Part shown: in pieces, positions 1-64,000 of the stretch | How the letters are laid out: each line of letters begins with the position of its first letter | Position numbering within the stretch: the first letter of the stretch is position 1 | Virus record (IMG/VR): IMGVR_UViG_3300037312_000757 | DNA length: 64,000 nt | Reading direction: 5' to 3' (one strand) | DNA from: a virus | Taxonomy: Duplodnaviria > Heunggongvirae > Uroviricota > Caudoviricetes | Position numbers and translations under genes: made by a program | Notes under the pieces: model-generated | What the model saw: the letters and a program-made list of their open reading frames with translations, nothing else | Database searches by the model: none | Told to the model about the DNA's origin: nothing

Positions 1-135
1 TGTTTCTTTTACTGTTGGATGATTGCGTTCAAGCCAGACTGCTAGTTCTGACTTGGGCTTCTCTTCAGCCACCAATAGCTTTGCGTACTTGCTCATCTTG
101 GGAGGGGGCGGAGTGGCTACCACCCCAATTACTTT

Positions 136-735
136 TCAGTCAGCTACTTGCAGACCGAACATCTTAACGAAGTCTTCCAGGCCCTTCTCAAAGCCTTCAC
201 CGACCGTCTTGAACGTCCAGTGACCATCGTTGTTACGCTTGATCTCGGCGAATGCGACCGCCGTTGCACGACCACCGTCTTCTTCGAGGTCAAAGCGGGC
301 GAGCTCTTCGCCACCCTTGTCCATGTCCATCAAGCGAATATAAGCGCCATCAACTTGACCGAACGTTTGCTTGCGTGCCACTGCGTCATAGATCGTGACG
401 ACGAAAGCAATTTCCTTAGCATTCTCAGGCAGTGCCGACAGACTCGGAATAACGATTGTTTCGAGGTCAGTTGCAACAGCACCACCAATCTTCTGGTCGC
501 CGCTATGCTTGATGACACCACCCGGGCAGCTTTGCTGGTGATAGAAGGCAACCCATTCTTCGCCAATCGACATTTCATCCGCGCCCAGCACGAATGCCGT
601 CAAGTCCAGGTCGAAGTCGGCTTGTGTGTCGTACTTCTTACCCTTCCAGCCAATAGCCACTGCAATATTGTTAAGCAGAGAGCCGTCCTCTTTGCGAAGC
701 TTGAGGCCTTCGCCCTTCTTGAGATTCAATGCCAT
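136..735 (-). CDS. terD: TerD-domain stress / tellurite-resistance family protein
   Basis: 199-aa ORF with near full-length TerD / general-stress-protein-16U pattern (MA.SL.KG...GW......D.DLD.S.F..G.......F..Q..FG.V.GAYIRL). ATG at 733-735. Confidence 0.85.
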   Translation of the reverse strand: MALNLKKGEGLKLRKEDGSLLNNIAVAIGWKGKKYDTQADFDLDLTAFVLGADEMSIGEEWVAFYHQQSCPGGVIKHSGDQKIGGAVATDLETIVIPSLSALPENAKEIAFVVTIYDAVARKQTFGQVDGAYIRLMDMDKGGEELARFDLEEDGGRATAVAFAEIKRNNDGHWTFKTVGEGFEKGLEDFVKMFGLQVAD

Positions 736-813
736 TTTATTCTTCTTTTGTTTTTGTTAGGCGGGGAATTACACCCCGCCGTTATTCTACAACTCTACTT
801 GCCAGTTGCAACC

Positions 814-1878
814 TTAGTTGGCAACTTGCTCCGTCTTGGCTTCAGCAATAGCATCAGCCTTGTTCGCACGAATTGAATGATAACCAGCAGCAACGATCAG
901 CACCGCACCGATCAGACCAGTGAACCATTCCGGCACTTCGTACGCAGTATTCACGAACATAATCGCAGCCAGGACACCAATAGCCCAGAACGCACCGTGT
1001 TCGAGATAACGCAACGTGTTCAGCACGCCACCTTCCGTCAAGTAGATTGTGAGGCTTCGTACAAACAGCGCACCAATACCCAGACCAGCAGCGATCACGA
1101 TAAAGTTATTCGACAGTGCAAACGCACCAATCACACCGTCAAAGCTGAACGACGCGTCGACAACTTCAATGTGAACTAGTGCCGCAATACCAGCCGATGC
1201 AGCAACACCAGTCGCAACGCCGCTTGCCATAGCCGCTTCATTTTGACCTTCCATCAGCTTCTTGATACCACCAACGAGTACGTTAGCAATGATACCAACC
1301 ATCGAAGCAATCACGAATTCGAATTTGTGATCGGCCGGAACGATCAGCGAGAACAGAGCAACCACGATCAGCGTAAATGCAACTTGCGCCATTTCGATCT
1401 TGCCGAGTGCAGCCAGCTTCGTTTCGATAAAGCCGACCCAGTGTTCGTCCTTTTCTTCGTCGATGAATTGCTCAGCGAACAGCATCATCAGGAACGCACC
1501 ACCAAATCCTGCGATTGTGATGTGTGCCGATTGTACGTGCGCAGCATATTCAGCTGGCTTTGCGATTGCGAGATGCAATGCTTCCAGCGGCGAGATCCAC
1601 GCAGTGACGCTGACGATCAAGATCGGGAACAGCAAACGCATAAACGCGACAGCGATCACCATACCCCAGACGAGGAACCACTTGCGTTGTTTCTCGTTCA
1701 TGTTTTCCAGCAGCGTTGCGTTGACTACCGCATTGTCAAACGACACACTGATTTCCAGGATGGCAAGAACGGTTGTTGCGACGAGACCACCTTCGATGCC
1801 GTAGAAAAACGCCATCAACGCGATGATGATCGGGGCGAGAAAAAGTTCCGCCTTAAAATACTTCCAAATCGTATTCAT
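814..1878 (-). CDS. TerC-family / DUF475-type integral membrane protein
   Basis: 354 aa with multiple TM helices and paired motifs (EISVSFDNAVVNA ; VDASFSFDGVIGAFAL) typical of TerC/DUF475 proteins. Adjacent to terD. Confidence 0.7.
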   Translation of the reverse strand: MNTIWKYFKAELFLAPIIIALMAFFYGIEGGLVATTVLAILEISVSFDNAVVNATLLENMNEKQRKWFLVWGMVIAVAFMRLLFPILIVSVTAWISPLEALHLAIAKPAEYAAHVQSAHITIAGFGGAFLMMLFAEQFIDEEKDEHWVGFIETKLAALGKIEMAQVAFTLIVVALFSLIVPADHKFEFVIASMVGIIANVLVGGIKKLMEGQNEAAMASGVATGVAASAGIAALVHIEVVDASFSFDGVIGAFALSNNFIVIAAGLGIGALFVRSLTIYLTEGGVLNTLRYLEHGAFWAIGVLAAIMFVNTAYEVPEWFTGLIGAVLIVAAGYHSIRANKADAIAEAKTEQVAN

Positions 1879-1896
1879 GATTTTTGATTTTTGAGA

Positions 1897-2619
1897 TTAG
1901 GCCGAAGCCGGGGCGAACTGCTTGATCCACGTGCAGAACTCTTCGTTCAGCAGCAATGCATAAAGCTGGTCGTCAGTCATGTTGTGAATGTCGGACAAAG
2001 CCGCAAACCCAACATTTGGTTCCGACTCTGCGAGATTCTGCAGGGTTTGGAAACGTTCACTACCAATGCCAAGGAACATCCAGTAAATGTTCTTGTCACG
2101 GGTGCTTGCGATCAGTTGCGCAGTGCGCTCAACGTCGCTATAGTCGTTTTCGCCGTCAGTGTTGAACATGACGAACATAGGCAGATTCGGATCAGTTGCG
2201 GCAACTTCTTTCTTGCCAAACAGTCGGCCAAGCAAACCTGGCTTGCTGCCACCATCCGGGTGATCGTATGCGTTGATCACGGCTTCGATCGCGCGTGAGT
2301 AAACAGTACCGCCACCGTGGAAGTGCGGAATGAGTTCCTTCTGAACATACGTGCCAAATGTGTCTGGCGTTGCATCAGCGAGCTTCTTAGCTGATGTGTT
2401 GAAGATGAACTGCTCGAGGCTTTGGTTGTCGTCGAAACGCACGGCAACAGCCAACGAACGGTCGACGGTTTCTTGCATCACACCGCTTTGATAAAGACCG
2501 CTCATGGAACCTGAGCCATCATTTACCATCACTACGCGTGCGATGAGGTTTTCTGGGACGTTGAACTTCTTGAGGCGGAGACCTACCAGTTCGGTCTTCT
2601 TCTGTAATGAAAGAGCCAC
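1897..2619 (-). CDS. von Willebrand factor A (vWA) domain protein, TerY-like
   Basis: 240 aa with MIDAS motif DGSGSM and later TDGE. GTG start preceded by AAGGA. Third gene of the ter-like cluster. Confidence 0.65.
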   Translation of the reverse strand: MALSLQKKTELVGLRLKKFNVPENLIARVVMVNDGSGSMSGLYQSGVMQETVDRSLAVAVRFDDNQSLEQFIFNTSAKKLADATPDTFGTYVQKELIPHFHGGGTVYSRAIEAVINAYDHPDGGSKPGLLGRLFGKKEVAATDPNLPMFVMFNTDGENDYSDVERTAQLIASTRDKNIYWMFLGIGSERFQTLQNLAESEPNVGFAALSDIHNMTDDQLYALLLNEEFCTWIKQFAPASA

Positions 2620-2695
2620 TTTTGTTTTTCCTTATTGTAGCAGCATGCTACGAGTTAATGCCAAACCGTAGTGTACAACAGTTTGGCAACCTTGC

Positions 2696-2878
2696 TTACG
2701 AAGCTGGTTTGAACTTGATACGAACTGGCTCTTCGTCTACGGAGAGACGATAGATGCGGGGCTCATGCCCTTGATTGACTAGATGATTAGCATATGACTG
2801 CGCATCTTCTTCATTTGCTCGATAACGCATGTTACCGATATTGAGGGCACCGCGATAGATTGACGTAACGAAATACAT
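2696..2878 (-). CDS. hypothetical small protein
   Basis: 60-aa ORF with no clear RBS. Upstream perfect palindrome GCCATATGTTatgAACATATGGC. Confidence 0.35.
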   Translation of the reverse strand: MYFVTSIYRGALNIGNMRYRANEEDAQSYANHLVNQGHEPRIYRLSVDEEPVRIKFKPAS

Positions 2879-2946
2879 TTGAATTGCCAGTTACGAAGAA
2901 AGCCATATGTTATGAACATATGGCAATCTTGTAAATGCAGAACTGG

Positions 2947-3264
2947 CTAAGCTGGTGGAAGCAGATGCTTGAAGTGAACGTAGTTGTCGATCACCCAATC
3001 ACGAGGCGAAACAAATTTGCCGCCTGTTGCGCTGCCGTTACGAACTTGATTGCTGTACGGCGGGATCTTCAGCAACAGATACATGGCCGCACCGTGGACG
3101 TATGGTACACCTGCATCTTCCCAAGCGTCCTTGTACTGTTCGACCTTGTCGCCATCGCAGGAGATTGCGCCCTGCACAGAATACAGATGTGTGGGGATCT
3201 CGAGGTTAGAGAAGAACGTGCCAAGATGTTCGTCCAGCCACTTGTAATGGTTGATATAAGCCAT
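2947..3264 (-). CDS. hypothetical protein
   Basis: 105 aa. RBS GGAAGTGGTG. TAATG overlap with the upstream gene. The plus-strand ORF 2935..3291 is an antisense shadow. Confidence 0.55.
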   Translation of the reverse strand: MAYINHYKWLDEHLGTFFSNLEIPTHLYSVQGAISCDGDKVEQYKDAWEDAGVPYVHGAAMYLLLKIPPYSNQVRNGSATGGKFVSPRDWVIDNYVHFKHLLPPA

Positions 3265-3551
3265 TACACCACTTCCAGTTCGTATGCTTGACCAAACGAG
3301 TGGTGATCATCGAACAGCTCTTCTTCGCAGCTCACGTGCGGACTGTTGAACTCCACGCTCAGCGATTCCCAGTCACGAGCACGCAAACCAACGGAACGCG
3401 TCCAGTTGACCTTGATTGTGGTTGATGTCGCCGGGTTATTGAACCGCATCGTCAGCTCGTCCACCTGCATGTCGTTGACAATCATGCGGATCATGTTGTA
3501 GAACTTCTGCGCTTCTTGCTTGGACAGGATGCGACCAACTTTCGTGTACAT
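3264..3551 (-). CDS. hypothetical protein
   Basis: Track ORF 3264..3593 trimmed to Met15 (MYTKVG) just downstream of AGGAGG. The first 14 codons are the translated promoter/leader repeat. Confidence 0.55.
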   Translation of the reverse strand: MYTKVGRILSKQEAQKFYNMIRMIVNDMQVDELTMRFNNPATSTTIKVNWTRSVGLRARDWESLSVEFNSPHVSCEEELFDDHHSFGQAYELEVV

Positions 3552-3605
3552 ACGCCCTCCTATTTGTTCACCATATAAACATGGTACGTTCATATGGTGA
3601 ACGAG

Positions 3606-4514
3606 TCAAGCGAGGCTGTCTTTATCAAGACAACCGAACATGCGGAGTGAAGCTTGGCGCATACGCTCACCCAGTACACGGTCATTGAACTTGTAAACGT
3701 TTATACGCATACGGCCGTAGGCGAACGGACCATCATCACCCACCAACAAGTCGACTTCACCTGTCTCTAGAGCTGCTACAGCGTCGTCAACGTCCCAGGA
3801 ATACGTGACCGATCGTTCTTGCTGGAACGGTATACTCTGTAGATGGCCGAGGTCAATGAAGAATTGTGCTTCATCCTTCAAACTCAGAAAGAACGTGGGT
3901 TCACCGTTGAAGTATCGATATACGTTGCCACGTTCGACGACTTCGAGCATGTTTTCACGCACGTATGTTGTACCACCTTCAACTTGGCGGTACTTGTTCA
4001 CACATTGTACACGATACGTGGTGATACGGTCGGAGCTGACATCGTCGTATTCAATGCTTTGCACAATGCCATATTCAAATTCACTGCGTCCACGGAAAGT
4101 GAACTTGATGAAGTCTCGTTCCCAAGCACGCGTAACAGGGAGATCAGCGATGAACGTTCGATTCTCGAGACGGTCGTCTACCACGTCGTGCCCTTCCGTG
4201 TTGCGTTCAGCGCGTGCATCGGAGAGTCGCCGATTGTATTCAGCCTTGTCAGTCATCGAGACTTTCCACATGTTGGGACTCGATGTGGTGCCGTCTTCCC
4301 ATTCGACGATAGCACCTCGGTCGATCTCGTAGATCCCAGGCTTTCGGGCCGAATAGCTGCCAATACGTGGTGAATAATGCAGAACGCGGTTCTTGCCGAC
4401 AATCACACCCTTCGTTCGATCCTTTACGGGGTCGCCTTTTTGCGCGTAATAGTCTTCACCACGATTGAAGATGACTTCGTCACCAACACGCATCACATTT
4501 TCAGTAAACGACAT
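3606..4514 (-). CDS. hypothetical protein (302 aa)
   Basis: Long ORF. RBS GGAGGTG before ATG. No recognised domain. Confidence 0.65.
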   Translation of the reverse strand: MSFTENVMRVGDEVIFNRGEDYYAQKGDPVKDRTKGVIVGKNRVLHYSPRIGSYSARKPGIYEIDRGAIVEWEDGTTSSPNMWKVSMTDKAEYNRRLSDARAERNTEGHDVVDDRLENRTFIADLPVTRAWERDFIKFTFRGRSEFEYGIVQSIEYDDVSSDRITTYRVQCVNKYRQVEGGTTYVRENMLEVVERGNVYRYFNGEPTFFLSLKDEAQFFIDLGHLQSIPFQQERSVTYSWDVDDAVAALETGEVDLLVGDDGPFAYGRMRINVYKFNDRVLGERMRQASLRMFGCLDKDSLA

Positions 4515-4515
4515 T

Positions 4516-4707
4516 TCACCTCCTGAAAGATTGACCGGCTTCGCGCAGCTTGACTTGATCGATGATAGCCGAAAGCTTGAAACCTTCTTCCATCACACGT
4601 CGTGTTTGCTCGTCGTCACGCATCAACCAGATTATGGTTGCGAAAGCCCCTCCTATCTCGATGATGCTGGCACCACCGAGAATGACGGGGAAGAGTAGGC
4701 TATTCAT
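4516..4707 (-). CDS. small membrane protein
   Basis: Start moved to MNSLLFPVILGG (hydrophobic helix) to avoid an ~70-nt overlap with the upstream gene. Weak RBS. Confidence 0.4.
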   Translation of the reverse strand: MNSLLFPVILGGASIIEIGGAFATIIWLMRDDEQTRRVMEEGFKLSAIIDQVKLREAGQSFRR

Positions 4708-4987
4708 AGCTGTATTCGGCCGGATCGACGAAACCAGCTGCGGCAACGAATAGATCATCAGCTTTGGCAAGGCTTTCGATGTGATCTTCCATTTCCAACC
4801 ATTCGAGCATACTCACGCCATCATGCTTGTCCATGGCGTCAATAGCGTGGCCACCGTTGAGGCGGGCGTCGATCTCTGCGCACACAACTTCATACATCGG
4901 ATGCATTTCGTTGGCCTCGATCTTGGCCAGCTCCAGGTCAGTCATCTTCTTGACCGACGTCAGTTGCTGGTAATCGAAATCGACCAT
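4700..4987 (-). CDS. hypothetical acidic protein
   Basis: Trimmed to Met17 (MVDFDYQQ) after GGAGAG. Promoter repeat upstream. Confidence 0.55.
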   Translation of the reverse strand: MVDFDYQQLTSVKKMTDLELAKIEANEMHPMYEVVCAEIDARLNGGHAIDAMDKHDGVSMLEWLEMEDHIESLAKADDLFVAAAGFVDPAEYSYE

Positions 4988-5055
4988 TTCTACTCTCCTT
5001 GAATGTTGTTCGCCACACGCAAATGGTAAGTTCATATGAGGGTGGCGTCAAGCGC

Positions 5056-5364
5056 TCACAGTTGAGTCTTCATCTTTCGCATCATCTGCGCAACGGAAAT
5101 GCATCCAGCTTCGCGCCCGCGTTGATCCACAATTGACATTCTGGCACGATCACCGCGCATTCCCGTACCGAATTCACGACCTCGTTCGGTTGCTTGCTTT
5201 GCAAGTTCCTCCAGAAGAAAGCCGGTAAACTTGCGCAGTTCATCCGTAACCATGATACGTTCACGGACACCCTGCGCCTCACCGTTTGCGTCGATGATGC
5301 CATCGGAGACATCGAAACCTGCTTGGCGGGCCAGTGCGAAAATGTCGATCTTCGTTGCCATCAT
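5056..5364 (-). CDS. hypothetical protein
   Basis: 102 aa. RBS GGAGAAC. Promoter repeat at 5370-5415. Confidence 0.55.
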   Translation of the reverse strand: MMATKIDIFALARQAGFDVSDGIIDANGEAQGVRERIMVTDELRKFTGFLLEELAKQATERGREFGTGMRGDRARMSIVDQRGREAGCISVAQMMRKMKTQL

Positions 5365-5415
5365 GTTCTCCTGTTCATTACCATATTCAAATAGTAAGTT
5401 CAGGTGAACATAACG

Positions 5416-6282
5416 TCAAGTGCCTGAAACAGCAGCGTAGAGGATTTCGATGCAGACGTCTTCAGTTTCGAAGTCAACGTCACGCTCTGGGTTGTATTCA
5501 ACCAACTCAAAACCGACTAACTTGGTTTTGTCCATGACTTCGAATGCCGTAACAACTTCCCACGCATCAAGCCCATTTTCTTCTGGAGAACCAACGCCAG
5601 GAGCTTGCTTCGGGTCAATCGAATCAACATCAAACGTGATACCAAATCCGATTGTGTTCTTTGTAACGATTTCTATTGCCTCGCCCAAGCAATAGAGAAA
5701 ACCTTTCTGTTGTACTTCTTCGATACGCATGACGCGAACACCCATGCTGGCAAGCAATTGTTCCTCGCCTGCTTCGCTGCTACGGGCGCCGATCACCACA
5801 ACGTTTTCTGGCTTGAACTTGGGCAGCGCATCAGCAATGCTAGTCAACTTATCATTGCCCTTACCTAGCAAGTGAGCCAAGGGCATACCATGAGGCGCAC
5901 CACTTTCTGATGTTTCAGGTGTATGGCTGTCCAAGTGTGCATCGATCCAAATCAGGCCGATGTCACCACGATCACGGTAGGTTTTCGCTATCGCACTCCA
6001 GGTACCAATAGCACAAGAATGATCGCCGCCGATCACGACAGGGAATACTTCCCGCTTCATCACTGCATCAACTGCTGATGCCAAGCGTGGCATGTAATCT
6101 TCGACAATAGCCATCTTGGATCCGAGCGACGCATCTGACGTGACCGTTTGGCCTAAGGCGATTGTAAGTTTGTGGGATTGAAGATCTTGAAGACGTTGCT
6201 GCAATGCAGCCGGGCCAGCTTTGCACTGGACAATTCGGGCACCTTCGCCAATCTCGGCGAAGACTACTTCGATATGAGACAT
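5416..6282 (-). CDS. arginase/agmatinase/formiminoglutamase-family ureohydrolase
   Basis: Ureohydrolase signature motifs GGDHS, DAHLD and FDVDSIDP present. Start set at MSHIEVV (GGGAG 5 nt upstream). Confidence 0.8.
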   Translation of the reverse strand: MSHIEVVFAEIGEGARIVQCKAGPAALQQRLQDLQSHKLTIALGQTVTSDASLGSKMAIVEDYMPRLASAVDAVMKREVFPVVIGGDHSCAIGTWSAIAKTYRDRGDIGLIWIDAHLDSHTPETSESGAPHGMPLAHLLGKGNDKLTSIADALPKFKPENVVVIGARSSEAGEEQLLASMGVRVMRIEEVQQKGFLYCLGEAIEIVTKNTIGFGITFDVDSIDPKQAPGVGSPEENGLDAWEVVTAFEVMDKTKLVGFELVEYNPERDVDFETEDVCIEILYAAVSGT

Positions 6283-6308
6283 TAGAACTCCCAGACGATG
6301 TATGGCAA

Positions 6309-6350
6309 TTGGCACGGACTCAAGTATAACAGTCCGTGCCAATTTTTTGT
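6309..6350 (+). terminator. hairpin plus T-run oriented on the plus strand in a minus-strand block
   Basis: TTGGCACGGACTcaagtataacAGTCCGTGCCAA plus TTTTTTG. No plus-strand gene upstream. May block antisense read-through or act bidirectionally. Confidence 0.4.
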
Positions 6351-6359
6351 TTGCCTTAT

Positions 6360-6818
6360 TTAGTTCACCTGGGGTTCATGCCCAACATGAAGGAATGTGA
6401 ACGGGACGATAATACTACGCATGCGCTTGTGTCCCCAGTACATGAACAGCATCTTCTTGCCGACTTCGTCAACAACAAAGTCGAACAGTTCGCGTTTGTT
6501 GATCTCGCGCATGTTTTGCGTCGACTCGACGGTGAACAACATGCGTTGATAACCAACTTCGTGGGTGTCTTCGTAGCGGAATGCGTTTACGCGGAACTGA
6601 ATAAAGTATTCGTTGATCAGCTTGCGTGACGACAGGTCGAAGACACGACTGTCATGTAGGCTGAACTCCGTGCCACCCAGCACGTTTTCAGTGTAATGTC
6701 GTAGGCTGGCGGTAGCAGCCCAGAACGCTTTGTATTCAGCGTTGACGTCCCCGGTATACTTCGGATCATTGAGCTTACGGTGAAGCTCTGCCGACGTCCG
6801 GGCGTATTGTTCGAGCAT
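6360..6818 (-). CDS. hypothetical protein
   Basis: 152-aa ORF. No recognised motif (not ThyX: no RHRxxS). Confidence 0.6.
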   Translation of the reverse strand: MLEQYARTSAELHRKLNDPKYTGDVNAEYKAFWAATASLRHYTENVLGGTEFSLHDSRVFDLSSRKLINEYFIQFRVNAFRYEDTHEVGYQRMLFTVESTQNMREINKRELFDFVVDEVGKKMLFMYWGHKRMRSIIVPFTFLHVGHEPQVN

Positions 6819-6827
6819 GCTTTCCCC

Positions 6828-7064
6828 TTACAGTGAAGAGATCACCATCAAAATGTCGTAGCCTGCATCACGACGACCTTGTTTCATAGCACCTTTCTGG
6901 CCCCACGGATCTTGACCCTGGTACCTTGGGTCGCTGTCATCGCGGGTGATGTCGAATGCTTTGCCCAGAAGCAATGTTGAGAAAAGTTTCAATTGTGCTT
7001 CGGCAAGCTCACTGTCTATCACCAAGTTTGCTTGGGCGGCAAGGGCCTTGAGGTCGATTTTCAT
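6828..7064 (-). CDS. hypothetical protein
   Basis: 78 aa. RBS GGAGAA. ATGA overlap with the upstream gene. Confidence 0.55.
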   Translation of the reverse strand: MKIDLKALAAQANLVIDSELAEAQLKLFSTLLLGKAFDITRDDSDPRYQGQDPWGQKGAMKQGRRDAGYDILMVISSL

Positions 7065-7258
7065 CAGTTCTCCTTGACTTTGCGGGTCCGAACTACTGCG
7101 CAGTGAAAGCCGGCCGTTTTTCTGTAACCATGTTGCTGGTTATAGCAATCAGCAAAGGCTTCGGCTTTTGCTTTGTCGTCAAACGTATCGAGAAGGGCAT
7201 AGTCAGGGCCGCCGATACGGTCGCCTTTCACTTTGTGATACACGTAGAACGTGGCCAT
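7064..7258 (-). CDS. hypothetical protein
   Basis: Trimmed to Met10 (MATFYVYH) after CAGGAGAAAG. Promoter repeat upstream. Confidence 0.55.
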   Translation of the reverse strand: MATFYVYHKVKGDRIGGPDYALLDTFDDKAKAEAFADCYNQQHGYRKTAGFHCAVVRTRKVKEN

Positions 7259-7332
7259 TTTTGCTTTCTCCTGTTCATCTACCATGCAAGCATGGTACTT
7301 TCATATGGCAACGAGTCAAGTACCAAATGATG

Positions 7333-7354
7333 AAAAGTCCCAAAGGAGACTTTT
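7333..7354 (-). terminator. intrinsic terminator
   Basis: Minus strand: AAAAGTCtcctttggGACTTTT plus TCATCATTT, after the stop at 7380. Confidence 0.55.
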
Positions 7355-7379
7355 CAATTGTAACGCCTGCTTCGTCAGA

Positions 7380-7733
7380 TTACTTTAAGAGAGCAGCCAC
7401 GATCGAACGAACTGTTGCACTGCTGACGCCATTTGCTTGCGCGATCTCGTAAGCAGTCTTATCGTCTATGGCTAGAACTGCTCGACCCGCTGCAAATGCA
7501 CGCTGAAGGCCAGCGAGGTCGAATGATGCACCGTGAGCCTGTTTCACATTGAGACCATACTCGTCAACTAACCAGCCCTCGAACGTAACCGCATTGGCGC
7601 ATTGAGCTTCTTGTTTGATGCGTCCCGTACCTTCGCAAACGAAACACTCTTGATCGGTACCAATATCAGGATCACGAACCATTCGTCCCGTACCGTTACA
7701 AGCAGAGCACACTTCACCAGTGTTTGCAGTCAT
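7380..7733 (-). CDS. DnaJ-type zinc-finger (2x CxxCxGxG) plus C-terminal HTH protein, putative regulator
   Basis: CSACNGTG and CFVCEGTG repeats. C-terminal helix-turn-helix-like TAYEIAQANGVSSATVRSIV. Start at MTANTG after CAGGAGAAC. Confidence 0.55.
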   Translation of the reverse strand: MTANTGEVCSACNGTGRMVRDPDIGTDQECFVCEGTGRIKQEAQCANAVTFEGWLVDEYGLNVKQAHGASFDLAGLQRAFAAGRAVLAIDDKTAYEIAQANGVSSATVRSIVAALLK

Positions 7734-7814
7734 ATTGTTCTCCTGAATGATTACCATGCCTCGCATTGTATATTCATTTGGCTAGACGTCAAGCTTTTTC
7801 ATGAATGAAAAAGC

Positions 7815-7839
7815 AAGAGCGGCCAAAACGGCCGCTCTT
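7815..7839 (-). terminator. intrinsic terminator
   Basis: GC-rich stem AAGAGCGGCC/GGCCGCTCTT followed by T5 on the minus strand, after the SBP gene. Confidence 0.6.
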
Positions 7840-7861
7840 GGATCACTACGTTCTAAAGGTC

Positions 7862-8791
7862 TTACTTCAGGTCATAGTAGGACCAAAGACCTTTGTTTCC
7901 AGCCTGCACAACTTGCCATTTCGGGTGCGTGCCGGTCGTGTCCTTCAGGTCCGGGAGTGCTTGCGCTTCGCATGCACGCAGACGTTTCAGTTGATCGATC
8001 TTCTGTGCGCTGTTGTACACACGCGACACGAGCAGAGCTTCAGTTGCGACCGTTTCGACACCGCGTTGGCCGAGGTTGCCATAGCTGACACGCGCGGGCT
8101 TGTACACTTTCGACAATGCTGCCGCTTGTTGCGGCGTCACCGTGAGCAGCTTGAAACGATTGTCGAGGCTTGCGACCGTCGAGAGCGGGGCGCCGCCGAC
8201 TGCTACGAACGCGTCGATCTTGCCGGCTTGCAGCGCTTGCGAAGCTTCGTCGTTGCTGTTGAACGTGATGATGTTGTAGTTGATCTTGGCGAGTGCCTTG
8301 ACCACTTCGGCAGTCAGCGCTGAGCCGCCCACCGCGCCAATGTTGCGGCCGTTCAGATCACCGATGTTGTTGAACACGACTTGCTTGCCGCCGATCGAGA
8401 AGCCACCGAGGCTCATGCCGCCTTCATGCACGCCGTCAGCTCGAGCGACGAAGTGAACTTCTTCGGGGAAAAGTGCCACGACAGTTCGCACGTTGTTCAG
8501 GTCGTCTTCGCTGCGTGCGCGCCAGAACAGTGCGTCGGTCTGCACGATGGCAGCGTTCACCTTGTTCTGCTCCAGCATGTCGAGGTTCGCGTTTGAGCCG
8601 TTCGACGGCACTTCTTGCAGTTGCACGCTACCGCAGCGCGATTGCAGTTCCTTGAACATGCGGCTGTAGGTCAGCTTCTGGTCACCCGTTGCAACCACCA
8701 GCGACTGTGCTTGAGCCACACCCGAGATCGCGACGATCATTGCCAGGCCCACCGATACACGCGTGATGAAACGTTTCATATTCATGTTCAC
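7862..8791 (-). CDS. periplasmic solute-binding protein, TAXI-family TRAP receptor-like
   Basis: Signal peptide (MKRFITRVSVGLAMIVAISGVAQA). ATGD..LTY...VQ.DAL pattern like TAXI/NMT1-type solute-binding proteins. GC-rich relative to neighbours. Confidence 0.6.
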   Translation of the reverse strand: MNMNMKRFITRVSVGLAMIVAISGVAQAQSLVVATGDQKLTYSRMFKELQSRCGSVQLQEVPSNGSNANLDMLEQNKVNAAIVQTDALFWRARSEDDLNNVRTVVALFPEEVHFVARADGVHEGGMSLGGFSIGGKQVVFNNIGDLNGRNIGAVGGSALTAEVVKALAKINYNIITFNSNDEASQALQAGKIDAFVAVGGAPLSTVASLDNRFKLLTVTPQQAAALSKVYKPARVSYGNLGQRGVETVATEALLVSRVYNSAQKIDQLKRLRACEAQALPDLKDTTGTHPKWQVVQAGNKGLWSYYDLK

Positions 8792-8811
8792 TACCTCCTG
8801 TAGTTGTTGAA

Positions 8812-9012
8812 TCAGTTGCGATTGTTGATCGAGAACCCGCTCATGCCGTTGTCATTCGACGGTTGCGGCGCAGGAGCCGACTGTTGCGTTGCTTGCGGTT
8901 GCGACTGCTGAACGGCCTCGCTGCTGCCGCTTTCCGTGTTGCCTTTCAGCATGTACGCGCCAATTGCCACGATAATGGCGAGCGCTGAGAAAATCAAACG
9001 AAATTTCATCAT
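8812..9012 (-). CDS. small secreted/membrane protein, Gln/Pro-rich
   Basis: 66 aa with N-terminal hydrophobic segment. RBS GGAGG. Co-oriented immediately upstream of the SBP gene. Confidence 0.5.
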   Translation of the reverse strand: MMKFRLIFSALAIIVAIGAYMLKGNTESGSSEAVQQSQPQATQQSAPAPQPSNDNGMSGFSINNRN

Positions 9013-9018
9013 GCCTCC

Positions 9019-9807
9019 TTATCGTTTCACCGCAACGGGGTCGGTGACATTCAGCAGACCTTCCAGTACGTCGCCGGTGTTGTTTTCGATTGCCGCTTGC
9101 GGCTGCACTTGCTTCATCTCGACGTCGATCACATCGTCGCCGACAGTGCTGTAGTCCAGTGCGATTGCGTTGTCGAGATCGGAGATCACGTCGTTCATCG
9201 CACTACGCACAGCATTGAGCGCTGTCTGTTGCTTGATGAACTCGATCGGGTCAGGCTGCTCGAACTTCTGCATGGCACTGTTAGCTGCTGCTGCCGCAAG
9301 GGCCATGTTCCATTCGGCTTCCGTTTCCTCGATCTTGTCGGAAAACTCGTCGAGCTTCTTCTTGCCCTTCTGCAGTCCGCTCAACTGCTTTTGCAAGACG
9401 TAGCGCATCTTCGCCAGCTGCTTCTGATACTGCGGCGCTTTCGCCGGATACTTGGTTGAGAATTCTTCGACCTTGTCGGCATAGTTCTGCGTTTCCGTGT
9501 TGAACGCTTTCACTGCAATCGCACGTTCTTCCAGCGCCTTCTTCTGCGCGATCCACTGATTTTGTAGTGTCTCGATAGGATTCTTGGCCGCTTCATGCTT
9601 GACTGCCTTTAGCCCCAAGTTCTTGAACTTCATCTCCACCCAAGGAGCGAAATTCACGATGGCCAAGCCGCCCACGATTGCAACACCAAGAGCAACCACG
9701 CCCTGAGCGGCGAGGACGATCACCGGCTCCAGAACTGCAATGGCACCGATCGCAAGGCCAAACTTGAGGGCAGTAGCAAGCTTAGTAGGTTTCGGATCTG
9801 CCACCAT
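9019..9807 (-). CDS. membrane-anchored coiled-coil protein
   Basis: Two N-terminal TM helices then a long heptad-like region. RBS GAGGAGG. Confidence 0.6.
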   Translation of the reverse strand: MVADPKPTKLATALKFGLAIGAIAVLEPVIVLAAQGVVALGVAIVGGLAIVNFAPWVEMKFKNLGLKAVKHEAAKNPIETLQNQWIAQKKALEERAIAVKAFNTETQNYADKVEEFSTKYPAKAPQYQKQLAKMRYVLQKQLSGLQKGKKKLDEFSDKIEETEAEWNMALAAAAANSAMQKFEQPDPIEFIKQQTALNAVRSAMNDVISDLDNAIALDYSTVGDDVIDVEMKQVQPQAAIENNTGDVLEGLLNVTDPVAVKR

Positions 9808-9929
9808 TGCCTCCTCTAAAATTGGTTAAACATTCAACAAGCCGCATTGTACACCTAAGTAGCCACTTGCAAAGACTGGCTGTTCATTTGTTGTTGCCAC
9901 GCTACAAATGAATCTTCACTTGACTTATG

Positions 9930-10571
9930 TTATGCCAACAGTGGCAACATTTCCTTGAACGTAGCTTTCACTCGGGAAAGGCTGCCGCTCTTCAGCGCTA
10001 TTGTAAAGCCAAGCTCAGTTTTGGCGTTCGACACCAAGCCATGTTCGCTGAACAGCTCTGCTTTCAGTTTCGCATTCTTTGCATCAAGAGCAGCTTGACG
10101 AACAGCCTTCGCTTGAGCTGCCCGTTCTTCCTTCAAAATAGTCTGTTCGAGATTATGAATAACGCTCTTCTCAAACTTCTCAAACGCATATGTGATGTCG
10201 CCATCGACAGTTGCCTTTGTAACCATAGTATGTGTGTTATAGTGATTGAACGAATAATTGTAGCGTTCGTAATGCTTCTCACCACGATAGCCAACACGCG
10301 TCGATTGCAGCATGATTTGATTGTTATTTGATTCCGTAATCTCCATCACCACATTGATCGTCTTGTCGTTGTGCTTAATGATGAATCGGAACGAACATTC
10401 CGCATGATTAGCCCATTTAGAATCTGGTTGAGAAAGTCTGAATGAACCATTAGGACGGATCACCGCTAACTTGCTGGCAAACGTCTTCTGATTGTCGCTG
10501 AGCGGTTTTTCTGTATTAGCCAGAATAGCCTGAAGCAGGCTCTGTTCTGCTGAGGTCGAGTTTGTTGTCAT
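9930..10571 (-). CDS. hypothetical protein, paralog family D
   Basis: 213 aa. N-terminus (MTTNSTSAEQSLLQAILAN) and C-terminus (..MLPLLA) resemble genes at 11343 and 12070. AT-rich module. Confidence 0.6.
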   Translation of the reverse strand: MTTNSTSAEQSLLQAILANTEKPLSDNQKTFASKLAVIRPNGSFRLSQPDSKWANHAECSFRFIIKHNDKTINVVMEITESNNNQIMLQSTRVGYRGEKHYERYNYSFNHYNTHTMVTKATVDGDITYAFEKFEKSVIHNLEQTILKEERAAQAKAVRQAALDAKNAKLKAELFSEHGLVSNAKTELGFTIALKSGSLSRVKATFKEMLPLLA

Positions 10572-11329
10572 TGTTGTTCTCGTTTTGCGTATGGATCACC
10601 TTTCAGGAACACTGCCAACTTTGCAAAGTCTCGTTCGATTTCACGACGTGACTTATTGTTCCAGTAGCTATCCGACTCCTTGGCCATCTCGTATGCTTTT
10701 TCTGTCACATCATTGATTTCAAAACCATGATTGTTAATGATTTCCTGCATTGTTTTGATCTCACGCAGCTTTTTTCGTTCTTCGCTCTTGCGCTCTGATT
10801 CTTCTAGGCGCTCAGTGCGAATGATTTCTGCGGCCGTCTGCTGAGCACATTGCTTTAGCATCACTTCGGGGTTAAGATCAGAGGCATTGTCATATCGCAC
10901 AGCCACCATGGCGTTACCGTGATAGAAATGATCAGATGTGGAATTGAAGTGAATCTTACCACCCTTGAACCCCGCACGAATACAGCTAATGTTGAGCTCC
11001 TTAACGATCGTTATCACTGAACCACGTCCCCAATTTTCGTCATCTTCGTCATCATCCCAGTAATCGTCATACAGACATGTTTTGATGTCGATCAGAACGG
11101 TCGCGTTGATGATTTTGGTTTCTTTGGTTTTCTTGTCGTAGTATTCAAGCTTGGTAATGAATTCCGCCTGCATGAGTTCATCAGTATCGTAATCAGGCAC
11201 ATCATTGATACGAATTGTACCTTCTCGTTTCTCTGCGATTTGCTGCAGAACACGCTTCAGGTCGCCATTAACCGGGTGTTGAGCCGTTAGAACAGCGGTG
11301 AGCAACTCACCTTCAAGTTTCTTTCCCAT
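10568..11329 (-). CDS. hypothetical protein (acidic DDYWDDDEDDE tract)
   Basis: 253-aa ORF overlapping its neighbours by 4 nt. AT-rich module. Confidence 0.6.
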   Translation of the reverse strand: MGKKLEGELLTAVLTAQHPVNGDLKRVLQQIAEKREGTIRINDVPDYDTDELMQAEFITKLEYYDKKTKETKIINATVLIDIKTCLYDDYWDDDEDDENWGRGSVITIVKELNISCIRAGFKGGKIHFNSTSDHFYHGNAMVAVRYDNASDLNPEVMLKQCAQQTAAEIIRTERLEESERKSEERKKLREIKTMQEIINNHGFEINDVTEKAYEMAKESDSYWNNKSRREIERDFAKLAVFLKGDPYAKREQQ

Positions 11330-11342
11330 TTTCTTCTTGTTA

Positions 11343-12002
11343 TTATTTGATTAAGTCAATCAACCTGCAGAACAGTTCGCGTTGATCATCAACGGTACCG
11401 TCATGTTCGTAATCCGAAACTATTTGGAGAATGTTTCGCGTCTTCTCGGTGTCTTCGAGATTGAAATGCTTCAACCACGCTTTGTAGCGACGTTGCATGA
11501 TCTTCAAATACTCAATCTCACGTTCAGCTGCTTGATGTTCTTGGAACTTGATTTTGTTGTATAGATCGAAGACTTCTTTCTCGAACATCTCAAACATTTC
11601 TTGGATATCAGCTTTATCAAGGTGATCAATACAATCAATATAACTGGAGATTTCTTCGTGAATATATCGCCCGTTACTTTTTGGATTGTACTTCTTCGAA
11701 CCAATTTTGATATAGTCGAGTTCTATGCCTATATCAGCTTCGACAGTTCCGTCGCTGTTGGGATATTGCCACACATTAAGAACCGCATGAATAGCCATGC
11801 TAATTCCGTTGTGCTTGGCGAGATATCTCACATTGACGTTTTCGTATGAACCGTCCCAGTCAGGGTCGTCGATTGAAATAAGCTCAAACGTCGCATTGCG
11901 AAGTTTTATGACTCGATTGAGTGTGGGGTAAAGGTAAACGTTGCCTGGCTCTGGATTCGACAGAATCAGAGCCAGCAGAGCTGTTTCATACTTGGTTGCC
12001 AT
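11343..12002 (-). CDS. hypothetical protein, paralog family D
   Basis: 219 aa. MATKYETALLALILSNPEPGN N-terminus is family-like. Confidence 0.6.
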   Translation of the reverse strand: MATKYETALLALILSNPEPGNVYLYPTLNRVIKLRNATFELISIDDPDWDGSYENVNVRYLAKHNGISMAIHAVLNVWQYPNSDGTVEADIGIELDYIKIGSKKYNPKSNGRYIHEEISSYIDCIDHLDKADIQEMFEMFEKEVFDLYNKIKFQEHQAAEREIEYLKIMQRRYKAWLKHFNLEDTEKTRNILQIVSDYEHDGTVDDQRELFCRLIDLIK

Positions 12003-12069
12003 TTCTAGTTGTTATTAATAGGCGTTGTGACTAAAATTCTAGCACAACGGTGGCAACTAAGTGTGAACG

Positions 12070-12738
12070 TTACTTCAGAAGTGGTAAGAGCTTTTGAATT
12101 GCGGTGCTGATACGCGCCAACGTACCGAGTGGGGCCACTGCTTCGTATAATGCATCAAACGTTGTATTGGGTGCCGTGATGTTGAAAAGCTGGTAGACCT
12201 CGGATTTTACATCGTCGCGCTTTTCTTGCAATTCCGCACGTCGTTCAGCGGTCAGCTTTTCCCGCTCTTCCCTGCGAGTACGCTCTTCTTCTATACGGCT
12301 TGCGACAACCCGCAGTTCGTAGTCACGCAGTTCGACCATCAACAACCTGAGGGCTTCGTCGAATGTTCGTTCACCGTTGACGAAGTAATATTGTGCAAGT
12401 GTACGCCGATCATATGGCGCATAGATCTTCTCAGACACATATCCGTATTTGATGAGTCTGATTTCGAGCCGATCGCCATTTACATATGGAAGGACTTCCA
12501 TTTTAACACGTCGGCCAGCTTCGGTTTCTGCAAAATATGAAAAATGAACGATCGGATACTTGTCATTGTCCGAATCTTTGCCATTGACAATTGGGATGAA
12601 TCGACCGTTTGGATATTCTTCTGCAAACTTGCGATAGACCGCTTTCACGTCACCCCGAGTTCCAACATTCATGGTGTTGAAGAGATCAGGATAAGTGAGA
12701 ATCAGCTTGACGAATGATTGTTCGGCCTTGCTCGTCAT
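12070..12738 (-). CDS. hypothetical protein, paralog family D (coiled-coil C-terminus)
   Basis: 222 aa. MTSKAEQSFVKLILTYPDLFN ... IQKLLPLLK. Confidence 0.6.
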   Translation of the reverse strand: MTSKAEQSFVKLILTYPDLFNTMNVGTRGDVKAVYRKFAEEYPNGRFIPIVNGKDSDNDKYPIVHFSYFAETEAGRRVKMEVLPYVNGDRLEIRLIKYGYVSEKIYAPYDRRTLAQYYFVNGERTFDEALRLLMVELRDYELRVVASRIEEERTRREEREKLTAERRAELQEKRDDVKSEVYQLFNITAPNTTFDALYEAVAPLGTLARISTAIQKLLPLLK

Positions 12739-13406
12739 GCCGCAATTCCTTGTGCGTTGATACTGCGGTAAATTCGCATCTGAGTCGTCAACATGAATTT
12801 GATGTTCTCGTAGACTGGTTCTTGCTCAGGAAAGTTGCGCCGTGCAAGCTTCAGGAATGTGAAGAAGTGTTCTTCCGTTTCGTCGCAGTATTTCACCTGT
12901 TTCTCTAGCGTGAACACACCAGCCATGGTTCGCATGTTGTGGACACGATCACTGCCCTTCACCACAGACACGCGGTAATTATCGGACAGTGGGCCAAAAT
13001 ACGCGTCAGGTGTTTTCTTCTCACCACGGTATTCTTTAGCCAGCAGTCTACAGTCAGTAGCAACGATTTCATCAGTCACTTCACCAATTTCTTCGAAGCT
13101 GATCTGATCGCCGTAGTCTTCACCCAGGTCGTGCAGTAGGGCATCAGCAATGGTGCGAGGAGCGTCTGTCAGCAGCTTCTCCATGGTCAGGAGATACAAC
13201 GCGATTTCAATCTGGTGTTGGAACTCGGGCGTCTTGCCGTCCTTGCGGAAACCTGTGTGATACTTCAGACCGAGATCAAGAGCACGAACAGCAATGAACC
13301 AAGCAGGATCGAGTGATGCACGCCCCATCAGCTGATAACGAAGAGCCATCTTGAGCTTTTCGTAGTGCAGGATTTCGGGGGTTACGATCTTCTGCTCGCT
13401 TGCCAT
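12735..13406 (-). CDS. HD-domain phosphohydrolase, RelA/SpoT-like (p)ppGpp-hydrolase-like
   Basis: HQIEIALYLL ... ALLHDLGEDY matches the H..HD..ED signature of SpoT/Mesh1 hydrolase domains. Start at MASEQK (GGAG 9 nt upstream). Confidence 0.6.
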   Translation of the reverse strand: MASEQKIVTPEILHYEKLKMALRYQLMGRASLDPAWFIAVRALDLGLKYHTGFRKDGKTPEFQHQIEIALYLLTMEKLLTDAPRTIADALLHDLGEDYGDQISFEEIGEVTDEIVATDCRLLAKEYRGEKKTPDAYFGPLSDNYRVSVVKGSDRVHNMRTMAGVFTLEKQVKYCDETEEHFFTFLKLARRNFPEQEPVYENIKFMLTTQMRIYRSINAQGIAA

Positions 13407-13452
13407 AGCAGGCTCCAAGGTTAGATTAGGTATGGCTGATGATAGCTTCGCG

Positions 13453-13481
13453 GTTGCCAGTTTGCAAGCACATCTGGCAAC
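13453..13481. promoter_or_regulatory. GTTGCCAG-N13-CTGGCAAC palindromic operator in divergent promoter region
   Basis: Inverted 8-mers between the minus-strand HD-hydrolase gene and the plus-strand gene at 13509. Confidence 0.45.
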
Positions 13482-13508
13482 GTAAATATTGAACTAAAAG
13501 GAGATAAC

Positions 13509-14030
13509 ATGAAAGACCCGTTGCTTGGCTACCTAGAATATGAAGCCAAAATCAAGCCTGAGATTGCTGCGCTCGTCGCTCGAGTTGATGACATGACAGA
13601 TGAAGAGATTGATGCGGCGCAAACACCACTGCCGTGGTTCAAGATCGCGTTAAAACGTTTGCGCGATACTCGCCGTTACGAGAAGATGCGTGGTGAGATA
13701 CTTGATGGCATGCAAGATGGGTTTTCACCCGACCCGATGGGTTATGCCGCTGAATGGAATGGTGGTGAAGTGTTCGTTAAAACGTCAGCGAACATGCTTA
13801 TAGAAGTCACGGATCGCACCTTGCTGTGGTTCCCTGACGCTGGTGGTATGTGGGTCGAAAGTACATACTGCTCGACCGTGGATGCTCGTATGGCCAGTCT
13901 AAAGTCGATTGGTCGTATGACTAAGAGTGAATATATGGTGAAGTACAAAGAACAGTTGCAGAAGCGACACGGTGTTTACCAATCACCCGAATCACAATCG
14001 TCTTCACCCTTTAGAGTATACCGCCACTAA
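13509..14030 (+). CDS. hypothetical protein (plus-strand insert)
   Basis: 173 aa with strong RBS AAAGGAGATAAC. One of very few plus-strand genes in the minus block. Next to the GIY-YIG gene. Confidence 0.6.
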   Translation: MKDPLLGYLEYEAKIKPEIAALVARVDDMTDEEIDAAQTPLPWFKIALKRLRDTRRYEKMRGEILDGMQDGFSPDPMGYAAEWNGGEVFVKTSANMLIEVTDRTLLWFPDAGGMWVESTYCSTVDARMASLKSIGRMTKSEYMVKYKEQLQKRHGVYQSPESQSSSPFRVYRH

Positions 14031-14186
14031 TTCAGATAAAACCTTACGGTATTGGTTAATGCGTATTTGAACCACTTCAATACTCAGTATTTGTTCTGAT
14101 GTGAGCTGAGGAAATGCTGCTTTAGCATGGCTGATAATGTGTTTAATACGCATGCCGTTAATTTCTAAACGTTCTTCTGGTGTCAT
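14004..14186 (-). CDS. small ORF, possible detached C-terminal fragment of the GIY-YIG endonuclease
   Basis: 60 aa directly downstream of the GIY-YIG ORF. No RBS. Confidence 0.3.
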   Translation of the reverse strand: MTPEERLEINGMRIKHIISHAKAAFPQLTSEQILSIEVVQIRINQYRKVLSELVAVYSKG

Positions 14187-14191
14187 AGTTG

Positions 14192-14545
14192 TTATACTTT
14201 TAATGCATTCTTTTCGTTAAGAAATCGGCTTGACACTACTGCGTTAAACTTGGTAATCCAAAACTGTTCCCGGCGCTTTAGGTCTTCAGCATTAGCAACA
14301 TATTCGAGCACCACACGTTCAAACTGCGTGATACCATAATGTTCAAAGATGCGCTTGAAGAACTTGCCAGAACCTCGGTAATCGTCTGTGGCTTTACCCT
14401 TGTGTGAGCCAATGTAGAACTTGTCTTCTGGAATGCATCGCCACATGTAAACGAAGCCCGCATACTCTGCGGGCGCCGTTACATTCAACGCTTGGATGTC
14501 TTGCAGCAACGGATTTTTATGGGTGGTGGAAACAATGGTCTTCAT
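14192..14545 (-). CDS. GIY-YIG nuclease domain protein (homing-endonuclease-like)
   Basis: GFVYMW...FYIGSHKG...YRGSG...E matches the GIY-YIG catalytic core. Only 117 aa, with no DNA-binding domain in frame. Confidence 0.7.
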   Translation of the reverse strand: MKTIVSTTHKNPLLQDIQALNVTAPAEYAGFVYMWRCIPEDKFYIGSHKGKATDDYRGSGKFFKRIFEHYGITQFERVVLEYVANAEDLKRREQFWITKFNAVVSSRFLNEKNALKV

Positions 14546-14582
14546 TCAACCATGTTATAGTCACCACCTTTGGTCTGTCAAA

Positions 14583-14801
14583 TTACTCCGTTGACGCAAT
14601 ACCGTACACTACTGCCCCAGCGACGTACATCAAAGGCCCTAGCAGAATGCCATAAAAGCACCAGCGTATGTATGTCCACGGTTTACCACGTAATGTGATA
14701 GAGATCGTCATCGGCAACAGGTTGAGCCGAAAGTTGTAATACAGAAAGCTTGTGAGGCCAATCAAGCCCCACACAAGCAGAAAAACAGCAAGAGGATGCA
14801 T
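14583..14801 (-). CDS. small membrane protein
   Basis: 72 aa with two predicted TM helices. Confidence 0.5.
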   Translation of the reverse strand: MHPLAVFLLVWGLIGLTSFLYYNFRLNLLPMTISITLRGKPWTYIRWCFYGILLGPLMYVAGAVVYGIASTE

Positions 14802-14904
14802 CAGAAATTACTCGAATCAGTTTCTTTGTAACCACGGAACCATACCCAGCCACCTAATGCTCCCAATACAATCACAGCTAGGAGCATATAGTCGTTTGTG
14901 GTCA

Positions 14905-15132
14905 TCACTTCCAGCCCCTGAAAAAGGACATCAACATCGCAAAAAATACACCGTAAGCGAATGTCATTGGACCGAACGCAAGCATGAGAATCACCGAGTC
15001 CAAAAACTTGAAAGGGTGTTCTGTAACCATTTGGCCTGTTCCCTTCCAGTTAATACTGGAAATGAAAAGCATGCCAATTGCACCGAGAGCGAGCCAGCAG
15101 ACAACAACCGTAGAGAGAATAGTATGCAGCAC
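14905..15132 (-). CDS. small membrane protein
   Basis: Track ORF trimmed to a GTG (VLHTIL...) 6 nt after GGAG, directly downstream of an intrinsic terminator. Confidence 0.45.
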   Translation of the reverse strand: MLHTILSTVVVCWLALGAIGMLFISSINWKGTGQMVTEHPFKFLDSVILMLAFGPMTFAYGVFFAMLMSFFRGWK

Positions 15133-15153
15133 AATAGGCTCCAATGAAAAATG

Positions 15154-15170
15154 CCAGTCTAACAGACTGG
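15154..15170 (-). terminator. intrinsic terminator
   Basis: CCAGTCTgttAGACTGG plus CATTTTTC on the minus strand. Confidence 0.5.
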
Positions 15171-15197
15171 CAACCTTCTGCAACCTAATGTGGCAAC

Positions 15198-15557
15198 TTA
15201 CTGCCGACCGCTGAGGGGAACAGTTTCCTTGCCCATACGCGCACGGAGTGCATTCTTCTCTTCTGCAATCTCGATCAGCTGGCGCCAGTAATGCATGATT
15301 TTGGAGCGCACTTTCTGCATATGAAAGTCGTCGAGTGTGCCATTGCGCAGGGCCCACTGTGCAGCCATCGTCATGTACTTCGCATCGTTTGCACGGAAAC
15401 CGATCGTGTTGTGATGCTTGGTTTCCCGATTGCGCTGTTCATCTTCCGTTTGGCGCTGGTAAATGCAGATCAAAGCACGCACAACGGCCTTGTCGTTGTT
15501 CAGCAGCAGCGAGTGAATTTCAGCTTTCTTCGCGTTCAGTGCTTGCGTCTTGTTCAT
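15198..15557 (-). CDS. hypothetical protein
   Basis: Trimmed to Met11 (MNKTQAL) after CAGGAGAGC. Promoter repeat upstream. Confidence 0.6.
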   Translation of the reverse strand: MNKTQALNAKKAEIHSLLLNNDKAVVRALICIYQRQTEDEQRNRETKHHNTIGFRANDAKYMTMAAQWALRNGTLDDFHMQKVRSKIMHYWRQLIEIAEEKNALRARMGKETVPLSGRQ

Positions 15558-15633
15558 TGTGCTCTCCTGTGTGTCTACCATGTTCACAGTATGTGTTCAT
15601 TTGAACGCACAGTCAAGCACTAAATGAACATGG

Positions 15634-15906
15634 TTACTTCAACGGAGTGCCGTCACGCATTTTGACGGGTTCATACAGGTCCCAGCCCACGATGTAGATC
15701 GGAACGATGATAGTTTCGCACAGCAGAATACCGACGATAACACTGCCTGCCGACAGTTCGTAGATCACATTGGGGTCGCGTTTTGCTTCTTGGTTGGCAA
15801 GACCAAATGCTTCGTAGGTCGTACCGTTGATGCGTGTGTCCCGCGCACAGCCGCTGAGGAAAGCGGCCATAACTAGGACCATAAAGGCTGCAAGGATCTT
15901 TTTCAT
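15634..15906 (-). CDS. putative lipoprotein
   Basis: Signal peptide with lipobox (AAFLSGC) plus a C-terminal TM helix. No clear RBS. Confidence 0.55.
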   Translation of the reverse strand: MKKILAAFMVLVMAAFLSGCARDTRINGTTYEAFGLANQEAKRDPNVIYELSAGSVIVGILLCETIIVPIYIVGWDLYEPVKMRDGTPLK

Positions 15907-15972
15907 GTTTTGTTCTTATAGTGAATGGCAAGTTGCCAAACACTAAGATACGCCTTGCTGCCTACAAGTCAA

Positions 15973-16485
15973 TTATTTGAGACGAGAGATGGCTGCCCAT
16001 TCTGAGTTGCTGAACTCCACACGAGCGCCGTTGGCGAACTCGATCACGATGTCTTCTGCGTCGCAGCTGATTTGCAGCGAGTCATTGGCATCGTAGACTG
16101 TCAAAGCGCGACGCACAGTGTTGTCATGATCCAACTCTTCCTGATACACGGCAACAGCAATGTCGCCAAACACTTGCTGAACTGCTGGCAAAGAGTCATC
16201 GCGCTTGATAAATGCTTTCTTGAGCTGGCCGTGACGGAAGCCACCAACTTCAGCGATCTTCTTGCTCAGGCGTTCCCGACGAAGGTTGAGATAATATTCG
16301 CGACGCTTGCTGATTTCACCCCAGAGTTCATCATACACTGAGCTGCTGAGACCTTGATAGACAGTTAGTTCGAACAGCCGCTCACTGAGCTCCTGCACTT
16401 GCTTCTCGTTCATGAATTGAATATCGTGCATGACTTCGTCCATGCGCTTACCTTGAAACAGTTGCTGAGCGTAATGCAATTCCAT
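15973..16485 (-). CDS. hypothetical protein
   Basis: Trimmed to Met15 (MELHYAQ) after ATAGGAGAAG. Confidence 0.6.
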   Translation of the reverse strand: MELHYAQQLFQGKRMDEVMHDIQFMNEKQVQELSERLFELTVYQGLSSSVYDELWGEISKRREYYLNLRRERLSKKIAEVGGFRHGQLKKAFIKRDDSLPAVQQVFGDIAVAVYQEELDHDNTVRRALTVYDANDSLQISCDAEDIVIEFANGARVEFSNSEWAAISRLK

Positions 16486-16555
16486 GTGGCTTCTCCTATG
16501 AATTTGCCACATGATATGCTGGTTCAACTATTGAATCAAGCGCCAAATGGCAAAA

Positions 16556-16574
16556 GGCTCCCTTTTCGGGAGCC
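16556..16574 (-). terminator. intrinsic terminator
   Basis: GGCTCCCgaaaaGGGAGCC plus TTTTGCC on the minus strand. Confidence 0.55.
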
Positions 16575-16593
16575 AGACCACTGCAATAATCAA

Positions 16594-17178
16594 TTACTTG
16601 AAAACTGCTACTGATGCCTTTGTGTTCAGACCGACATTATTTTCAGAATGAACCATTTCGTTATCCTTGAACTGCGCAATGTTCAGAACAGTGTACATAC
16701 CTTTTGATGCATGAGTTTGGTCGTGGAATGCTTCATATGTTTCGCCAACTTTAGCACCAACACCACCACCCGCTGACACTACAAAGAGAATGCGATTGCG
16801 ACCATTCTCTTCTTTACCGCAAATATAAACAGTGCCGCTACCCCACTCTGAAATAGCTTCAGGCAACGTTACCACACGCTTGCCATACAGTTCCATAGTA
16901 GCTGGTAGAATGATCCAACCACGTGACATACGGTCCCAGCTTGCTTCATCAAGCTCGTCCATGTCGTCGTCAACTAGATCACTACGTGTGAGGTCAGCTA
17001 CGCTGAAGCTATGATCGCCATCAAACATACGCACGACTGCGAAATACTTCTTTGAGTCGAAACCAACGATCTCACCAACTTCACCTTGGCCAAAGACATT
17101 ACCAGTTACCTTGACTTCGTCACCAATGTTCAACTCGTCTGGGTTGTATGATTCAGAAATGATTTCAAAATATCGCAT
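16594..17178 (-). CDS. hypothetical protein
   Basis: 194 aa. RBS GGAGAT. Terminator hairpin downstream. Confidence 0.6.
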   Translation of the reverse strand: MRYFEIISESYNPDELNIGDEVKVTGNVFGQGEVGEIVGFDSKKYFAVVRMFDGDHSFSVADLTRSDLVDDDMDELDEASWDRMSRGWIILPATMELYGKRVVTLPEAISEWGSGTVYICGKEENGRNRILFVVSAGGGVGAKVGETYEAFHDQTHASKGMYTVLNIAQFKDNEMVHSENNVGLNTKASVAVFK

Positions 17179-17264
17179 AAAGATATCTCCTTGTGCGATT
17201 ATTTATGTTGGGATATAAAGATGGCTCCTACAGGAGCCAATGCGGAATTACTTCGGGAAGAGCA

Positions 17265-17888
17265 CTATTTCGACGTGACGTTGCGCTCTTCGTCACGTGC
17301 TACCATGTCCCACTTATAGTCAAACAGGTAGTTGTGGGCGTTGCCCTTGAGGTTGTAGATCTGATCTGATACGGATATCTTAACAAACGTGCGATACCCC
17401 GCCACAGCTCTTGTGGACGTGCGGTGAACTATTTGGTTATCAAGCCGCAGCAATGACTTAGGCGAATATGTGACGACGTTGCCTTCATCAGCTTGCGCAG
17501 ACATATCAAGCATCGACTGATGCTCGTCTTCGCTTATGTCAAACGTCTGGTTGCAAAACTCGGTGCTATTTTCCGGTGCGCCGTCATACCATATGTAATT
17601 CAGGTCATCAGTACCGAATCCATCGATATGCCATCCCGGACGATTACCCAGGTTTTCAGGAGTGACATAAAGGTGCTTGGCGGTGATGTAGATGTATGGA
17701 TCGAAGATGAACCTGGTCTCCGCAGCATCACACATCGCTCTGTTGATCAAGGGCTTGAAACACAACAGATTGTCTGGTATGCGAATACCCTTACCAGGGA
17801 TCTGAATAGGCAGATACTGCACAAACATCATCTCGGCTTCGTCGCACTCAATAATGCCCATATCCCGAGGAAGTCCACCAACAATCAT
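17265..17888 (-). CDS. hypothetical protein, possible 2OG-Fe(II)-oxygenase-like (HxD...H)
   Basis: 207 aa. WHIDGFGTDD ... IVHRTS could be an HxD/H facial triad. Weak call. Confidence 0.45.
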   Translation of the reverse strand: MIVGGLPRDMGIIECDEAEMMFVQYLPIQIPGKGIRIPDNLLCFKPLINRAMCDAAETRFIFDPYIYITAKHLYVTPENLGNRPGWHIDGFGTDDLNYIWYDGAPENSTEFCNQTFDISEDEHQSMLDMSAQADEGNVVTYSPKSLLRLDNQIVHRTSTRAVAGYRTFVKISVSDQIYNLKGNAHNYLFDYKWDMVARDEERNVTSK

Positions 17889-17952
17889 TTGTTCACCCCT
17901 TATTAGTTGCCATGTTCAAATGGTACAACCACCTGAACATGGTAGCAAGACC

Positions 17953-18159
17953 TCACTGAGGATTTACCTCCTTGCCAACTTCACGGTAAAACTTCTTCAT
18001 GACCTGCTCGACCGTCAGGTGCGAGAAATCCGGATACTCGAACCCAGGAAACATGGCGTTGAGCGCTGATGCAAACTCCGGGTCCTCGTCGTAAATCTCC
18101 GCCACAGTGAGGAACGGCAAGTAATCATCCACCACCTTCCAAGCTTCATGCAGTGTCAT
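17953..18159 (-). CDS. hypothetical protein
   Basis: Start at MTLHEAW after GGGGGAG. Degenerate promoter repeat upstream. Confidence 0.5.
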   Translation of the reverse strand: MTLHEAWKVVDDYLPFLTVAEIYDEDPEFASALNAMFPGFEYPDFSHLTVEQVMKKFYREVGKEVNPQ

Positions 18160-18171
18160 GATCACTCCCCC

Positions 18172-18426
18172 TTAATAAAGATGAACGTTGGAACACAAAA
18201 ATTCATCAACCGCTTCAAAACCATTGTCCTTCTCCGCCTGAGCAATCAACTCCTCAACTTCCTTACCAGGAGCACCCAGAAACATGGACAACCGGTTAGC
18301 ATCCAATACCATCTCGATGGCTTCATCGTTACCATCACACTCGTCTACGTCCGGAGCAATGGCCTGCCATACTTGCTGCATAGGACCACGTACCTTCTTG
18401 AGAAACTCCCCATCAAGCTTGATCAT
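18172..18426 (-). CDS. small acidic protein
   Basis: Trimmed to MIKLDGEF after GGAGAGG. Confidence 0.5.
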   Translation of the reverse strand: MIKLDGEFLKKVRGPMQQVWQAIAPDVDECDGNDEAIEMVLDANRLSMFLGAPGKEVEELIAQAEKDNGFEAVDEFLCSNVHLY

Positions 18427-18632
18427 CTCGTCCTCTCCTATGTCGTCTACCATATCATTATGGTACGTTCATATGAACCATCTATCAAGGCATTCTTCAG
18501 GAATAATTCATGGAGGTTATTAACTTTATCTAAGGAACACCATGATCCTATAGGCAAAGTATATGGAACCCAGGCAGAACTCTGAAAACATGATGGCACC
18601 CAATGGGTGCCATCATGTCATGTTGATACTGC

Positions 18633-18824
18633 TTAGAGATCGCCGCGGAGCCAGCCCTTGAGACGTAGTTCTTCTTCCTGCTCTTCGTTTATCTTCAGGG
18701 CGATATTCGTGTAGTTACCGACCGGGTTTGCTATTGACACGACGGCGTCAGCCAGGTTATGTCCATTGACGAACGCTTGAACGTTGAACCAGTTGCCCGG
18801 TACTGTGATGACGACTAGCTTCAT
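18633..18824 (-). CDS. hypothetical small protein
   Basis: 63-aa ORF overlapping the next by 4 nt. Confidence 0.45.
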   Translation of the reverse strand: MKLVVITVPGNWFNVQAFVNGHNLADAVVSIANPVGNYTNIALKINEEQEEELRLKGWLRGDL

Positions 18825-19018
18825 GCCGGCACCAAATCAACAGCAGCGACTTCGATGATGTCGATGAACGGAACACGACCGATGCGAACTTGGTAAAACT
18901 CCATGCCCTGGCGTTTCATACAGCGCATCTTGATGGAGCCCGTTCGACCTAGCATATTGCCGTAATCCTTCACCGTGTCGGTGGCGATCTTGACGATTGC
19001 ATTTTCCTTGAAGGTCAT
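18821..19018 (-). CDS. hypothetical small protein
   Basis: 65-aa ORF. Confidence 0.45.
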   Translation of the reverse strand: MTFKENAIVKIATDTVKDYGNMLGRTGSIKMRCMKRQGMEFYQVRIGRVPFIDIIEVAAVDLVPA

Positions 19019-19030
19019 CTGTTCTCTCCT

Positions 19031-19213
19031 TTATTCGTCGTTGGGGTCGCGATAGTTCTTCATCGCGTTGTATGTTTCAGAACAGCAGAAAGAACAGCAT
19101 ACAGGAGCGCCGCAAAGCAAGCATCCCATCTCACGATACGAGTACACGGTGTTGTGCCCGCAGTGCTCACACTCTTCGCCCGTGCCCTTCTTCTCTTCCG
19201 TGATCGTTGCCAT
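19031..19213 (-). CDS. Cys-rich zinc-finger-like small protein
   Basis: CEHCGH ... CLLCGAPVCCSFCC. Confidence 0.5.
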   Translation of the reverse strand: MATITEEKKGTGEECEHCGHNTVYSYREMGCLLCGAPVCCSFCCSETYNAMKNYRDPNDE

Positions 19214-19222
19214 GTTTTCTCC

Positions 19223-19399
19223 TTATTGAGTGAACGTGTAGAAGATGCCGAACAAATTCAGCTCTTCAATGTAGGCGCGAGCGTCGAGTGTGAAGAACTT
19301 GCCCTTGCTCATCATGATGTTTTCATGCAGACGAACGTTGTCCGCACACACGTTGAACTTGGACATCTGGGACATATTAATCGACAGTGTACCAGCCAT
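19223..19399 (-). CDS. hypothetical small protein
   Basis: Trimmed to MAGTLSI 6 nt after GGAG. Promoter repeat upstream. Confidence 0.45.
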   Translation of the reverse strand: MAGTLSINMSQMSKFNVCADNVRLHENIMMSKGKFFTLDARAYIEELNLFGIFYTFTQ

Positions 19400-19487
19400 G
19401 TTCATCTCCTGTTCATCTACCATGTTTCATATGGTATGTTCAAATGAACAGAAGAGCAAGCGGTATTTTTGCCAGAATGAAAAAAAG

Positions 19488-19877
19488 AAGGATCATGTGC
19501 AGGAGGACATGATCCTTCAGAGGCCTTGCTGAAGTTACCAGACGGGCATGCCTGGTAGAAACACGATACAGTCACGCAATACGTGGCGCAAGCATAAAAA
19601 GAGGGCCATAGCGTTTATTCTATGGCCCTTGTACCTACGCGTGTGCGGGAGCTACTCCACACGTTACCAGCGTAACGCTATGAAAATGCGAAATCAATAC
19701 AAACCTGTCATAAAAAGGAGACCATGACTTTCATCATGGTCTACGCAAGGGATCTTCGCTGTACGTGTGGAACGTACAAGACAACAATAATATTTTTGCA
19801 ATCAATTGTCAAGGCGACATGAAAATGAACCGTCTAGCGCAAAAAAAGAGGGATCATGTTTACATGATCCCTTTTAG
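19488..19877 (-). ncRNA. array of four tandem intrinsic-terminator units, candidate sRNA genes
   Basis: Four related hairpins at 19488-19517, 19601-19630, 19717-19744 and 19848-19877. Each is preceded on the plus strand by an A-run plus GAGGG, so on the minus strand each reads stem-loop then T5-7. Spacing is 113-131 bp with structured unique segments between them. No ORF in the 480-bp region. Confidence 0.4.
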
Positions 19878-19936
19878 GTTCCGGTTGTTCAGAAACTATC
19901 ACGACTTGTCCCTGGCCGTGACAACTTACTGTACAG

Positions 19937-20416
19937 CTAGTCTTGCTCGAAATCAACGTTGTTTTCTTCAATCACGTCAATTACTTCACTAGTAAAATTC
20001 TCAATCCACAGCGCAATCATTTTGCAAGCTAAAACAATCGAATGCGGCATGTTCCAGCATTCCTTCTTCACTTCATCAAAGTCGCTGTTGAACATTTCAA
20101 TATGGTCGTCAAGCTCATTCTTCCATGATTCTGGTGTTGCCGCGATTGTATTGCCAGGGTAGTTCGCATTCCACTCATGACGCTTTGCTTCAGTGTAATT
20201 GTTCTCTATACGCTGTACAGTTACGTCATACCACGTGTCAAGAACACCATCGACTAGTGAGTGCTCAGATTCATCACCATCCATGTGGCCGTCACTATAT
20301 CGAAACCACACTTCTTGATTTTCAACATAGACAGAGATGCCAGTTGCGTGATATGAACCGCAGCATTCACAGTCTTGCAGAGGTCCTTCGTAGTTCACGA
20401 TTTTGATTGTTGTCAT
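19937..20416 (-). CDS. hypothetical protein (CxxC pair near N-terminus)
   Basis: 159-aa ORF with no SD. A TATAAT sits immediately upstream of the ATG. Confidence 0.55.
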   Translation of the reverse strand: MTTIKIVNYEGPLQDCECCGSYHATGISVYVENQEVWFRYSDGHMDGDESEHSLVDGVLDTWYDVTVQRIENNYTEAKRHEWNANYPGNTIAATPESWKNELDDHIEMFNSDFDEVKKECWNMPHSIVLACKMIALWIENFTSEVIDVIEENNVDFEQD

Positions 20417-20439
20417 TATTATAACCGTGCAAAGAAAAA

Positions 20440-20458
20440 GCCAGTCTACATGACTGGC
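20440..20458. terminator. bidirectional intrinsic terminator
   Basis: GCCAGTCtacatGACTGGC flanked by an A5 run and TTTTATTTTG. Confidence 0.6.
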
Positions 20459-20489
20459 TTTTATTTTGTGTAAATGTGATGCTTACTTA

Positions 20490-20741
20490 TTAGTTGTCTC
20501 CCTCGCCATCTTCATCATCTTCATCATCTTCATCTTCGTCGTTTTCATCGCGGATGAGAGCGTTGAGCACGAGGTCATCAAAAGCGTAACGAGGCTCTTC
20601 AACATCAAAGTCCAGGAGCTTGCCGAAAATACCCGAGTCATCACCAACACCAGATCGACCTAACACTTCTTTGTCGAGCGGATACTTCTTCAGAATTGCC
20701 AAGGCCGCTTCCATCTTTGCAATCAGTTCACCGTTCACCAT
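20490..20741 (-). CDS. small protein with poly-acidic C-terminal tail
   Basis: Start MVNGELIAK after AAGGAGA. DEDEDDEDDEDGE tail. Confidence 0.5.
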   Translation of the reverse strand: MVNGELIAKMEAALAILKKYPLDKEVLGRSGVGDDSGIFGKLLDFDVEEPRYAFDDLVLNALIRDENDEDEDDEDDEDGEGDN

Positions 20742-20802
20742 GTTCATTCTCCTTTGTTTACCGTGTTCTTATGGTAATTTCAAATGAACATGATTACAAG
20801 CG

Positions 20803-21417
20803 TTATTTGAACTTATCAGTTACTTCAACGCGACGACCATCTTCAACCGTGAAGACCTTCAGGTTGTCGAACACGCGAGCGAAGCCGTAATCATAGTCGA
20901 CGGGATACCCCAGAACATGCTTGATAAGCCGTTCGTAATAAGCGCGACCACGCGAGTCTTCGTCCGTGCTTTCGGCTGACGTGAGACCCCACACTTCCTT
21001 GGTATCAGTTGACAGCTTCTCCCAGTGGTCTACGAAAATGTCGTGCATGATTTCTGCGTAGACTTCGAAGTCATGTTCTTCGTTGCCCATGCCTGGGTCT
21101 TCCCGCGAGTTTGTGCTACTGAAGAGGTGGGCAAGTTCGATGTAGAAGTCGAGATCTTCTTCTGTGAGATTGGTGAGCACTTGCGTCTTGTAGTTGTCAG
21201 CATCGTTTTCCCACGTCTCGATACGCAGTTCGTACCCGCCTTTCGCAAGCAGATCGCTCACCGGCGGAACATCCCGGCAGAAGCTCGCATTGCCAGTCAG
21301 ATTGCGAACTTTCTCGATGATCTCTTCAGCGACTGCACCATCCGGATAACAGCTTTCACGACTGGCGACTTCATTCAGAACGGCTTGAATGATACGAAAT
21401 TGCTCTTTGACTTCCAT
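20803..21417 (-). CDS. hypothetical protein
   Basis: 204 aa. RBS GGGGG. Confidence 0.6.
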   Translation of the reverse strand: MEVKEQFRIIQAVLNEVASRESCYPDGAVAEEIIEKVRNLTGNASFCRDVPPVSDLLAKGGYELRIETWENDADNYKTQVLTNLTEEDLDFYIELAHLFSSTNSREDPGMGNEEHDFEVYAEIMHDIFVDHWEKLSTDTKEVWGLTSAESTDEDSRGRAYYERLIKHVLGYPVDYDYGFARVFDNLKVFTVEDGRRVEVTDKFK

Positions 21418-21495
21418 CGTGCCCCCGTAAAAGAAAAAGCCATTCTAACTGAATGGCTTTCATTCTGCGTGCAAAATTGGCTAAATTAGCTTCTT

Positions 21496-21636
21496 TATGC
21501 GCCTTCTCTTTGATCCTCAACCCCTGCGGCGATGAGGTTTAATGCTACTCGCTTGACTGCATCTTCGTATATACCAAGACCAGTTGTAGACCACAAACGA
21601 ATCAATTCAAAAATGTCTTCTGCTGCGTGTGACACT
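21496..21636 (-). CDS. small ORF (46 aa), GTG start
   Basis: Below the ORF-track cutoff. AGGAGA 7 nt upstream of GTG. Followed by a terminator hairpin at 21439-21458. Coordinates ±1. Confidence 0.35.
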
Positions 21637-21950
21637 ACGTTGTCTCCTAGTTACCAATCAACTTATGTATTATGGTATGGAGCTAGATATGCCAACGCAA
21701 GCGCATTCTACTTAGTGTTTTCGCTTACGTGCTAATAGCTACAGTAAGAATTACTTAGATGGCTATGCGATTTATGAGACGTTATGGGCCCGAAACGGTT
21801 GCAGTTGAAATAAACCAACTTAGGTTTCCCGTCGTACATGACTGATGTGCAATATTCTGCACCTTTGGTACTTGACGAATAAAAATCTGCACTCAGAAGC
21901 ACATTCACCATGTTCCCGAAAATTTTCGGTTAGTTCAACTCATCAACATT

Positions 21951-21981
21951 GGAAAAGCCATTCAAATTGAATGGCTTTTCC
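21951..21981 (-). terminator. intrinsic terminator
   Basis: GGAAAAGCCATTCaaattGAATGGCTTTTCC. Confidence 0.55.
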
Positions 21982-22001
21982 ACAACGAATACGATTGCAT
22001 G

Positions 22002-22244
22002 TTACTTACTGTACATGATTTCTGTTGTTCGTTTTCTAGACAGTTGATTGATAATTTGATCCAAGCGCTCTTTAGCTTCGCAGTATTCTTTCCAAGCGGG
22101 AATCAACGTGATGACGTCTGGATCTGGGTGATTGTTGAACATGGTCCAATCAGTGGGTGGTACATACAAAATTTGTACCTGAGCATGTAATTTGAGTAAT
22201 CGTGGGATCGATACCTTTGATGATTCTTTTACATTGATCGCCAT
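22002..22244 (-). CDS. hypothetical protein
   Basis: 80 aa. RBS AGGAGAA. Terminator hairpin downstream at 21951-21981. Confidence 0.55.
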   Translation of the reverse strand: MAINVKESSKVSIPRLLKLHAQVQILYVPPTDWTMFNNHPDPDVITLIPAWKEYCEAKERLDQIINQLSRKRTTEIMYSK

Positions 22245-22348
22245 TGTTGTTTCTCCTTAGACGTTCAAATTGTAAGGTTCACACTTACAGAACATATATG
22301 AATAGTATGTTCATATTACTATATAATGCAAGCGAAGAATCAAAAGAA

Positions 22349-22372
22349 AAGGCCTCAGCGAAAGCTGAGGCC
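22349..22372 (-). terminator. intrinsic terminator downstream of the tRNA cluster
   Basis: AGGCCTCAGCgaaaGCTGAGGCCT followed by TTTTCTTTTG on the minus strand. Confidence 0.6.
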
Positions 22373-22405
22373 TAAATTCATCATGGTAAACGATGAAGGA
22401 GAAAA

Positions 22406-22482
22406 CTGGTCTCGGGTGTGGGATTCGAACTCACGTCACCTGGTCCCAAACCAGGCACACTAACCAGGCTGTGCTAACCCGA
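22406..22482 (-). tRNA. tRNA-Pro (anticodon UGG)
   Basis: Hand-folded cloverleaf: acceptor CTCGGGT/ACCCGAG, D-arm GCAC/GTGT, anticodon stem CCTGG/CCAGG with loop TTTGGGA, T-loop TTCGAAT, encoded CCA. Confidence 0.8.
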
Positions 22483-22611
22483 GATATGTAGTTCCGTGTT
22501 CATGGTTGTATCACAATCGTCTACAGCATACATGAACAGAGTGTCGACCCTCTTGGAACTACGGGGGTGGAAGTTCCGCATCCGCGTAGACTTGGAACTT
22601 CCGATCACTGT

Positions 22612-22623
22612 GGGGGGGGGGGG
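22612..22623. repeat. G12/C12 homopolymer tract inside the tRNA cluster spacer
   Basis: 12 consecutive G on the plus strand between tRNA-Pro and tRNA-Ala, within a highly structured ~165-nt spacer. Confidence 0.7.
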
Positions 22624-22651
22624 CCAGCTTTCGCCAGCGCCCTTAAAATCT

Positions 22652-22727
22652 TGGTGGAGGTAGACGGGATCGAACCGACGACCTTTAGCTTGCAAAGCTA
22701 CTGCTCTCCCAGCTGAGCTATACCCCC
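22652..22727 (-). tRNA. tRNA-Ala (anticodon UGC)
   Basis: GGGGGTATAGCTCAGCTGGGAGAGC... with G3:U70 Ala identity pair, anticodon loop TTTGCAA, T-loop TTCGATC, CCA. Confidence 0.8.
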
Positions 22728-22728
22728 A

Positions 22729-22804
22729 TGGTACATCCTGACGGGATCGAACCGCCGACCTTCGCCTTGTAAGGGCGTTGCTCTACCAGCTGAGCTAAGG
22801 ATGC
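22729..22804 (-). tRNA. tRNA-Val (anticodon UAC)
   Basis: GCATCCTTAGCTCAGCTGGTAGAGC..., anticodon loop CTTACAA, T-loop TTCGATC, CCA. Only 1 nt from tRNA-Ala. Confidence 0.75.
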
Positions 22805-22857
22805 ATTTTCAGAGACGCAACAATGACTGCTTTGCTGCTGTTCCGTAAGTGTTTCAC

Positions 22858-22886
22858 ATTCTATTTAGTTCTGTGCCAGTAGTCAA
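22858..22886 (-). promoter_or_regulatory. sigma70-like promoter for the tRNA cluster (TTGACT-17-TAGAAT)
   Basis: On the minus strand, TTGACT (22881-22886), a 17-nt spacer, then TAGAAT (22858-22863), ~50 nt upstream of tRNA-Val. Confidence 0.55.
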
Positions 22887-22965
22887 CAACTATTTTCAAT
22901 CGTTTCAAAAATATTTACCAACTGGCTTGGTTCGCGCTGCTAACACGTCACATAGTACAGCGCAA

Positions 22966-23790
22966 TCAGAACGACAGCAATTTACCCACAGCGCTTTCCA
23001 GCATGCGATGCAGCTCGAAGCCAATACCACGTTCCAGCTTTGCAATCTCTTCGTTCAGCTTCTCGGGCGTGCAATGTTCTTGCGCCTTCATGAAGAAGTG
23101 TTCGACACAGCCGTACACTTCTTCACGCCACCAAATGCTGTGCTTGGCCTTTTCGCCCAAAGTCGAGTGTAGCATATCGATCCGTTGGCCCCAGTCTTCC
23201 ACACGAAGCAGCTTGATTTTACCGGTGATTACGTACTGTGCAAGCAATTCACCCAAGAAGTCCAGATCATTCTCCAGCATGCCCATCCGTGCAGAGCGCA
23301 TCGTGCAAAGCATTATCAACAAAGCGTTGGGATGCTTGCCGAATCCGTTGATGCGACCACGTTCAAGCTTAGGTTCTTCGCCCGTCATGTGCTTGTAGCC
23401 TTCGCCAATCTCAGAGATTAAGTTGTATTCAGACACTTGACCACCAGCTTGGATTGCATGCGCCATACGGTGAACCATTGTCCACGCATTCATCGGCATA
23501 GCATTAGGGCCAGTAACATTAGTCGTGTGGCACAAATTGACACAGTCGGGACGGATGAGCTCATCGGGGCGGATCACATCACCACGCAAGCGGTCACCTT
23601 CCGCATGCACAAGATACGTGCCCAAGTGAATGTTGATGTTGAACTTGAAGGGCGTTACGTCGAACTGCCGATGAATCTTGGCTAACCCGGCTTCTGAGTG
23701 CAACAGCGCAACATCGGCATTGGACCAGCCTGCGCCTTTGCTTACACAGTTGTTCTTGTCACCATGAACGCCGAGATGTACCAAACTCAT
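22966..23790 (-). CDS. hypothetical protein (274 aa)
   Basis: Long ORF with GGAGAA RBS. No confident domain. Possibly a hydrolase. Confidence 0.65.
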   Translation of the reverse strand: MSLVHLGVHGDKNNCVSKGAGWSNADVALLHSEAGLAKIHRQFDVTPFKFNINIHLGTYLVHAEGDRLRGDVIRPDELIRPDCVNLCHTTNVTGPNAMPMNAWTMVHRMAHAIQAGGQVSEYNLISEIGEGYKHMTGEEPKLERGRINGFGKHPNALLIMLCTMRSARMGMLENDLDFLGELLAQYVITGKIKLLRVEDWGQRIDMLHSTLGEKAKHSIWWREEVYGCVEHFFMKAQEHCTPEKLNEEIAKLERGIGFELHRMLESAVGKLLSF

Positions 23791-23856
23791 CTTGTTCTCC
23801 TGTTAATCACCACAAACCAAGTTTAAGTTCATTTGGCGCAGGAATCAACAGATGAA

Positions 23857-24012
23857 TCAGTCGTTGGAATAAAAGAAAATGCGGTCTTTGCCGACAAACA
23901 TGTGGAGATGGATACCATTACGGTACTTGATACGGTCGTGTGCAATCACACCTAGGATACCAACGATGAGAACAGTACCAACAGCAAGACCGCAGCCAAG
24001 AACGAGCTCCAT
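23857..24012 (-). CDS. small membrane protein (51 aa)
   Basis: MELVLGCGLAVGTVLIVGILGVIAH... GGAG 8 nt upstream. The plus-strand ORF 23879..24073 is its antisense shadow. Confidence 0.4.
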   Translation of the reverse strand: MELVLGCGLAVGTVLIVGILGVIAHDRIKYRNGIHLHMFVGKDRIFFYSND

Positions 24013-24074
24013 GACGTTGCTCCAAAGTTATGACATTCAGATGATACTACCAAGTTTGGCAAGTATCAAGTGAA

Positions 24075-24293
24075 TTACTTTGGCTGCACAGTCAGGGAAA
24101 ACTTGATCATGAGGGCTTGTTGACGAGCGTTTTCAAGCTCAAAGATGTCGGACTTGAAGCAGAAGTCTGGTGAATCTTCCTGCTCACGTGTGAGGAAGGC
24201 AATACATTCATCGACGAATTGGTCGATGTCTTCTATGGTCGCATTGGGATCATATCCCATGTCCTTGATGCGATCAACGATTTTGGTCTGCAT
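24075..24293 (-). CDS. hypothetical small protein
   Basis: 72-aa ORF with weak RBS. Confidence 0.4.
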   Translation of the reverse strand: MQTKIVDRIKDMGYDPNATIEDIDQFVDECIAFLTREQEDSPDFCFKSDIFELENARQQALMIKFSLTVQPK

Positions 24294-24771
24294 GGTTGGT
24301 GTAATTCTTCAGCTTGGTTGCCAGTTTAATTCGTTTGACTTTCAAGCCATAAGCCTGTGCGGACGACGAAAGTTCCCCATATTTATAGCCTGCAAAACGT
24401 GTCAGTAGGGTGAGCATAATGTGCATGAAAATGCCACCATGCTCTTCGCTATCCTTCTCATCAATCATGTTGCAGAGAGTATGGGCCAATTCGTGAAGAA
24501 CAATTATATTGTTGCGAGACCACTTTGGGAGGTGTATCTCAGTATGGAAATTGCGAGCGTAATTACTACCACGACCATCAACCACTTTAGGCGCGGTGCC
24601 CTTCATATTCAGGGCTTTCCAGCATTCTTTTACCAATTCACGGCATTGCTTTAGGGTGATGATTGCTTCATCGCGGAAGGTGAAACGGGACGATTCCCAT
24701 GAATAACAGAGTTGCGTTTGGCCCGCAAAGTCACCCGCGCTTGGGGAATTGGCAGCACGTAGGTTGCTCAT
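24274..24771 (-). CDS. putative zinc metallopeptidase (HExxH)
   Basis: IVLHELAHTL motif. Start at MSNLRAAN, with AGGAG 8 nt upstream. Confidence 0.55.
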   Translation of the reverse strand: MSNLRAANSPSAGDFAGQTQLCYSWESSRFTFRDEAIITLKQCRELVKECWKALNMKGTAPKVVDGRGSNYARNFHTEIHLPKWSRNNIIVLHELAHTLCNMIDEKDSEEHGGIFMHIMLTLLTRFAGYKYGELSSSAQAYGLKVKRIKLATKLKNYTNHADQNR

Positions 24772-24850
24772 AATGCGGGCTCCTGTTATAATTGGCATCG
24801 ACCACGCAAATATTTAGTGGTGAAAAACGCCAATTAACAGCGCACACAAG

Positions 24851-25039
24851 ATGAGCGACAATAAAGATAAAAAGGCTTCATTGTGGGAAGCCACGAACAT
24901 GGGCTTCAACGACCGAGACACCGCCAAGTCACCAGAAGACGTTCTGGCAGCCCTCCAGTTGATTCGAGAGGCCCGGAAGCAGCTTGATGCGGCAGAGGCC
25001 CTATTGCTCGGAATTCAAGCCAAACTACAGGTGAAGTGA
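24851..25039 (+). CDS. hypothetical small protein
   Basis: 62-aa plus-strand ORF overlapping the next by ATGA-type junction. Confidence 0.45.
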   Translation: MSDNKDKKASLWEATNMGFNDRDTAKSPEDVLAALQLIREARKQLDAAEALLLGIQAKLQVK

Positions 25040-25260
25040 TGGACTACAGAATTGAGATCAAGGTCTCAGGGCCAGGTATGACGATCAACACTGAAATGGC
25101 ATTGATCGAAAAAGCGCTGCGTGATGCAGGCATTCCTGTGGATGTGGTGAACGAACACCCGGACTCACCGACCAGCAATCAGCTGAGTGAGAGTCACATC
25201 GAGTATTGCAGGAAGCGAGGTGTGAAGCTGGTGGCTAATCACTGCCCTTGGGGTGGTTGA
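25036..25260 (+). CDS. hypothetical small protein
   Basis: 74 aa. RBS AGGTGA. Followed by a GC hairpin plus T-run at 25270-25299. Confidence 0.5.
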   Translation: MMDYRIEIKVSGPGMTINTEMALIEKALRDAGIPVDVVNEHPDSPTSNQLSESHIEYCRKRGVKLVANHCPWGG

Positions 25261-25269
25261 AACACTGAC

Positions 25270-25288
25270 GGCGTCCCCTGGGGACGCC
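25270..25288. terminator. terminator between convergent genes
   Basis: GGCGTCCCCtggGGACGCC, with T-rich sequence downstream on the plus strand. Confidence 0.5.
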
Positions 25289-25309
25289 GTACTTACTTTT
25301 GGAAAGGAA

Positions 25310-25609
25310 TTACTGGTGTCGGACCATCTCGGGAGCCGGCATCAAGCCGTTGGGAGCACCATCGTTTACAACCCCTCCCATGTACTCCGGGTACAAAACC
25401 TGAAACTCGAGCAGCTTGTCCTTCAACTCGTCGTTTGACATGCGGTCGAACCCCGCACTCTTCGGATCACTCTTGATCTGATCACCCAGCAGCTTCAGCG
25501 CAACCTCCCGCGCGAACACCCACTTGAAACCGGCCGGTACAGTCATCGGCACCAGGTCAGGATAAACGGGATCATTCAGGAACTCTGCTACTTGCTTCTC
25601 TGCATTCAT
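25310..25609 (-). CDS. hypothetical protein, paralog family E (GGVVND motif)
   Basis: 99 aa. RBS AGGTGAG. Shares a VYP..VP...F.FAR.VA...L...GGVVND..NG pattern with the next gene. Confidence 0.55.
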   Translation of the reverse strand: MNAEKQVAEFLNDPVYPDLVPMTVPAGFKWVFAREVALKLLGDQIKSDPKSAGFDRMSNDELKDKLLEFQVLYPEYMGGVVNDGAPNGLMPAPEMVRHQ

Positions 25610-25895
25610 AACTCACCTGTGGTGTTTGAAATGCGTTAATGAAACCGTTCGTAACATCGTCGTTGACAACTCCACCGTATAGGTGGTAAGGAACAGCGCC
25701 CTCAGCTAGAAGGCATTCACCCAATTCCGCGTTGTTCATCGTTGAATACGTGAGTCGCAGATCTTCAGGCATGTCATCTTGCAACATTTCTAATACGAAG
25801 ATAGCAACAGTGCGGGCGAAAACAAAACACCCTTGGTTTGCGTCGCGGATAGGGATGGAGGTCGGATACACTAGATCATGTTCTTCCAAACTCAT
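25572..25895 (-). CDS. hypothetical protein, paralog family E
   Basis: Tandem paralog of 25310..25609. Start uncertain (Met1 or Met6). Confidence 0.5.
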   Translation of the reverse strand: MSLEEHDLVYPTSIPIRDANQGCFVFARTVAIFVLEMLQDDMPEDLRLTYSTMNNAELGECLLAEGAVPYHLYGGVVNDDVTNGFINAFQTPQVSYECREASSRVPE

Positions 25896-25955
25896 CACCT
25901 CATACAACAAAGGCTGACCCGCCGTGGGTCAGCCTTGTGTCAGTAGCAGCATAGC

Positions 25956-26798
25956 TTACGCGCTCTGCGTGCCTTCGTCCTTCTGCTTCTTCGTGCTGGC
26001 CTTCTTGACAGCAGCAGTCGTGCTCTTCGCCGCCGCCTTGGCCGCAGGGGTGTTCGCAGCTTCCGCCGCGGTTTCAGCAGCTTGGGCTTCACCGTTTGCT
26101 TCACCAGCTGCCGTGATCGCTTGTTCTTCAGCGCTCAGACCGAAGTGCTTGGCGAGTTCGTCCGCGCTCGACTGTACCGTCGTGTCGCCTGCCGACGTTT
26201 CCGAGGTTTCGGTCACGTTCGTTTGCGGTTCAGCTTGCGTGTCAGTCGTGGGTGCTGCCGGCGCTTCAGGCTGCGTAGCAGCTTCCGTCTTCTTGCCCTT
26301 CGACTTACCGCCCGTCGCTTTCTTTGCGGCCGGCTTGGCTGCCTTTTCCGTCTTTTCCTTTGCAGCTTTCGCCGGTTTCTCGGCCTTTTCAGCCTTGGCG
26401 GGCTTTTCGGCCGGCTCTTCCTTCGCGTCCGCCTTCACCGCAGTTTTCATCAGCGCGGAGTCGGCGACGATCAGCGTGGGCGTTGCGTCAGTTGCATCGT
26501 CCGGCAGTTCGCGCAGCGTGAACCAGCCGTAGCCTTCGTCGTTGAACAGGAACGACGCGCCGAGATCGGGACGGGTGTACTTGAGCTCTTTCAGGTAGCC
26601 AGCGGGAATTTCGACCAATGTCGCGCCGCTTTCAGCTTTTGCAGTGCGTGCCTGCAGGTTCTTTCCCGACACGCGGTAGCTGGGCCGCAACGCCAGGTAT
26701 TCGACACCACCGCGCTTCTTGATGTTCACACGAAGACGCGTGATGCCTTGCAGCAGTTCAACTGCCGCGCCATTGAATTGCAAAACCAACGAGGTCAT
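25956..26798 (-). CDS. Lys/Ala-rich histone-H1-like (AKP-repeat) DNA-binding-type protein
   Basis: ~110-aa N-terminal domain followed by ~170 aa of KAEKPAKAAKEK.../AAKAAAKSTTAAVKK low-complexity tail. GGAGAA RBS. GC-rich. Confidence 0.65.
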   Translation of the reverse strand: MTSLVLQFNGAAVELLQGITRLRVNIKKRGGVEYLALRPSYRVSGKNLQARTAKAESGATLVEIPAGYLKELKYTRPDLGASFLFNDEGYGWFTLRELPDDATDATPTLIVADSALMKTAVKADAKEEPAEKPAKAEKAEKPAKAAKEKTEKAAKPAAKKATGGKSKGKKTEAATQPEAPAAPTTDTQAEPQTNVTETSETSAGDTTVQSSADELAKHFGLSAEEQAITAAGEANGEAQAAETAAEAANTPAAKAAAKSTTAAVKKASTKKQKDEGTQSA

Positions 26799-26957
26799 GT
26801 GTAATTCTCCTTAAATCTTCATCTGGTCCTGGGGCAAAAAGCTTGCACAAAAATATTTGTGTAAATGAACTTTAACATCATCTGCTCACCTACACAAGCG
26901 CTTTATGAACATTCTTTTAGCAAACGAACAACACTTTCATTTAAAACTGGTAAAAAC

Positions 26958-27635
26958 TTATACAACAGAAAAACGTGAAATTACTTCTTTAATCCCCAAA
27001 ACCTCAATACCAGAGCGGTCCTCCGGGAACACAATCATGCCAAGTACGGAGAACGGATCAGAAACATCTACTTCTGGTTTTAAGCCAGGTTCAAAAAGCA
27101 TTTGCATCGCATTTCGATATTTCGCACCACAAAATTGGTAATTCATTACCGAAATACTTGGATCATAACCAGCCCATACCAATTTGGCATACGTCTTCAT
27201 GTCGACTAAAGCAGCGCGCGTGATGGCTTCAAGCGGAACACTGTCCTGATAGCCACACGTTCCGAGCGCTTTTAAGCTTTGCCGCCAGTCATACATGTGA
27301 GCGCGTTCACGATAGTACATCGTTCGCTCTTCCATGGTTCCTGGCACATCATCTTTGCCGCGATTCGTCTGCTCCACAGCATCTTCATCTGCGCAGAGCA
27401 TGAATTCATTCAGCATGTCGGTGTCGATCTCTAGCACGACTAGACGATCATCATGTTCTTCCTCACAAGCTTGCGCCGAGAAATACAGCGCATATGAGTC
27501 AGTCAGGTAGACCGTTTCATGATTGCTAGGGATACTGTGATCCCAGTTGCTCACCTGTGTTTGGTTCCGCGGGGTGAGCCCGTTCTTCAGGATACTGGGA
27601 AGATGACGGCTTGCTGTGCCGTGATAGAGAATCAT
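26958..27635 (-). CDS. KptA/Tpt1-like NAD-binding (ADP-ribosyltransferase-fold) domain protein
   Basis: N-terminus MILYHGTASRHLPSILKNGL closely matches the conserved LYHGT...IL.EGL segment of Tpt1/KptA. Lacks the Tpt1 N-terminal domain. ATGA-coupled to the upstream Zn-ribbon gene. Confidence 0.5.
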   Translation of the reverse strand: MILYHGTASRHLPSILKNGLTPRNQTQVSNWDHSIPSNHETVYLTDSYALYFSAQACEEEHDDRLVVLEIDTDMLNEFMLCADEDAVEQTNRGKDDVPGTMEERTMYYRERAHMYDWRQSLKALGTCGYQDSVPLEAITRAALVDMKTYAKLVWAGYDPSISVMNYQFCGAKYRNAMQMLFEPGLKPEVDVSDPFSVLGMIVFPEDRSGIEVLGIKEVISRFSVV

Positions 27636-27952
27636 GCTTTCGTCGCGAGCAGTTCGAGAGCTTCGGGGTCGAGAACGCAGAGATCGCCGTCCGGGAAATC
27701 GCGGTTTGCGCGGTTCAGCATATGAGCACAGTCACCGCAGTAGAACGCATATGAACCACGGTTCCACCACACAGCGCCAGGTCTCTGGCACGCGGTACGG
27801 TTGCAGCTACCCGCCTTCTTGCCCTTGTCTGCTTTCTTTTCGGGCTCCGTGTGAGCGATCAGCCCACGTGGGCCTGCGTTGGTGAGGAACATACCACGCA
27901 GGCTGGAATTTCGTGCAGACGGGATACCTTGGCGACGCGCCATTGATTTCAT
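27632..27952 (-). CDS. zinc-ribbon protein
   Basis: CNRTAC...CGDCAH four-Cys ribbon. GGAG at the start. Promoter-repeat variant upstream. Confidence 0.5.
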   Translation of the reverse strand: MKSMARRQGIPSARNSSLRGMFLTNAGPRGLIAHTEPEKKADKGKKAGSCNRTACQRPGAVWWNRGSYAFYCGDCAHMLNRANRDFPDGDLCVLDPEALELLATKA

Positions 27953-28013
27953 CTCCTGTTCGTTTACCGTATTCAGATGATATGTTCGTATGAATATGGT
28001 GTAAAGCGAATTT

Positions 28014-28370
28014 TCAGCTGTTTTGAGCCAGAATGATCGCGTACAATTTATGGCTCACCATTCGCAATTTGTCGGCGTCGACCTTCAAGTGTGCAAGTGC
28101 CCGCGCGATTTCATCAACTTCGAGGGCACGACGAGCCATCCGAACGACCGTGTAATCTTGCAGATCATCACGTTCAACTTCATCAAGCAAGTCCTCATAT
28201 TGCTCGTAGGTGAGCTTGAAGCCTTGCTTCTGCTGGCGATACTGGCAGTAGAACGCATGCTTGTTGATGTCGCCATTGATCTGCGGATCGGAAAGCTTGC
28301 AGTAAACGCACCGATAATACGGATTGCCTCCACCAATCGGTTCGGTGGGATAGTTGTGATCGTATGCCAT
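28014..28370 (-). CDS. hypothetical protein (CxxC...C pair)
   Basis: 118 aa. RBS GGAGAAAAC. Confidence 0.55.
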   Translation of the reverse strand: MAYDHNYPTEPIGGGNPYYRCVYCKLSDPQINGDINKHAFYCQYRQQKQGFKLTYEQYEDLLDEVERDDLQDYTVVRMARRALEVDEIARALAHLKVDADKLRMVSHKLYAIILAQNS

Positions 28371-28418
28371 GTTTTCTCCAAATGGAGAGAGCCCCCTTGG
28401 GAGCCCTTCCGCGCCGAC

Positions 28419-28787
28419 TTACTTTGCCTTGTACGTCTTCACCTTTTTGCGGCGAGCAGCGATACGCGGACGCTTGACCTTCACATCGCGAACGTCGAAC
28501 GACAGCTTGATCTTCGCAGCGTCCGTCTCGTCGGACAAGTACACCTTGTCCACGTAGATGATCTTGTTTTCGAATTCCTTCGGGCGACCCTTGACGCGCG
28601 TCGAATCCTTGTGCGTATAGCACACCACCTTGTAGTAGCCCTTCGCGTTCTCGCGGAGCCATGTCAGCACGTCTTCCGGAGCAAGCTGGCTGTTACCAAA
28701 CCAGAAACGCACCGGGAATGCGTAGTAGTGGCTGATGTCGCCAAAGCGTTCACTGTGGCGGCCGAAGTCTTTGATCGTTGTGGACAT
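28419..28787 (-). CDS. hypothetical protein with basic C-terminal tail
   Basis: Trimmed to MSTTIKD after GAGGAGG. KRPRIAARRKKVKTYKAK tail. Confidence 0.55.
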   Translation of the reverse strand: MSTTIKDFGRHSERFGDISHYYAFPVRFWFGNSQLAPEDVLTWLRENAKGYYKVVCYTHKDSTRVKGRPKEFENKIIYVDKVYLSDETDAAKIKLSFDVRDVKVKRPRIAARRKKVKTYKAK

Positions 28788-28862
28788 TCTGTACCTCCTC
28801 ACGTTGTTTACCATAACCAGATGATAAGTTCACATGAATATGGCGTCAAGCGTTTTGTTCAC

Positions 28863-29099
28863 CTAACTTTGCGGCACCCCGTCTGTGTACCCGAAGGGAC
28901 CATATCCACGAATGCTCACCAGGTACGTATCCCAGCCGCAACGATCGTCGAAGCCCTGAGGCAAGAAGCCAACGTCGTCCGGGCCAAAATGCGTCGCCAT
29001 GCGTTCGTTGATCTCTTTCAGCAAGTCTTCCTTCGTCTCAAAGTTGAAGACCGTGGCCAGTGATTCCGCTAGGTTACCGCGATGTTCACGTGCTCTCAT
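28863..29099 (-). CDS. hypothetical small protein
   Basis: 78 aa. AAGGAAGGG upstream. TAAATG junction. Confidence 0.5.
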   Translation of the reverse strand: MRAREHRGNLAESLATVFNFETKEDLLKEINERMATHFGPDDVGFLPQGFDDRCGWDTYLVSIRGYGPFGYTDGVPQS

Positions 29100-29464
29100 T
29101 TACAAAACCCTTCCTTTTGCGCAATGCGGCGCGTCATCGTCAGCACCGTAGTATCGAGAATGTCTTCGTGGCGATGCATACCGCTGCCTGTATAGGCCAC
29201 CACCTCGAAGTACGTTTGGTCACGACCACCAGTGAAATTACCCTGCTTGTAGTGGTAGTTGATGATCAGTTGCCGTTCGCTGTCGAAGATGAACGCAACT
29301 TGTGCAGTTTGATTGCCTGCACGATGCTGGTCCACTCGATGTACCACCTTCGATGCGCCAATTTCGTTGGCCAAGCTTTTGATGCCTTTAACATCGATCA
29401 AAAAGCAGTCATAGCTGGTTTCTTTCACAGCTTTGCGAACTTCACGCTTGTATTCAACTGTCAT
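29096..29464 (-). CDS. hypothetical protein
   Basis: 122 aa. RBS GGAG. Promoter repeat upstream. Confidence 0.55.
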   Translation of the reverse strand: MTVEYKREVRKAVKETSYDCFLIDVKGIKSLANEIGASKVVHRVDQHRAGNQTAQVAFIFDSERQLIINYHYKQGNFTGGRDQTYFEVVAYTGSGMHRHEDILDTTVLTMTRRIAQKEGFCK

Positions 29465-29469
29465 TTTGA

Positions 29470-29520
29470 TCTCCGCTGTTTACCATGTTCAAATGATACG
29501 TTCAAATGAACACGGTAGCA
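29470..29520 (-). promoter_or_regulatory. conserved promoter/operator/leader repeat copy
   Basis: tttaccatgttcaaatgatacgttcaaatgaacacggtagcaagcg. Confidence 0.55.
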
Positions 29521-29527
29521 AGCGAAT

Positions 29528-29983
29528 TCATTCATCTTGTCCACGACTTTTCATCGCACGTTGCACTTCTCGCTTCACTTCGCGATCCTTGATCGCTTCG
29601 CGCTTGTCGTGCTGCTTCTTGCCCTTAGCAAGCCCGATTTCAACTTTGACCCGCCCACGATGATAGTGCAGGTTCAGTGGCACTACGGTGTAGCCAGCGG
29701 TTGCCACTTTGCCCGAGAGCTTGTCGATCTCGCTCTGATTCAGCAGAAGCTTCCTGGTGCGTACCGGATCAGGCTTGATGTGCGTGGAGGCTTCCGGCAA
29801 CGGGCTGATGTGAGAGCCCAACAGGTAGAACGCACCGTCACGGAAGAACACGTAGGCTTCCTGAAGCGAAGTACGCCCAGCGCGGATGGCTTTCACTTCC
29901 CAGCCCTCCAACACGAGACCAGCTTGAAACTTGGTCTCGATGAAGTAGTCGTGGAAAGCTTTTCGATTTTCAACGATCGACAT
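29528..29983 (-). CDS. smpB: SsrA-binding protein SmpB
   Basis: Full-length match to the SmpB pattern ([26 protein letters not shown]...L.EAY......LLG.HISP.......DP.RTRKLLL...EI.KL......GYT.VPL.L....R.KVE..LAKGKK.HDKRE) including the basic C-terminal tail. Confidence 0.85.
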
Positions 29984-29989
29984 TTACAG

Positions 29990-30205
29990 TCAGAGCCCCG
30001 TATCGAATAGAATGTCAGACCACTTGTGGCCGGTTTCATCATCTTCCCGCGCGTTGAGTGGGGAGACGCTTTTGACCTGGTTGCTGAAGCCGTTGTGCTC
30101 GACCCACACTTCAGTGGGATCACCAATGTTGTCGGTTTCCGGCCAGTCCTTTATGAGCTCCTTCAGCTCCTTGACAGTCAGCCCGTTGGGAAATTGAACG
30201 ATCAT
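29990..30205 (-). CDS. hypothetical small protein
   Basis: Track ORF trimmed to MIVQFPNGLTVKEL (AGGA upstream). The longer N-terminal extension is low-complexity overlap. Confidence 0.45.
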   Translation of the reverse strand: MIVQFPNGLTVKELKELIKDWPETDNIGDPTEVWVEHNGFSNQVKSVSPLNAREDDETGHKWSDILFDTGL

Positions 30206-30206
30206 G

Positions 30207-30455
30207 TTAGTCCTTGACGTTGCGGTTGCGGTAGGCATCGCCACGGTAAGCATTACGGCGACGGGCGGCGTAAGCACGTCCACGGTTGTTGACGACGGGC
30301 TCGATCTTACCGGTGACGCTGTTGATGATCGCGACCGGGATGTCACCGAACGTCTTGATGAATGAGAAACGACGGCGGGCCTTAGCGCCCTTGATAGCAC
30401 GAACATGCACCTGCTTCTCGATAATCGGCACTGCAATGTCTTGCCAGATAACCAT
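30207..30455 (-). CDS. small basic (Arg-rich tail) protein
   Basis: Trimmed to MVIWQDIAVP after AAAGGAGGAAAG. Promoter repeat upstream. Confidence 0.5.
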   Translation of the reverse strand: MVIWQDIAVPIIEKQVHVRAIKGAKARRRFSFIKTFGDIPVAIINSVTGKIEPVVNNRGRAYAARRRNAYRGDAYRNRNVKD

Positions 30456-30516
30456 CTTTCCTCCTTTGTTTACCATTGCCCAGATGATACGTTCACCTGA
30501 GCAAGGCTGCAACTGA

Positions 30517-30831
30517 TTACTGAGCGGCTTGCGCTTTTTTAGCTGCGTTGCGCTGACGGGTGTCGAACGCTTTGAAGCGACGCACAAGCTCCTTTTTGAC
30601 AGCTTGCGAGTTTTCCGAGCGATATGCGCCAGAATTGACTGCCATGTCGAGCGCTTGCATTGCACCCTTGTGTGTGCAGCGGAGTTTGGCGTCTTCCTGC
30701 TCTTCGGACGGTGTCTCGAGCAGAGCAGCGAGGTACTCTTCGCCATACTGGCCGACGTTTGCGCATTCCTTGCGGATGAGTTGGGCAAGTTCGTTCAGCG
30801 TCATCTTCTTCAGCTCGTCTTGCGTCAGCAT
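30517..30831 (-). CDS. hypothetical protein
   Basis: Trimmed to MLTQDELKK. The MVNNTEEQQ prefix is the translated leader. Confidence 0.55.
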   Translation of the reverse strand: MLTQDELKKMTLNELAQLIRKECANVGQYGEEYLAALLETPSEEQEDAKLRCTHKGAMQALDMAVNSGAYRSENSQAVKKELVRRFKAFDTRQRNAAKKAQAAQ

Positions 30832-30905
30832 CTGTTGCTCCTCTGTGTTGTTCACCATGTAAAGATGATAGTTTCATATGAACAAACAGTCAACGTTCAA
30901 ATGAA

Positions 30906-30931
30906 TTTAGGGGCGAAATATTTCGCCCCTA
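30906..30931 (-). terminator. intrinsic terminator
   Basis: TTAGGGGCGAAAtatTTCGCCCCTAA. Confidence 0.5.
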
Positions 30932-30954
30932 ATGTTTACTGCTGAAGCAGCAGC

Positions 30955-31350
30955 TTAGAAGCTGAAGTCGTGATACGTTTCGCGCGAGCCAATGCGAACA
31001 CCACCACACGTCGACTTCTTCCAGCGACCAGTTTCCGGGCTCTTGTACACTCGTTCCCACATTCCGTTTGTGGCAGTGCGGAACGTTTCCGTGCGGCCAT
31101 TCGCGTTCGGCGAGTATTCGTAGTCTTGACACTCGCTCATGCCGTTCTTGTCGATGCGCTTCGAGTGATCTTCTTGAACCGTGATGTACATCTTGCCGCG
31201 GATCGTTTCCACCTTCGTGATCGTACCAGCATGGCGATCCGTGTAGGACAGCAGAGTAGCGCCCATGCCAACTTCCGGGGTCGGTTGTCCCTTCACACCA
31301 CGTGCATAAAGGTGATTGACCAGGCTGCCAGTTTGTTGTGCGTAGCTCAT
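30955..31350 (-). CDS. hypothetical protein
   Basis: 131 aa. RBS AAAGGAGAAACG. Confidence 0.55.
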   Translation of the reverse strand: MSYAQQTGSLVNHLYARGVKGQPTPEVGMGATLLSYTDRHAGTITKVETIRGKMYITVQEDHSKRIDKNGMSECQDYEYSPNANGRTETFRTATNGMWERVYKSPETGRWKKSTCGGVRIGSRETYHDFSF

Positions 31351-31502
31351 TGCGTTTCTCCTTTGCTGTTTACCATGTTCCTATGGTATGTTCATTTGAA
31401 CATGATTACAAGCACCAAATGAATTATTTTTCTGCTTGATGAACATTCATCTGGTATGTTAACCTGAAAGTAGCCAGCTTTTCACCATGATGAGCTCAAA
31501 AG

Positions 31503-31529
31503 AAAACGGGAAGCAATGCTTCCCGTTTT
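31503..31529. terminator. bidirectional intrinsic terminator
   Basis: AAAACGGGAAGCaatGCTTCCCGTTTT. Confidence 0.6.
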
Positions 31530-31546
31530 CACAACGTTCGTTTGAT

Positions 31547-32371
31547 TTACTTCTTGGCTACATCAATTACCTTTGCCACCCCGCCAATGTTATCGGCTTG
31601 TGTTTGGGCCGCGTTGGCGTTGCGCCACGCGATCACTTGTTCGGGCGTGAGATGCGCAGCATCAGCAGCGGCTCGAAGTGCTTCTGCGTCAATTGACGCT
31701 TTCTGCCGAGCAAGTTCCTTGCGTTGTGCAATCAGCGCAAGTTCAGCAGCATTGCTCTCTCGCTCTGCGTTGAACGACGCAACCTTGTTCACCTGTTGCT
31801 GAATAGAATCTGGCAACTTAAAGTGTGTCGTCGTAACGTTCACTGACAAAAACGCATCAGGATAACGTTGATCCAGCAATCGTTTGAATTCAGCTGATGC
31901 TTTCTCGTCATACGCTTGTGTATTTTTGGCAATAGCAACCGGATTGTCAGTTTCAGTTACCGTTTGCATCACACCAGGTGCCCACTGTTTGATGGCCTCA
32001 AGCCCGATCGTTGTATATTCTCGATTGCTACCATCTTTGTATGTGTCAAGTTCATGTGTGGTAGAATAGAACTGTGATACATGCTGTGGATTGAGCGTAT
32101 AAGTGACAATGATATCAAGATCATCCACAGGCACGCCATCAGCATCTTTTGGTGTCAGGTTATTTACCACTACCCTTGTGGGTGTGGTGTCGACTTCGGC
32201 GAGGATCGAATCGAAGAACATCCAGTGAAATCCAGGTGTAGCGACCTCAGGGTCGATCTTGCCACCCCAATGCTTGACGATGCCAATATTACCTGATTCA
32301 ATCCGCGAGCATCCACTCATCGCAAGAATGATGGTTGCAAGCGCAGCAAAAAGTGCTAGAGTGCGTTTCAT
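31547..32371 (-). CDS. SPFH/band-7 (prohibitin/HflKC-like) lipoprotein
   Basis: Start at MKRTLALFAALATIILAMSGC (lipobox) after ACGGAGGT. GIVKHWGGKIDPEVATPGFHW... SPFH-type core plus an Ala/Glu coiled-coil tail. Confidence 0.55.
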   Translation of the reverse strand: MKRTLALFAALATIILAMSGCSRIESGNIGIVKHWGGKIDPEVATPGFHWMFFDSILAEVDTTPTRVVVNNLTPKDADGVPVDDLDIIVTYTLNPQHVSQFYSTTHELDTYKDGSNREYTTIGLEAIKQWAPGVMQTVTETDNPVAIAKNTQAYDEKASAEFKRLLDQRYPDAFLSVNVTTTHFKLPDSIQQQVNKVASFNAERESNAAELALIAQRKELARQKASIDAEALRAAADAAHLTPEQVIAWRNANAAQTQADNIGGVAKVIDVAKK

Positions 32372-32420
32372 TATACCTCCGTAGATTGTTTGGTGCGCCA
32401 TTATATATGAATGGCAAATG

Positions 32421-32447
32421 AAAAGCGGGAGTATTGCTCCCGCTTTT
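32421..32447. terminator. bidirectional intrinsic terminator
   Basis: AAAAGCGGGAGtattgCTCCCGCTTTT. Confidence 0.6.
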
Positions 32448-32459
32448 GCCACTTACCGC

Positions 32460-33116
32460 TTACCAGCCGAAACGATCGCGCAGCTCTTTGCGACGTGCGC
32501 GCGTATCAGCACGTTTCGCACCAGCGTCAGCAGCTTCCGCCTTGTGCGCGTTGTAGCACGCGTCCAGCTCGACGTTGAATCCCTGCTTCTGCTTCATCTT
32601 GATCGTCACACCAGCGTGCTCGTAGCGCACCCAGCCCATGCGCGAGCCGACGCGCGTGTACGACGTGGTAGTGCGGAAGCCCTTCAGCTTGCATTGCTTG
32701 TAGTCGACTTCACACACCTTGAAGTCGTATTCATCATCAGCAGTGATGACCGTTACAATGTCGCCAGGACGCACGTCGTTGCCGGCCAGGTTCTCCTGGT
32801 ACTTTGCTTCGCGCTTCTTGTAGTCAGCTTGCAGCTTGTCGATTACCTTCTTACGCGAGGCGGCCGTTGCCTGTTTCGCGATTTTCATGACCTTTGCCAG
32901 CTTGGCGGCAGTGTCGACACCGTATTCGATGCGCATCTTCCACCAGTACGAGGAGCCGGGATTCTTGCCGCCCAAGCTTTCGAAGTTATACGTGACAAAC
33001 GTGCGCGTGCGTTCGATCGACACGAGACGGGAGCGACCATACTTCACATCGTACTTCGTGTTCGCTTCGTATTCGACTTCAGCGCCAACGACGAACAGTT
33101 CCGAATTCTTGGTCAT
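32460..33116 (-). CDS. hypothetical protein
   Basis: Trimmed to MTKNSELF after the leader. Confidence 0.6.
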   Translation of the reverse strand: MTKNSELFVVGAEVEYEANTKYDVKYGRSRLVSIERTRTFVTYNFESLGGKNPGSSYWWKMRIEYGVDTAAKLAKVMKIAKQATAASRKKVIDKLQADYKKREAKYQENLAGNDVRPGDIVTVITADDEYDFKVCEVDYKQCKLKGFRTTTSYTRVGSRMGWVRYEHAGVTIKMKQKQGFNVELDACYNAHKAEAADAGAKRADTRARRKELRDRFGW

Positions 33117-33223
33117 TTGCTGCTCTCCTGTGTTGTTTACCATGTGTCACATTATGTGTTCATTTGGCTACGTTTGCAAGCACTTGTTGAATTAAATGAA
33201 CAATTATTTTTGTGCATATGAAA

Positions 33224-33248
33224 AAAGAGCCCACACAGTGGGCTCTTT
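33224..33248 (-). terminator. intrinsic terminator
   Basis: AAAGAGCCCACacaGTGGGCTCTTT plus T6 on the minus strand. Confidence 0.6.
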
Positions 33249-33249
33249 C

Positions 33250-33414
33250 TCAATCCTTATCTGGATCGAACCGCTCAGTCTTCTTGCGCGGTAGCTGCTT
33301 GAGATCGTACGTCTTAGAGCGGTCATACGACTCGCGCCAGCGTTTGTACACCCGCTTGATCTTAGCACTATTGCAGCCGCAACCACGCAGGCGTTTCAGT
33401 CCTCGACGTTTCAT
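33250..33414 (-). CDS. small highly basic protein (54 aa, GCGC motif)
   Basis: Below the track cutoff. GAGGAGG 6 nt upstream of ATG. Terminator 33224-33248 downstream. The track ORF 33204..33386 is a different frame. Confidence 0.45.
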   Translation of the reverse strand: MKRRGLKRLRGCGCNSAKIKRVYKRWRESYDRSKTYDLKQLPRKKTERFDPDKD

Positions 33415-33479
33415 GGTTCCTCCTCAGGTTAAATTCACCTAGGGGAAACCGTCCTCTGCTTGTTTCATGTTGCCTCCTT

Positions 33480-33824
33480 TTACGGCTTCAACAGATCGGC
33501 GAGATCGTCGAAGTAGTTGGCGACTTCCGAGTAACCTGAACTATGACCATGTTCCCATGCGATATCGAACGCGCGGTTCGCCTTCGGGTGGGCAGTCACA
33601 CCATGTTCATCGAACAAGTCAGCCTTGAATTCCCGTTCCAGCGCGTTCTGCAGATCGCGGTACTTGCGCGTTTCTGCGTAATAGGCATCCTTGTCGAAGT
33701 CTTCTTCGATGATGCAGCCAGCGTCTCGATATTCCTTCAGTGCATTGGCATCGATCTTGTTCTTTGCTACGCCATTCACGATCGTCTTGCCCTTGCTGTA
33801 GACGAACAGGCTTCGCAGCGTCAC
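33480..33824 (-). CDS. hypothetical protein (GTG start coupled to a 21-codon leader ORF)
   Basis: 114 aa. The only in-frame start is a GTG overlapping the TGA of an upstream 21-codon ORF that carries the promoter-repeat RBS. Confidence 0.5.
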   Translation of the reverse strand: MTLRSLFVYSKGKTIVNGVAKNKIDANALKEYRDAGCIIEEDFDKDAYYAETRKYRDLQNALEREFKADLFDEHGVTAHPKANRAFDIAWEHGHSSGYSEVANYFDDLADLLKP

Positions 33825-33894
33825 CGGTTCGGGTAAGCCATCGGAACAGCATTGTAGTAATCGAAATTCTTGAGACCCATCTTCATTTCTCCTT

Positions 33895-33945
33895 GAGTTT
33901 GTTTACCATGTTCAAATGGTAAATTCACCTGAAGAATGAATCAAG
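33895..33945 (-). promoter_or_regulatory. conserved early-promoter/operator/leader repeat (consensus copy)
   Basis: Plus-strand tgTTTACCATgttcaaATGGTAAAttcacctgaa...tcaagtg. On the coding strand this reads cTTGAyT-N17-TACCAT then TGAACATGGTAAACA, then GGAGA-N5-8-ATG. One of at least 40 copies (listed in the findings). Confidence 0.6.
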
Positions 33946-34204
33946 TGTTTTTCACTACGTTGTCAGAAAATGTCAGCTTGAACTGCATGGCGATCAACTC
34001 ATCGCGGAATGCATAGACGTTGATCAGATGCACAAAGTCATCACTTTGGCATTGTGCAGCCAGCCATGCCTGAGCCTCGTCCTTAACACGCGGCGCAATG
34101 AGTTGATACTGGAATGGATAATGGCGCCGCAGAAGCGTGGCGCTGTTTTCGTTGGGTTTGCGGGGTTGAGCTTTAACAAAGTCAACCCATTCTAATGGAG
34201 TCAT
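33941..34204 (-). CDS. paralog family A small protein (C-terminal F..LTF motif)
   Basis: 87 aa ending ...DELIAMQFKLTFSDNVVKNT. ATGA-coupled. Confidence 0.5.
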   Translation of the reverse strand: MTPLEWVDFVKAQPRKPNENSATLLRRHYPFQYQLIAPRVKDEAQAWLAAQCQSDDFVHLINVYAFRDELIAMQFKLTFSDNVVKNT

Positions 34205-34518
34205 GCGATACCGTAAGTTAATTTAAACATTGCTGCGTCACCAAGTTCCTCGAAACACCAAATAGCACTGATGCCTTTGGGCGTCGATACGATGGCACCG
34301 AATTCACCTGTCGTGTTGTTATCGAGAAATTCGTCCAGGTCAGCGGTCTTGCGACCAGCTTCACGGAAAGCTCGGCGGTGATCATCGGTCAGCACCACAT
34401 AGCCTTCAGGGACAAAACCGAGATCATCAACACCACGGATGATAGCTGGCCAGAAAACGTCACGAATGTTCGCGTCTGCGAGGACCTGTTCTAGCCTCTT
34501 CATCTGCGCTTGGTTCAT
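34201..34518 (-). CDS. paralog family A small protein
   Basis: 105 aa ending ...ELGDAAMFKLTYGIA. RBS GGAGAGAG. Promoter repeat upstream. Confidence 0.55.
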   Translation of the reverse strand: MNQAQMKRLEQVLADANIRDVFWPAIIRGVDDLGFVPEGYVVLTDDHRRAFREAGRKTADLDEFLDNNTTGEFGAIVSTPKGISAIWCFEELGDAAMFKLTYGIA

Positions 34519-34571
34519 ATCTCTCTCCGTGGTTTACCGTAGCCAGATGATACTTTCACTTGAACCAAGAA

Positions 34572-34880
34572 TCAACACCACGTCAGCTTGAATATAGCAG
34601 CTTCGGACAGGTCTTCAAACACCATCACCATAGCGATATCGGTGAATGCCGGTGAGGTTAGTCGGTGAAATTCACCTTTAACGTTATCAGCCATCCAATC
34701 AAAGAAATAGTCAACAGTTAGGTTCGGGAATGTTTCGTTGCTGATGACTACAAATCCCTGTGGTTTGAATGGCAACGCTTTCAAAATCTTCTCGAAGGTT
34801 TCAAGCTCCCAATCACGTTGGCTGAACATGGTGGGCTTGCAACCGTAAAACTCGTTGAGGGTCTCAGTCAGAGTTTTCAT
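34572..34880 (-). CDS. paralog family A small protein
   Basis: 102 aa ending ...DLSEAAIFKLTWC. TGAATGA junction. Confidence 0.55.
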   Translation of the reverse strand: MKTLTETLNEFYGCKPTMFSQRDWELETFEKILKALPFKPQGFVVISNETFPNLTVDYFFDWMADNVKGEFHRLTSPAFTDIAMVMVFEDLSEAAIFKLTWC

Positions 34881-35140
34881 TCAAATGCAAGCTTGCAAGC
34901 AATAGCATCGGCCATCGACTCAAAGTAGATGCCGTTGCAGAACTGGGGATTGAAATACCGACTCGCCAAGCTGTCGAACCATTCCTTGTTATCCCGCACT
35001 AACTTGACTGCGGCCGTATTGTAGCAGCGCAATACACAAGCAGGAGTCCAGCAAATCGTGGTAAGTTTGAGTCTGCGTACTTCTTTCACATTAGGACGTT
35101 CATCAATGAAATCCTCTACTGTCATTATTTTAAGCGCCAT
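34877..35140 (-). CDS. paralog family A small protein
   Basis: 87 aa ending ...MADAIACKLAFE. Confidence 0.5.
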   Translation of the reverse strand: MALKIMTVEDFIDERPNVKEVRRLKLTTICWTPACVLRCYNTAAVKLVRDNKEWFDSLASRYFNPQFCNGIYFESMADAIACKLAFE

Positions 35141-35417
35141 CGACTAGCCATGTAAGTTTGAACATCAGTGCAACATTTTCATCAGTGAAGAACCAATACT
35201 TGTCGCTTTTTCGTTGAGCGTTTCGCCCTGTTCTTTGCACCAGTTGCGCATATTCTTTAATGCCCCACGGGTCCAAATTCCTGACACGTAGAACAATCGT
35301 GACATTGTGTTCCAGCAAGCGTCTGGCGAGTTCTGGACGATGTGCTGGGTTTTGATAGCGCACGTAATCAAGAACAGGAATTACAGCGCTGCCATCGTCG
35401 TTTAATGTGATTGCCAT
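35130..35417 (-). CDS. paralog family A small protein
   Basis: 95 aa ending ...ENVALMFKLTWLVDGA. Begins 10 nt after an intrinsic terminator. Confidence 0.5.
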   Translation of the reverse strand: MAITLNDDGSAVIPVLDYVRYQNPAHRPELARRLLEHNVTIVLRVRNLDPWGIKEYAQLVQRTGRNAQRKSDKYWFFTDENVALMFKLTWLVDGA

Positions 35418-35427
35418 ATGGTGAAAA

Positions 35428-35445
35428 GGGGAACTTTTGTTCCCC
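35428..35445 (-). terminator. intrinsic terminator
   Basis: GGGGAACaaaaGTTCCCC plus TTTT on the minus strand. Immediately precedes the ATG of the gene at 35417. Confidence 0.55.
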
Positions 35446-35460
35446 TAGTGTAGCACAGCA

Positions 35461-35480
35461 CTGGCAACCTTAGTTGCCAG
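35461..35480. promoter_or_regulatory. CTGGCAAC-ctta-GTTGCCAG perfect palindrome
   Basis: Same 8-mer half-sites as at 13453. Near-copy at 802-828 and single half-sites at 9880-9950, 15170-15200, 15920-15940, 36550-36560, 58845-58915 and 59560-59600. Confidence 0.45.
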
Positions 35481-35487
35481 TTGTGGC

Positions 35488-35847
35488 TTAGTGACGCGTG
35501 TTCAGCTTACCCTTCGACATGTCGGAGTAGAAGTGCTTCGTCACGTCGGCCACGAGATTCGGGCACAGCGTCATTTGCATCGCCGGCGAAGCAACCGGGG
35601 TGTACACATCACCACCATCCGTGCGGCCACCGATCTTTTCTGCCCACTTTTCCATCACGGCGCCCAGCTCGCTCAGGAAGCGCGTCTTGAACTTCAGCTT
35701 GCCGTTACGCCGACCCCAGAAGTTGACCAGCTTGCCGTCGATCTTCGCGATGCCCCAGATTTTGTCATTAGAAGCAGCACCGCCTGCGTTGCCACGTGCG
35801 CCTTCGTTGTAGAAGTGACCAAACTTGAGGATTTCGACGTTTGCCAT
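35488..35847 (-). CDS. paralog family B protein (GRRxGKLxFKT core)
   Basis: Start MANVEIL. Shares M.VEI...GH...G.RG..GG.SKD.V.G.A......GRRGG.L.FKT with 39657 and 45470 genes. Conserved 5'-UTR hairpin upstream. Confidence 0.6.
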   Translation of the reverse strand: MANVEILKFGHFYNEGARGNAGGAASNDKIWGIAKIDGKLVNFWGRRNGKLKFKTRFLSELGAVMEKWAEKIGGRTDGGDVYTPVASPAMQMTLCPNLVADVTKHFYSDMSKGKLNTRH

Positions 35848-35880
35848 GTTCATTTCTCCTTAAAGTTGTTGCAGCGTTTT

Positions 35881-35899
35881 GTTTGCTGCGTTGCGTCTA
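35881..35899 (-). promoter_or_regulatory. conserved 5'-UTR hairpin of paralog family B mRNAs
   Basis: GCAGCgttttgtttGCTGC between the promoter repeat and the RBS. Equivalents at 40083-40097 and 46014-46034. Confidence 0.4.
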
Positions 35900-35958
35900 C
35901 CATGTATCACATTCTACATTCATTTGGTAGGCAGTCAACAACTAAATGAACATTTTTG

Positions 35959-36186
35959 TCATTCTTTTTGCGCCAGCTTTACTTGCTGTTTGTAGCGTTC
36001 CTCCCACGCTGCCATCGGCCATGCTACCGACAGCAAGCAAATCAAGCAGAAGCCCTGGAACACACGAACGCCGCTGTCGCCGACGTACCATGAGCCCCCA
36101 ACGCCCCAGATCATTTGGCTGACGCCACACAGCATCGCAATCCACGACGTTGCGATAACAACTCCCAGCAAGATTTTGAGCTTCAT
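35959..36186 (-). CDS. small membrane protein
   Basis: 75 aa with two TM helices. RBS GGGGAA. Confidence 0.5.
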   Translation of the reverse strand: MKLKILLGVVIATSWIAMLCGVSQMIWGVGGSWYVGDSGVRVFQGFCLICLLSVAWPMAAWEERYKQQVKLAQKE

Positions 36187-36214
36187 TCTATTCCCCTATA
36201 CAGTTGTTGTTCGA

Positions 36215-36553
36215 TCACTTTTCCCAAGACCAGTTCGCGTTATGCAAGCGGGCGGCCACAATGCTGGCATCGCTGTAACACACCAAATAATGATGTCCTT
36301 CTTCTTTGACGACTAGTTGAGGATTTGAAGAGCACTGCACGTTCACGGTCGTTGCGCGTTGAAAGTCTTCCAGCGTGCGATGGCGTCGCCGTATGTCAGG
36401 AATCTGCGCATACAACATTTCGGTCACAGTCGGGTAGTAGCGCTCAGCCGCATCAGCTTGGATGCTCTTGCAGGGGGATAGACCGTATGTCATCGAGACT
36501 GAATAGGGATACGTATCCCTATTCAGTGCCGTGGTGGCAATTACCGTAATCAT
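36215..36553 (-). CDS. hypothetical protein (contains 30-bp perfect palindrome)
   Basis: 112-aa ORF with weak RBS. GTTGCCAG motif 15 nt upstream of the ATG. Confidence 0.5.
   Translation of the reverse strand: MITVIATTALNRDTYPYSVSMTYGLSPCKSIQADAAERYYPTVTEMLYAQIPDIRRRHRTLEDFQRATTVNVQCSSNPQLVVKEEGHHYLVCYSDASIVAARLHNANWSWEK
36498..36527. repeat. perfect 30-bp palindrome ACTGAATAGGGATAC|GTATCCCTATTCAGT inside a CDS
   Basis: Read directly from the sequence. Lies within the coding region of the 36215..36553 gene. Confidence 0.7.
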
Positions 36554-36620
36554 GTTGTTTTAGTTGCCAGAGATTTACAAACTTCCGATGCTAACTTCAT
36601 CGCAAGCACGGCGTCAACGT

Positions 36621-36782
36621 TTAAACCCGCGTGGCTATGATGGGATTGCCATGTATGCCGAAGTCGCCTTCGATGCCAAGTGCCTTGAAACCGGCTTCGA
36701 TCAATGCCTCTTGCTCATCTCCTACTTCGACAGTCATCTTGAAACCATCGTCGAATTCGACTTCGTATTCTTGCAAGCTCAT
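36621..36782 (-). CDS. small acidic protein (53 aa)
   Basis: Below the track cutoff. GGAG 7 nt upstream, directly after a promoter repeat. The plus-strand ORFs 36564..36827 and 36631..36903 are shadows. Confidence 0.45.
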   Translation of the reverse strand: MSLQEYEVEFDDGFKMTVEVGDEQEALIEAGFKALGIEGDFGIHGNPIIATRV

Positions 36783-36842
36783 GTCATGCTCCGGTTGTTA
36801 CCATGTTCAAATGGTAACATCAAATGAAATGCCAATCAAGCA

Positions 36843-37049
36843 TCAAATGATTTCGATCTCGTCACGTTTGACAGTACAAGCCGTATTGTTGGCTTCAAAG
36901 TGATACTCGCCGTTGCCCTTATCGATCAGCAGATCGCTCACCGTACCCTTCTTCAGCACGTCGCCGTTATCCAGTTTGATACGCTTCTTGAGCTTGGCTT
37001 TGAGCTTCGTATTGCTGGTGTACGCACGGACCATGTCGCTCAGTTTCAT
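36843..37049 (-). CDS. hypothetical small basic protein
   Basis: 68 aa. RBS AAAGGAGAAC. Confidence 0.5.
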   Translation of the reverse strand: MKLSDMVRAYTSNTKLKAKLKKRIKLDNGDVLKKGTVSDLLIDKGNGEYHFEANNTACTVKRDEIEII

Positions 37050-37079
37050 GTTGTTCTCCTTTAACCAAGAATGCGCCGC

Positions 37080-37364
37080 TTAACGCAGGTGCTCGAGGCC
37101 AGGGTGCTCGAATGCGCGTTCGAAGATCCAGCATTCGCCGTCTTCACGACGGTAGGTGCCAACGTGCTCTTCCGTCGACCCATGCTTGTCTTTCACGTCG
37201 CCAACATAGTAATACAGGAACAAGCCGTGCGTAACCCCGGGTTCGTTGCCTTCCTCGTCGTAAGAGCGCTTGACGATGTTCACGCCAGGGAATGTGTCAG
37301 CAACCAGTTCATCGAATGCTTGCGCCGTCAGTTTACCGCTAAACAACATTCCAATACGGGGCAT
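37080..37364 (-). CDS. hypothetical protein
   Basis: 94 aa. RBS AAGGAGAAC. Promoter repeat upstream. Confidence 0.55.
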   Translation of the reverse strand: MPRIGMLFSGKLTAQAFDELVADTFPGVNIVKRSYDEEGNEPGVTHGLFLYYYVGDVKDKHGSTEEHVGTYRREDGECWIFERAFEHPGLEHLR

Positions 37365-37467
37365 GCTTGTTCTCCTTGTTGTTTATCATGTTCAAAGAAT
37401 ATAGCCAAATGAAACAACAATCAAGCGGAAAAGCCACCGAAGTGGCTTTCTTTGTTTGCGTTTTCGC

Positions 37468-38025
37468 TTATGCTTGCTGCACAACCTTGCGTGCGGCAAG
37501 ATGATATGCGTTGGCGGCGTTAATCATCACCAGCATCGTCAGGCCGCCGAAGCTCAGTGCTTCATGATGTGCAAACACCAACACACCTTCCAGCAGGATC
37601 GTGAAGCCCCAAGCTTTGTAAACGTTGCCACACCACTTTTCTGCCCAGCTTGCAACCGACGGAGCCGAGAACATCAGCGCCGCAGCAACCAGAATCCAGA
37701 GCAGCGGTTGTTGAGCTGCTTCGTGGTGTGCGATCACAAAACTTGCAATCGGGAGAAAACCACTTGCGATCGCAGCAACGAACTGGCCGATCGTGCGCTT
37801 TTGTGCAGCGTTGATCTTGATCGGGGCGGCCGTCGGTTGCTTGCGCGAACCAGTGCGCTTCGACGCTTGCGGTTGTGCAACCTTCGGCTTATCAACTGCC
37901 GGTTTTGCGTCCTTCAGCGCTTGTGCAGCAGCACGACGAGCACGGCTACGAACAGCGCTGGGCGACATCGACAATTGCTTGTCCGACTTTGCTGCCAGTT
38001 CCACCACGTTAGCTGCGTTTGCCAT
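37468..38025 (-). CDS. protein with basic Lys/Ala-rich N-terminal region and C-terminal membrane domain
   Basis: Trimmed to MANAANVV. The C-terminal ~100 aa are hydrophobic. Confidence 0.6.
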   Translation of the reverse strand: MANAANVVELAAKSDKQLSMSPSAVRSRARRAAAQALKDAKPAVDKPKVAQPQASKRTGSRKQPTAAPIKINAAQKRTIGQFVAAIASGFLPIASFVIAHHEAAQQPLLWILVAAALMFSAPSVASWAEKWCGNVYKAWGFTILLEGVLVFAHHEALSFGGLTMLVMINAANAYHLAARKVVQQA

Positions 38026-38093
38026 GTTTGCTTCTCCTTTGTTGTTTACCATGTATCAAATGATATGCTCAGGTGAATGTGGTTGCAAGCGCT

Positions 38094-38396
38094 TTATGGA
38101 ATAAATGTGGCGAGTGGTTTGAGAAAGAACGCGCCTAATACATCAAGCTGCGTGTTGGCGAAACCAACCTGGAACCAATGGTAGCCCAGATAACCATCAA
38201 CGAGAATGTCTACCTCCACGTTGTCGTTTTTGTAGCGGATATTCGTCTCAGTTTTCTCATACCAATCTCGGTCGAGATCAAGATCACAATAAGTCTTGAA
38301 GAACTCGTCTACTGCCACTTTTGTTTGTGGAAGATCGTAAGAAATCAGCATTCGGTTTTCTGGTATCGGTATGTTGGGTACCGGCCCAAAATTCAT
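38094..38396 (-). CDS. hypothetical protein
   Basis: 100 aa. ATGA-coupled to the upstream gene. Confidence 0.5.
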   Translation of the reverse strand: MNFGPVPNIPIPENRMLISYDLPQTKVAVDEFFKTYCDLDLDRDWYEKTETNIRYKNDNVEVDILVDGYLGYHWFQVGFANTQLDVLGAFFLKPLATFIP

Positions 38397-38674
38397 GTTT
38401 TAGTAACCGCGTTGAGGATCATGTCCAGCGCGTGCAGGAATTCATCACTCTGCATGCGTTCAGAACCGCGCAGGAGCCTCACCGTGATGATGGCGTTTTC
38501 AAGATCGCTGTTGGTATAGTCAACCCCATTCCACAGCGCGATGGCGCCGTCTTGCGTTTCGTGGGGTTTGCTTTGATGGCCGCAGAAATGGCATTTCAGA
38601 AAAAACTTGCCAATCTGGTGTACGTGAATGGTCTCTTGATTACCGCACTTGCAGGCTTTGAAGGATGAGGACAT
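38393..38674 (-). CDS. zinc-binding small protein
   Basis: CKCG...CHFCGH. RBS AGGAG. Confidence 0.5.
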   Translation of the reverse strand: MSSSFKACKCGNQETIHVHQIGKFFLKCHFCGHQSKPHETQDGAIALWNGVDYTNSDLENAIITVRLLRGSERMQSDEFLHALDMILNAVTKT

Positions 38675-38739
38675 AGCATACTCCTAAGACAGTTGCCATA
38701 TCCCCATACTATTGCAGAAAAATTATGGCATCAAGAATT

Positions 38740-39216
38740 TTACTTGATGTGTTGCTTGATTGCATTCACCAATGCGACACGCATGGCATTGCGATGCGCT
38801 TCAGCGGCTTCAGCGTCGGTGCGAGCGTCTTCGACCGTCGCATTCTCAAGTGCCGTGATCGCATTCATGATGTCTTCGGGAATGTCGAACTTCTTCGCCA
38901 TATCCACCTTTGCTTTGGTGATCTCGGCTGCGATCTGACGCAGTTCATCCGGCCCACCAACGGTGAAGTTAACAGTCACATCGCTTTCCAGCGAGCCATA
39001 TTGAATGAAGCAGTTAAACACACCTGCCTTGATGATTTGTGCGCCGTAACCACCGTCCGACATGACAGCTTTACATTCGCCCAACATATGCACACCTTCT
39101 GCACTCCAGATACCACCCATTTGTGGGTGGTCGGGTTTGATCAGTTCACCATGTTGCCGAATGTACTGATACAGGGCGTTGAAAACTTGCGCCAGTTGAA
39201 TGTTATGCACTTTCAT
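38740..39216 (-). CDS. hypothetical protein
   Basis: Trimmed to MKVHNIQ after CGAGGAGAAC. Confidence 0.55.
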   Translation of the reverse strand: MKVHNIQLAQVFNALYQYIRQHGELIKPDHPQMGGIWSAEGVHMLGECKAVMSDGGYGAQIIKAGVFNCFIQYGSLESDVTVNFTVGGPDELRQIAAEITKAKVDMAKKFDIPEDIMNAITALENATVEDARTDAEAAEAHRNAMRVALVNAIKQHIK

Positions 39217-39277
39217 CTTGTTCTCCTCGTCGGTTACCATGTTCTTATGGTAACTTCACCTGAACCTGGCTACAAGC

Positions 39278-39538
39278 CTAATGCACGACATAAAGATGGT
39301 TGAACATGCTGTCGTCAAACAGTTCGTCACGTTCTTGGCATTCACGTGCGAAATTGAACCGCACAAGCATACACAGATACAGCACATCATCTGCTGTTAG
39401 CTTGAAGTGAGAACCATCAAATGGCAAGCCAGAAATGCGAAGGAGTCGAAGAAGCTCGTCATCTGTGAGGCGATGATCCCGTTTCACGTTGCGTACTTCA
39501 ATCGACCCCACAAACCGTCCGTCTTCTCGTGTCAGCAT
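39278..39538 (-). CDS. hypothetical protein
   Basis: 86 aa. RBS AGGAAAC. Confidence 0.5.
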   Translation of the reverse strand: MLTREDGRFVGSIEVRNVKRDHRLTDDELLRLLRISGLPFDGSHFKLTADDVLYLCMLVRFNFARECQERDELFDDSMFNHLYVVH

Positions 39539-39611
39539 AACGTTTCCTGATCGTCTTAATGTTCACATTGTTGTTTCATATGAACATTAAGTCAAGCAGG
39601 AAGCCAGTTGG

Positions 39612-39642
39612 CAAAAGGGCCCGGGATTGCTCACGGGCCTTT
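39612..39642. terminator. bidirectional intrinsic terminator
   Basis: AAAAGGGCCCGggattgctcaCGGGCCTTTT. Confidence 0.6.
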
Positions 39643-39656
39643 TGCGCATCACGGAC

Positions 39657-40058
39657 TTATTCCGCTGCGGCAGCCTTCGCCGGCTTCGTCGAACGCGTGT
39701 TCACCTTGCCTTCCTTCTGCGCTGCGGCGAAGCCCTTCGCGACGTCTTCCATGATCGTCGGGCAGGTCTGCTTGATCGCCTTCGCCGACGTGATGTCCAC
39801 GTACTGGATGCCCTTCACGTCCTTGCCTTCGAGCTTCAGCGCGAACAGTTCGAGAGCTGCGTCGAGCTCCGTGCGCTTCTCGGTCTTGAAGCGCAGCTTG
39901 CCACCACGGCGACCGTAGAACTTGACGAGGCGCTGTCCCTTGCCTGCGCCGATGTAAGCCAGACCCCAGACGCTGTCCTTCGACGGCTTGCCGCCCTTCT
40001 CGCCGCGTTCGCCATCGACCAGTGCGTGTCCCAGACGGATGATTTCGACTTGTGCCAT
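39657..40058 (-). CDS. paralog family B protein
   Basis: MAQVEIIRLGHALVDGERG...GRRGGKLRFKT. RBS GGAGAAG. 5'-UTR hairpin GCTGCgttttGCAGC. Confidence 0.6.
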   Translation of the reverse strand: MAQVEIIRLGHALVDGERGEKGGKPSKDSVWGLAYIGAGKGQRLVKFYGRRGGKLRFKTEKRTELDAALELFALKLEGKDVKGIQYVDITSAKAIKQTCPTIMEDVAKGFAAAQKEGKVNTRSTKPAKAAAAE

Positions 40059-40183
40059 TGTTCACTTCTCCTTTAAAAGTTAGCTGCGTTTTGCAGCAGT
40101 ACCTACCATGTGTCAAATGATAGGATCACCTAATTACCACGTCAACACCTTTTTCAGAAAATTTTTGACTTTTTGAACGAGGT

Positions 40184-40240
40184 TACTGGTTTACTAACAA
40201 GGTTCAGAACTGGTAAGGCTTTCCCTGAAATTACTGGTTA
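40184..40240. repeat. three direct (T)TACTGGT(T/A)A iteron-like repeats
   Basis: ttactggttt / aactggtaag / ttactggtta spaced ~23 bp apart in a noncoding gap next to an AT-rich TTTTCAGAAAATTTTTGACTTTTTGAA tract. Confidence 0.4.
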
Positions 40241-40533
40241 CCAAAGGTCAAATAAGCATTCAACGCATCGTTGTATTTTCCATACACTGTTGCAAGAATT
40301 CCACCAAATACAGTCTTGGTTGCCTTGATCTTATTGACGGCCTGCCAATTGTGAAACGCCTTGGTATCAATGGCGGAGCGGTCGAACAACACTATGTACC
40401 TCGAAGCGTCAAATTTCTTATTGGCGTTCGCCATTCTCGAATAAAACTGCCGCACAGCAAGCTCAGCTTTGCTGTGAAGCTGGTCCTCAGGCATCAGGAA
40501 CCAAGTTTCAAACTGACGTATGATTGCAGTCAT
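40231..40533 (-). CDS. small protein, family A-like
   Basis: Trimmed to MTAIIRQ. Ends ...ALNAYLTFGNQ. Confidence 0.45.
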   Translation of the reverse strand: MTAIIRQFETWFLMPEDQLHSKAELAVRQFYSRMANANKKFDASRYIVLFDRSAIDTKAFHNWQAVNKIKATKTVFGGILATVYGKYNDALNAYLTFGNQ

Positions 40534-40534
40534 G

Positions 40535-40864
40535 TCAGCACCAAGTAAAGTGGAACGCGAGTGCGTCGTTGAAGTTCTCGAACAGTGCAACACGATTGAT
40601 AAACCGTAGCGACCATCCGCCAGTGCAGTTCTCTTTCGCCCATCGATAGATGGGACTTGTTCTAGCTTTGTCTGTCTCCAAACGCAACGGTTTTGCCTTG
40701 GTTGCCAAGTCGAACATAACTAGATCACCAACAGCATATGCCGGTGCGAAGTCATGCTGTTTTTGCACCAACTCGAAGAGCTCCTGGCGCATTCTCGAAC
40801 TACCACATTGGATGAGATCTGGGTACGCAATCCAGTCATCTATTTTGAAAAGGCGTGCGGACAT
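40535..40864 (-). CDS. paralog family A small protein
   Basis: 109 aa ending ...FNDALAFHFTWC. Confidence 0.5.
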   Translation of the reverse strand: MSARLFKIDDWIAYPDLIQCGSSRMRQELFELVQKQHDFAPAYAVGDLVMFDLATKAKPLRLETDKARTSPIYRWAKENCTGGWSLRFINRVALFENFNDALAFHFTWC

Positions 40865-40865
40865 A

Positions 40866-41156
40866 TTAGAACCAGGTCATGTAGACAAGCAGAGCGTCAG
40901 TGTACTCTGCAAAGAACATGGCTTCATTGGAAATGTTCAGGAAATGACGACCTGTCATGTTCCCTTCAAACCATTGACGCAATGTTGACCACTGCTCGTA
41001 GATTGGGTCTGGCTCAAAGCCGTATATCATGTACACCGGTACGAAATGTGCGACCTTCCACACGTGGTCGATCACATAATGTCTACCACGAGACCCAACC
41101 ATTTCTGAGTGTGGCTCGGCTACCCAGTCTTCAACCTTGAGTAGCCGTACCGTCAC
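40866..41156 (-). CDS. paralog family A small protein
   Basis: 96 aa ending ...YTDALLVYMTWF. GTGA junction. Confidence 0.5.
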   Translation of the reverse strand: MTVRLLKVEDWVAEPHSEMVGSRGRHYVIDHVWKVAHFVPVYMIYGFEPDPIYEQWSTLRQWFEGNMTGRHFLNISNEAMFFAEYTDALLVYMTWF

Positions 41157-41476
41157 AGTTTGTCACCGTGTGTCATGTAAAACTTGATCGCGTCGATCTC
41201 ACGTTCGAAGAACACTACGAACACGCCCGTACCGTTGCGTGAGCGGGCGATCATCTCCTGACGACCTTCGCACTGGCCATCCAACCATTCAACCAGTTCC
41301 GTCATCGCCCACTTGCGTTTGTGGTTGAATGCGATAACGAGAGCGCAAGCGATCGGGAACGTCATCGACTCAACACCGTTCAGGAACCAGCTGCCAGCAT
41401 GTTCGACATCACCGTACAGGTGATCGAGTTTGCCAAGCTCGTTGAAGACGTGGGGTTTGAAGATTTGTACGTTCAT
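41153..41476 (-). CDS. paralog family A small protein
   Basis: Trimmed to MNVQIF (ATGA junction). Ends ...EIDAIKFYMTHGDKL. Confidence 0.5.
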   Translation of the reverse strand: MNVQIFKPHVFNELGKLDHLYGDVEHAGSWFLNGVESMTFPIACALVIAFNHKRKWAMTELVEWLDGQCEGRQEMIARSRNGTGVFVVFFEREIDAIKFYMTHGDKL

Positions 41477-41673
41477 TCGGCAAGGTATGGACTGAACCAC
41501 AACCCCTCGTGTTGAGCGTTGAACTTACCTGCCTTGTACATTGCACCAGCTTCGTTGTACCCGACGAACGCGTCAGCCGGGTTAGGGCTTAGCCATTGCT
41601 CACCAGCCTTGCCGGTGTAGTACAGTTTTTCGCCAGTTTGCTTGTTTTCTGCCACTACACCATGCGTACTCAT
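41473..41673 (-). CDS. hypothetical small protein
   Basis: Trimmed to MSTHGVV after GGGAGAA. Confidence 0.45.
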   Translation of the reverse strand: MSTHGVVAENKQTGEKLYYTGKAGEQWLSPNPADAFVGYNEAGAMYKAGKFNAQHEGLWFSPYLAE

Positions 41674-41733
41674 TATTATTCTCCCGCACAAAGGTTATTG
41701 GACTTCAGATGATACGTTCATATGAACATACAG

Positions 41734-42006
41734 TCAACCCCAAGTCAGCAACCACAACATTGCTTCATTTTCGTCTTCGAAGTAGATAGCAGGTGGGATA
41801 AAGTCAACACCAGGGTTTGTGCCTACCTGCTTCTTTATTTGTTCGTGCCGCCAATCAGGACATACTGCGTAAAAGTGAAGATGATGGTCGGTCAACAATA
41901 CTGATGATGGCTTGAACAGGACATTGCCCATGTTGCGCGACATCCAATTCTGCACTCGGTTTTCACCATACATCTCGATGAAGTCAGGGAACGAAACCAG
42001 CTTCAT
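41734..42006 (-). CDS. paralog family A small protein
   Basis: 90 aa ending ...ENEAMLWLLTWG. Confidence 0.5.
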   Translation of the reverse strand: MKLVSFPDFIEMYGENRVQNWMSRNMGNVLFKPSSVLLTDHHLHFYAVCPDWRHEQIKKQVGTNPGVDFIPPAIYFEDENEAMLWLLTWG

Positions 42007-42007
42007 G

Positions 42008-42253
42008 TTACTGACCCTTCTTACCCAAGCGAATGGTCATCGTCTCCCGTAATTTTTCAACTTCGAAGGTTTCGCCCTCGAAATAGCTGATGAAATCCTC
42101 CGGAAGCTGTTGCAAGACGAGGTCTGTTTCGTAGACCGAAGTGTACGGCATGAAACCACCACGACCACCCTCTTCGGTGGTGATGACCTGGATGACTGCG
42201 TCTTCAGGAAATTGATCGAGCCACTTTTGCAATTCGAGTCGCGTCACACTCAT
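42008..42253 (-). CDS. hypothetical small protein
   Basis: 81 aa. RBS CAGGAGAAC. Promoter repeat upstream. Confidence 0.5.
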   Translation of the reverse strand: MSVTRLELQKWLDQFPEDAVIQVITTEEGGRGGFMPYTSVYETDLVLQQLPEDFISYFEGETFEVEKLRETMTIRLGKKGQ

Positions 42254-42259
42254 CTCGTT

Positions 42260-42305
42260 CTCCTGTCGTTACCATGTTCATATGGTAAGTTCAAATGAAC
42301 AATCA
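42260..42305 (-). promoter_or_regulatory. conserved promoter/operator/leader repeat copy
   Basis: ttaccatgttcatatggtaagttcaaatgaacaatcagtcaagcgc. Confidence 0.55.
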
Positions 42306-42602
42306 GTCAAGCGCAAGATAGAATTGCATAGCATCAGAATGATTCTGGAAATACGCAAAACCAAGTCCGTCCAATGCATACTGCTGAATGCCTTGGTTCT
42401 TCAGAATTTTTTCGTAAACACTGGGCGCTTCAATAGCAGACGCGACAACGAATTCAATCGTTATCTTGTTTTGGCGCTCCAATCGTCCTATGTCAATGCG
42501 GCGTTTTTTGCGCGTCTCGCGTGATGCACGCTGCTTCAGAAAATTGCCCTTGAAGTCGTACTCGACGCCGACAAAATCTTCAACGGTAAAGAGCTCAGCC
42601 AT
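42303..42602 (-). CDS. paralog family A-like small protein
   Basis: 99 aa ending ...HSDAMQFYLALD. Confidence 0.5.
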   Translation of the reverse strand: MAELFTVEDFVGVEYDFKGNFLKQRASRETRKKRRIDIGRLERQNKITIEFVVASAIEAPSVYEKILKNQGIQQYALDGLGFAYFQNHSDAMQFYLALD

Positions 42603-42662
42603 GACGATCCCCTAGCATAATATCTAGGGGAAGTGTAACTGTAACAGGCAAGCTCGTAAAGC

Positions 42663-43169
42663 TTACGCCTTCTGCTGTAGTGCTTCGAGGACCAGCGGGT
42701 GAATGTACTTTGCGACTTTCACTTCCCAGTTGTCGAAGCCGACAAACCCGCGCACCGCTGATGAACTGATACGAGTTTTGTCTTCGGGCGGGATAACGAA
42801 AACATGGTCGATTTCGCTTTCGATATCCATGTTGAACCCTTGAATGTCTTTCTCGTAATCGAAATCGACACCGTTCCGAATACCGCGCATGATTGTGGTA
42901 ACGCCCAAGCGCTTCGCCACGCTGACGGTGAATTCATTTTCGACAACTACAAACTTCAGCTTTGCGAACAGTTCAGGTGTCAGAGAATCAGCTAGTACAC
43001 GACGAGCCAGGTCTTCACGCTCAACAGCATTGAACATGCCCTTCTTTGCTGGATTGTAGGCGATTGCAAAGTAGACTTCATCGAATGTCTTGCAAGCTCG
43101 TTCGACCATCCACTCATGGCCACGGGTGATGGGGTCGAATGACCCCGTTGTCATACCAATCGTGTACAT
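42663..43169 (-). CDS. coaD: phosphopantetheine adenylyltransferase (CoaD/PPAT)
   Basis: TGSFDPITRGHEWMVERA ... RGIRNGVDFDYE ... ISSSAVRGF aligns along the full length of CoaD (T/HxGH motif and ISSS motif). TAATG-coupled to coaE. Confidence 0.8.
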   Translation of the reverse strand: MYTIGMTTGSFDPITRGHEWMVERACKTFDEVYFAIAYNPAKKGMFNAVEREDLARRVLADSLTPELFAKLKFVVVENEFTVSVAKRLGVTTIMRGIRNGVDFDYEKDIQGFNMDIESEIDHVFVIPPEDKTRISSSAVRGFVGFDNWEVKVAKYIHPLVLEALQQKA

Positions 43170-44404
43170 TAGATCCAACGCCCCCATTTCTTGATGATGT
43201 TGTTTACGTTGCGCTTCGCGTTGTCCTCGAATTGCGAGAAGTGCGGCGAATGGAAAATCCGTTCACGATCAGCAAACGTCTTCATTGCCACGACTCGACC
43301 ACGAGCAAATGTGATGACGTCGTATTGGTCTTTGAATTCTTGATACACCGCTTCGTCGAACGCATTAGCTTCTGCTTCAGTTCCGCCGAGCATCATCAAG
43401 TCCACGTCCAAGAACAGTTCGCAATCAGCTTTCAGTTCAGGATTCGAAAGCAAGTATGGAGACGTGATCGCATGGCCTTTAGTCGCCATGATGAATTCGG
43501 CAACCGTGGCCAGTGTCGGTATACCAGCTTCAATCTCGAAGCCCAGTGCTTCTGGCAGATGCTCCCTGAACTGTTCCATCATGAACTTGACACTCCACGC
43601 TTCGTTGAAGGCGTACAGGTCCTTGTAAGCGCTGTAGACAGCGTCGTGATAGATGATTGCCAGTCCCGCAATGCCCGGATAGTTAAACTTTTCGACGTTG
43701 TTCATGAACCAGCGGTACATCTGGCGTGGATGATCAGCGTTATGCCAGTGCCGACTCGTATCGAAATACTGCTTCATTGCATTGTCGAACAGAACACCAG
43801 CTTCCTTTTCGTGACCGTAGAATGCACCCTGGAAAAACAAACGCAGATCTTGCAGCGAGATACGATCAGCAATGCGCTTCGCCTCGTCCTCCAGATCCTC
43901 GAGAGAAATGTTGGTATCAACCGTGTCGTCGGCCATTGCGATCTTGACACGCGTGCTCAGTTGCGCTGCGCGGATGCGTTCGATCTTCTCCTGCGTGAAG
44001 CCATCTCGCGCCATCACACGCTGCATCTGCACGTCATCTGCGCAGTGACACGTGATGACAAAGTCATACTTGCCGCTCTTGCCCATTTCGTACAGAAGCG
44101 GGAACTCCATCACCAGATGTTTCTTGTAGTCGTAGTTCGCCAGCTTCCAACGCATTGTGTCCTTGGTCAGGTCTTCCAACCACAGACGATCGGCCGAGTT
44201 GTTGAACACGATGTCCGACACCTTCTTGCGGTCGGACGTGCCGAAGCGATTCTCGAGATCAAGCTTGAACGCTTTGTCGTTGTAGAGGTCGCGAACCATG
44301 TCGTCGATGCTTGCGTGCTCGTAGTTTGCCGCCAAGTGTTTCAGCAGCAACTTCGTGAATGTTGTCTTGCCACAGCCGATGTTGCCAGTGATGGCTACTC
44401 GCAT
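43169..44404 (-). CDS. coaE: dephospho-CoA kinase (CoaE) fused to a C-terminal HD-domain phosphohydrolase
   Basis: N-terminal MRVAITGNIGCGKTT P-loop and CoaE-like blocks (IDDMVRDL, FPLLYE, DDTVDTN). C-terminal HWHNADHP...IIYHDAVY HD motif. RBS GGGAGA. Confidence 0.8.
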   Translation of the reverse strand: MRVAITGNIGCGKTTFTKLLLKHLAANYEHASIDDMVRDLYNDKAFKLDLENRFGTSDRKKVSDIVFNNSADRLWLEDLTKDTMRWKLANYDYKKHLVMEFPLLYEMGKSGKYDFVITCHCADDVQMQRVMARDGFTQEKIERIRAAQLSTRVKIAMADDTVDTNISLEDLEDEAKRIADRISLQDLRLFFQGAFYGHEKEAGVLFDNAMKQYFDTSRHWHNADHPRQMYRWFMNNVEKFNYPGIAGLAIIYHDAVYSAYKDLYAFNEAWSVKFMMEQFREHLPEALGFEIEAGIPTLATVAEFIMATKGHAITSPYLLSNPELKADCELFLDVDLMMLGGTEAEANAFDEAVYQEFKDQYDVITFARGRVVAMKTFADRERIFHSPHFSQFEDNAKRNVNNIIKKWGRWI

Positions 44405-44473
44405 GAATGGTCTCCCGTAAATGAGGCCATTCTATATTCGTTTGTGACTACCGTAAAGTCTATCAACAAATTG

Positions 44474-44499
44474 AAAAGGCTCCCAGTTGGGAGCCTTTT
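44474..44499. terminator. bidirectional intrinsic terminator
   Basis: AAAAGGCTCCCagttGGGAGCCTTTT. Confidence 0.6.
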
Positions 44500-44501
44500 C
44501 A

Positions 44502-45071
44502 TTACCACGGAAAATCAGCCTTCTTGATCTTGACTAACCGACCATCAGGGTGCCACCAAACGACACCTTCAATCGGCTTATCACGCAGATATTCCATGAT
44601 GCCATCAAACGTGCGTGGGCAGTCTTCCAAGATATCCTTGCCGTGCGGGACAAGAATGTGCTCGGTCAAGCCTTCCGGATTAGCACCGTGCCGCGTCCCA
44701 ATCTTGGGGCCACAAGCCTCGTAAGTGCCATCAGGAATGCCATCAGCATACTTACCCTTCAAAGCCCATTCAACAGCTTCGCGAATCCACTTCGAATCCG
44801 GACCATCAGTAGGTACCCAGCCTGGCCAGTGACCAGACTTGGGATCCGGGTTAGGTTGGGCAGGGATGAAGTCCACGGGAGGGGTTCTCCCAGCCTTAGC
44901 GTCGTAACGCTTAAAGACTCGACCATCCTTTACCAACACGGCCACGCCATCCCACTTACGAGTGGCGTAACCTTCCCCAGAAACAACCCATTCAGTTCCG
45001 GGCGTAACTTCGTCACGAACCTTACGGTCACCATCGTAGTTACGAACAAACAACGAAACGGTCTTCTTCAT
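44502..45071 (-). CDS. minimal nucleotidyltransferase of the ligase superfamily (KxDG), RNA/DNA-ligase-like
   Basis: Start MKKTVSLF after AAGGAG. Motif I RKWDG, motif IV EGVVWW, motif V LVKIKK. Confidence 0.5.
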   Translation of the reverse strand: MKKTVSLFVRNYDGDRKVRDEVTPGTEWVVSGEGYATRKWDGVAVLVKDGRVFKRYDAKAGRTPPVDFIPAQPNPDPKSGHWPGWVPTDGPDSKWIREAVEWALKGKYADGIPDGTYEACGPKIGTRHGANPEGLTEHILVPHGKDILEDCPRTFDGIMEYLRDKPIEGVVWWHPDGRLVKIKKADFPW

Positions 45072-45193
45072 GTACTGCTCCTTAAAAGTGATGAGATAGT
45101 TTTCGAGTCCCATCAACGCCACCTTTAAGGCTTACTGCAACTTCCTTTACTGCTAAGCCATATTGTATATATGGCTCATACTACAGTCAAGCA

Positions 45194-45409
45194 CTACTCG
45201 CTAGGGCAATCGGCATAAGGTGCCAAATCAATTCGAATCTTGCCGTTTGTTGCCACTACATGTTCGTAGACCTCTCCACTTTGCGTGAATTTCCGCAAGC
45301 GTTCAGGATAGAACTCGGGTATTCTTGCGCATAGCCATTCGGTAGCCGCCACGCAACCCATCCTACGTCTTTTCGACCCCCATTCTTCAATGGCTGCATC
45401 TAAAGTCAT
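45194..45409 (-). CDS. hypothetical small protein
   Basis: 71 aa. RBS GGAG. Confidence 0.45.
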   Translation of the reverse strand: MTLDAAIEEWGSKRRRMGCVAATEWLCARIPEFYPERLRKFTQSGEVYEHVVATNGKIRIDLAPYADCPSE

Positions 45410-45469
45410 GATTACTCCGGAAATGACGATGGCTAGGTTTTACCCTAGCCATCTTGCTATGCCATCAGC

Positions 45470-45976
45470 TTACGCTGCCAGCTTTGCTGCTTGCGCTGCC
45501 GCGATCGAAGCTTGCGTCGGGAACGCGAACACCTTCTTCGGGTCCGGAGCCTTGTACTTCGGAGCCTTCGGGGCCTTTGCTGCCTTTGCTTCGGCGCCCT
45601 TCGCCGTTTCACGCGTGTTCAGCTTCTTGTTCGTCGATGCCTTGTGGAACATCTTGCCAAGCGTGTCTGCGAAGTCTGCACCCAGCACTTCGTCGCGTGC
45701 TGCTGCGTCGAGATCCTTGTACGCGAAGCCCTTGTCCTTGCCCGTCAGCTTCACGTCCGTGTAGAACGCGAGGACCTTGTCCATGTCTGCCTTCTTGTAC
45801 GTCTTGAAGCGCAGCATGCCACCGCGACGACCACCGAACGTTGCCAGCGTCGTCACCACGCCGAAGTTGATCAGCGCAATACCAAACACGCTGTCCTTCG
45901 ACGGTGCGCCACCGTTGTCACCACGCTTGCCAGCAACCAGTGCGTGACCAACACGAACGATTTCGATCTTTGCCAT
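45470..45976 (-). CDS. paralog family B protein with AKAPKAPKYKAPDPKK histone-like tail
   Basis: MAKIEIVRVGHALVAGKRG...GRRGGMLRFKT. 5'-UTR hairpin GCAGCGctttgtcttCGCTGC. Confidence 0.6.
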   Translation of the reverse strand: MAKIEIVRVGHALVAGKRGDNGGAPSKDSVFGIALINFGVVTTLATFGGRRGGMLRFKTYKKADMDKVLAFYTDVKLTGKDKGFAYKDLDAAARDEVLGADFADTLGKMFHKASTNKKLNTRETAKGAEAKAAKAPKAPKYKAPDPKKVFAFPTQASIAAAQAAKLAA

Positions 45977-46142
45977 GTTCATTTCTCCTTAAAGTTGTTT
46001 ACCAGTTTTGTTTGCAGCGCTTTGTCTTCGCTGCGTCGTCTACCATGTCGCTATATTATGTTCATCTGAAACTTGAATCAACAGCTAAATGAACAAATTT
46101 TCAACTTTTTTCATCTGTTGTGGCAACACAACATGGTTCAAA

Positions 46143-46595
46143 TTATCTGCAACCGTAGTCGTATGCTACCAAACGTCCATGACGATTGAATCCTACTTGA
46201 CCTCCGTCAACACTCCAAGTCCAGTCAGACTCGCCAGGAGGCGTACCCAAGTGCTCTTCTACTTCTCGTACTGAAGCATGGCGAACGCATTCCATAAAGA
46301 CTATGGCAATGTCACCAACATAGACAAGACGTGTTCGCGCGTATTGCACATACTGGGGATCACCATAATTCTCACCGTTGGAAACGGATCCTTCCCAGTC
46401 ATTATCAGCAACACCATCCCAGTTCATGGGAATCTTCACGACATAGTTGGTGAAAACGAATACCATACGGTTGCGGCCGCACAAAACATCCGGAGTTCTG
46501 GTTGCATAACGCAACGCCAAGTTTTTCACTGTTTCATTGACTTCCGAATCATGAAATTGAATCCAGTCGTCAAGATTTGAAATATCAGCAGTCAT
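46143..46595 (-). CDS. hypothetical protein
   Basis: 150 aa. RBS GGTGGTGA. Confidence 0.55.
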   Translation of the reverse strand: MTADISNLDDWIQFHDSEVNETVKNLALRYATRTPDVLCGRNRMVFVFTNYVVKIPMNWDGVADNDWEGSVSNGENYGDPQYVQYARTRLVYVGDIAIVFMECVRHASVREVEEHLGTPPGESDWTWSVDGGQVGFNRHGRLVAYDYGCR

Positions 46596-46906
46596 ACATA
46601 TTCACCACCAAAGCGGAAGTAGAACGCAAGTGCATCAGCGTGTTTCAAGAACATGTAGATGCCAATACGGGTGATTGCAGCGTATTCCGTGCGCACCCCG
46701 GGCACGTCAGACACATTGTCCATGCACCAGTCAATCATGTCACACCAGCCGTTAAGCGACGTGGCTTCTTTGCCGGTGATATGCACGACATAGATGGTGT
46801 CAGGACTACGCATGCCACGTATGGCCTTTCGGATCTGTGTCCAATACTCCTTCTCGAAGCCATGCACGAAGGCGTCGATATCCTTGATCTCGGTTACGCT
46901 AGACAA
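46592..46906 (-). CDS. paralog family A small protein (start uncertain, possibly TTG)
   Basis: Ends ...HADALAFYFRFGGEYV. The track N-terminus overlaps the upstream gene. TTG preceded by GGGGGA. Confidence 0.4.
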   Translation of the reverse strand: MSSVTEIKDIDAFVHGFEKEYWTQIRKAIRGMRSPDTIYVVHITGKEATSLNGWCDMIDWCMDNVSDVPGVRTEYAAITRIGIYMFLKHADALAFYFRFGGEYV

Positions 46907-47195
46907 ATCGAGTCCCCCAAGTAAGATAAAAGTGCAAAGCGTCAGTGTATTCTTTGAAAAAGAAGAAACCAAGGTCATCGTCAGTCAAGTATCGGCCATC
47001 CATGTACTCGATAAGCCAATCGGTGATCTCTTCCCTGTTAGATACAACAATGACTGTGTCGACATCGACCAGATACACGGTTGATGGGAAATCACGCAAA
47101 GACTGTTTCATCTTTGCGTAATCTTCCATGAAATAAAACGTGTTGAGCAGCTTGTTCAACTCATACTGGTCAAGCTGCCTTATCTGCGTGCTCAC
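46899..47195 (-). CDS. paralog family A small protein
   Basis: 98 aa ending ...YTDALHFYLTWGTRFV. GTG start, GTGA junction. Confidence 0.5.
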   Translation of the reverse strand: MSTQIRQLDQYELNKLLNTFYFMEDYAKMKQSLRDFPSTVYLVDVDTVIVVSNREEITDWLIEYMDGRYLTDDDLGFFFFKEYTDALHFYLTWGTRFV

Positions 47196-47413
47196 TTGAT
47201 TGCCTTTTGCAGTGCAGCGATCATCATCTGGAGTCGATCTTTCGACTGGTGACGCGCCAGAAGTTGAGCAGCTTGTTCCATGTGAACCTTCGCAGTTTCT
47301 TCGGAGCTGCCGAAGATCTCGAAACCATATTCTTGGAATTCGAGCAAGGCGCGTTGCGTTTCCGTGCGACGTTCTTCTTGAGCTGCTTGATAACGTTGTG
47401 CGCTGTTCATCAT
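47192..47413 (-). CDS. hypothetical small protein
   Basis: Trimmed to MMNSAQRY after GGAGAAC. Confidence 0.5.
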   Translation of the reverse strand: MMNSAQRYQAAQEERRTETQRALLEFQEYGFEIFGSSEETAKVHMEQAAQLLARHQSKDRLQMMIAALQKAIK

Positions 47414-47483
47414 GTTCTCCTGTTCATCTACCATGTTCCTATAGTAGTTTCATATGAAACACGAATCAAGCACAGAATGAACG

Positions 47484-47504
47484 AAGGCCCCATAAAGGGG
47501 CCTT
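47484..47504 (-). terminator. intrinsic terminator
   Basis: AAGGCCCCataaaGGGGCCTT. Confidence 0.5.
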
Positions 47505-47523
47505 GCTATGCTGTTGCTGATGT

Positions 47524-47697
47524 TTACAGCAAACCGCGTTCTCGAATATTCACCACTTCTACAAAGGTCCATTCAGACTTAATGGCTTCGGCGGCGGTCT
47601 GAGCCTGTTCTTCAGTCTCGTGTGTGGATTTGACGTCGCTCAATCCACCCCAAGGGTAATATTGATTCACCCCAATAACCCACCAAATCTTGTCCAT
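47524..47697 (-). CDS. hypothetical small protein
   Basis: Start MDKIWWV 8 nt after AAGGAG. Confidence 0.4.
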   Translation of the reverse strand: MDKIWWVIGVNQYYPWGGLSDVKSTHETEEQAQTAAEAIKSEWTFVEVVNIRERGLL

Positions 47698-47729
47698 TAT
47701 TTGATCTCCTTTCTTGGAACCAAAGTCCA

Positions 47730-48044
47730 CTAACTCATGCGATCCAGGTGGGTTAGATAAAACTGAATCGCGTCGACGTGGTCAGTAAAGAAATAAAGAC
47801 CAACATCAGATTGTGCGAAATACAATTGCGCGGGAACGTTTGATGCTAACCAAGTCAGCATTGATTCTTGCGCATCAGCAATCCAAGCACGCTCATTGCA
47901 ATCGACCACGAACACTTTGTCACCACAGATATCACGCACCGCTTGCAGTACCATAGCGATGTCTTCATCACCAACATTGAACTTCAGAAATAGCCTGAAG
48001 TCCTGGCTGTCGATAACGTATTCCCTGACTTGGTTACTCGCCAT
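47730..48044 (-). CDS. paralog family A small protein
   Basis: Ends ...HVDAIQFYLTHLDRMS. Start set at MASNQV. Confidence 0.5.
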   Translation of the reverse strand: MASNQVREYVIDSQDFRLFLKFNVGDEDIAMVLQAVRDICGDKVFVVDCNERAWIADAQESMLTWLASNVPAQLYFAQSDVGLYFFTDHVDAIQFYLTHLDRMS

Positions 48045-48264
48045 CGCAGGAGCACTCAACATCAGACTTCTTGAAGCCCAATGCCTTGCGGACTTCCTTC
48101 TCCGTTACTTCATCGACCTTGATCGAGAAGCCATATCCGCAGTGCCGACCGTTTTCACCTTCATACACGCGAGCTTGCTTGATCAGTTGCATGAGGTTGT
48201 GAAACTCCCGGGAGTCTTCACACCACACTTCCATCTCCAGCTTGATGCCCTTCACTTGTGCCAT
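48034..48264 (-). CDS. hypothetical small protein (CxC motifs)
   Basis: 76 aa. RBS AAAGGAGCG. Promoter repeat upstream. Confidence 0.5.
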   Translation of the reverse strand: MAQVKGIKLEMEVWCEDSREFHNLMQLIKQARVYEGENGRHCGYGFSIKVDEVTEKEVRKALGFKKSDVECSCDGE

Positions 48265-48327
48265 CTTGCGCTCCTTTGTTTACCGTATTCATATGGTACA
48301 TTCACATGAAGCATGAATCAAGTGTGC

Positions 48328-48693
48328 TTACTTGTCAGCGTGGCGAGTGATGAAATTCACTCGCATGTGCTCAGGTGCAAAATACTTGTTCACCATGTCA
48401 ATCACAGTTTGCGTGTTGTATGACTTGCACGAAAAAACGTCGAAGTAACTTGTTCCGTCAAGTTCCATGAAGTGGCCACAGATGTTTGATGTTGTGATGA
48501 GCTGCATCAAGCTATAACCCTGCTTTGGATCGCCTGGGAGTAGATACTCGATGATAGGCTCGCCGTGCGCTTCCATATCGATAGCGACGACCAACTCTTT
48601 GATGAAGTTGTAGATTGCTTCCTTGCTGGCAATGCCGTTTTCGACCTTGCAACCAGCACAGTCGAGCATAAGGTGGTAACCGAAATATTTCAT
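48328..48693 (-). CDS. S-adenosylmethionine decarboxylase-like (SpeH/pyruvoyl-enzyme fold) protein
   Basis: Start MKYFGYH. G.HL..D..GC ... GYSLMQLITTSNICGHF ... DVFSC parallels the bacterial SpeH layout. Confidence 0.55.
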   Translation of the reverse strand: MKYFGYHLMLDCAGCKVENGIASKEAIYNFIKELVVAIDMEAHGEPIIEYLLPGDPKQGYSLMQLITTSNICGHFMELDGTSYFDVFSCKSYNTQTVIDMVNKYFAPEHMRVNFITRHADK

Positions 48694-48740
48694 AATAACC
48701 CCGTTCAAATTAAGGAACGTTTTAATTCGTTCGGGGTTAT
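48694..48740 (-). promoter_or_regulatory. stem-loop sequestering the RBS of the AdoMetDC-like gene
   Basis: ATAACCCCG...(28-nt loop with inner GAACG/CGTTC stem)...CGGGGTTAT. The 3' arm is the GGGG Shine-Dalgarno located 6 nt before the ATG. Confidence 0.4.
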
Positions 48741-48772
48741 TTATGACTACTCTATGGCTGTTACTTTTTCTT

Positions 48773-49213
48773 CTATTTTGCCATGCATTCGAGGTCTTTC
48801 TGCGTGACCGTCAGCGCAAGCGCTATCTTGAAGTGATCGACTGCACCAGCTAGGAATGCAGTCAGCTTCATCTTTTCGCCAGCAATGTACACATGATTCT
48901 GGCCGCCGCCTGCCGTTCCGCCTTCATACTTCTCCCAGCGGAACAGCGGCTTGCCATTCGGCGCAAGTTCAGCCGTTGTTGCGTTGAACGTGGTAAGACG
49001 AACATGATGATCCGACCAGGAATTGTAAGCAGGCGAACCTTCATACGTGCTACCAACCACACGCGCCAGCTTCAGATCGAATTGCGCGAGAATCGCCTTG
49101 ATCCTCTGATAGTTGTCGGTTTGCTTGTGAAAGTTGTGCGTTTCGGGATCACAATCGAACGAACCGAGCGGAATACCATTATCACGGCTGGGTTTCAGAT
49201 TGAAGCGCGACAT
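48773..49213 (-). CDS. hypothetical protein, paralog family C
   Basis: Start MSRFNLK. ...FRWEKYEGG...HVYIAGEKM...KIALALT shared with 49625..50065. Confidence 0.55.
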   Translation of the reverse strand: MSRFNLKPSRDNGIPLGSFDCDPETHNFHKQTDNYQRIKAILAQFDLKLARVVGSTYEGSPAYNSWSDHHVRLTTFNATTAELAPNGKPLFRWEKYEGGTAGGGQNHVYIAGEKMKLTAFLAGAVDHFKIALALTVTQKDLECMAK

Positions 49214-49286
49214 CGCTTTCTCCTTCAAGTTGTTTACCATGTTCAAATGATAAGGTCAAATGAACATGGTGTCAACTCCTTTTTAC

Positions 49287-49535
49287 CTACAGTGAATGTG
49301 CGAGGCGCATCAGCTTTTTCTTCACGTCGATGCGAACTTCCTTTTGAATCACGGGCACCGTTGTCACTGCCAGAGAGTCGGCAATAGCCTGGAAGTCACT
49401 CACTCGCACCAATTTGGTACGCTTCACGATATCACGCATGATCGTTTCCAAATGTGCTTCACACGTGAAGTGAATGCCCTTGAAATCATCCGAGCGATCA
49501 TTCGGAAAAAGATAAATTTTTACTCGTGTTTTCAT
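49287..49535 (-). CDS. hypothetical small protein
   Basis: Start MKTRVKIY after AGGAGAA. Confidence 0.5.
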   Translation of the reverse strand: MKTRVKIYLFPNDRSDDFKGIHFTCEAHLETIMRDIVKRTKLVRVSDFQAIADSLAVTTVPVIQKEVRIDVKKKLMRLAHSL

Positions 49536-49624
49536 ATTTCTCCTAGCCAATAATGGTGGCATTATTTTTGGCTTCAGCATATTGACCATAATTTTTCATA
49601 TGGTATGTTAGCCTGGCTGGCGAA

Positions 49625-50065
49625 TCAAGATACTTTCTTCTTGCGTTGCTGCCGTTCTTTTTCCGTATCAGTCAGCAGTATTGCCAGCTTGAACGGATCA
49701 CGTTCGGCCAAAGCAATGAATTCCGAAGTACGCAACATCTGGCCCGACACATACACGCGGTTTTGTGCGCCGCGTGGGTTGTTGCCTTCGTATTTCTCCC
49801 AGATGAACTGAGGGTAGTTGACATCCCCTGCGATGACAACAAACCGCATTTGACGCAGTTGTTGATCGTCAGGTTGACGCGGGCACGCGCTCATGAGCGT
49901 GAGCTCGATGCCGTGAAGCCCTAGCACCTCTTTGAGCTTTTGGTAGTTGTTGAGTTGCTGCTTGAAGTTGAAGCGTTCCGGGTGGCCGAAGAAATGGCCC
50001 TTCGGAACCATGATTGAGCGGCGTCCGCCGATAGGCAAACGGTCGGGGAACGTGTTCTCACGCAT
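49625..50065 (-). CDS. hypothetical protein, paralog family C
   Basis: Start MRENTFPD after AAGGAG. ...FIWEKYEGNN...RVYVSGQML...KLAILLT. Confidence 0.55.
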   Translation of the reverse strand: MRENTFPDRLPIGGRRSIMVPKGHFFGHPERFNFKQQLNNYQKLKEVLGLHGIELTLMSACPRQPDDQQLRQMRFVVIAGDVNYPQFIWEKYEGNNPRGAQNRVYVSGQMLRTSEFIALAERDPFKLAILLTDTEKERQQRKKKVS

Positions 50066-50119
50066 GCAAGCTCCTTGTGAAATTATCGCCTTAGATGATA
50101 ATTTCACATGGTGTACAAA

Positions 50120-50899
50120 TCAACTCTTGTACGTGAGGTTTGTGTAGATGTCAGCGTCGCACAGTTCTTGCCCAACGCTTTTGAATACATGCACCATACG
50201 ACCAGCAGCACGAAGTTGATCTGCGATTTCATCAACTCTTTCGTGTACGATAGCACCGTTAGAAGTGAGTAGAGGGTTGAGTGTGATGGACCACTTACGA
50301 TCGCCCCATGCAGCTAAACCTGCTATGTCATCTTCACTGTCGTTCAGACCAGCTTGAAGCACATAGTTGATACGGATATTGCAGAATTTTTCTTCACACA
50401 GTGAAACATAGGTCGCCAAGTATAATGCATGCGGTGTATCACACATGATGTTTGCACGCTTCTCTAAGTCGGCCGCGTGTAGAGATATCTGCAATTCTGT
50501 GAGGTACTGATGTGTCGGAAGCTCTTTGATACGCCAGGGTGCAAGCCCGCTAGTTGAGAAGCGTAGGCCCCCTATAGGCAAGCCAGAACGCGATAATTGT
50601 TCAACTACCTTAGTCACATTGGGAATGTTTGCCGTGACTTCACCTTCACCCGTGAACGAAAGCAGAAACGGTTCACCAGGAGCGTGGGCCGTTACAAGAC
50701 GAACCATTTCATCAGCCGTCAAGTTACGTCCAAATGGTTGCTCTGATGAAACGCAAAACTTACATTTCACCGGGCAACCGATCTGGGTGGGAATACTAAG
50801 AATCCGCTGTCCCGTCGTATTGATCGACAATACCGGCACTTCATATGCTTTCTTGTCTATCAATCGCTTGACTGGGATATGGCGAAGGTCAACATTCAC
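50120..50899 (-). CDS. radical SAM methyltransferase of the RlmN/Cfr family (RNA adenine C-methyltransferase-like)
   Basis: CPVKCKFC (CX3CX2C) and successive RlmN/Cfr blocks: FTGEGE (cf. MGMGEP), FSTSG, ELQISLHAADLEKR (cf. ALAISLHAPNDEIR), INYVLQAGLNDSEDDIAGLA. Lacks the RlmN N-terminal extension. GTG start. Confidence 0.75.
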   Translation of the reverse strand: MNVDLRHIPVKRLIDKKAYEVPVLSINTTGQRILSIPTQIGCPVKCKFCVSSEQPFGRNLTADEMVRLVTAHAPGEPFLLSFTGEGEVTANIPNVTKVVEQLSRSGLPIGGLRFSTSGLAPWRIKELPTHQYLTELQISLHAADLEKRANIMCDTPHALYLATYVSLCEEKFCNIRINYVLQAGLNDSEDDIAGLAAWGDRKWSITLNPLLTSNGAIVHERVDEIADQLRAAGRMVHVFKSVGQELCDADIYTNLTYKS

Positions 50900-51078
50900 T
50901 TGGCTGGCCCTGACGAACAGAACAAGGTTACAATGCCGTCCTTTTCACGTGTGACGATCGACTGTGCTGACTTCACCGCCTGCATGCAAACTTCCATGCT
51001 GGGCTCGGGATAGGTACGATCATACGTGCCATAGCCAGGGGAGGTGATCACGTACACCAAGTATGCGGCGGCCAGCAT
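50896..51078 (-). CDS. hypothetical small protein
   Basis: Start MLAAAYL (GGGAAG upstream). TAATG-coupled. Confidence 0.4.
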   Translation of the reverse strand: MLAAAYLVYVITSPGYGTYDRTYPEPSMEVCMQAVKSAQSIVTREKDGIVTLFCSSGPAK

Positions 51079-51251
51079 TACAGCTTCCCGTCGATCTTTG
51101 CGATCGCGTCGTCTTGCGTATGAACGCCGAGATGCTTGTAGATCGCATGCAGGTTGCGATGATTCTTCCCGAACCATTTGTCGCACTTCATGCCAACGAA
51201 AAAACCGACAGCCAGGATTGCGAGCTCACTGAGACCCAGAAACAAAAACAT
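51078..51251 (-). CDS. small membrane protein (57 aa)
   Basis: MFLFLGLSELAILAVGFFVG... with AGAGGAAAT RBS. Replaces the out-of-frame track ORF 50896..51186. Confidence 0.4.
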   Translation of the reverse strand: MFLFLGLSELAILAVGFFVGMKCDKWFGKNHRNLHAIYKHLGVHTQDDAIAKIDGKL

Positions 51252-51272
51252 GATTTCCTCTTGTAGTTGAGA

Positions 51273-51665
51273 TTACTTCTTCTTGTTATTCAGGTCACGA
51301 GCAAGCTCGTCCAACGCTTCAATCTCGAGTCGCGCATTGCGCTCATCTAGATCGAGGTCAAGCATCCGATCAAGCTCCAGCGCTGTTGTGATCGCACCCG
51401 GACCGTAGAACGCATTGATCGCAAGACCACCGTGATCGTTCTCGAGGTAATAACGTACAAGCTGATAACGCTGTGAGTTCTCGAGATGTGGAGTCGTTGC
51501 AGAAATCATCGTTTCAATGTGTTGGTTGTTTTCCAACACCGCTTGTTCAAGTTCAGTAAGCTCACCATCGATTTCTTCTTCTGCTTCGATTCGTCCGTTC
51601 AACTTGCCCCACACATAGCCAAATACGATCCCCGCAATCACAGCCATCAGAATAGCGGCGCACAT
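51273..51665 (-). CDS. membrane-anchored acidic coiled-coil protein
   Basis: Start set at MCAAILMAV (TM helix) downstream of the terminator at 51705-51729. Confidence 0.5.
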   Translation of the reverse strand: MCAAILMAVIAGIVFGYVWGKLNGRIEAEEEIDGELTELEQAVLENNQHIETMISATTPHLENSQRYQLVRYYLENDHGGLAINAFYGPGAITTALELDRMLDLDLDERNARLEIEALDELARDLNNKKK

Positions 51666-51704
51666 CAATGATACATCGTTCACTTTGTTCTTCTTATAAA
51701 ATGA

Positions 51705-51729
51705 AAAGGTGCCATATTGTGGCACCTTT
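51705..51729. terminator. bidirectional intrinsic terminator
   Basis: AAAGGTGCCAtattgTGGCACCTTT. Confidence 0.55.
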
Positions 51730-51759
51730 CCAGTATGGCAACAAGCGCGATTTGCCAGC

Positions 51760-51912
51760 TTATTGCTCAGCCGTTTCCTTTGATTCTGCCTGAAGCTGCT
51801 TTAGCGCGATTTTGCGGAAGAAACCCTCGAGGTCTTGCCGGCGCATTGCTTCGTAATATTGATTGCGCAGCTCTCGGATTCGTTCGTTCACTTCGGTGTA
51901 ATGCAGTGCCAT
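51760..51912 (-). CDS. hypothetical small protein (50 aa)
   Basis: Start MALHYTEV after CAGGAGAAC. Confidence 0.45.
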   Translation of the reverse strand: MALHYTEVNERIRELRNQYYEAMRRQDLEGFFRKIALKQLQAESKETAEQ

Positions 51913-52030
51913 GCCAGTTCTCCTGTAGTGTACCCGGCATGATTCTACACTCATATGAAAGCCTCCTGTGGGGCTGTTGCCATTACGCAACAAACAGGAG
52001 GCTGGCTGCTAACGAGACGTGAAAAACCTG

Positions 52031-52231
52031 TTACACGAGTGACTCGCGGGGCTTGTAATCATCCAGCTTGCAGATCTTGTACTGCTGTTGTTCAGGCAAA
52101 CCCTGTGTTATCTGACGCACCCTGCACTTCACATACATCATGCAAGTAGTCCAACCAGCTTGACCGATTTCATCTACTGCTATGCGATACGCGTTAAGTT
52201 CTAAACGCTCATCATCACTCAGATGTGTCAT
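52031..52231 (-). CDS. hypothetical small protein
   Basis: 66 aa. RBS GAGGGGG. Confidence 0.5.
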   Translation of the reverse strand: MTHLSDDERLELNAYRIAVDEIGQAGWTTCMMYVKCRVRQITQGLPEQQQYKICKLDDYKPRESLV

Positions 52232-52548
52232 TTGTCCCCCTCATTGTTGACCGCTCTCACGGTGTATCAATTGTAAGCAAACAAAATTGCTTTTGTGTTG
52301 CGAGCGCGAAAATATTTTGCGAAATCTAAAGCAATAAGGCATTGACTTTTCCTTCAAGAGTTGGTGCCTAGTATCCACCGCACTGTTAAAGTGTGGTGGG
52401 CCCATATACCCCGACGGGTATTCATTTACTGTTAAACGGTGAAAGTAATACTGATACTACTAGTTGGAAAAATGATGACTTCTGCCTGGGTTTCGAACTA
52501 TCAGGGTGGTAGTAGATAACCTCCATGAATTATTCGTTGAATACTGGC

Positions 52549-52800
52549 TCAGACTTTGGTTACGGGGATAAACAGTTTATCAACGAGTTCTTTCACATAT
52601 GGTGTAAAGGAGGACTCGATTAATACGAGTGGTTTGAACTCAGTACCGTACTCAAGTGTTTTAAGTTGGTGTGTAGACGTGTCTATGGTAAGAAAGTTGC
52701 ATGAATCCCACAGAGCTATAGCCACGTATTCGCCTTCACCGAAGTACCATCCGTTATGGTGCAGTTTTTCTTTCTTGATTGGTTTGCTTTGCGATTTCAT
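52549..52800 (-). CDS. hypothetical small protein (AT-rich module)
   Basis: 83-aa ORF in a low-GC block. Confidence 0.45.
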   Translation of the reverse strand: MKSQSKPIKKEKLHHNGWYFGEGEYVAIALWDSCNFLTIDTSTHQLKTLEYGTEFKPLVLIESSFTPYVKELVDKLFIPVTKV

Positions 52801-53230
52801 TGTCGATCCACAATTTGAATTTCACGATATCCATTTGTGGGTGATCGCCGAATTCGACTCTAAGTGCAGCCAGAACTTGGAGATCGATATAACCGCCGTT
52901 TCGTTTCAGGAAGTGGTTGAGGAGGAATGATAATCGTTCGTGATCTTTTACGCATTCAATTGCAAACCGTTCTTGAGCTGCTTTGGTAGCTTCGTTCAAT
53001 TGAATTCGTTCATTCACTATTGTTTGTTCTTCATTTGCTTTATCCCAGCCGCTATACCACAGTTCCTTAGCTTCTTTTTCGAAGGTTTGTTTAGCTAGTC
53101 TAGTGTAAAACAGGCGTTGTGAAAGTGTGAAGGAGAAGCCTGTTTTGTAGGGATTTTGTTCACGAAGTTGGTTATTTTCACGTGCTTGATGCCCTTGGTT
53201 GAAGAATGTTGCTCGTTGTTCTTGTTTCAT
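52754..53230 (-). CDS. hypothetical protein (AT-rich module)
   Basis: 158 aa. RBS GAGGTGA. ATGA-coupled. Confidence 0.55.
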   Translation of the reverse strand: MKQEQRATFFNQGHQARENNQLREQNPYKTGFSFTLSQRLFYTRLAKQTFEKEAKELWYSGWDKANEEQTIVNERIQLNEATKAAQERFAIECVKDHERLSFLLNHFLKRNGGYIDLQVLAALRVEFGDHPQMDIVKFKLWIDNEIAKQTNQERKTAP

Positions 53231-53541
53231 TCATCACCTCGTGTGTAGCCGCGCGAAATCAACCATTGTTGCACTTCATGTAGATGAAAGATGGGGCCTG
53301 AACGGAGGTCTGCTATGGGCTTGGGGAAGTTGATGTCACGTGCCCTCCAGTTGCTAACAGCTTGACGGGAGGTGTGACACAATTCGGAGATTTCCGCGAT
53401 GCCAACCAGGGTTTGTTCACCGATCTTTTGGTTGAATGCCTCCTCCAGGTCGCGGTAGTCCTGGAACTTTACATACTCACCAATTCTGCTTTCATCCATC
53501 TCATAAGCGCGATACATGGATGGATTGTATCTTTTAACCAT
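53227..53541 (-). CDS. AlpA/excisionase-like (MerR-superfamily) HTH DNA-binding protein
   Basis: VGIAEISELCHTSRQAVSNWRARDINFPKPIADL...VQQWL resembles AlpA-type phage regulators. Start MVKRYNP after AAAGG. Confidence 0.5.
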   Translation of the reverse strand: MVKRYNPSMYRAYEMDESRIGEYVKFQDYRDLEEAFNQKIGEQTLVGIAEISELCHTSRQAVSNWRARDINFPKPIADLRSGPIFHLHEVQQWLISRGYTRGDE

Positions 53542-53869
53542 ATTTGCCTTTGGCGTCATTATAAGACGGCGTGGCGCTTACCATGAGCGACCATACGTTC
53601 CGCGTATATGCCGTGATATGAGACGCTTGAGCGGCCATCTGGCCAGTGGCAACAACAGGCATGAGTTTATAGCCGTTGAAGATTGAACCGTTCATCAAGT
53701 CACGAGCGAAGCTGAGCGACAATGTTGCTTCGAGGTACTTGCATCGTTCCTCTAGTGCTTTATAGTCGCTCAGCTTCACAAATTTGCCGTCACTATCATT
53801 TATCATGACGGCATACGTCATCTTGAATGTGGTTTCGACCCGCAGTGCAGGCGAGTAACGGTGAACCAT
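53534..53869 (-). CDS. hypothetical protein
   Basis: Trimmed to MVHRYSP after GAGGG. Confidence 0.45.
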   Translation of the reverse strand: MVHRYSPALRVETTFKMTYAVMINDSDGKFVKLSDYKALEERCKYLEATLSLSFARDLMNGSIFNGYKLMPVVATGQMAAQASHITAYTRNVWSLMVSATPSYNDAKGKYG

Positions 53870-53880
53870 GCAACCCTCGG

Positions 53881-54519
53881 TTAGATTTTCCGAGCAGCCG
53901 CTCCTATCGTAAGGGCACGCATAACCAAATCGACGACACACTGTTTGTCGCTTTCGTACATGCTGACATTGCCACAGACTGCCCCAACAACGAACGGCGC
54001 TTTGACGATTACCTGCTCACGAGGAACTTTGTCCCCACAGCCTTCTATGGTAATACCGTTGATGCGGCATACGTTGTCGAGATAGTCGTCATCGACAAAA
54101 AGACGTTCCGGTTCTTCAAGCACGAACGACAGCGGGTCCTTCTTGTCACGCGGCTGCTTCAGCTTTTCCATCCTCAGCTTGAGGCCTGCTTGCACGTTTG
54201 CCTTCAGCTCAGCCAGCCGGCGAGCCCGTTCTTCCGCGGCGAGCTGTGCCTTCATTGCTTCAGCTTGTGCCATCCGTTCCTCGAACGAAAGCTTTGGACC
54301 GGGACGGTTCGCAATCACGTAACGTTTCAGCTCCAGGTAGCCACGGATGAACTTTTCCTTCCACACTTGCGAACTGGCCCAGTGCGGTTTACCTGCCCCA
54401 CGTTTGCTGCTGGTGAGTACTGCCGTACGATACGTCTTCATCGTGCGCTCGGCGAACGAGAATGCGGCTTCTTCGCCTTGCGTTTCCTTCACCGAGTTGA
54501 TGCGGTCGATTTCTGCCAT
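53881..54519 (-). CDS. hypothetical protein (Ala/Glu/Arg coiled-coil centre)
   Basis: 212 aa. RBS GGGGG. Confidence 0.55.
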   Translation of the reverse strand: MAEIDRINSVKETQGEEAAFSFAERTMKTYRTAVLTSSKRGAGKPHWASSQVWKEKFIRGYLELKRYVIANRPGPKLSFEERMAQAEAMKAQLAAEERARRLAELKANVQAGLKLRMEKLKQPRDKKDPLSFVLEEPERLFVDDDYLDNVCRINGITIEGCGDKVPREQVIVKAPFVVGAVCGNVSMYESDKQCVVDLVMRALTIGAAARKI

Positions 54520-54768
54520 TTAACCCCCTGAAACGATTGTGCTGTCGCTGCCTTCGAGGACCGTGCTTTCTTCCCCATAGCCGAACATTCGTTGTTCGCG
54601 ATGAACGAGCTTCACGCTGACGCGGACTTCGTTATCACGTTGCTCAAACGGCGCCCCGTTATCTACCCTTACCTCCAGGCTCATATTGTCCCGGATGAAG
54701 CCGACGAGTCGGTTTTGGAAGCGCTCATCTTCGAAGAGTGCGTCGAGAAATTCGTTGTTGATATCCAC
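54520..54768 (-). CDS. hypothetical small protein (GTG start)
   Basis: GGAG plus 6 nt, then GTG. Confidence 0.45.
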   Translation of the reverse strand: MDINNEFLDALFEDERFQNRLVGFIRDNMSLEVRVDNGAPFEQRDNEVRVSVKLVHREQRMFGYGEESTVLEGSDSTIVSGG

Positions 54769-54818
54769 TTTCTGCTCCTGTTCTGTACCATTGCCGTTAT
54801 GGTACATTCATATGAATA

Positions 54819-55247
54819 TTAGAGCAAGCCGGTCAGCAGATTAAAACCTGTTGATTGACTGAAGGTGGCAGCTATGTACATAGCTGCGCCGCGAATTGGC
54901 TTAACAATGCGTTCTTCACAATGGCCATCCGAATACAGACGATCATCGCCATCTTTCTTGAACATCATCGAGCAGAACGGCAGATATTTCATACCCCATC
55001 CACCATACTTTTCTTTGTAGTCTTCCATGTCAAACACAACGGTCCATCGCGGACCAACTGGTTTGCCATATTTGTTCAACTCACGGAATTGATCACCCTT
55101 TTGCAGGTGCTTGAGCTGGACTCGTTCCGCTCGGTTGACATCTTTCCACCACATCATCTCGCGTGGTGTATAGCGCCAAGGAATGTTTAAGAGCTTGCGC
55201 TCTTTCGAGGACAAGCTCTTGGGTTTGCAACTTTGCTCGAGCAGCAA
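54819..55247 (-). CDS. hypothetical protein (start uncertain, TTG)
   Basis: 142-aa ORF with TAATTG junction to the small upstream ORF. Confidence 0.5.
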   Translation of the reverse strand: MLLEQSCKPKSLSSKERKLLNIPWRYTPREMMWWKDVNRAERVQLKHLQKGDQFRELNKYGKPVGPRWTVVFDMEDYKEKYGGWGMKYLPFCSMMFKKDGDDRLYSDGHCEERIVKPIRGAAMYIAATFSQSTGFNLLTGLL

Positions 55248-55358
55248 TTACAGACCACCTCCGAAGTTGCGGCGTGCCAGCGAGTTCACGTACAGGACGA
55301 TTACTGCTGCGCCGACGGTCGTTGCCATGATCATTGCTGCGTGTGCGATTGCGTGCAT
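55248..55358 (-). CDS. small membrane peptide (36 aa)
   Basis: MHAIAHAAMIMATTVGAAVIVLYVN... GGAG RBS directly after a promoter repeat. Coordinates ±1. Confidence 0.35.
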   Translation of the reverse strand: MHAIAHAAMIMATTVGAAVIVLYVNSLARRNFGGGL

Positions 55359-55374
55359 TTCTGTTACTCCGTTG

Positions 55375-55430
55375 TGTTGTTTACCATGTATCAAATGATA
55401 CGTTCACTTGAACATGGTTGCAAGCACTTT
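55375..55430 (-). promoter_or_regulatory. conserved promoter/operator/leader repeat copy
   Basis: tttaccatgtatcaaatgatacgttcacttgaacatggttgcaagcac. Confidence 0.55.
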
Positions 55431-55435
55431 TTGAT

Positions 55436-55648
55436 TTAATCGTTGGGTTCCATGCGACACAACCGACCAGCAGATTGCTCGCCGAATTCGATTGTCAGTT
55501 CGGCCGGTTTCGGTTCGACGATCGACGTGCTCTTGCACTTTTCGCACTCGACGATGAGTCGAAAGCCATATGGCTGATCTTGATGAAAGATCCTGAAGCT
55601 GCCACTTCCGCAGTTGCCGCATGCCATCGGCTCAACGTTTGTTAGCAC
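55436..55648 (-). CDS. zinc-ribbon small protein
   Basis: CGNCGS...CEKCKS. GTG start 4 nt after AAGGAGAG. Confidence 0.45.
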   Translation of the reverse strand: MLTNVEPMACGNCGSGSFRIFHQDQPYGFRLIVECEKCKSTSIVEPKPAELTIEFGEQSAGRLCRMEPND

Positions 55649-55658
55649 GGTGCTCTCC

Positions 55659-55865
55659 TTACTTGATAACTGCGTATTTCAGGAACAATGTCGAAAAGAC
55701 ACGTTTCTCGTTGCCGTTCTTGTCAAGCATGACAACGTGCGGTTCGTTGTGATCGTCGCCATTTTCCTTAACCATGGTTTCGCGCACGAACTGAACGTGG
55801 CCATAGGGGCCATACGACACTGCGGTGCCTTCCTTCATGTCGCACAGTTGTTCTTTGGTGATCAT
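55659..55865 (-). CDS. hypothetical small protein
   Basis: 68 aa. RBS CAGGAGATGG. Confidence 0.5.
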   Translation of the reverse strand: MITKEQLCDMKEGTAVSYGPYGHVQFVRETMVKENGDDHNEPHVVMLDKNGNEKRVFSTLFLKYAVIK

Positions 55866-55925
55866 GCCATCTCCTGTTGTTTACCATGCTCACATGATAC
55901 GCTCATATGAGCGCAGTATCAAGCA

Positions 55926-56198
55926 TCACTTGTAATGCTTCAGCTTTGCGGCCACAGTCAGCGCAACGACTTGAACTGGCTTCACGTGTCTGTGCTTTAC
56001 GTGCATGAGATCGACGATATTTCCGTTCGGATCGTATGCAGTGCAGACGCCAGGGTTAGTGTCAATGACTGTGTAACGGCCACCAGTAGCTTTGCCGTTG
56101 CGATCGAGCAAGCGGAACTGCTCCCCTTCCTCCATGCACGCCAGGGTGACGTTTTTGGGGATGGTGTTGTCGAGTGTGTGAATGAGACCTACGAACAT
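55926..56198 (-). CDS. hypothetical small protein
   Basis: 90 aa. RBS AAGGAGGATC. Confidence 0.5.
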   Translation of the reverse strand: MFVGLIHTLDNTIPKNVTLACMEEGEQFRLLDRNGKATGGRYTVIDTNPGVCTAYDPNGNIVDLMHVKHRHVKPVQVVALTVAAKLKHYK

Positions 56199-56210
56199 GA
56201 TTGATCCTCC

Positions 56211-56474
56211 TTACTTGAGAACAAGGTAGCGATTTTCATCGTCTTCAACGCCAACGAACTTCGAATCGCCAGTGGTGTCACCCGGGTGACCTACAAACAG
56301 CACAGGCTCGACGTTATCGGCCGGCTTGCCGAGCGCGTAGACCTTTTCAATTTCAATGTTAGGAGGTACATGGTAGGTGCCCCAGTAGGGGCCACCATCC
56401 TTCTCGATAACGACGAGCGGGTTACCTTCGATTGCCTGCAGCATTGCAATCAGATCGTTTTTGCGAATAAGCAT
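56211..56474 (-). CDS. hypothetical small protein
   Basis: 87 aa. RBS AAGGAGGTGG. Confidence 0.5.
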   Translation of the reverse strand: MLIRKNDLIAMLQAIEGNPLVVIEKDGGPYWGTYHVPPNIEIEKVYALGKPADNVEPVLFVGHPGDTTGDSKFVGVEDDENRYLVLK

Positions 56475-56483
56475 ACCACCTCC

Positions 56484-56804
56484 TTACACTTGTTCCTTCC
56501 AGTCGCCATCCAGGTATGCGGTGCGTTTGTTTACATCTGCGCGAACAAACTTACCATCCGGGTACAACCAACCAGCGCAGTCGCGCGTGCTGAGTGCAAC
56601 GGCGAGAACACGCTTACCATCTTTGGTCGCGTAGTAGATCTTACGTGCATGCCAGCCAAACTTGGCCATTTTTTCCAACGAAACCATCTGCGCTTCTGAT
56701 ACGTGGTCGGCGAAGTTGTAAACATAGTTGCTATTGCGCATTGTGTTTTGTACGTGCAACTTGGCGAGAACAGCTTCTACACGATCATACACATCCAGAT
56801 TCAT
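56484..56804 (-). CDS. hypothetical protein
   Basis: Trimmed to MNLDVYD after ACGGAGCG. Confidence 0.5.
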   Translation of the reverse strand: MNLDVYDRVEAVLAKLHVQNTMRNSNYVYNFADHVSEAQMVSLEKMAKFGWHARKIYYATKDGKRVLAVALSTRDCAGWLYPDGKFVRADVNKRTAYLDGDWKEQV

Positions 56805-56896
56805 TTTGCGCTCCGTAACGTTTACCATGTTCATATGGTAAATTCACCTAGTGCCTTTTGCAAGCGCTAGGTGAACATGGTTACAAACTTTGTTGC

Positions 56897-57466
56897 TTAG
56901 TCGGCGTCGAACGACGATACGAACACGCGTTGCCCGACCAAGCGCTCCAGCTCGTAGCTGGCCTTGATATTTTCCGGAAAGCGCTCGCGTCGGAAGCTGA
57001 TGGTGAAGTTGTAACCAGTGCCGAACCCCGACGGGAAGTAGCAGTACGTTTCACCGCGCTTGAGCTTGTCCACCATCGCTTGCTTTGCTTCGTCGGTCAT
57101 GAACAGCGCAACAGGTCCCAGGTCAACGCGTTGGCTCTTCACCAGCACCGCTTGACGTTCCTTCGCGCGTTCAACTTGCTCAGCAAACTGCTCGGGCAGC
57201 TTTGCAAGCGTTTCGTAATAGAAGCTGTCTTCGACGCCGAGACGATTGAACGTGAACGTGCGACCATGCGCCTTGTAGTTGGTTGTACACATGGGACTGG
57301 TGCTGTCTCCGAAGAACTCGAGCAGGATTTCGACACCGTCGTTCACCGGGAGCTCCATCTTCAGCGTGGTATTCTTGTTACCTTGCGTTCGCGTTACAGT
57401 GCCTTGCAGGATCTTTGCGAACGCTTCCATCTTCTTCTGGATGCTGTCGATGTTTGCCTTTGCCAT
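56897..57466 (-). CDS. hypothetical protein
   Basis: Trimmed to MAKANIDS after the leader. Confidence 0.6.
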   Translation of the reverse strand: MAKANIDSIQKKMEAFAKILQGTVTRTQGNKNTTLKMELPVNDGVEILLEFFGDSTSPMCTTNYKAHGRTFTFNRLGVEDSFYYETLAKLPEQFAEQVERAKERQAVLVKSQRVDLGPVALFMTDEAKQAMVDKLKRGETYCYFPSGFGTGYNFTISFRRERFPENIKASYELERLVGQRVFVSSFDAD

Positions 57467-57553
57467 CTCAACTTCTCCTGTGTTGTTCACCATGTCGTTA
57501 TTCTGCGTTCATATGAACAAACAGTCAAGCACCAAATGAACGAAAAGTTGAAG

Positions 57554-57580
57554 AAAAAGCCCGCATTGTGCGGGCTTTTT
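57554..57580. terminator. bidirectional intrinsic terminator
   Basis: AAAAAGCCCGCattgtGCGGGCTTTTT. Confidence 0.6.
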
Positions 57581-57598
57581 ACTGCGTTGCGTTGCTGC

Positions 57599-57928
57599 TT
57601 ACTTGAACACCCAGATCGGATGTGCCGTGTGCAGACCTTGGTTGTTCTCGTGCGACACGATCTTGCCACCCTGGATGTTGATGACGTTCACGATCTCGAC
57701 ACGCGACATCATTTTGCGCGTTTGGTCGTGAATCGCGTAATGCACTTTGCCGATCACGAAATCGTCGCCCAGAGGGCCACAGCTTGAGAGGAACACCAGC
57801 TTATCGTCGTTTTTGCGCGCGACGTAGACCGTGCAACGATCCCAAATTTCGCTGAAACGGTTAACGCGTACTGCACGCAAGTTGAACAGCGATTGCGTTG
57901 CGGGAAGCAGTGCGAGGTTTTGTCCCAT
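57599..57928 (-). CDS. hypothetical protein
   Basis: Trimmed to MGQNLALL after AAGGAGAG. Confidence 0.55.
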   Translation of the reverse strand: MGQNLALLPATQSLFNLRAVRVNRFSEIWDRCTVYVARKNDDKLVFLSSCGPLGDDFVIGKVHYAIHDQTRKMMSRVEIVNVINIQGGKIVSHENNQGLHTAHPIWVFK

Positions 57929-57993
57929 GTCTAACTCTCCTTGTTGTCTACCATGTTTCAAATGATACATTCATTTGGCAGAAAATCAAGCGA

Positions 57994-58182
57994 TTATTCG
58001 TCGCTCGGGAGAATCAAAGCATCCAGCACCATGCGGCGGCGCGACTGTTCGACCAACGTTTTGATGTCCACACGCGGAAGGCCCCTCACATCAGTCATCG
58101 GAAGAGATTCAGGCAGACGTACTTCAACAACTTCCCAGCCAGCTTGCTGTGCGATTTGCTTCATGATGGCCGACTTAGTCAT
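57994..58182 (-). CDS. hypothetical small protein
   Basis: Start MTKSAIMKQ after ACGGAG. Confidence 0.45.
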   Translation of the reverse strand: MTKSAIMKQIAQQAGWEVVEVRLPESLPMTDVRGLPRVDIKTLVEQSRRRMVLDALILPSDE

Positions 58183-58234
58183 GTTCATCTCCGTTGTTTA
58201 CCCAAGCCAGATGGTACATTCATCTGGCTAGGTA

Positions 58235-58789
58235 TCAAGCTTTTTTCGTTCGCGTTTTCGTGATGACAAACTGGAAGTAGCTTGATTGCTGATCAATCGA
58301 TTTGCCATTTACGATGGGATACTTCGTGTCCCATTCGTACTTCACCTTCTTGGGATTCCGCGCATATGGATCCTGGTACATGTCGAGTCGATGATAGTGA
58401 CCTAGACTGCGCCACGTGCGTACTGCCATTTCACCAATACAGGTGCTGCTGTGGATCTTTTTCAACACGTGAGCGGCGCCGAGATAGAGAACTGTTCCGA
58501 GCCCACGTCCACGGTAGCCGCGCTTCAGATAGACTGCGTACACCCCGTAACCGATCTTGCGCTCTTTTTTCTTGTTGAGCGATATGATACCGACGATCTG
58601 CTTGTCGCGATTACGCTGCAAATAAACGTATTGACTCCAGCGCGTACCTTTGTCCAGGTGAAAGAGCGTCAGTCCGTCTTTTGTGCCGAGATTAGTGGCT
58701 TCGTTGCCGTTTGCTACGGCTTCTTTAATTTCGTCCTTGAGATTGTTGAAGCCCCACAGGTCGTAATTTTCGCCTTTTGTAATGTACAT
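58235..58789 (-). CDS. GNAT-family N-acetyltransferase
   Basis: Motif A ...GVYAVYLKRGYRGRGLGTVL... Start set at MYITKG. The track N-terminus is low-complexity. Confidence 0.55.
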   Translation of the reverse strand: MYITKGENYDLWGFNNLKDEIKEAVANGNEATNLGTKDGLTLFHLDKGTRWSQYVYLQRNRDKQIVGIISLNKKKERKIGYGVYAVYLKRGYRGRGLGTVLYLGAAHVLKKIHSSTCIGEMAVRTWRSLGHYHRLDMYQDPYARNPKKVKYEWDTKYPIVNGKSIDQQSSYFQFVITKTRTKKA

Positions 58790-58943
58790 TGCCAAATCAA
58801 TATTGTTATTGTTATGGGAACTGCTGAGCGCATGATACATATGGCAACTGAAGCGTCAAGGTGCCAAATGACTATTTCACGTCTATTCTGGTTAACTGGC
58901 AACCTGTTGTAGAATGGCAACTATTCATTTACGAGTTAAAACA

Positions 58944-59348
58944 ATGAAAATCAAACTCCTTGCTGTTGTGCTCATCGGCGCAGTCGCCCTGACAGGTTGT
59001 GAAGAAAGTGAACATGCCAAAGCTCTCATGGCCAACCCTGAGATCACGGTTGTTGGCACGTTCGACGGTTGCACGACAAAATATGTCAACCGTGGCTACG
59101 ACAATCTCTCATTCTATCAATCGAAATGCGGTGACACTGTGGCTACGACGTCGAACTTCACCGTGTCACACGGCAAGTCGAGTTCGTTTGAACGTCGTGT
59201 GGCCATCACACAACAAATCGCCAAGCTTCAAGAAGAACAGAAAGCAATCGACGCTGACCTCGCTGTTCGTCATGAAGCGCTCAGCAAACTAAGCCCCGCA
59301 GAACGCTCCGCACTGGGTCTGGCAGCGAGCGACGCGCAAGGTCAATAA
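58944..59348 (+). CDS. lipoprotein
   Basis: MKIKLLAVVLIGAVALTGC lipobox. First gene of the plus-strand block. Confidence 0.55.
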   Translation: MKIKLLAVVLIGAVALTGCEESEHAKALMANPEITVVGTFDGCTTKYVNRGYDNLSFYQSKCGDTVATTSNFTVSHGKSSSFERRVAITQQIAKLQEEQKAIDADLAVRHEALSKLSPAERSALGLAASDAQGQ

Positions 59349-59536
59349 TGAAGAAGCTGCTCGGACTACCCGTTCTGGTATTTGGTTACCTTGGGTTCTG
59401 TTTGGCAACCCTGTTCGTGTTCATAGGGTCATTCTTCTATTGGCTCGGTTGCCCAGCCACCGCTCATGCGTTTGATAGCGTGTTTGACTGGTACCTGATT
59501 CGTTTTCTTCGCACTATGAAATGGTGTATGGAATGA
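59348..59536 (+). CDS. small membrane protein
   Basis: 62 aa with two TM helices. TAATGA junction. Confidence 0.45.
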   Translation: MKKLLGLPVLVFGYLGFCLATLFVFIGSFFYWLGCPATAHAFDSVFDWYLIRFLRTMKWCME

Positions 59537-59635
59537 ACGGATGGTTTGACGGTAACCCGTATGAAATTGCCGTGTTTGCTGTTATAATGGCAATCTATTG
59601 CTGGGCCAAATTCTCAAAACCAAAACAAAAACAAA

Positions 59636-60175
59636 ATGAAAAAACTGATCGCTCTTCTGGCAGCTAGTCTTGCCATTATCACTGCTCCTGCATACGCTGT
59701 TCAAATGGGTGTGCAATGTGCAGCTGACGTTGAATTCAGCCCGAATGGTGGCGGCGAGCAATTGGTCGTTCGTGCGATTCATTCGGCGAAGCACCAAATT
59801 CTCGTACAAGCATACAACTTCACCGACCCCGCAATCCTGCAGGCTTTGTATGATGCAAAGACAAAGGGTGGTGTTGATGTACGACTCATTCTCGACAAGA
59901 GCAATGAGCAAGCGCGTTACGCAAACCTGATCAAGCCGTTCCTGGCTGCCGGTGTTCCAGTGTCGACTGATTATTCAGTGGCAATTGCGCACAACAAAGT
60001 GATGGTGATTGACGGCACCGACGTCATCACCGGAAGCTTCAACTTCACGACAAGTGCGCAGAAGCGTAATGCTGAAAACGTAGTATGGTTCGCTCGTTGT
60101 CCTGCTATGGCGGGCCCGTACACGCAAAACTGGAACAATCGTCTTGCTGTATCTCGCCCGTACCAGGCACAATGA
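59636..60175 (+). CDS. secreted phospholipase-D-family (Nuc-like) endonuclease
   Basis: Signal peptide. HNKVMVIDG...GSFNFT HKD motif. Confidence 0.75.
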   Translation: MKKLIALLAASLAIITAPAYAVQMGVQCAADVEFSPNGGGEQLVVRAIHSAKHQILVQAYNFTDPAILQALYDAKTKGGVDVRLILDKSNEQARYANLIKPFLAAGVPVSTDYSVAIAHNKVMVIDGTDVITGSFNFTTSAQKRNAENVVWFARCPAMAGPYTQNWNNRLAVSRPYQAQ

Positions 60176-60300
60176 TTTCAATCTTTGCTTTCATCATTAT
60201 CGCTGCTGCGGTATATGGCGTAATTCAAGCCATTGCATCAGAGATGATTGATGGTCTTATGGAGTTGGTTAAAACAAAATGTCAACATTTCTCGAAATAA
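60172..60300 (+). CDS. small membrane peptide (42 aa)
   Basis: MISIFAFIIIAAAVYGVIQAIASE... ATGA-coupled to the nuclease gene. Confidence 0.35.
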   Translation: MISIFAFIIIAAAVYGVIQAIASEMIDGLMELVKTKCQHFSK

Positions 60301-60854
60301 TCGCCCCCAATATCAATTTGGAAAGCGACCATGATCACTTCTCAGCACTCGAAGTGAAGTACGATTTGGCCAAAAATGTCAAAGGATTGGAGATCATCCG
60401 ACACACGCCTGCTCTGATCTCAGATCATGGTAAGCACTCGCCGGAAGTCGTGACAGCTGAAGTTCTGAAGCTCATTCGTAGCTTGCCTGCCCGTGAAGCA
60501 ACATATAAGGGTGATGACGAGAACTTTGCTAATTACATGGCCCTGCAGGCGTGCCAGTCAGCTAACCATATCGGCGCAAAGAATCACCGTGGGGCTGGCA
60601 CGTGTGCAATTGTGTCAGTAAACATGTTCTACATGATTCAAACCCACAACGTGGCGATGGACGTCAATATCCGAGCAGATGAGAATCTGCGAGATGACGA
60701 GATGATCGTCACATATCATCGCGATGTAAATGAATCTGTGGTTGACGGTGGCTTGGCTGTTGTCAAGCTCCCCGACGGTGATGCGATGTTGTGTCAGTTA
60801 CCAAACTGGGAGAATTACTACGAATATGTCAATTTCAGCAGATCACGGATCTAA
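60279..60854 (+). CDS. hypothetical protein, paralog family F
   Basis: 191 aa. C-terminal ...LPDGDAMLCQLPNWENYYEYV shared with the next gene. Confidence 0.5.
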   Translation: MSTFLEIIAPNINLESDHDHFSALEVKYDLAKNVKGLEIIRHTPALISDHGKHSPEVVTAEVLKLIRSLPAREATYKGDDENFANYMALQACQSANHIGAKNHRGAGTCAIVSVNMFYMIQTHNVAMDVNIRADENLRDDEMIVTYHRDVNESVVDGGLAVVKLPDGDAMLCQLPNWENYYEYVNFSRSRI

Positions 60855-61464
60855 TCCGAATTACATGATCATTGATACTGAATGCCACTACATCAAGGGT
60901 CTTGCATCACCGTACCCACTTTCTGAAGATGTGGGGACCATCTATCACTTGGAGATGGCACAGCATGGTAGTGGTCGCGTTGGCTTGCAAATCACCAGTA
61001 CCGAGCTTGAATCGGCCGCAGCGTTCAGTGGTAGTGATTATAGCAAGATTGCTGATACTATCCTTTGCATCATCTTGACCAGTGCTAGGAAAGAGTCGAG
61101 GACATACGATGTGAAGCAAGCCATCACAATCGAACAGTTTTTGACTTGCAGTTCAAATTCAGCCCGAACTTTGACTGGACATTATTCGAAACGGTCAGCC
61201 GCAAATAACTTGGTGATGTCTAAGAACCTAGCAAAGTCATTCGCACAACTTGAGCTGTACAATGGTGTCACCATTTACGTCTGTGATCAGATGCCAGATA
61301 ATCAGTTCCTCGCGTGCTATAAGTCTGACAATCAGGTTATTGACAGCGGTATCAAGTTGGCTGAGACGCCTGACGGTATGTATCATGCGTGCTTCATGCC
61401 GGGCTGGGAGAATTACTACCTGCTGATGACGCTTGACTATGAGGGTGATCTTCGCCTAGAATGA
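60826..61464 (+). CDS. hypothetical protein, paralog family F
   Basis: Start MSISADHG. C-terminal ...TPDGMYHACFMPGWENYYLLM. Confidence 0.5.
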   Translation: MSISADHGSNPNYMIIDTECHYIKGLASPYPLSEDVGTIYHLEMAQHGSGRVGLQITSTELESAAAFSGSDYSKIADTILCIILTSARKESRTYDVKQAITIEQFLTCSSNSARTLTGHYSKRSAANNLVMSKNLAKSFAQLELYNGVTIYVCDQMPDNQFLACYKSDNQVIDSGIKLAETPDGMYHACFMPGWENYYLLMTLDYEGDLRLE

Positions 61465-61488
61465 AGTAACTCATTCTGGGAGAGTGCC

Positions 61489-61683
61489 GTGTACACGATG
61501 ATAATCATGGGTGCGGCTGCGTCTTCGCTGGTTGGCAATGGGGTGTCGTTTGAGAACCAATCGCTGTGTGACCGGGCGGCAGATGCAATACTGCACTCGA
61601 TTCCCGTTGAACAAGCCAAGCAAACACAAATCATCTGCGCTCCGCAAGGTAATGTCTATCAACCACCCGCACGTGGAAAGTGA
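61489..61683 (+). CDS. hypothetical small protein
   Basis: 64 aa. Followed by a bidirectional terminator. Confidence 0.4.
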   Translation: MYTMIIMGAAASSLVGNGVSFENQSLCDRAADAILHSIPVEQAKQTQIICAPQGNVYQPPARGK

Positions 61684-61684
61684 A

Positions 61685-61712
61685 AAAGAGGAACGCTAAT
61701 GCGTTCCTCTTT
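61685..61712. terminator. bidirectional intrinsic terminator ending the plus-strand block
   Basis: AAAGAGGAACGCtaatGCGTTCCTCTTT plus TATTTG. Confidence 0.6.
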
Positions 61713-61822
61713 TATTTGTGGACTACGGTAAGCAGAATGTAGCAGTTGATTGTCAGAGCTGCAATGGCTGCTGATGTACGAACCATTTCCATACCGATTC
61801 TGAATTTTGTCATCTTGTCCAT
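61712..61822 (-). CDS. small hydrophobic peptide (36 aa), isolated minus-strand gene
   Basis: MDKMTKFRIGMEMVRTSAAIAALTINCYILLTVVHK. GGAGA 5 nt upstream. Its 3' end abuts the bidirectional terminator. Confidence 0.3.
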   Translation of the reverse strand: MDKMTKFRIGMEMVRTSAAIAALTINCYILLTVVHK

Positions 61823-61896
61823 AACCATCTCCTTTTCTAATATTTATTGGCAAGATGCCATTCGTGTATAATTCCATAAAACTATAACAAGAAATC

Positions 61897-62190
61897 ATGG
61901 AAACGTGCGGTATTTGTGGTAGGGAATTGGGTGACATCAATGTTGATGAACACCACCTTGTCCCTAAAACATTCAAGGGCAGAGAAAAATTCAAAGTACA
62001 TAGAATCTGCCATACCAAAGTTCACAGCGTATTTTCTGAGCGTGAGCTTTTCAACTACTATCATACATTTGAACGCATTCGCGATCACAGTGAAATGCAG
62101 AAGTTCATCAAGTGGGTTGAAAAGAAAGATCCTGGTTTCTACGATAAAAACAAAGAAACGAACGAGAGAAATGGGAAACGTAGGCGTTAG
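61897..62190 (+). CDS. HNH endonuclease
   Basis: CGICG...DEHHLVPK...HRICHTKVH (Cys4 plus HNH). Promoter TTATTG-17-TATAAT upstream. Confidence 0.7.
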   Translation: METCGICGRELGDINVDEHHLVPKTFKGREKFKVHRICHTKVHSVFSERELFNYYHTFERIRDHSEMQKFIKWVEKKDPGFYDKNKETNERNGKRRR

Positions 62191-62413
62191 AGAAGCTGCA
62201 ACTTGGTTGCAAGATCATGCGATGCTCATAATCGTATGTGTTAGTTTTGTGACAGTGTTCACTATAGCATTTGCTGAATTGACTGGTATTGCCGACAAGT
62301 ATGCGTCAAAGACAGCAATTAGAAAAGCATACATTGATCCAACAAATGGCCAATGCTACATGTACCAAGGCACAAAGCTTATTCCTTGCCCTGTGCCAGC
62401 CACATCAAAGTAG
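62171..62413 (+). CDS. small membrane protein
   Basis: MGNVGVREAATWLQDHAMLIIVCVSFVTVF... Internal start within track ORF 61916..62413. Confidence 0.35.
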   Translation: MGNVGVREAATWLQDHAMLIIVCVSFVTVFTIAFAELTGIADKYASKTAIRKAYIDPTNGQCYMYQGTKLIPCPVPATSK

Positions 62414-62472
62414 CATTTGGAATTCAGTTCATTTGCTGTTATCATGCTGATGTTCAAAGTACAGGAGGGATT

Positions 62473-62715
62473 ATGGCAGCAAATGAATTGAAGATGCGGT
62501 GGGTGGCTAAAGACGGCTCCGTGTTTGTAGAAGATACCACGGCGGTAAAGCTGGAGGGCCAGAAAAAGACAATCATGGTGCAAAAAGCGATTGCCTTCAA
62601 CGTGGGTAAGGAAATGGCAGATTACATCGTGAATCTGCATAACGAAAGCCTGCTTCAAAACCATACGAACAGCGGGACGGCACATCAAAAGACAGTAGCG
62701 GCATTACGCCAATAA
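62473..62715 (+). CDS. hypothetical small protein
   Basis: Start MAANELKM after AGGAGGG. Confidence 0.5.
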   Translation: MAANELKMRWVAKDGSVFVEDTTAVKLEGQKKTIMVQKAIAFNVGKEMADYIVNLHNESLLQNHTNSGTAHQKTVAALRQ

Positions 62716-62746
62716 CCCTTTATTGCAGTAAACAAAGGAGAGTTTT

Positions 62747-63292
62747 ATGCTCTCCTTTTCGTACCAATATAAGAATAATAAAATGGATTGGGATCAGTAT
62801 TTTATCAGCATGTGCTACTTCGTAGCCATGAAAAGCAAAGACCCGTCAACAAAAGTTGGCTGCGTTATCGTGGGGGAAGATAACGAAGTAGTCTCAACAG
62901 GCTTCAACAGTTTCCCCCGCTTGCTCAACGACAATATCCCAGAACGCGCCCATAGACCCCTCAAGTACATGTTCATTGAGCATGCCGAGCGGAATGCGAT
63001 CGCAAACGCCGCGCGTATTGGAGCGTCAACCAAAGACTGCAAGATGTATATGCTCTGGTACCCTTGCGTTGAGTGTGCGCGAATGGTTATCCAGAGCGGT
63101 ATCAAGGAAGTGATCATTCACCAAGAGTTTCCCGGCAACGATCAGCATGTCGGCCACTGGCAAGAAAGCATGGTTGTAGGCCAGCAAATGCTGCAAGAAT
63201 GCGGAGTCACGATTCGTTGGTGGTCGGGCGAAGCAATCACGCCAGTCGCAACATATCAGGGAAATTCGTTCCCACTCAACTCCCTCAAGTAA
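62747..63292 (+). CDS. dCMP (deoxycytidylate) deaminase
   Basis: HAERNAI ... PCVECARMV zinc-binding CDA motifs with dCMP-deaminase-type spacing. RBS AAAGGAGAG. Confidence 0.85.
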   Translation: MLSFSYQYKNNKMDWDQYFISMCYFVAMKSKDPSTKVGCVIVGEDNEVVSTGFNSFPRLLNDNIPERAHRPLKYMFIEHAERNAIANAARIGASTKDCKMYMLWYPCVECARMVIQSGIKEVIIHQEFPGNDQHVGHWQESMVVGQQMLQECGVTIRWWSGEAITPVATYQGNSFPLNSLK

Positions 63293-63309
63293 TTAACATA
63301 GCAGTTAAT

Positions 63310-63350
63310 AGCCATTGGCGGACGCTAAATCCACCAATGGCTTTTTGTTT
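63310..63350 (+). terminator. intrinsic terminator after the dCMP deaminase gene
   Basis: AGCCATTGGcggacgctaaatCCACCAATGGCT plus TTTTTGTTT. Confidence 0.55.
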
Positions 63351-63400
63351 ATTGGAAGTGCTAAATAAACATATCATTTAACCCTTTTCCGAGGTATTTC

Positions 63401-64000
63401 ATGGCAAACCCAACAATGCGCAGCTATGTCAAGCTGCTCGAGTCCGCACTGCGCGGCGAAGAAGTTAACGAAGCTGGCGCATTCGGCGCCGAAACAGAAC
63501 GTGACGCAGATGGACGTCTCGTACACCCAGACGTTTCATACGACGTCAAGGGCGGTAAGTCACCAAAGATCACAGCTACTCTTGGTAGCCATACATCAGC
63601 GATGTTCACCAAGATGGCTCAAAACGTTCAGAAGGCCAAGATGATGGCTGAAGAACTGAAGTCATTGGAAGAAGACATCAAGGCAGAAGCACGTGACATG
63701 ATCGGTGATCTGTTTGCTCCTGCTGACGAAGCTATGATGCGCGTAGTTGAAACTGTTTCATTTGCGATCGAACTGAAGAAGGCCGCTAAGGACGTTCCAT
63801 CAACCAAGTATGCATCAGTACTGGAAGAATTTGCAACCCACCTGACACCAGAACTACTGAAGGTTCTTGAGTCACTGAAGGCAAAGTACACATCATACGC
63901 TGACAAGGCAGGCGCACTATCAATCTCAGCAAAGACAGAAAGCGTTGAACTGGACGAAGGTTTGACTGACAAGTTTGCAGCATTCTTCGCAAAGCTGGCA
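63401..64000 (+). CDS. hypothetical protein (3'-truncated by window end)
   Basis: ORF open to the end of the window. RBS GAGGTA. Promoter-like TTATTG-17-TATCAT upstream. Confidence 0.5.
   Translation, partial: MANPTMRSYVKLLESALRGEEVNEAGAFGAETERDADGRLVHPDVSYDVKGGKSPKITATLGSHTSAMFTKMAQNVQKAKMMAEELKSLEEDIKAEARDMIGDLFAPADEAMMRVVETVSFAIELKKAAKDVPSTKYASVLEEFATHLTPELLKVLESLKAKYTSYADKAGALSISAKTESVELDEGLTDKFAAFFAKLA

Follow-up and report, generated by a model that had tools for sequence, protein, structure and literature searches.

Does a gene that looks like an RlmN/Cfr-type RNA methyltransferase still encode a methylase? The gene lies in a 64,000-nt stretch of a Caudoviricetes genome (IMG/VR record IMGVR_UViG_3300037312_000757; the whole stretch is called the window here). 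The initial annotation took its product for a radical-SAM adenine C-methyltransferase acting on A2503 of 23S rRNA or A37 of tRNA, and saw in it a potential vehicle for a Cfr-like resistance determinant. RlmN is a class A radical-SAM methylase with dual specificity, a C2-methyltransferase of both 23S rRNA A2503 and tRNA A37 (PDB 3rfa, 5hr7, 6fz6). Cfr is a C8-methyltransferase of 23S rRNA A2503 and confers PhLOPSA resistance (PDB 9p0p). The answer that we favour, with a probability of roughly 0.6, is that the protein is an RlmN/Cfr-derived radical-SAM enzyme of a separate group, here called the Ser/Tyr clade, which has lost methylation and performs some other radical reaction.

The open reading frame was found at exactly the position and length given for it, on the minus strand, about which the initial annotation was silent (Table 1). 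Coding direction is 50899->50120, and the plus-strand translation is riddled with stops. The GTG start overlaps the stop codon of the upstream ORF (AAGTGA), and its position is backed by the N-termini of homologues. Since an identical protein is encoded on a 523,837-bp JGI contig and a homologous family of 240-290 aa proteins is conserved, this is not a chance ORF. All of the motifs that had been quoted from it are there (QIGCPVKCKFC, LQISLHAADLEKR, RFSTSG and INYVLQAGLNDSEDDIAGLA). The protein is also shorter than RlmN, as had been said, having lost the N-terminal region: ahead of the cluster motif there are 41 residues, compared to 124 in Escherichia coli RlmN and 111 in Cfr.

Table 1. Features of the radical-SAM gene, in window coordinates
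Feature	Positions	Strand	Basis
Radical-SAM ORF, 259 aa, GTG start	50120..50899	minus	ORF call, PF04055, AF2 model, Foldseek
Pro22 (CCG), at the RlmN E105/Cfr E91 position (essential Glu)	50834..50836	minus	Alignment
Ser35 (AGT), at the RlmN Cys118/Cfr Cys105 position (resolving Cys)	50795..50797	minus	Alignment
CX3CX2C [4Fe-4S] motif CPVKCKFC, Cys42/Cys46/Cys49	50753..50776	minus	Sequence; invariant in 67/67 distinct clade sequences and in every class tabulated
Cys247, non-conserved, five residues ahead of Tyr252	50159..50161	minus	Present in 7/67 clade sequences
Tyr252 (TAC), at the RlmN Cys355/Cfr Cys338 position (methyl carrier)	50144..50146	minus	Alignment
Single-gene presence/absence boundary	50120..50899	.	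tblastn synteny, junction sequence and flank alignment against L052/L053

Assignment to the radical-SAM superfamily is sound. The protein passes the PF04055 gathering threshold (37.9 bits against 29.5) and has the three cluster cysteines. Phe48, within the CX3CX2C stretch, forms part of the SAM/5'-dA pocket; the SAM-binding residues F48, S139 and H141 of the window protein are invariant. In Cfr numbering the clade keeps C112/C116/C119, F118, S212 and H214, and in RlmN numbering the conserved SAM contacts are F131, S233 and H235. With the [4Fe-4S] triad and these contacts intact, the 5'-deoxyadenosyl radical is probably still made, for some non-methylase reaction.

RlmN and Cfr are the nearest characterised relatives, both by sequence and by fold. 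A profile of the clade searched against PDB sequences gave RlmN at 1.4e-32 and Cfr at 2.3e-25, with the next solved radical-SAM enzyme at 1.7e-6. The AF2 model of the window protein (pLDDT 94.3) had RlmN structures as its best Foldseek matches (1e-14 to 3e-12, TM 0.73-0.77), followed by the pyruvate formate-lyase activase PFL-AE (3e-7, TM about 0.6), and viperin came about 9 orders of magnitude behind RlmN in fold E-value. Shared with RlmN are the radical-SAM core fold and the motifs xxSxQxGCxxxCxFC, GxGE, STSG, SLHA..R and NDS; Cfr has the same core fold and the same cluster motif. The identical protein was automatically named 23S rRNA (adenine2503-C2)-methyltransferase by JGI.

The family assignment of the initial annotation holds as a statement of kinship, whereas by residues, scores and tree the protein falls outside the family. 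It scored under every curated RlmN/Cfr equivalog cutoff applied (TIGR00048, TIGR04432, NF000424 and PRK models). The scores are 4- to 12-fold under the curated RlmN/Cfr cutoffs, at 69.3/290 for RlmN and 45.9/550 for Cfr; the other score/cutoff pairs are 44.4/530 and 38.6/633. In the alignment it lacks the accessory N-terminal domain for RNA docking, about 100 residues long, that has been described for RlmN/Cfr-type enzymes (PMC2836569). We consider it very likely that the catalytic core derives from the RlmN/Cfr lineage, yet is not that of an RlmN/Cfr-type methylase.

Residues at the methyl-transfer sites were tabulated for 41 clade representatives and for two Cys-retaining classes (n=50 and n=60), which together make up 110 RlmN/Cfr-like homologues. 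At the Cys118/Cys105 position (RlmN/Cfr numbering) the clade has Ser in 34 and Asn in 4 of the 41, and the Cys-retaining classes have Cys in 50/50 and 60/60; in the window protein the residue is Ser35 of ILSIPTQIGC, seven residues before the cluster motif. At the Cys355/Cys338 position the clade has Tyr in 33 and Phe in 4 of the 41, against Cys in all 110 Cys-retaining homologues. The placement of Ser35 and Tyr252 comes from sequence alignment and, the C-terminal loop of RlmN/Cfr being flexible, may be off in register by 1-2 residues. Proteins from 31 independent metagenomic loci gave the same picture: 28 Tyr, 2 Phe and one alignment gap at the methyl-carrier position, with Ser likewise recovered at the resolving position. 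The E105/E91 position holds Pro (26), Gly (7) or Ser (3) in the clade and Glu in 42/50 and 60/60 of the Cys-retaining classes (102/110), alignment being less secure in the N-terminal strand with Pro22 than at the remaining sites.

The C-terminal tail itself has been rewritten. The clade motif G-x-x-I-x-N-x-x-Y-x-x-L-T-Y stands in place of G-x-D-I-x-A-A-C-G-Q-L, and among the 67 clade sequences no Cys is conserved anywhere in the tail (10/67 have any tail Cys at all), whereas all 110 Cys-retaining homologues, short ones included, keep both cysteines. Other clade changes, in Cfr numbering, are M155 to Thr and R327 to Phe or Tyr, with G339 variable. New active-site residues conserved in the clade are an invariant Tyr, Thr83 and Asn178. 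Unlike RlmN, the window protein has Pro for E105, Ser for Cys118, Thr for Met176, Phe for Arg344, Tyr for Cys355 and Thr for Gly356, as well as lacking the N-terminal domain of about 100 aa. Unlike Cfr, it has Ser or Lys at the C8-specificity residue Q329, and the N-terminal lobe is missing.

Mutants of Cfr show what such replacements do. C105A, C338A and E91A each singly abolish Cfr-mediated resistance, and C105A also abolishes methylation by Cfr (PMC2836569). Cys338/Cys355 is the obligate methyl carrier; Cfr C338A cannot accept the methyl group and still binds SAM, and with the methyl-Cys gone, SAM cleavage is suppressed rather than promoted (PMC3702613). The second Cys pair, which the initial annotation had singled out as needed for methyl transfer, is gone clade-wide, the window protein having Ser35 and Tyr252 instead. 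With the Glu and both cysteines replaced and scores far under the cutoffs, we find no support for an adenine C-methyltransferase acting on A2503 or A37. The suggestion of a vehicle for Cfr-like resistance fares no better, the equivalents of E91, C105 and C338 all being replaced; since the residues for methyl transfer are lost, a Cfr-like antibiotic-resistance gene is very unlikely, as judged from the sequence.

A neighbor-joining tree (158 sequences, 264 columns), unrooted and distance-based, placed the Ser/Tyr clade (40/41 representatives and P0026) in a bipartition of its own at 97/100 bootstrap, outside both RlmN and Cfr, against which a phylogeny had been proposed as a check. The clade was sampled at 67 distinct sequences and the residue replacements are clade-wide; it is apparently a distinct, undescribed side-branch of RlmN/Cfr-related enzymes. 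Its members occur on huge-phage-like and on cellular contigs, with GC contents of 19-67%. One member of 486 aa (P0022) has a C-terminal extension with no Pfam domain. A nucleotide search of deposited phages gave no match to the window gene, and a protein search of deposited phages gave at best <=32% identity, always to other RlmN-derived types. IMG/VR, scanned for the pattern of the family alignment, had no match. GTDB species-representative genomes that were scanned had only ordinary RlmN genes with Glu and both cysteines, and no clade member. In the literature searched, nothing relevant turned up on an RlmN offshoot without the cysteines or on an RlmN of phages.

Two other groups of short RlmN-derived proteins allow comparison. 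One consists of short RlmN-like proteins with both cysteines (CC_short; 50 representatives, 250-320 aa), which are similar in length to the window protein, likewise lack the N-terminal domain, and are also found on phage contigs, such as that of the 462-kb uncultured huge phage LR756500. Unlike the Ser/Tyr clade, they keep E105, Cys118, Met176 and AACGQL with Cys355, which leaves methylase activity plausible for them, and the tree places them outside the clade. The other comprises proteins of Kehishuvirus 'tikkala' (WEU69814) and Vibrio phage D479 (VPHD479_0341), at about 30% identity to the window protein over partial length. Like the window protein, these are RlmN-derived cores that lack the N-terminal domain and the resolving Cys. 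They differ from it in that Gly stands at the Cys118 position and the C-terminal segment is not reached, so that there is neither Cys355 nor the Tyr motif.

The genomic setting is that of an accessory gene. In the syntenic relative L052/L053, the stop of the upstream ORF runs straight into the sequence that marks the radical-SAM stop codon in the window; what differs is this one gene, present or absent as a cassette with precise indel boundaries. When 847 ORFs from 39 loci were clustered all against all, no universal neighbour emerged, and no Pfam family recurred near the gene with more than three members among 138 flanking proteins. Small unannotated ORFs lie beside the gene in many loci. An AdoMet-decarboxylase-fold gene lies two genes from the radical-SAM gene in the window, and we considered the adjoining W160 and W157 genes, the AdoMet decarboxylase and the radical-SAM gene as one system. 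This was rejected, as L050-L054 have the module but no radical-SAM gene, and the indel comprises precisely the radical-SAM gene. In L007, L008 and L037 the clade gene adjoins a pair of ORFs of about 156 aa, and these were likewise rejected as the W157/W160 pair; they are zinc-ribbon proteins and unrelated by phmmer.

Three tRNA genes had been reported, and they are present (Pro, Ala and Val, at 22407-22804), about 27 kb from the ORF; among clade genes there is no linkage to tRNA genes (2/30 loci). Genes of RNA repair recur loosely near the clade genes. The neighbours in L003/L004 include an RNA ligase of the T4 type as well as a PolyA_pol/CCA-type nucleotidyltransferase, the PolyA_pol cluster is near the gene in 6 loci, L001 has a Pnkp-like fusion near its clade gene, and the window also encodes an RNA ligase. 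These neighbours represent about three independent lineages and may reflect no more than the accessory-gene regions of large phages. The phage origin assumed in the initial annotation is consistent with several PHROG matches, the tRNAs, the RNA ligase and the dense array of small ORFs on the same strand; no structural hallmark gene was seen in the 64,000 nt.

Several other explanations bear on the same evidence. The protein could be a true RlmN/Cfr-type methyltransferase of A2503 (C2 or C8) or tRNA A37, with possible Cfr-like resistance, as its top matches among models and structures and its automatic name would have it. We give this hardly any credence, since the Glu and both cysteines are replaced here and throughout the clade and a single substitution at any of them kills Cfr-mediated resistance (PMC2836569), and low scores, the lost domain and the separate clade point the same way. 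Or it may, like the other clade members with Cys247, be a crippled methylase in which this cysteine, the one residue of the window protein that might conceivably stand in as methyl acceptor, is methylated and the enzyme, for lack of the resolving Cys and the Glu, becomes covalently trapped on RNA, a suicide crosslinking effector against host translation. Cys247 is on the same loop as the aligned Cys355 position, five residues before it, and the engineered C118A RlmN is seen crosslinked to tRNA in PDB 5hr6 and 5hr7, both among the top fold matches. That would not be the conserved mechanism of the clade, because so few of its sequences carry Cys247 (Table 1); it is the Tyr that is conserved, neither the AACGQL context nor Gly356 is left, and the RNA-docking domain is absent, all of which makes this explanation very improbable. 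A sink for SAM, with uncoupled binding or cleavage that lowers host SAM and blunts SAM-dependent defences, or else a decayed non-catalytic remnant, would suit an accessory single-gene indel near an AdoMet-decarboxylase-fold gene, and SAM binding does survive in Cfr C338A (PMC3702613). It too is improbable: the decarboxylase gene belongs to a different module and is found without the radical-SAM gene, Cfr without its methyl-Cys shows suppressed SAM cleavage (PMC3702613), and the remodelled active site (Tyr, Thr83, Asn178) is conserved across hosts of such different GC content, which speaks for selection for one particular reaction.

Two further explanations concern other substrates. A free small molecule or nucleotide, handled as by viperin or otherwise, with no RNA polymer involved, would make the gene an auxiliary metabolic or counter-defence gene of the phage. 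Loss of the RNA-docking domain, the standalone gene with no partner and the remodelled residues at the former adenine site would all suit this, viperins are among the distant fold matches, and one bacterial clade member has a weak pVip match (6e-7, 27 bits). Neither PADLOC defence-system models nor a viperin model hit the window protein or two clade members, the fold is far closer to RlmN, and no nucleotide kinase or similar partner gene adjoins in a conserved manner; we rate this explanation as unlikely, though worth keeping in view. A protein-radical activase like PFL-AE, which puts a radical or modification on a separate protein or peptide by way of the 5'-dA radical, would agree with the second-best solved fold, with the similar size of PFL-AE (about 245 aa) and with the small ORFs beside the gene. 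The score to TIGR02493 (PFLA) is only 13 bits against a cutoff of 231.75, the neighbourhoods examined had no glycyl-radical enzyme or conserved peptide gene, and the adjoining W160/W157 genes occur elsewhere on their own, so an activase of this kind is improbable.

We return to the favoured reading, a Ser/Tyr-clade enzyme with a non-methylating radical reaction. Without the Glu, the resolving Cys and the methyl-carrier Cys, methyl-cysteine ping-pong would be impossible, and with it m2A or m8A methylation is excluded in this explanation. The enzyme would cleave SAM to the 5'-deoxyadenosyl radical, which would directly attack a substrate in the former adenine pocket. The near-invariant Tyr, at the old site of the radical-bearing methyl-Cys, might serve as a hydrogen-atom relay or donor, by analogy to spore photoproduct lyase. 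Our best guess at the substrate is a nucleotide, either within RNA or free, because of the RlmN/Cfr ancestry and the loose, recurrent proximity to RNA-repair genes. Against an RNA or nucleotide substrate are the absence of an RNA-docking N-terminal domain, the absence of tRNA-gene linkage, and the mildly acidic window protein (pI 6.2; clade median 8.5). Direct abstraction, Tyr relay and nucleotide substrate taken together are a tentative proposal. More speculative is a wider picture, in which a neofunctionalised RlmN scaffold catalyses an undescribed radical reaction, such as one that modifies an RNA nucleotide without methylating it, or cleaves it, after direct attack by the 5'-dA radical and with the invariant Tyr as radical relay, and is carried as a portable single-gene cassette with which huge phages, and uncultured bacteria in some cases, would alter the translation apparatus; we think it possible and rather doubtful.

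The practical consequence concerns annotation. A pipeline label of 23S rRNA (adenine2503-C2)-methyltransferase is contradicted by the residue evidence, and a resistance screen could flag the protein as Cfr-like; since the label is wrong by residues, the gene does not belong among phage-borne reservoirs of Cfr. Better candidates for phage-encoded RlmN/Cfr-type activity are the short RlmN-like genes that retain their cysteines, such as that of LR756500. The Ser/Tyr clade is a natural experiment, in which the cluster and the SAM site were kept while the methyl-Cys became a near-invariant Tyr and the resolving Cys a Ser, and its product would reveal how class A methylase scaffolds can be repurposed.

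The reading frame at 50120-50899 is genuine: translation places it on the minus strand, where it encodes 259 aa from a GTG at 50899 that overlaps the stop codon of the upstream ORF (…AAGTGA…) and matches the N-termini of homologues; plus-strand translation of this interval meets stops throughout. The strings quoted in the initial annotation (CPVKCKFC, ISLHAADLEKR, FSTSG and INYVLQAGLNDSEDDIAGLA) are all found in the protein, and its radical-SAM identity holds (Pfam Radical_SAM, 37.9 bits against a gathering score of 29.5). It is also, as first described, shorter than RlmN and without the N-terminal extension: 41 residues precede the cluster motif against 111-124 in the references (RlmN, Cfr), so the N-terminal domain is absent. 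A 523,837-bp JGI contig carries an identical copy and related proteins measure 240-290 aa, so being short is conserved in this family and not the result of truncation.

The nearest characterised relatives of the window protein are RlmN and Cfr, and here too the first reading stands. Its single sequence best matches the NCBIfam models for RlmN (TIGR00048, E = 2.9e-19) and Cfr (TIGR04432, 4.5e-12), and its closest PDB sequence is an RlmN (6fz6, 3.3e-11). A profile of 35 members of its clade, the RlmN/Cfr-derived proteins with Ser and Tyr at the two methyl-transfer Cys positions, finds RlmN (1.4e-32) and Cfr (2.3e-25) in PDB, with the next solved radical-SAM enzyme at 1.7e-6. An AlphaFold2 model of the window protein was built on the clade alignment (pLDDT 94.3, pTM 0.91); Foldseek against PDB with this predicted model returned RlmN structures as all of the top ten (E = 1e-14 to 3e-12, TM 0.73-0.77), then PFL-activase, NifB, MoaA and viperin at 3e-7 or worse. 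These matches in sequence and predicted fold make the homology to the RlmN/Cfr core secure.

Catalysis by RlmN and Cfr needs a C-terminal Cys (RlmN Cys355, Cfr Cys338), which SAM methylates first and the 5′-deoxyadenosyl radical attacks next (PMC3702613), and Cfr-mediated resistance is lost by each of C105A, C338A and E91A (PMC2836569). We compared the window protein with E. coli K-12 RlmN, plasmid Cfr and 163 homologues from two large protein searches. The second required Cys lies seven residues before the cluster motif in RlmN and Cfr (Cys118/Cys105), whereas the window protein has Ser35 there; by sequence alignment, least certain in the N-terminal strand with Pro22 and in the flexible C-terminal loop, Tyr252 would replace Cys355/Cys338 and Pro22 the Glu (Cfr E91). 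Among 41 clade representatives the resolving Cys position is Ser in 34 and Asn in four, the carrier position Tyr in 33 and Phe in four, and the Glu position Pro, Gly or Ser (26, 7 and 3). Cys-retaining homologues (50 short and 60 full-length) have both Cys in 110/110 and the Glu in 102/110. The pattern recurs in 31 full-length proteins translated from independent metagenomic loci: the first position is Ser or Asn in all of them, the second Tyr or Phe in 30 (one alignment gap). Cys is rare within the last 35 residues of the clade proteins, occurring there in only 10 of 67 distinct sequences. Further pocket changes in the clade, in Cfr numbering, are Met155 to Thr, Arg327 to Phe/Tyr and a variable Gly339; the cluster cysteines and SAM contacts (F118, S212, H214) are invariant.

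An unrooted, distance-based neighbour-joining tree of 158 sequences over 264 columns groups all but one of the 41 cysteine-less sequences with one intermediate (P0026, Cys…Tyr) on one side of a bipartition with 97/100 bootstrap support, outside RlmN/Cfr. The initial annotation had itself named two observations that would speak against its reading, a position outside the RlmN/Cfr clade and loss of the second Cys pair; both are observed, the latter clade-wide. The window protein also falls far below the curated family cutoffs (RlmN, 69 bits against 290; Cfr, 46 against 550), and while it resembles RlmN/Cfr in cofactor handling, it departs from them in six of eight testable membership features. 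We put the probability that it is RlmN-derived and not an RlmN/Cfr-type methylase at about 85%. The proposed phage vehicle for Cfr-like resistance is unsupported, the equivalents of E91, C105 and C338 being replaced and the Cfr score so low.

What the enzyme does instead can be sketched only tentatively. In the clade the [4Fe-4S] and SAM sites are intact, the methyl-relay apparatus is lost and the former adenine pocket is remodelled, and a new Tyr-containing C-terminal motif, GxxIxNxxYxxLTY, is under selection across very diverse hosts. The enzyme probably still makes the 5′-deoxyadenosyl radical, which, with no methyl-cysteine to receive it, would act straight on a bound substrate. Spore photoproduct lyase uses a Cys/Tyr relay; by analogy the conserved Tyr may sit next to the SAM 5′-carbon as H-atom relay or donor. 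Our best guess for the substrate, from the RlmN ancestry and a loose RNA-repair neighbourhood, is a nucleotide, in RNA or free. This combination of direct attack, Tyr and nucleotide is on balance doubtful as a specific mechanism. It competes with a small-molecule or viperin-like reaction, a protein activase, and a SAM sink or decayed enzyme, as well as with the original methylase reading, against which the replaced residues argue. A self-trapping RNA crosslinker acting via Cys247 is opposed by the presence of that residue in only 7 of the 67 clade sequences.

The radical-SAM gene is an accessory one. Two contigs (L052, L053) share their gene order with the window across at least 11 genes; in them the homologue of the 96-aa ORF is followed directly by that of W160, the unannotated 160-aa ORF next to the radical-SAM gene, which is absent, and the window's upstream flank is fused to sequence at the radical-SAM stop codon. 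This marks it as a presence/absence cassette of one gene. W160 homologues elsewhere adjoin an AdoMet_dc or arginase-family gene without a radical-SAM gene, which rules out the neighbours and the radical-SAM gene as one system. W160, its paralogue W157 and AdoMet_dc (48328-50107) suggest a small polyamine-type module with an uncharacterised component. The W160 family has only seven clusters; elsewhere (L050-L054) it recurs beside the arginase-family gene or beside an AdoMet_dc gene 84% identical to that of the window.

Window and comparison-locus features
Feature	Location	Strand	Remarks
Tellurite-resistance-like cluster	136-2619	-	TerD 4.6e-49; vWA-TerF-like 1e-37; phrog_30252-matching membrane protein between
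Four consecutive ORFs	9930-12738	-	213-253 aa
tRNA genes	22407-22804		Pro-UGG, Ala-UGC, Val-UAC
SmpB homologue	29528-29983	-	full-length; PF01668, E = 4.1e-57
Band_7	31547-32452	-	18 kb from radical-SAM gene
Cytidylyltransferase-like	42663-43187	-	
CoaE-like kinase	43169-44404	-	fused to phosphohydrolase-type (HD) C-terminal half
RNA ligase	44502-45122	-	phrog_14301, E = 1.9e-82
AdoMet-decarboxylase fold	48328-48708	-	
W157	48773-49246	-	157 aa, unannotated
W160	49625-50107	-	32% identical to W157
96-aa ORF	50896-51186	-	neighbour of radical-SAM gene
dCMP deaminase	62747-63292	+	phrog_174, E = 2.6e-39
SPFH/Band_7	L001:6071-7810		adjoins Ser/Tyr clade gene
SPFH/Band_7	L041:2278-3495		adjoins Kehishuvirus gene
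Zinc-ribbon ORFs	L007:2906-3430; L008:8912-9952; L037:8972-9935		~156 aa
tRNA, CTA anticodon	L026:16938-17013		amber suppressor; ARAGORN tRNA-Pyl
Third form	L041:3824-4612		WEU69814
Third form	L042:3836-4681		D479_0341
Short Cys-retaining form	L043:3896-4786		LR756500

The initial annotation placed the gene in a phage. The three tRNA genes it counted are present, and with an RNA ligase, dense same-strand small ORFs and several PHROG matches the window is likely part of a very large phage; no structural hallmark gene was seen inside its 64 kb, so phage assignment is likely there, not proven. Nucleotide/RNA metabolism genes form a run at 42663-45122 (-). ARAGORN found no tmRNA gene within the window, which encodes SmpB. 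The four ORFs at 9930-12738 have alike N-termini (…LLxAILxNxE/PxP…) in the ORF list and may be a tandem paralogue array. The dCMP deaminase is on the strand opposite to that of most window genes.

Across 39 clade loci (GC 19% to 67%, contigs up to 1.46 Mb) there is no universal neighbour, and when 138 flanking proteins were scanned against Pfam as a batch, each family appeared in at most three of them. The loci include clearly cellular ones (FlgC, gyrase, ATP synthase, YidC) as well as phage-like ones. In L003 and L004 the clade gene lies between an upstream T4-type RNA ligase and a downstream PolyA_pol/CCA-type nucleotidyltransferase, six loci carry the PolyA_pol cluster, and L001 has a Pnkp-like fusion; with the window's ligase, this is weak evidence for RNA repair as the only, loosely recurrent theme, in roughly three independent lineages. 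Linkage to tRNA genes was not found (flanks of 2/30 loci), defence-system models did not match the window protein (one bacterial clade member gave a weak pVip hit, 6e-7), and pattern scans of IMG/VR and GTDB representative genomes, which can miss divergent members, did not find the family. Clade members on the contigs Ga0308158_10000004 (L008, 1.46 Mb) and Ga0265780_10000003 (L018, 1.12 Mb) have almost entirely unannotated local genes. In L007, L008 and L037 the clade gene directly follows tandem paralogous zinc-ribbon ORFs of the same strand, which were rejected as W157/W160 relatives, being unrelated. The CTA tRNA on a 24% GC contig with a clade member may point to recoding of a stop codon in that element.

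Phages carry two further RlmN-derived forms. A short form (50 representatives), as in the 462-kb uncultured huge phage LR756500, also lacks the N-terminal domain and differs in keeping both cysteines (Cys118, Cys355), with a GGCGQL motif in the LR756500 protein; judged by these residues, a true phage-borne RlmN/Cfr-type methylase is better sought in this form. The other, a third RlmN-derived type, is annotated as hypothetical in the cultured Kehishuvirus 'tikkala' and Vibrio phage D479; Gly takes the place of Cys118, and the protein ends before the Cys355 segment. The proximity of Band_7 to RlmN-derived genes may be coincidence. Our literature search found no description of a cysteine-less RlmN offshoot, and the Ser/Tyr clade is a credible candidate for a neofunctionalised subfamily of the well-known RlmN/Cfr scaffold.
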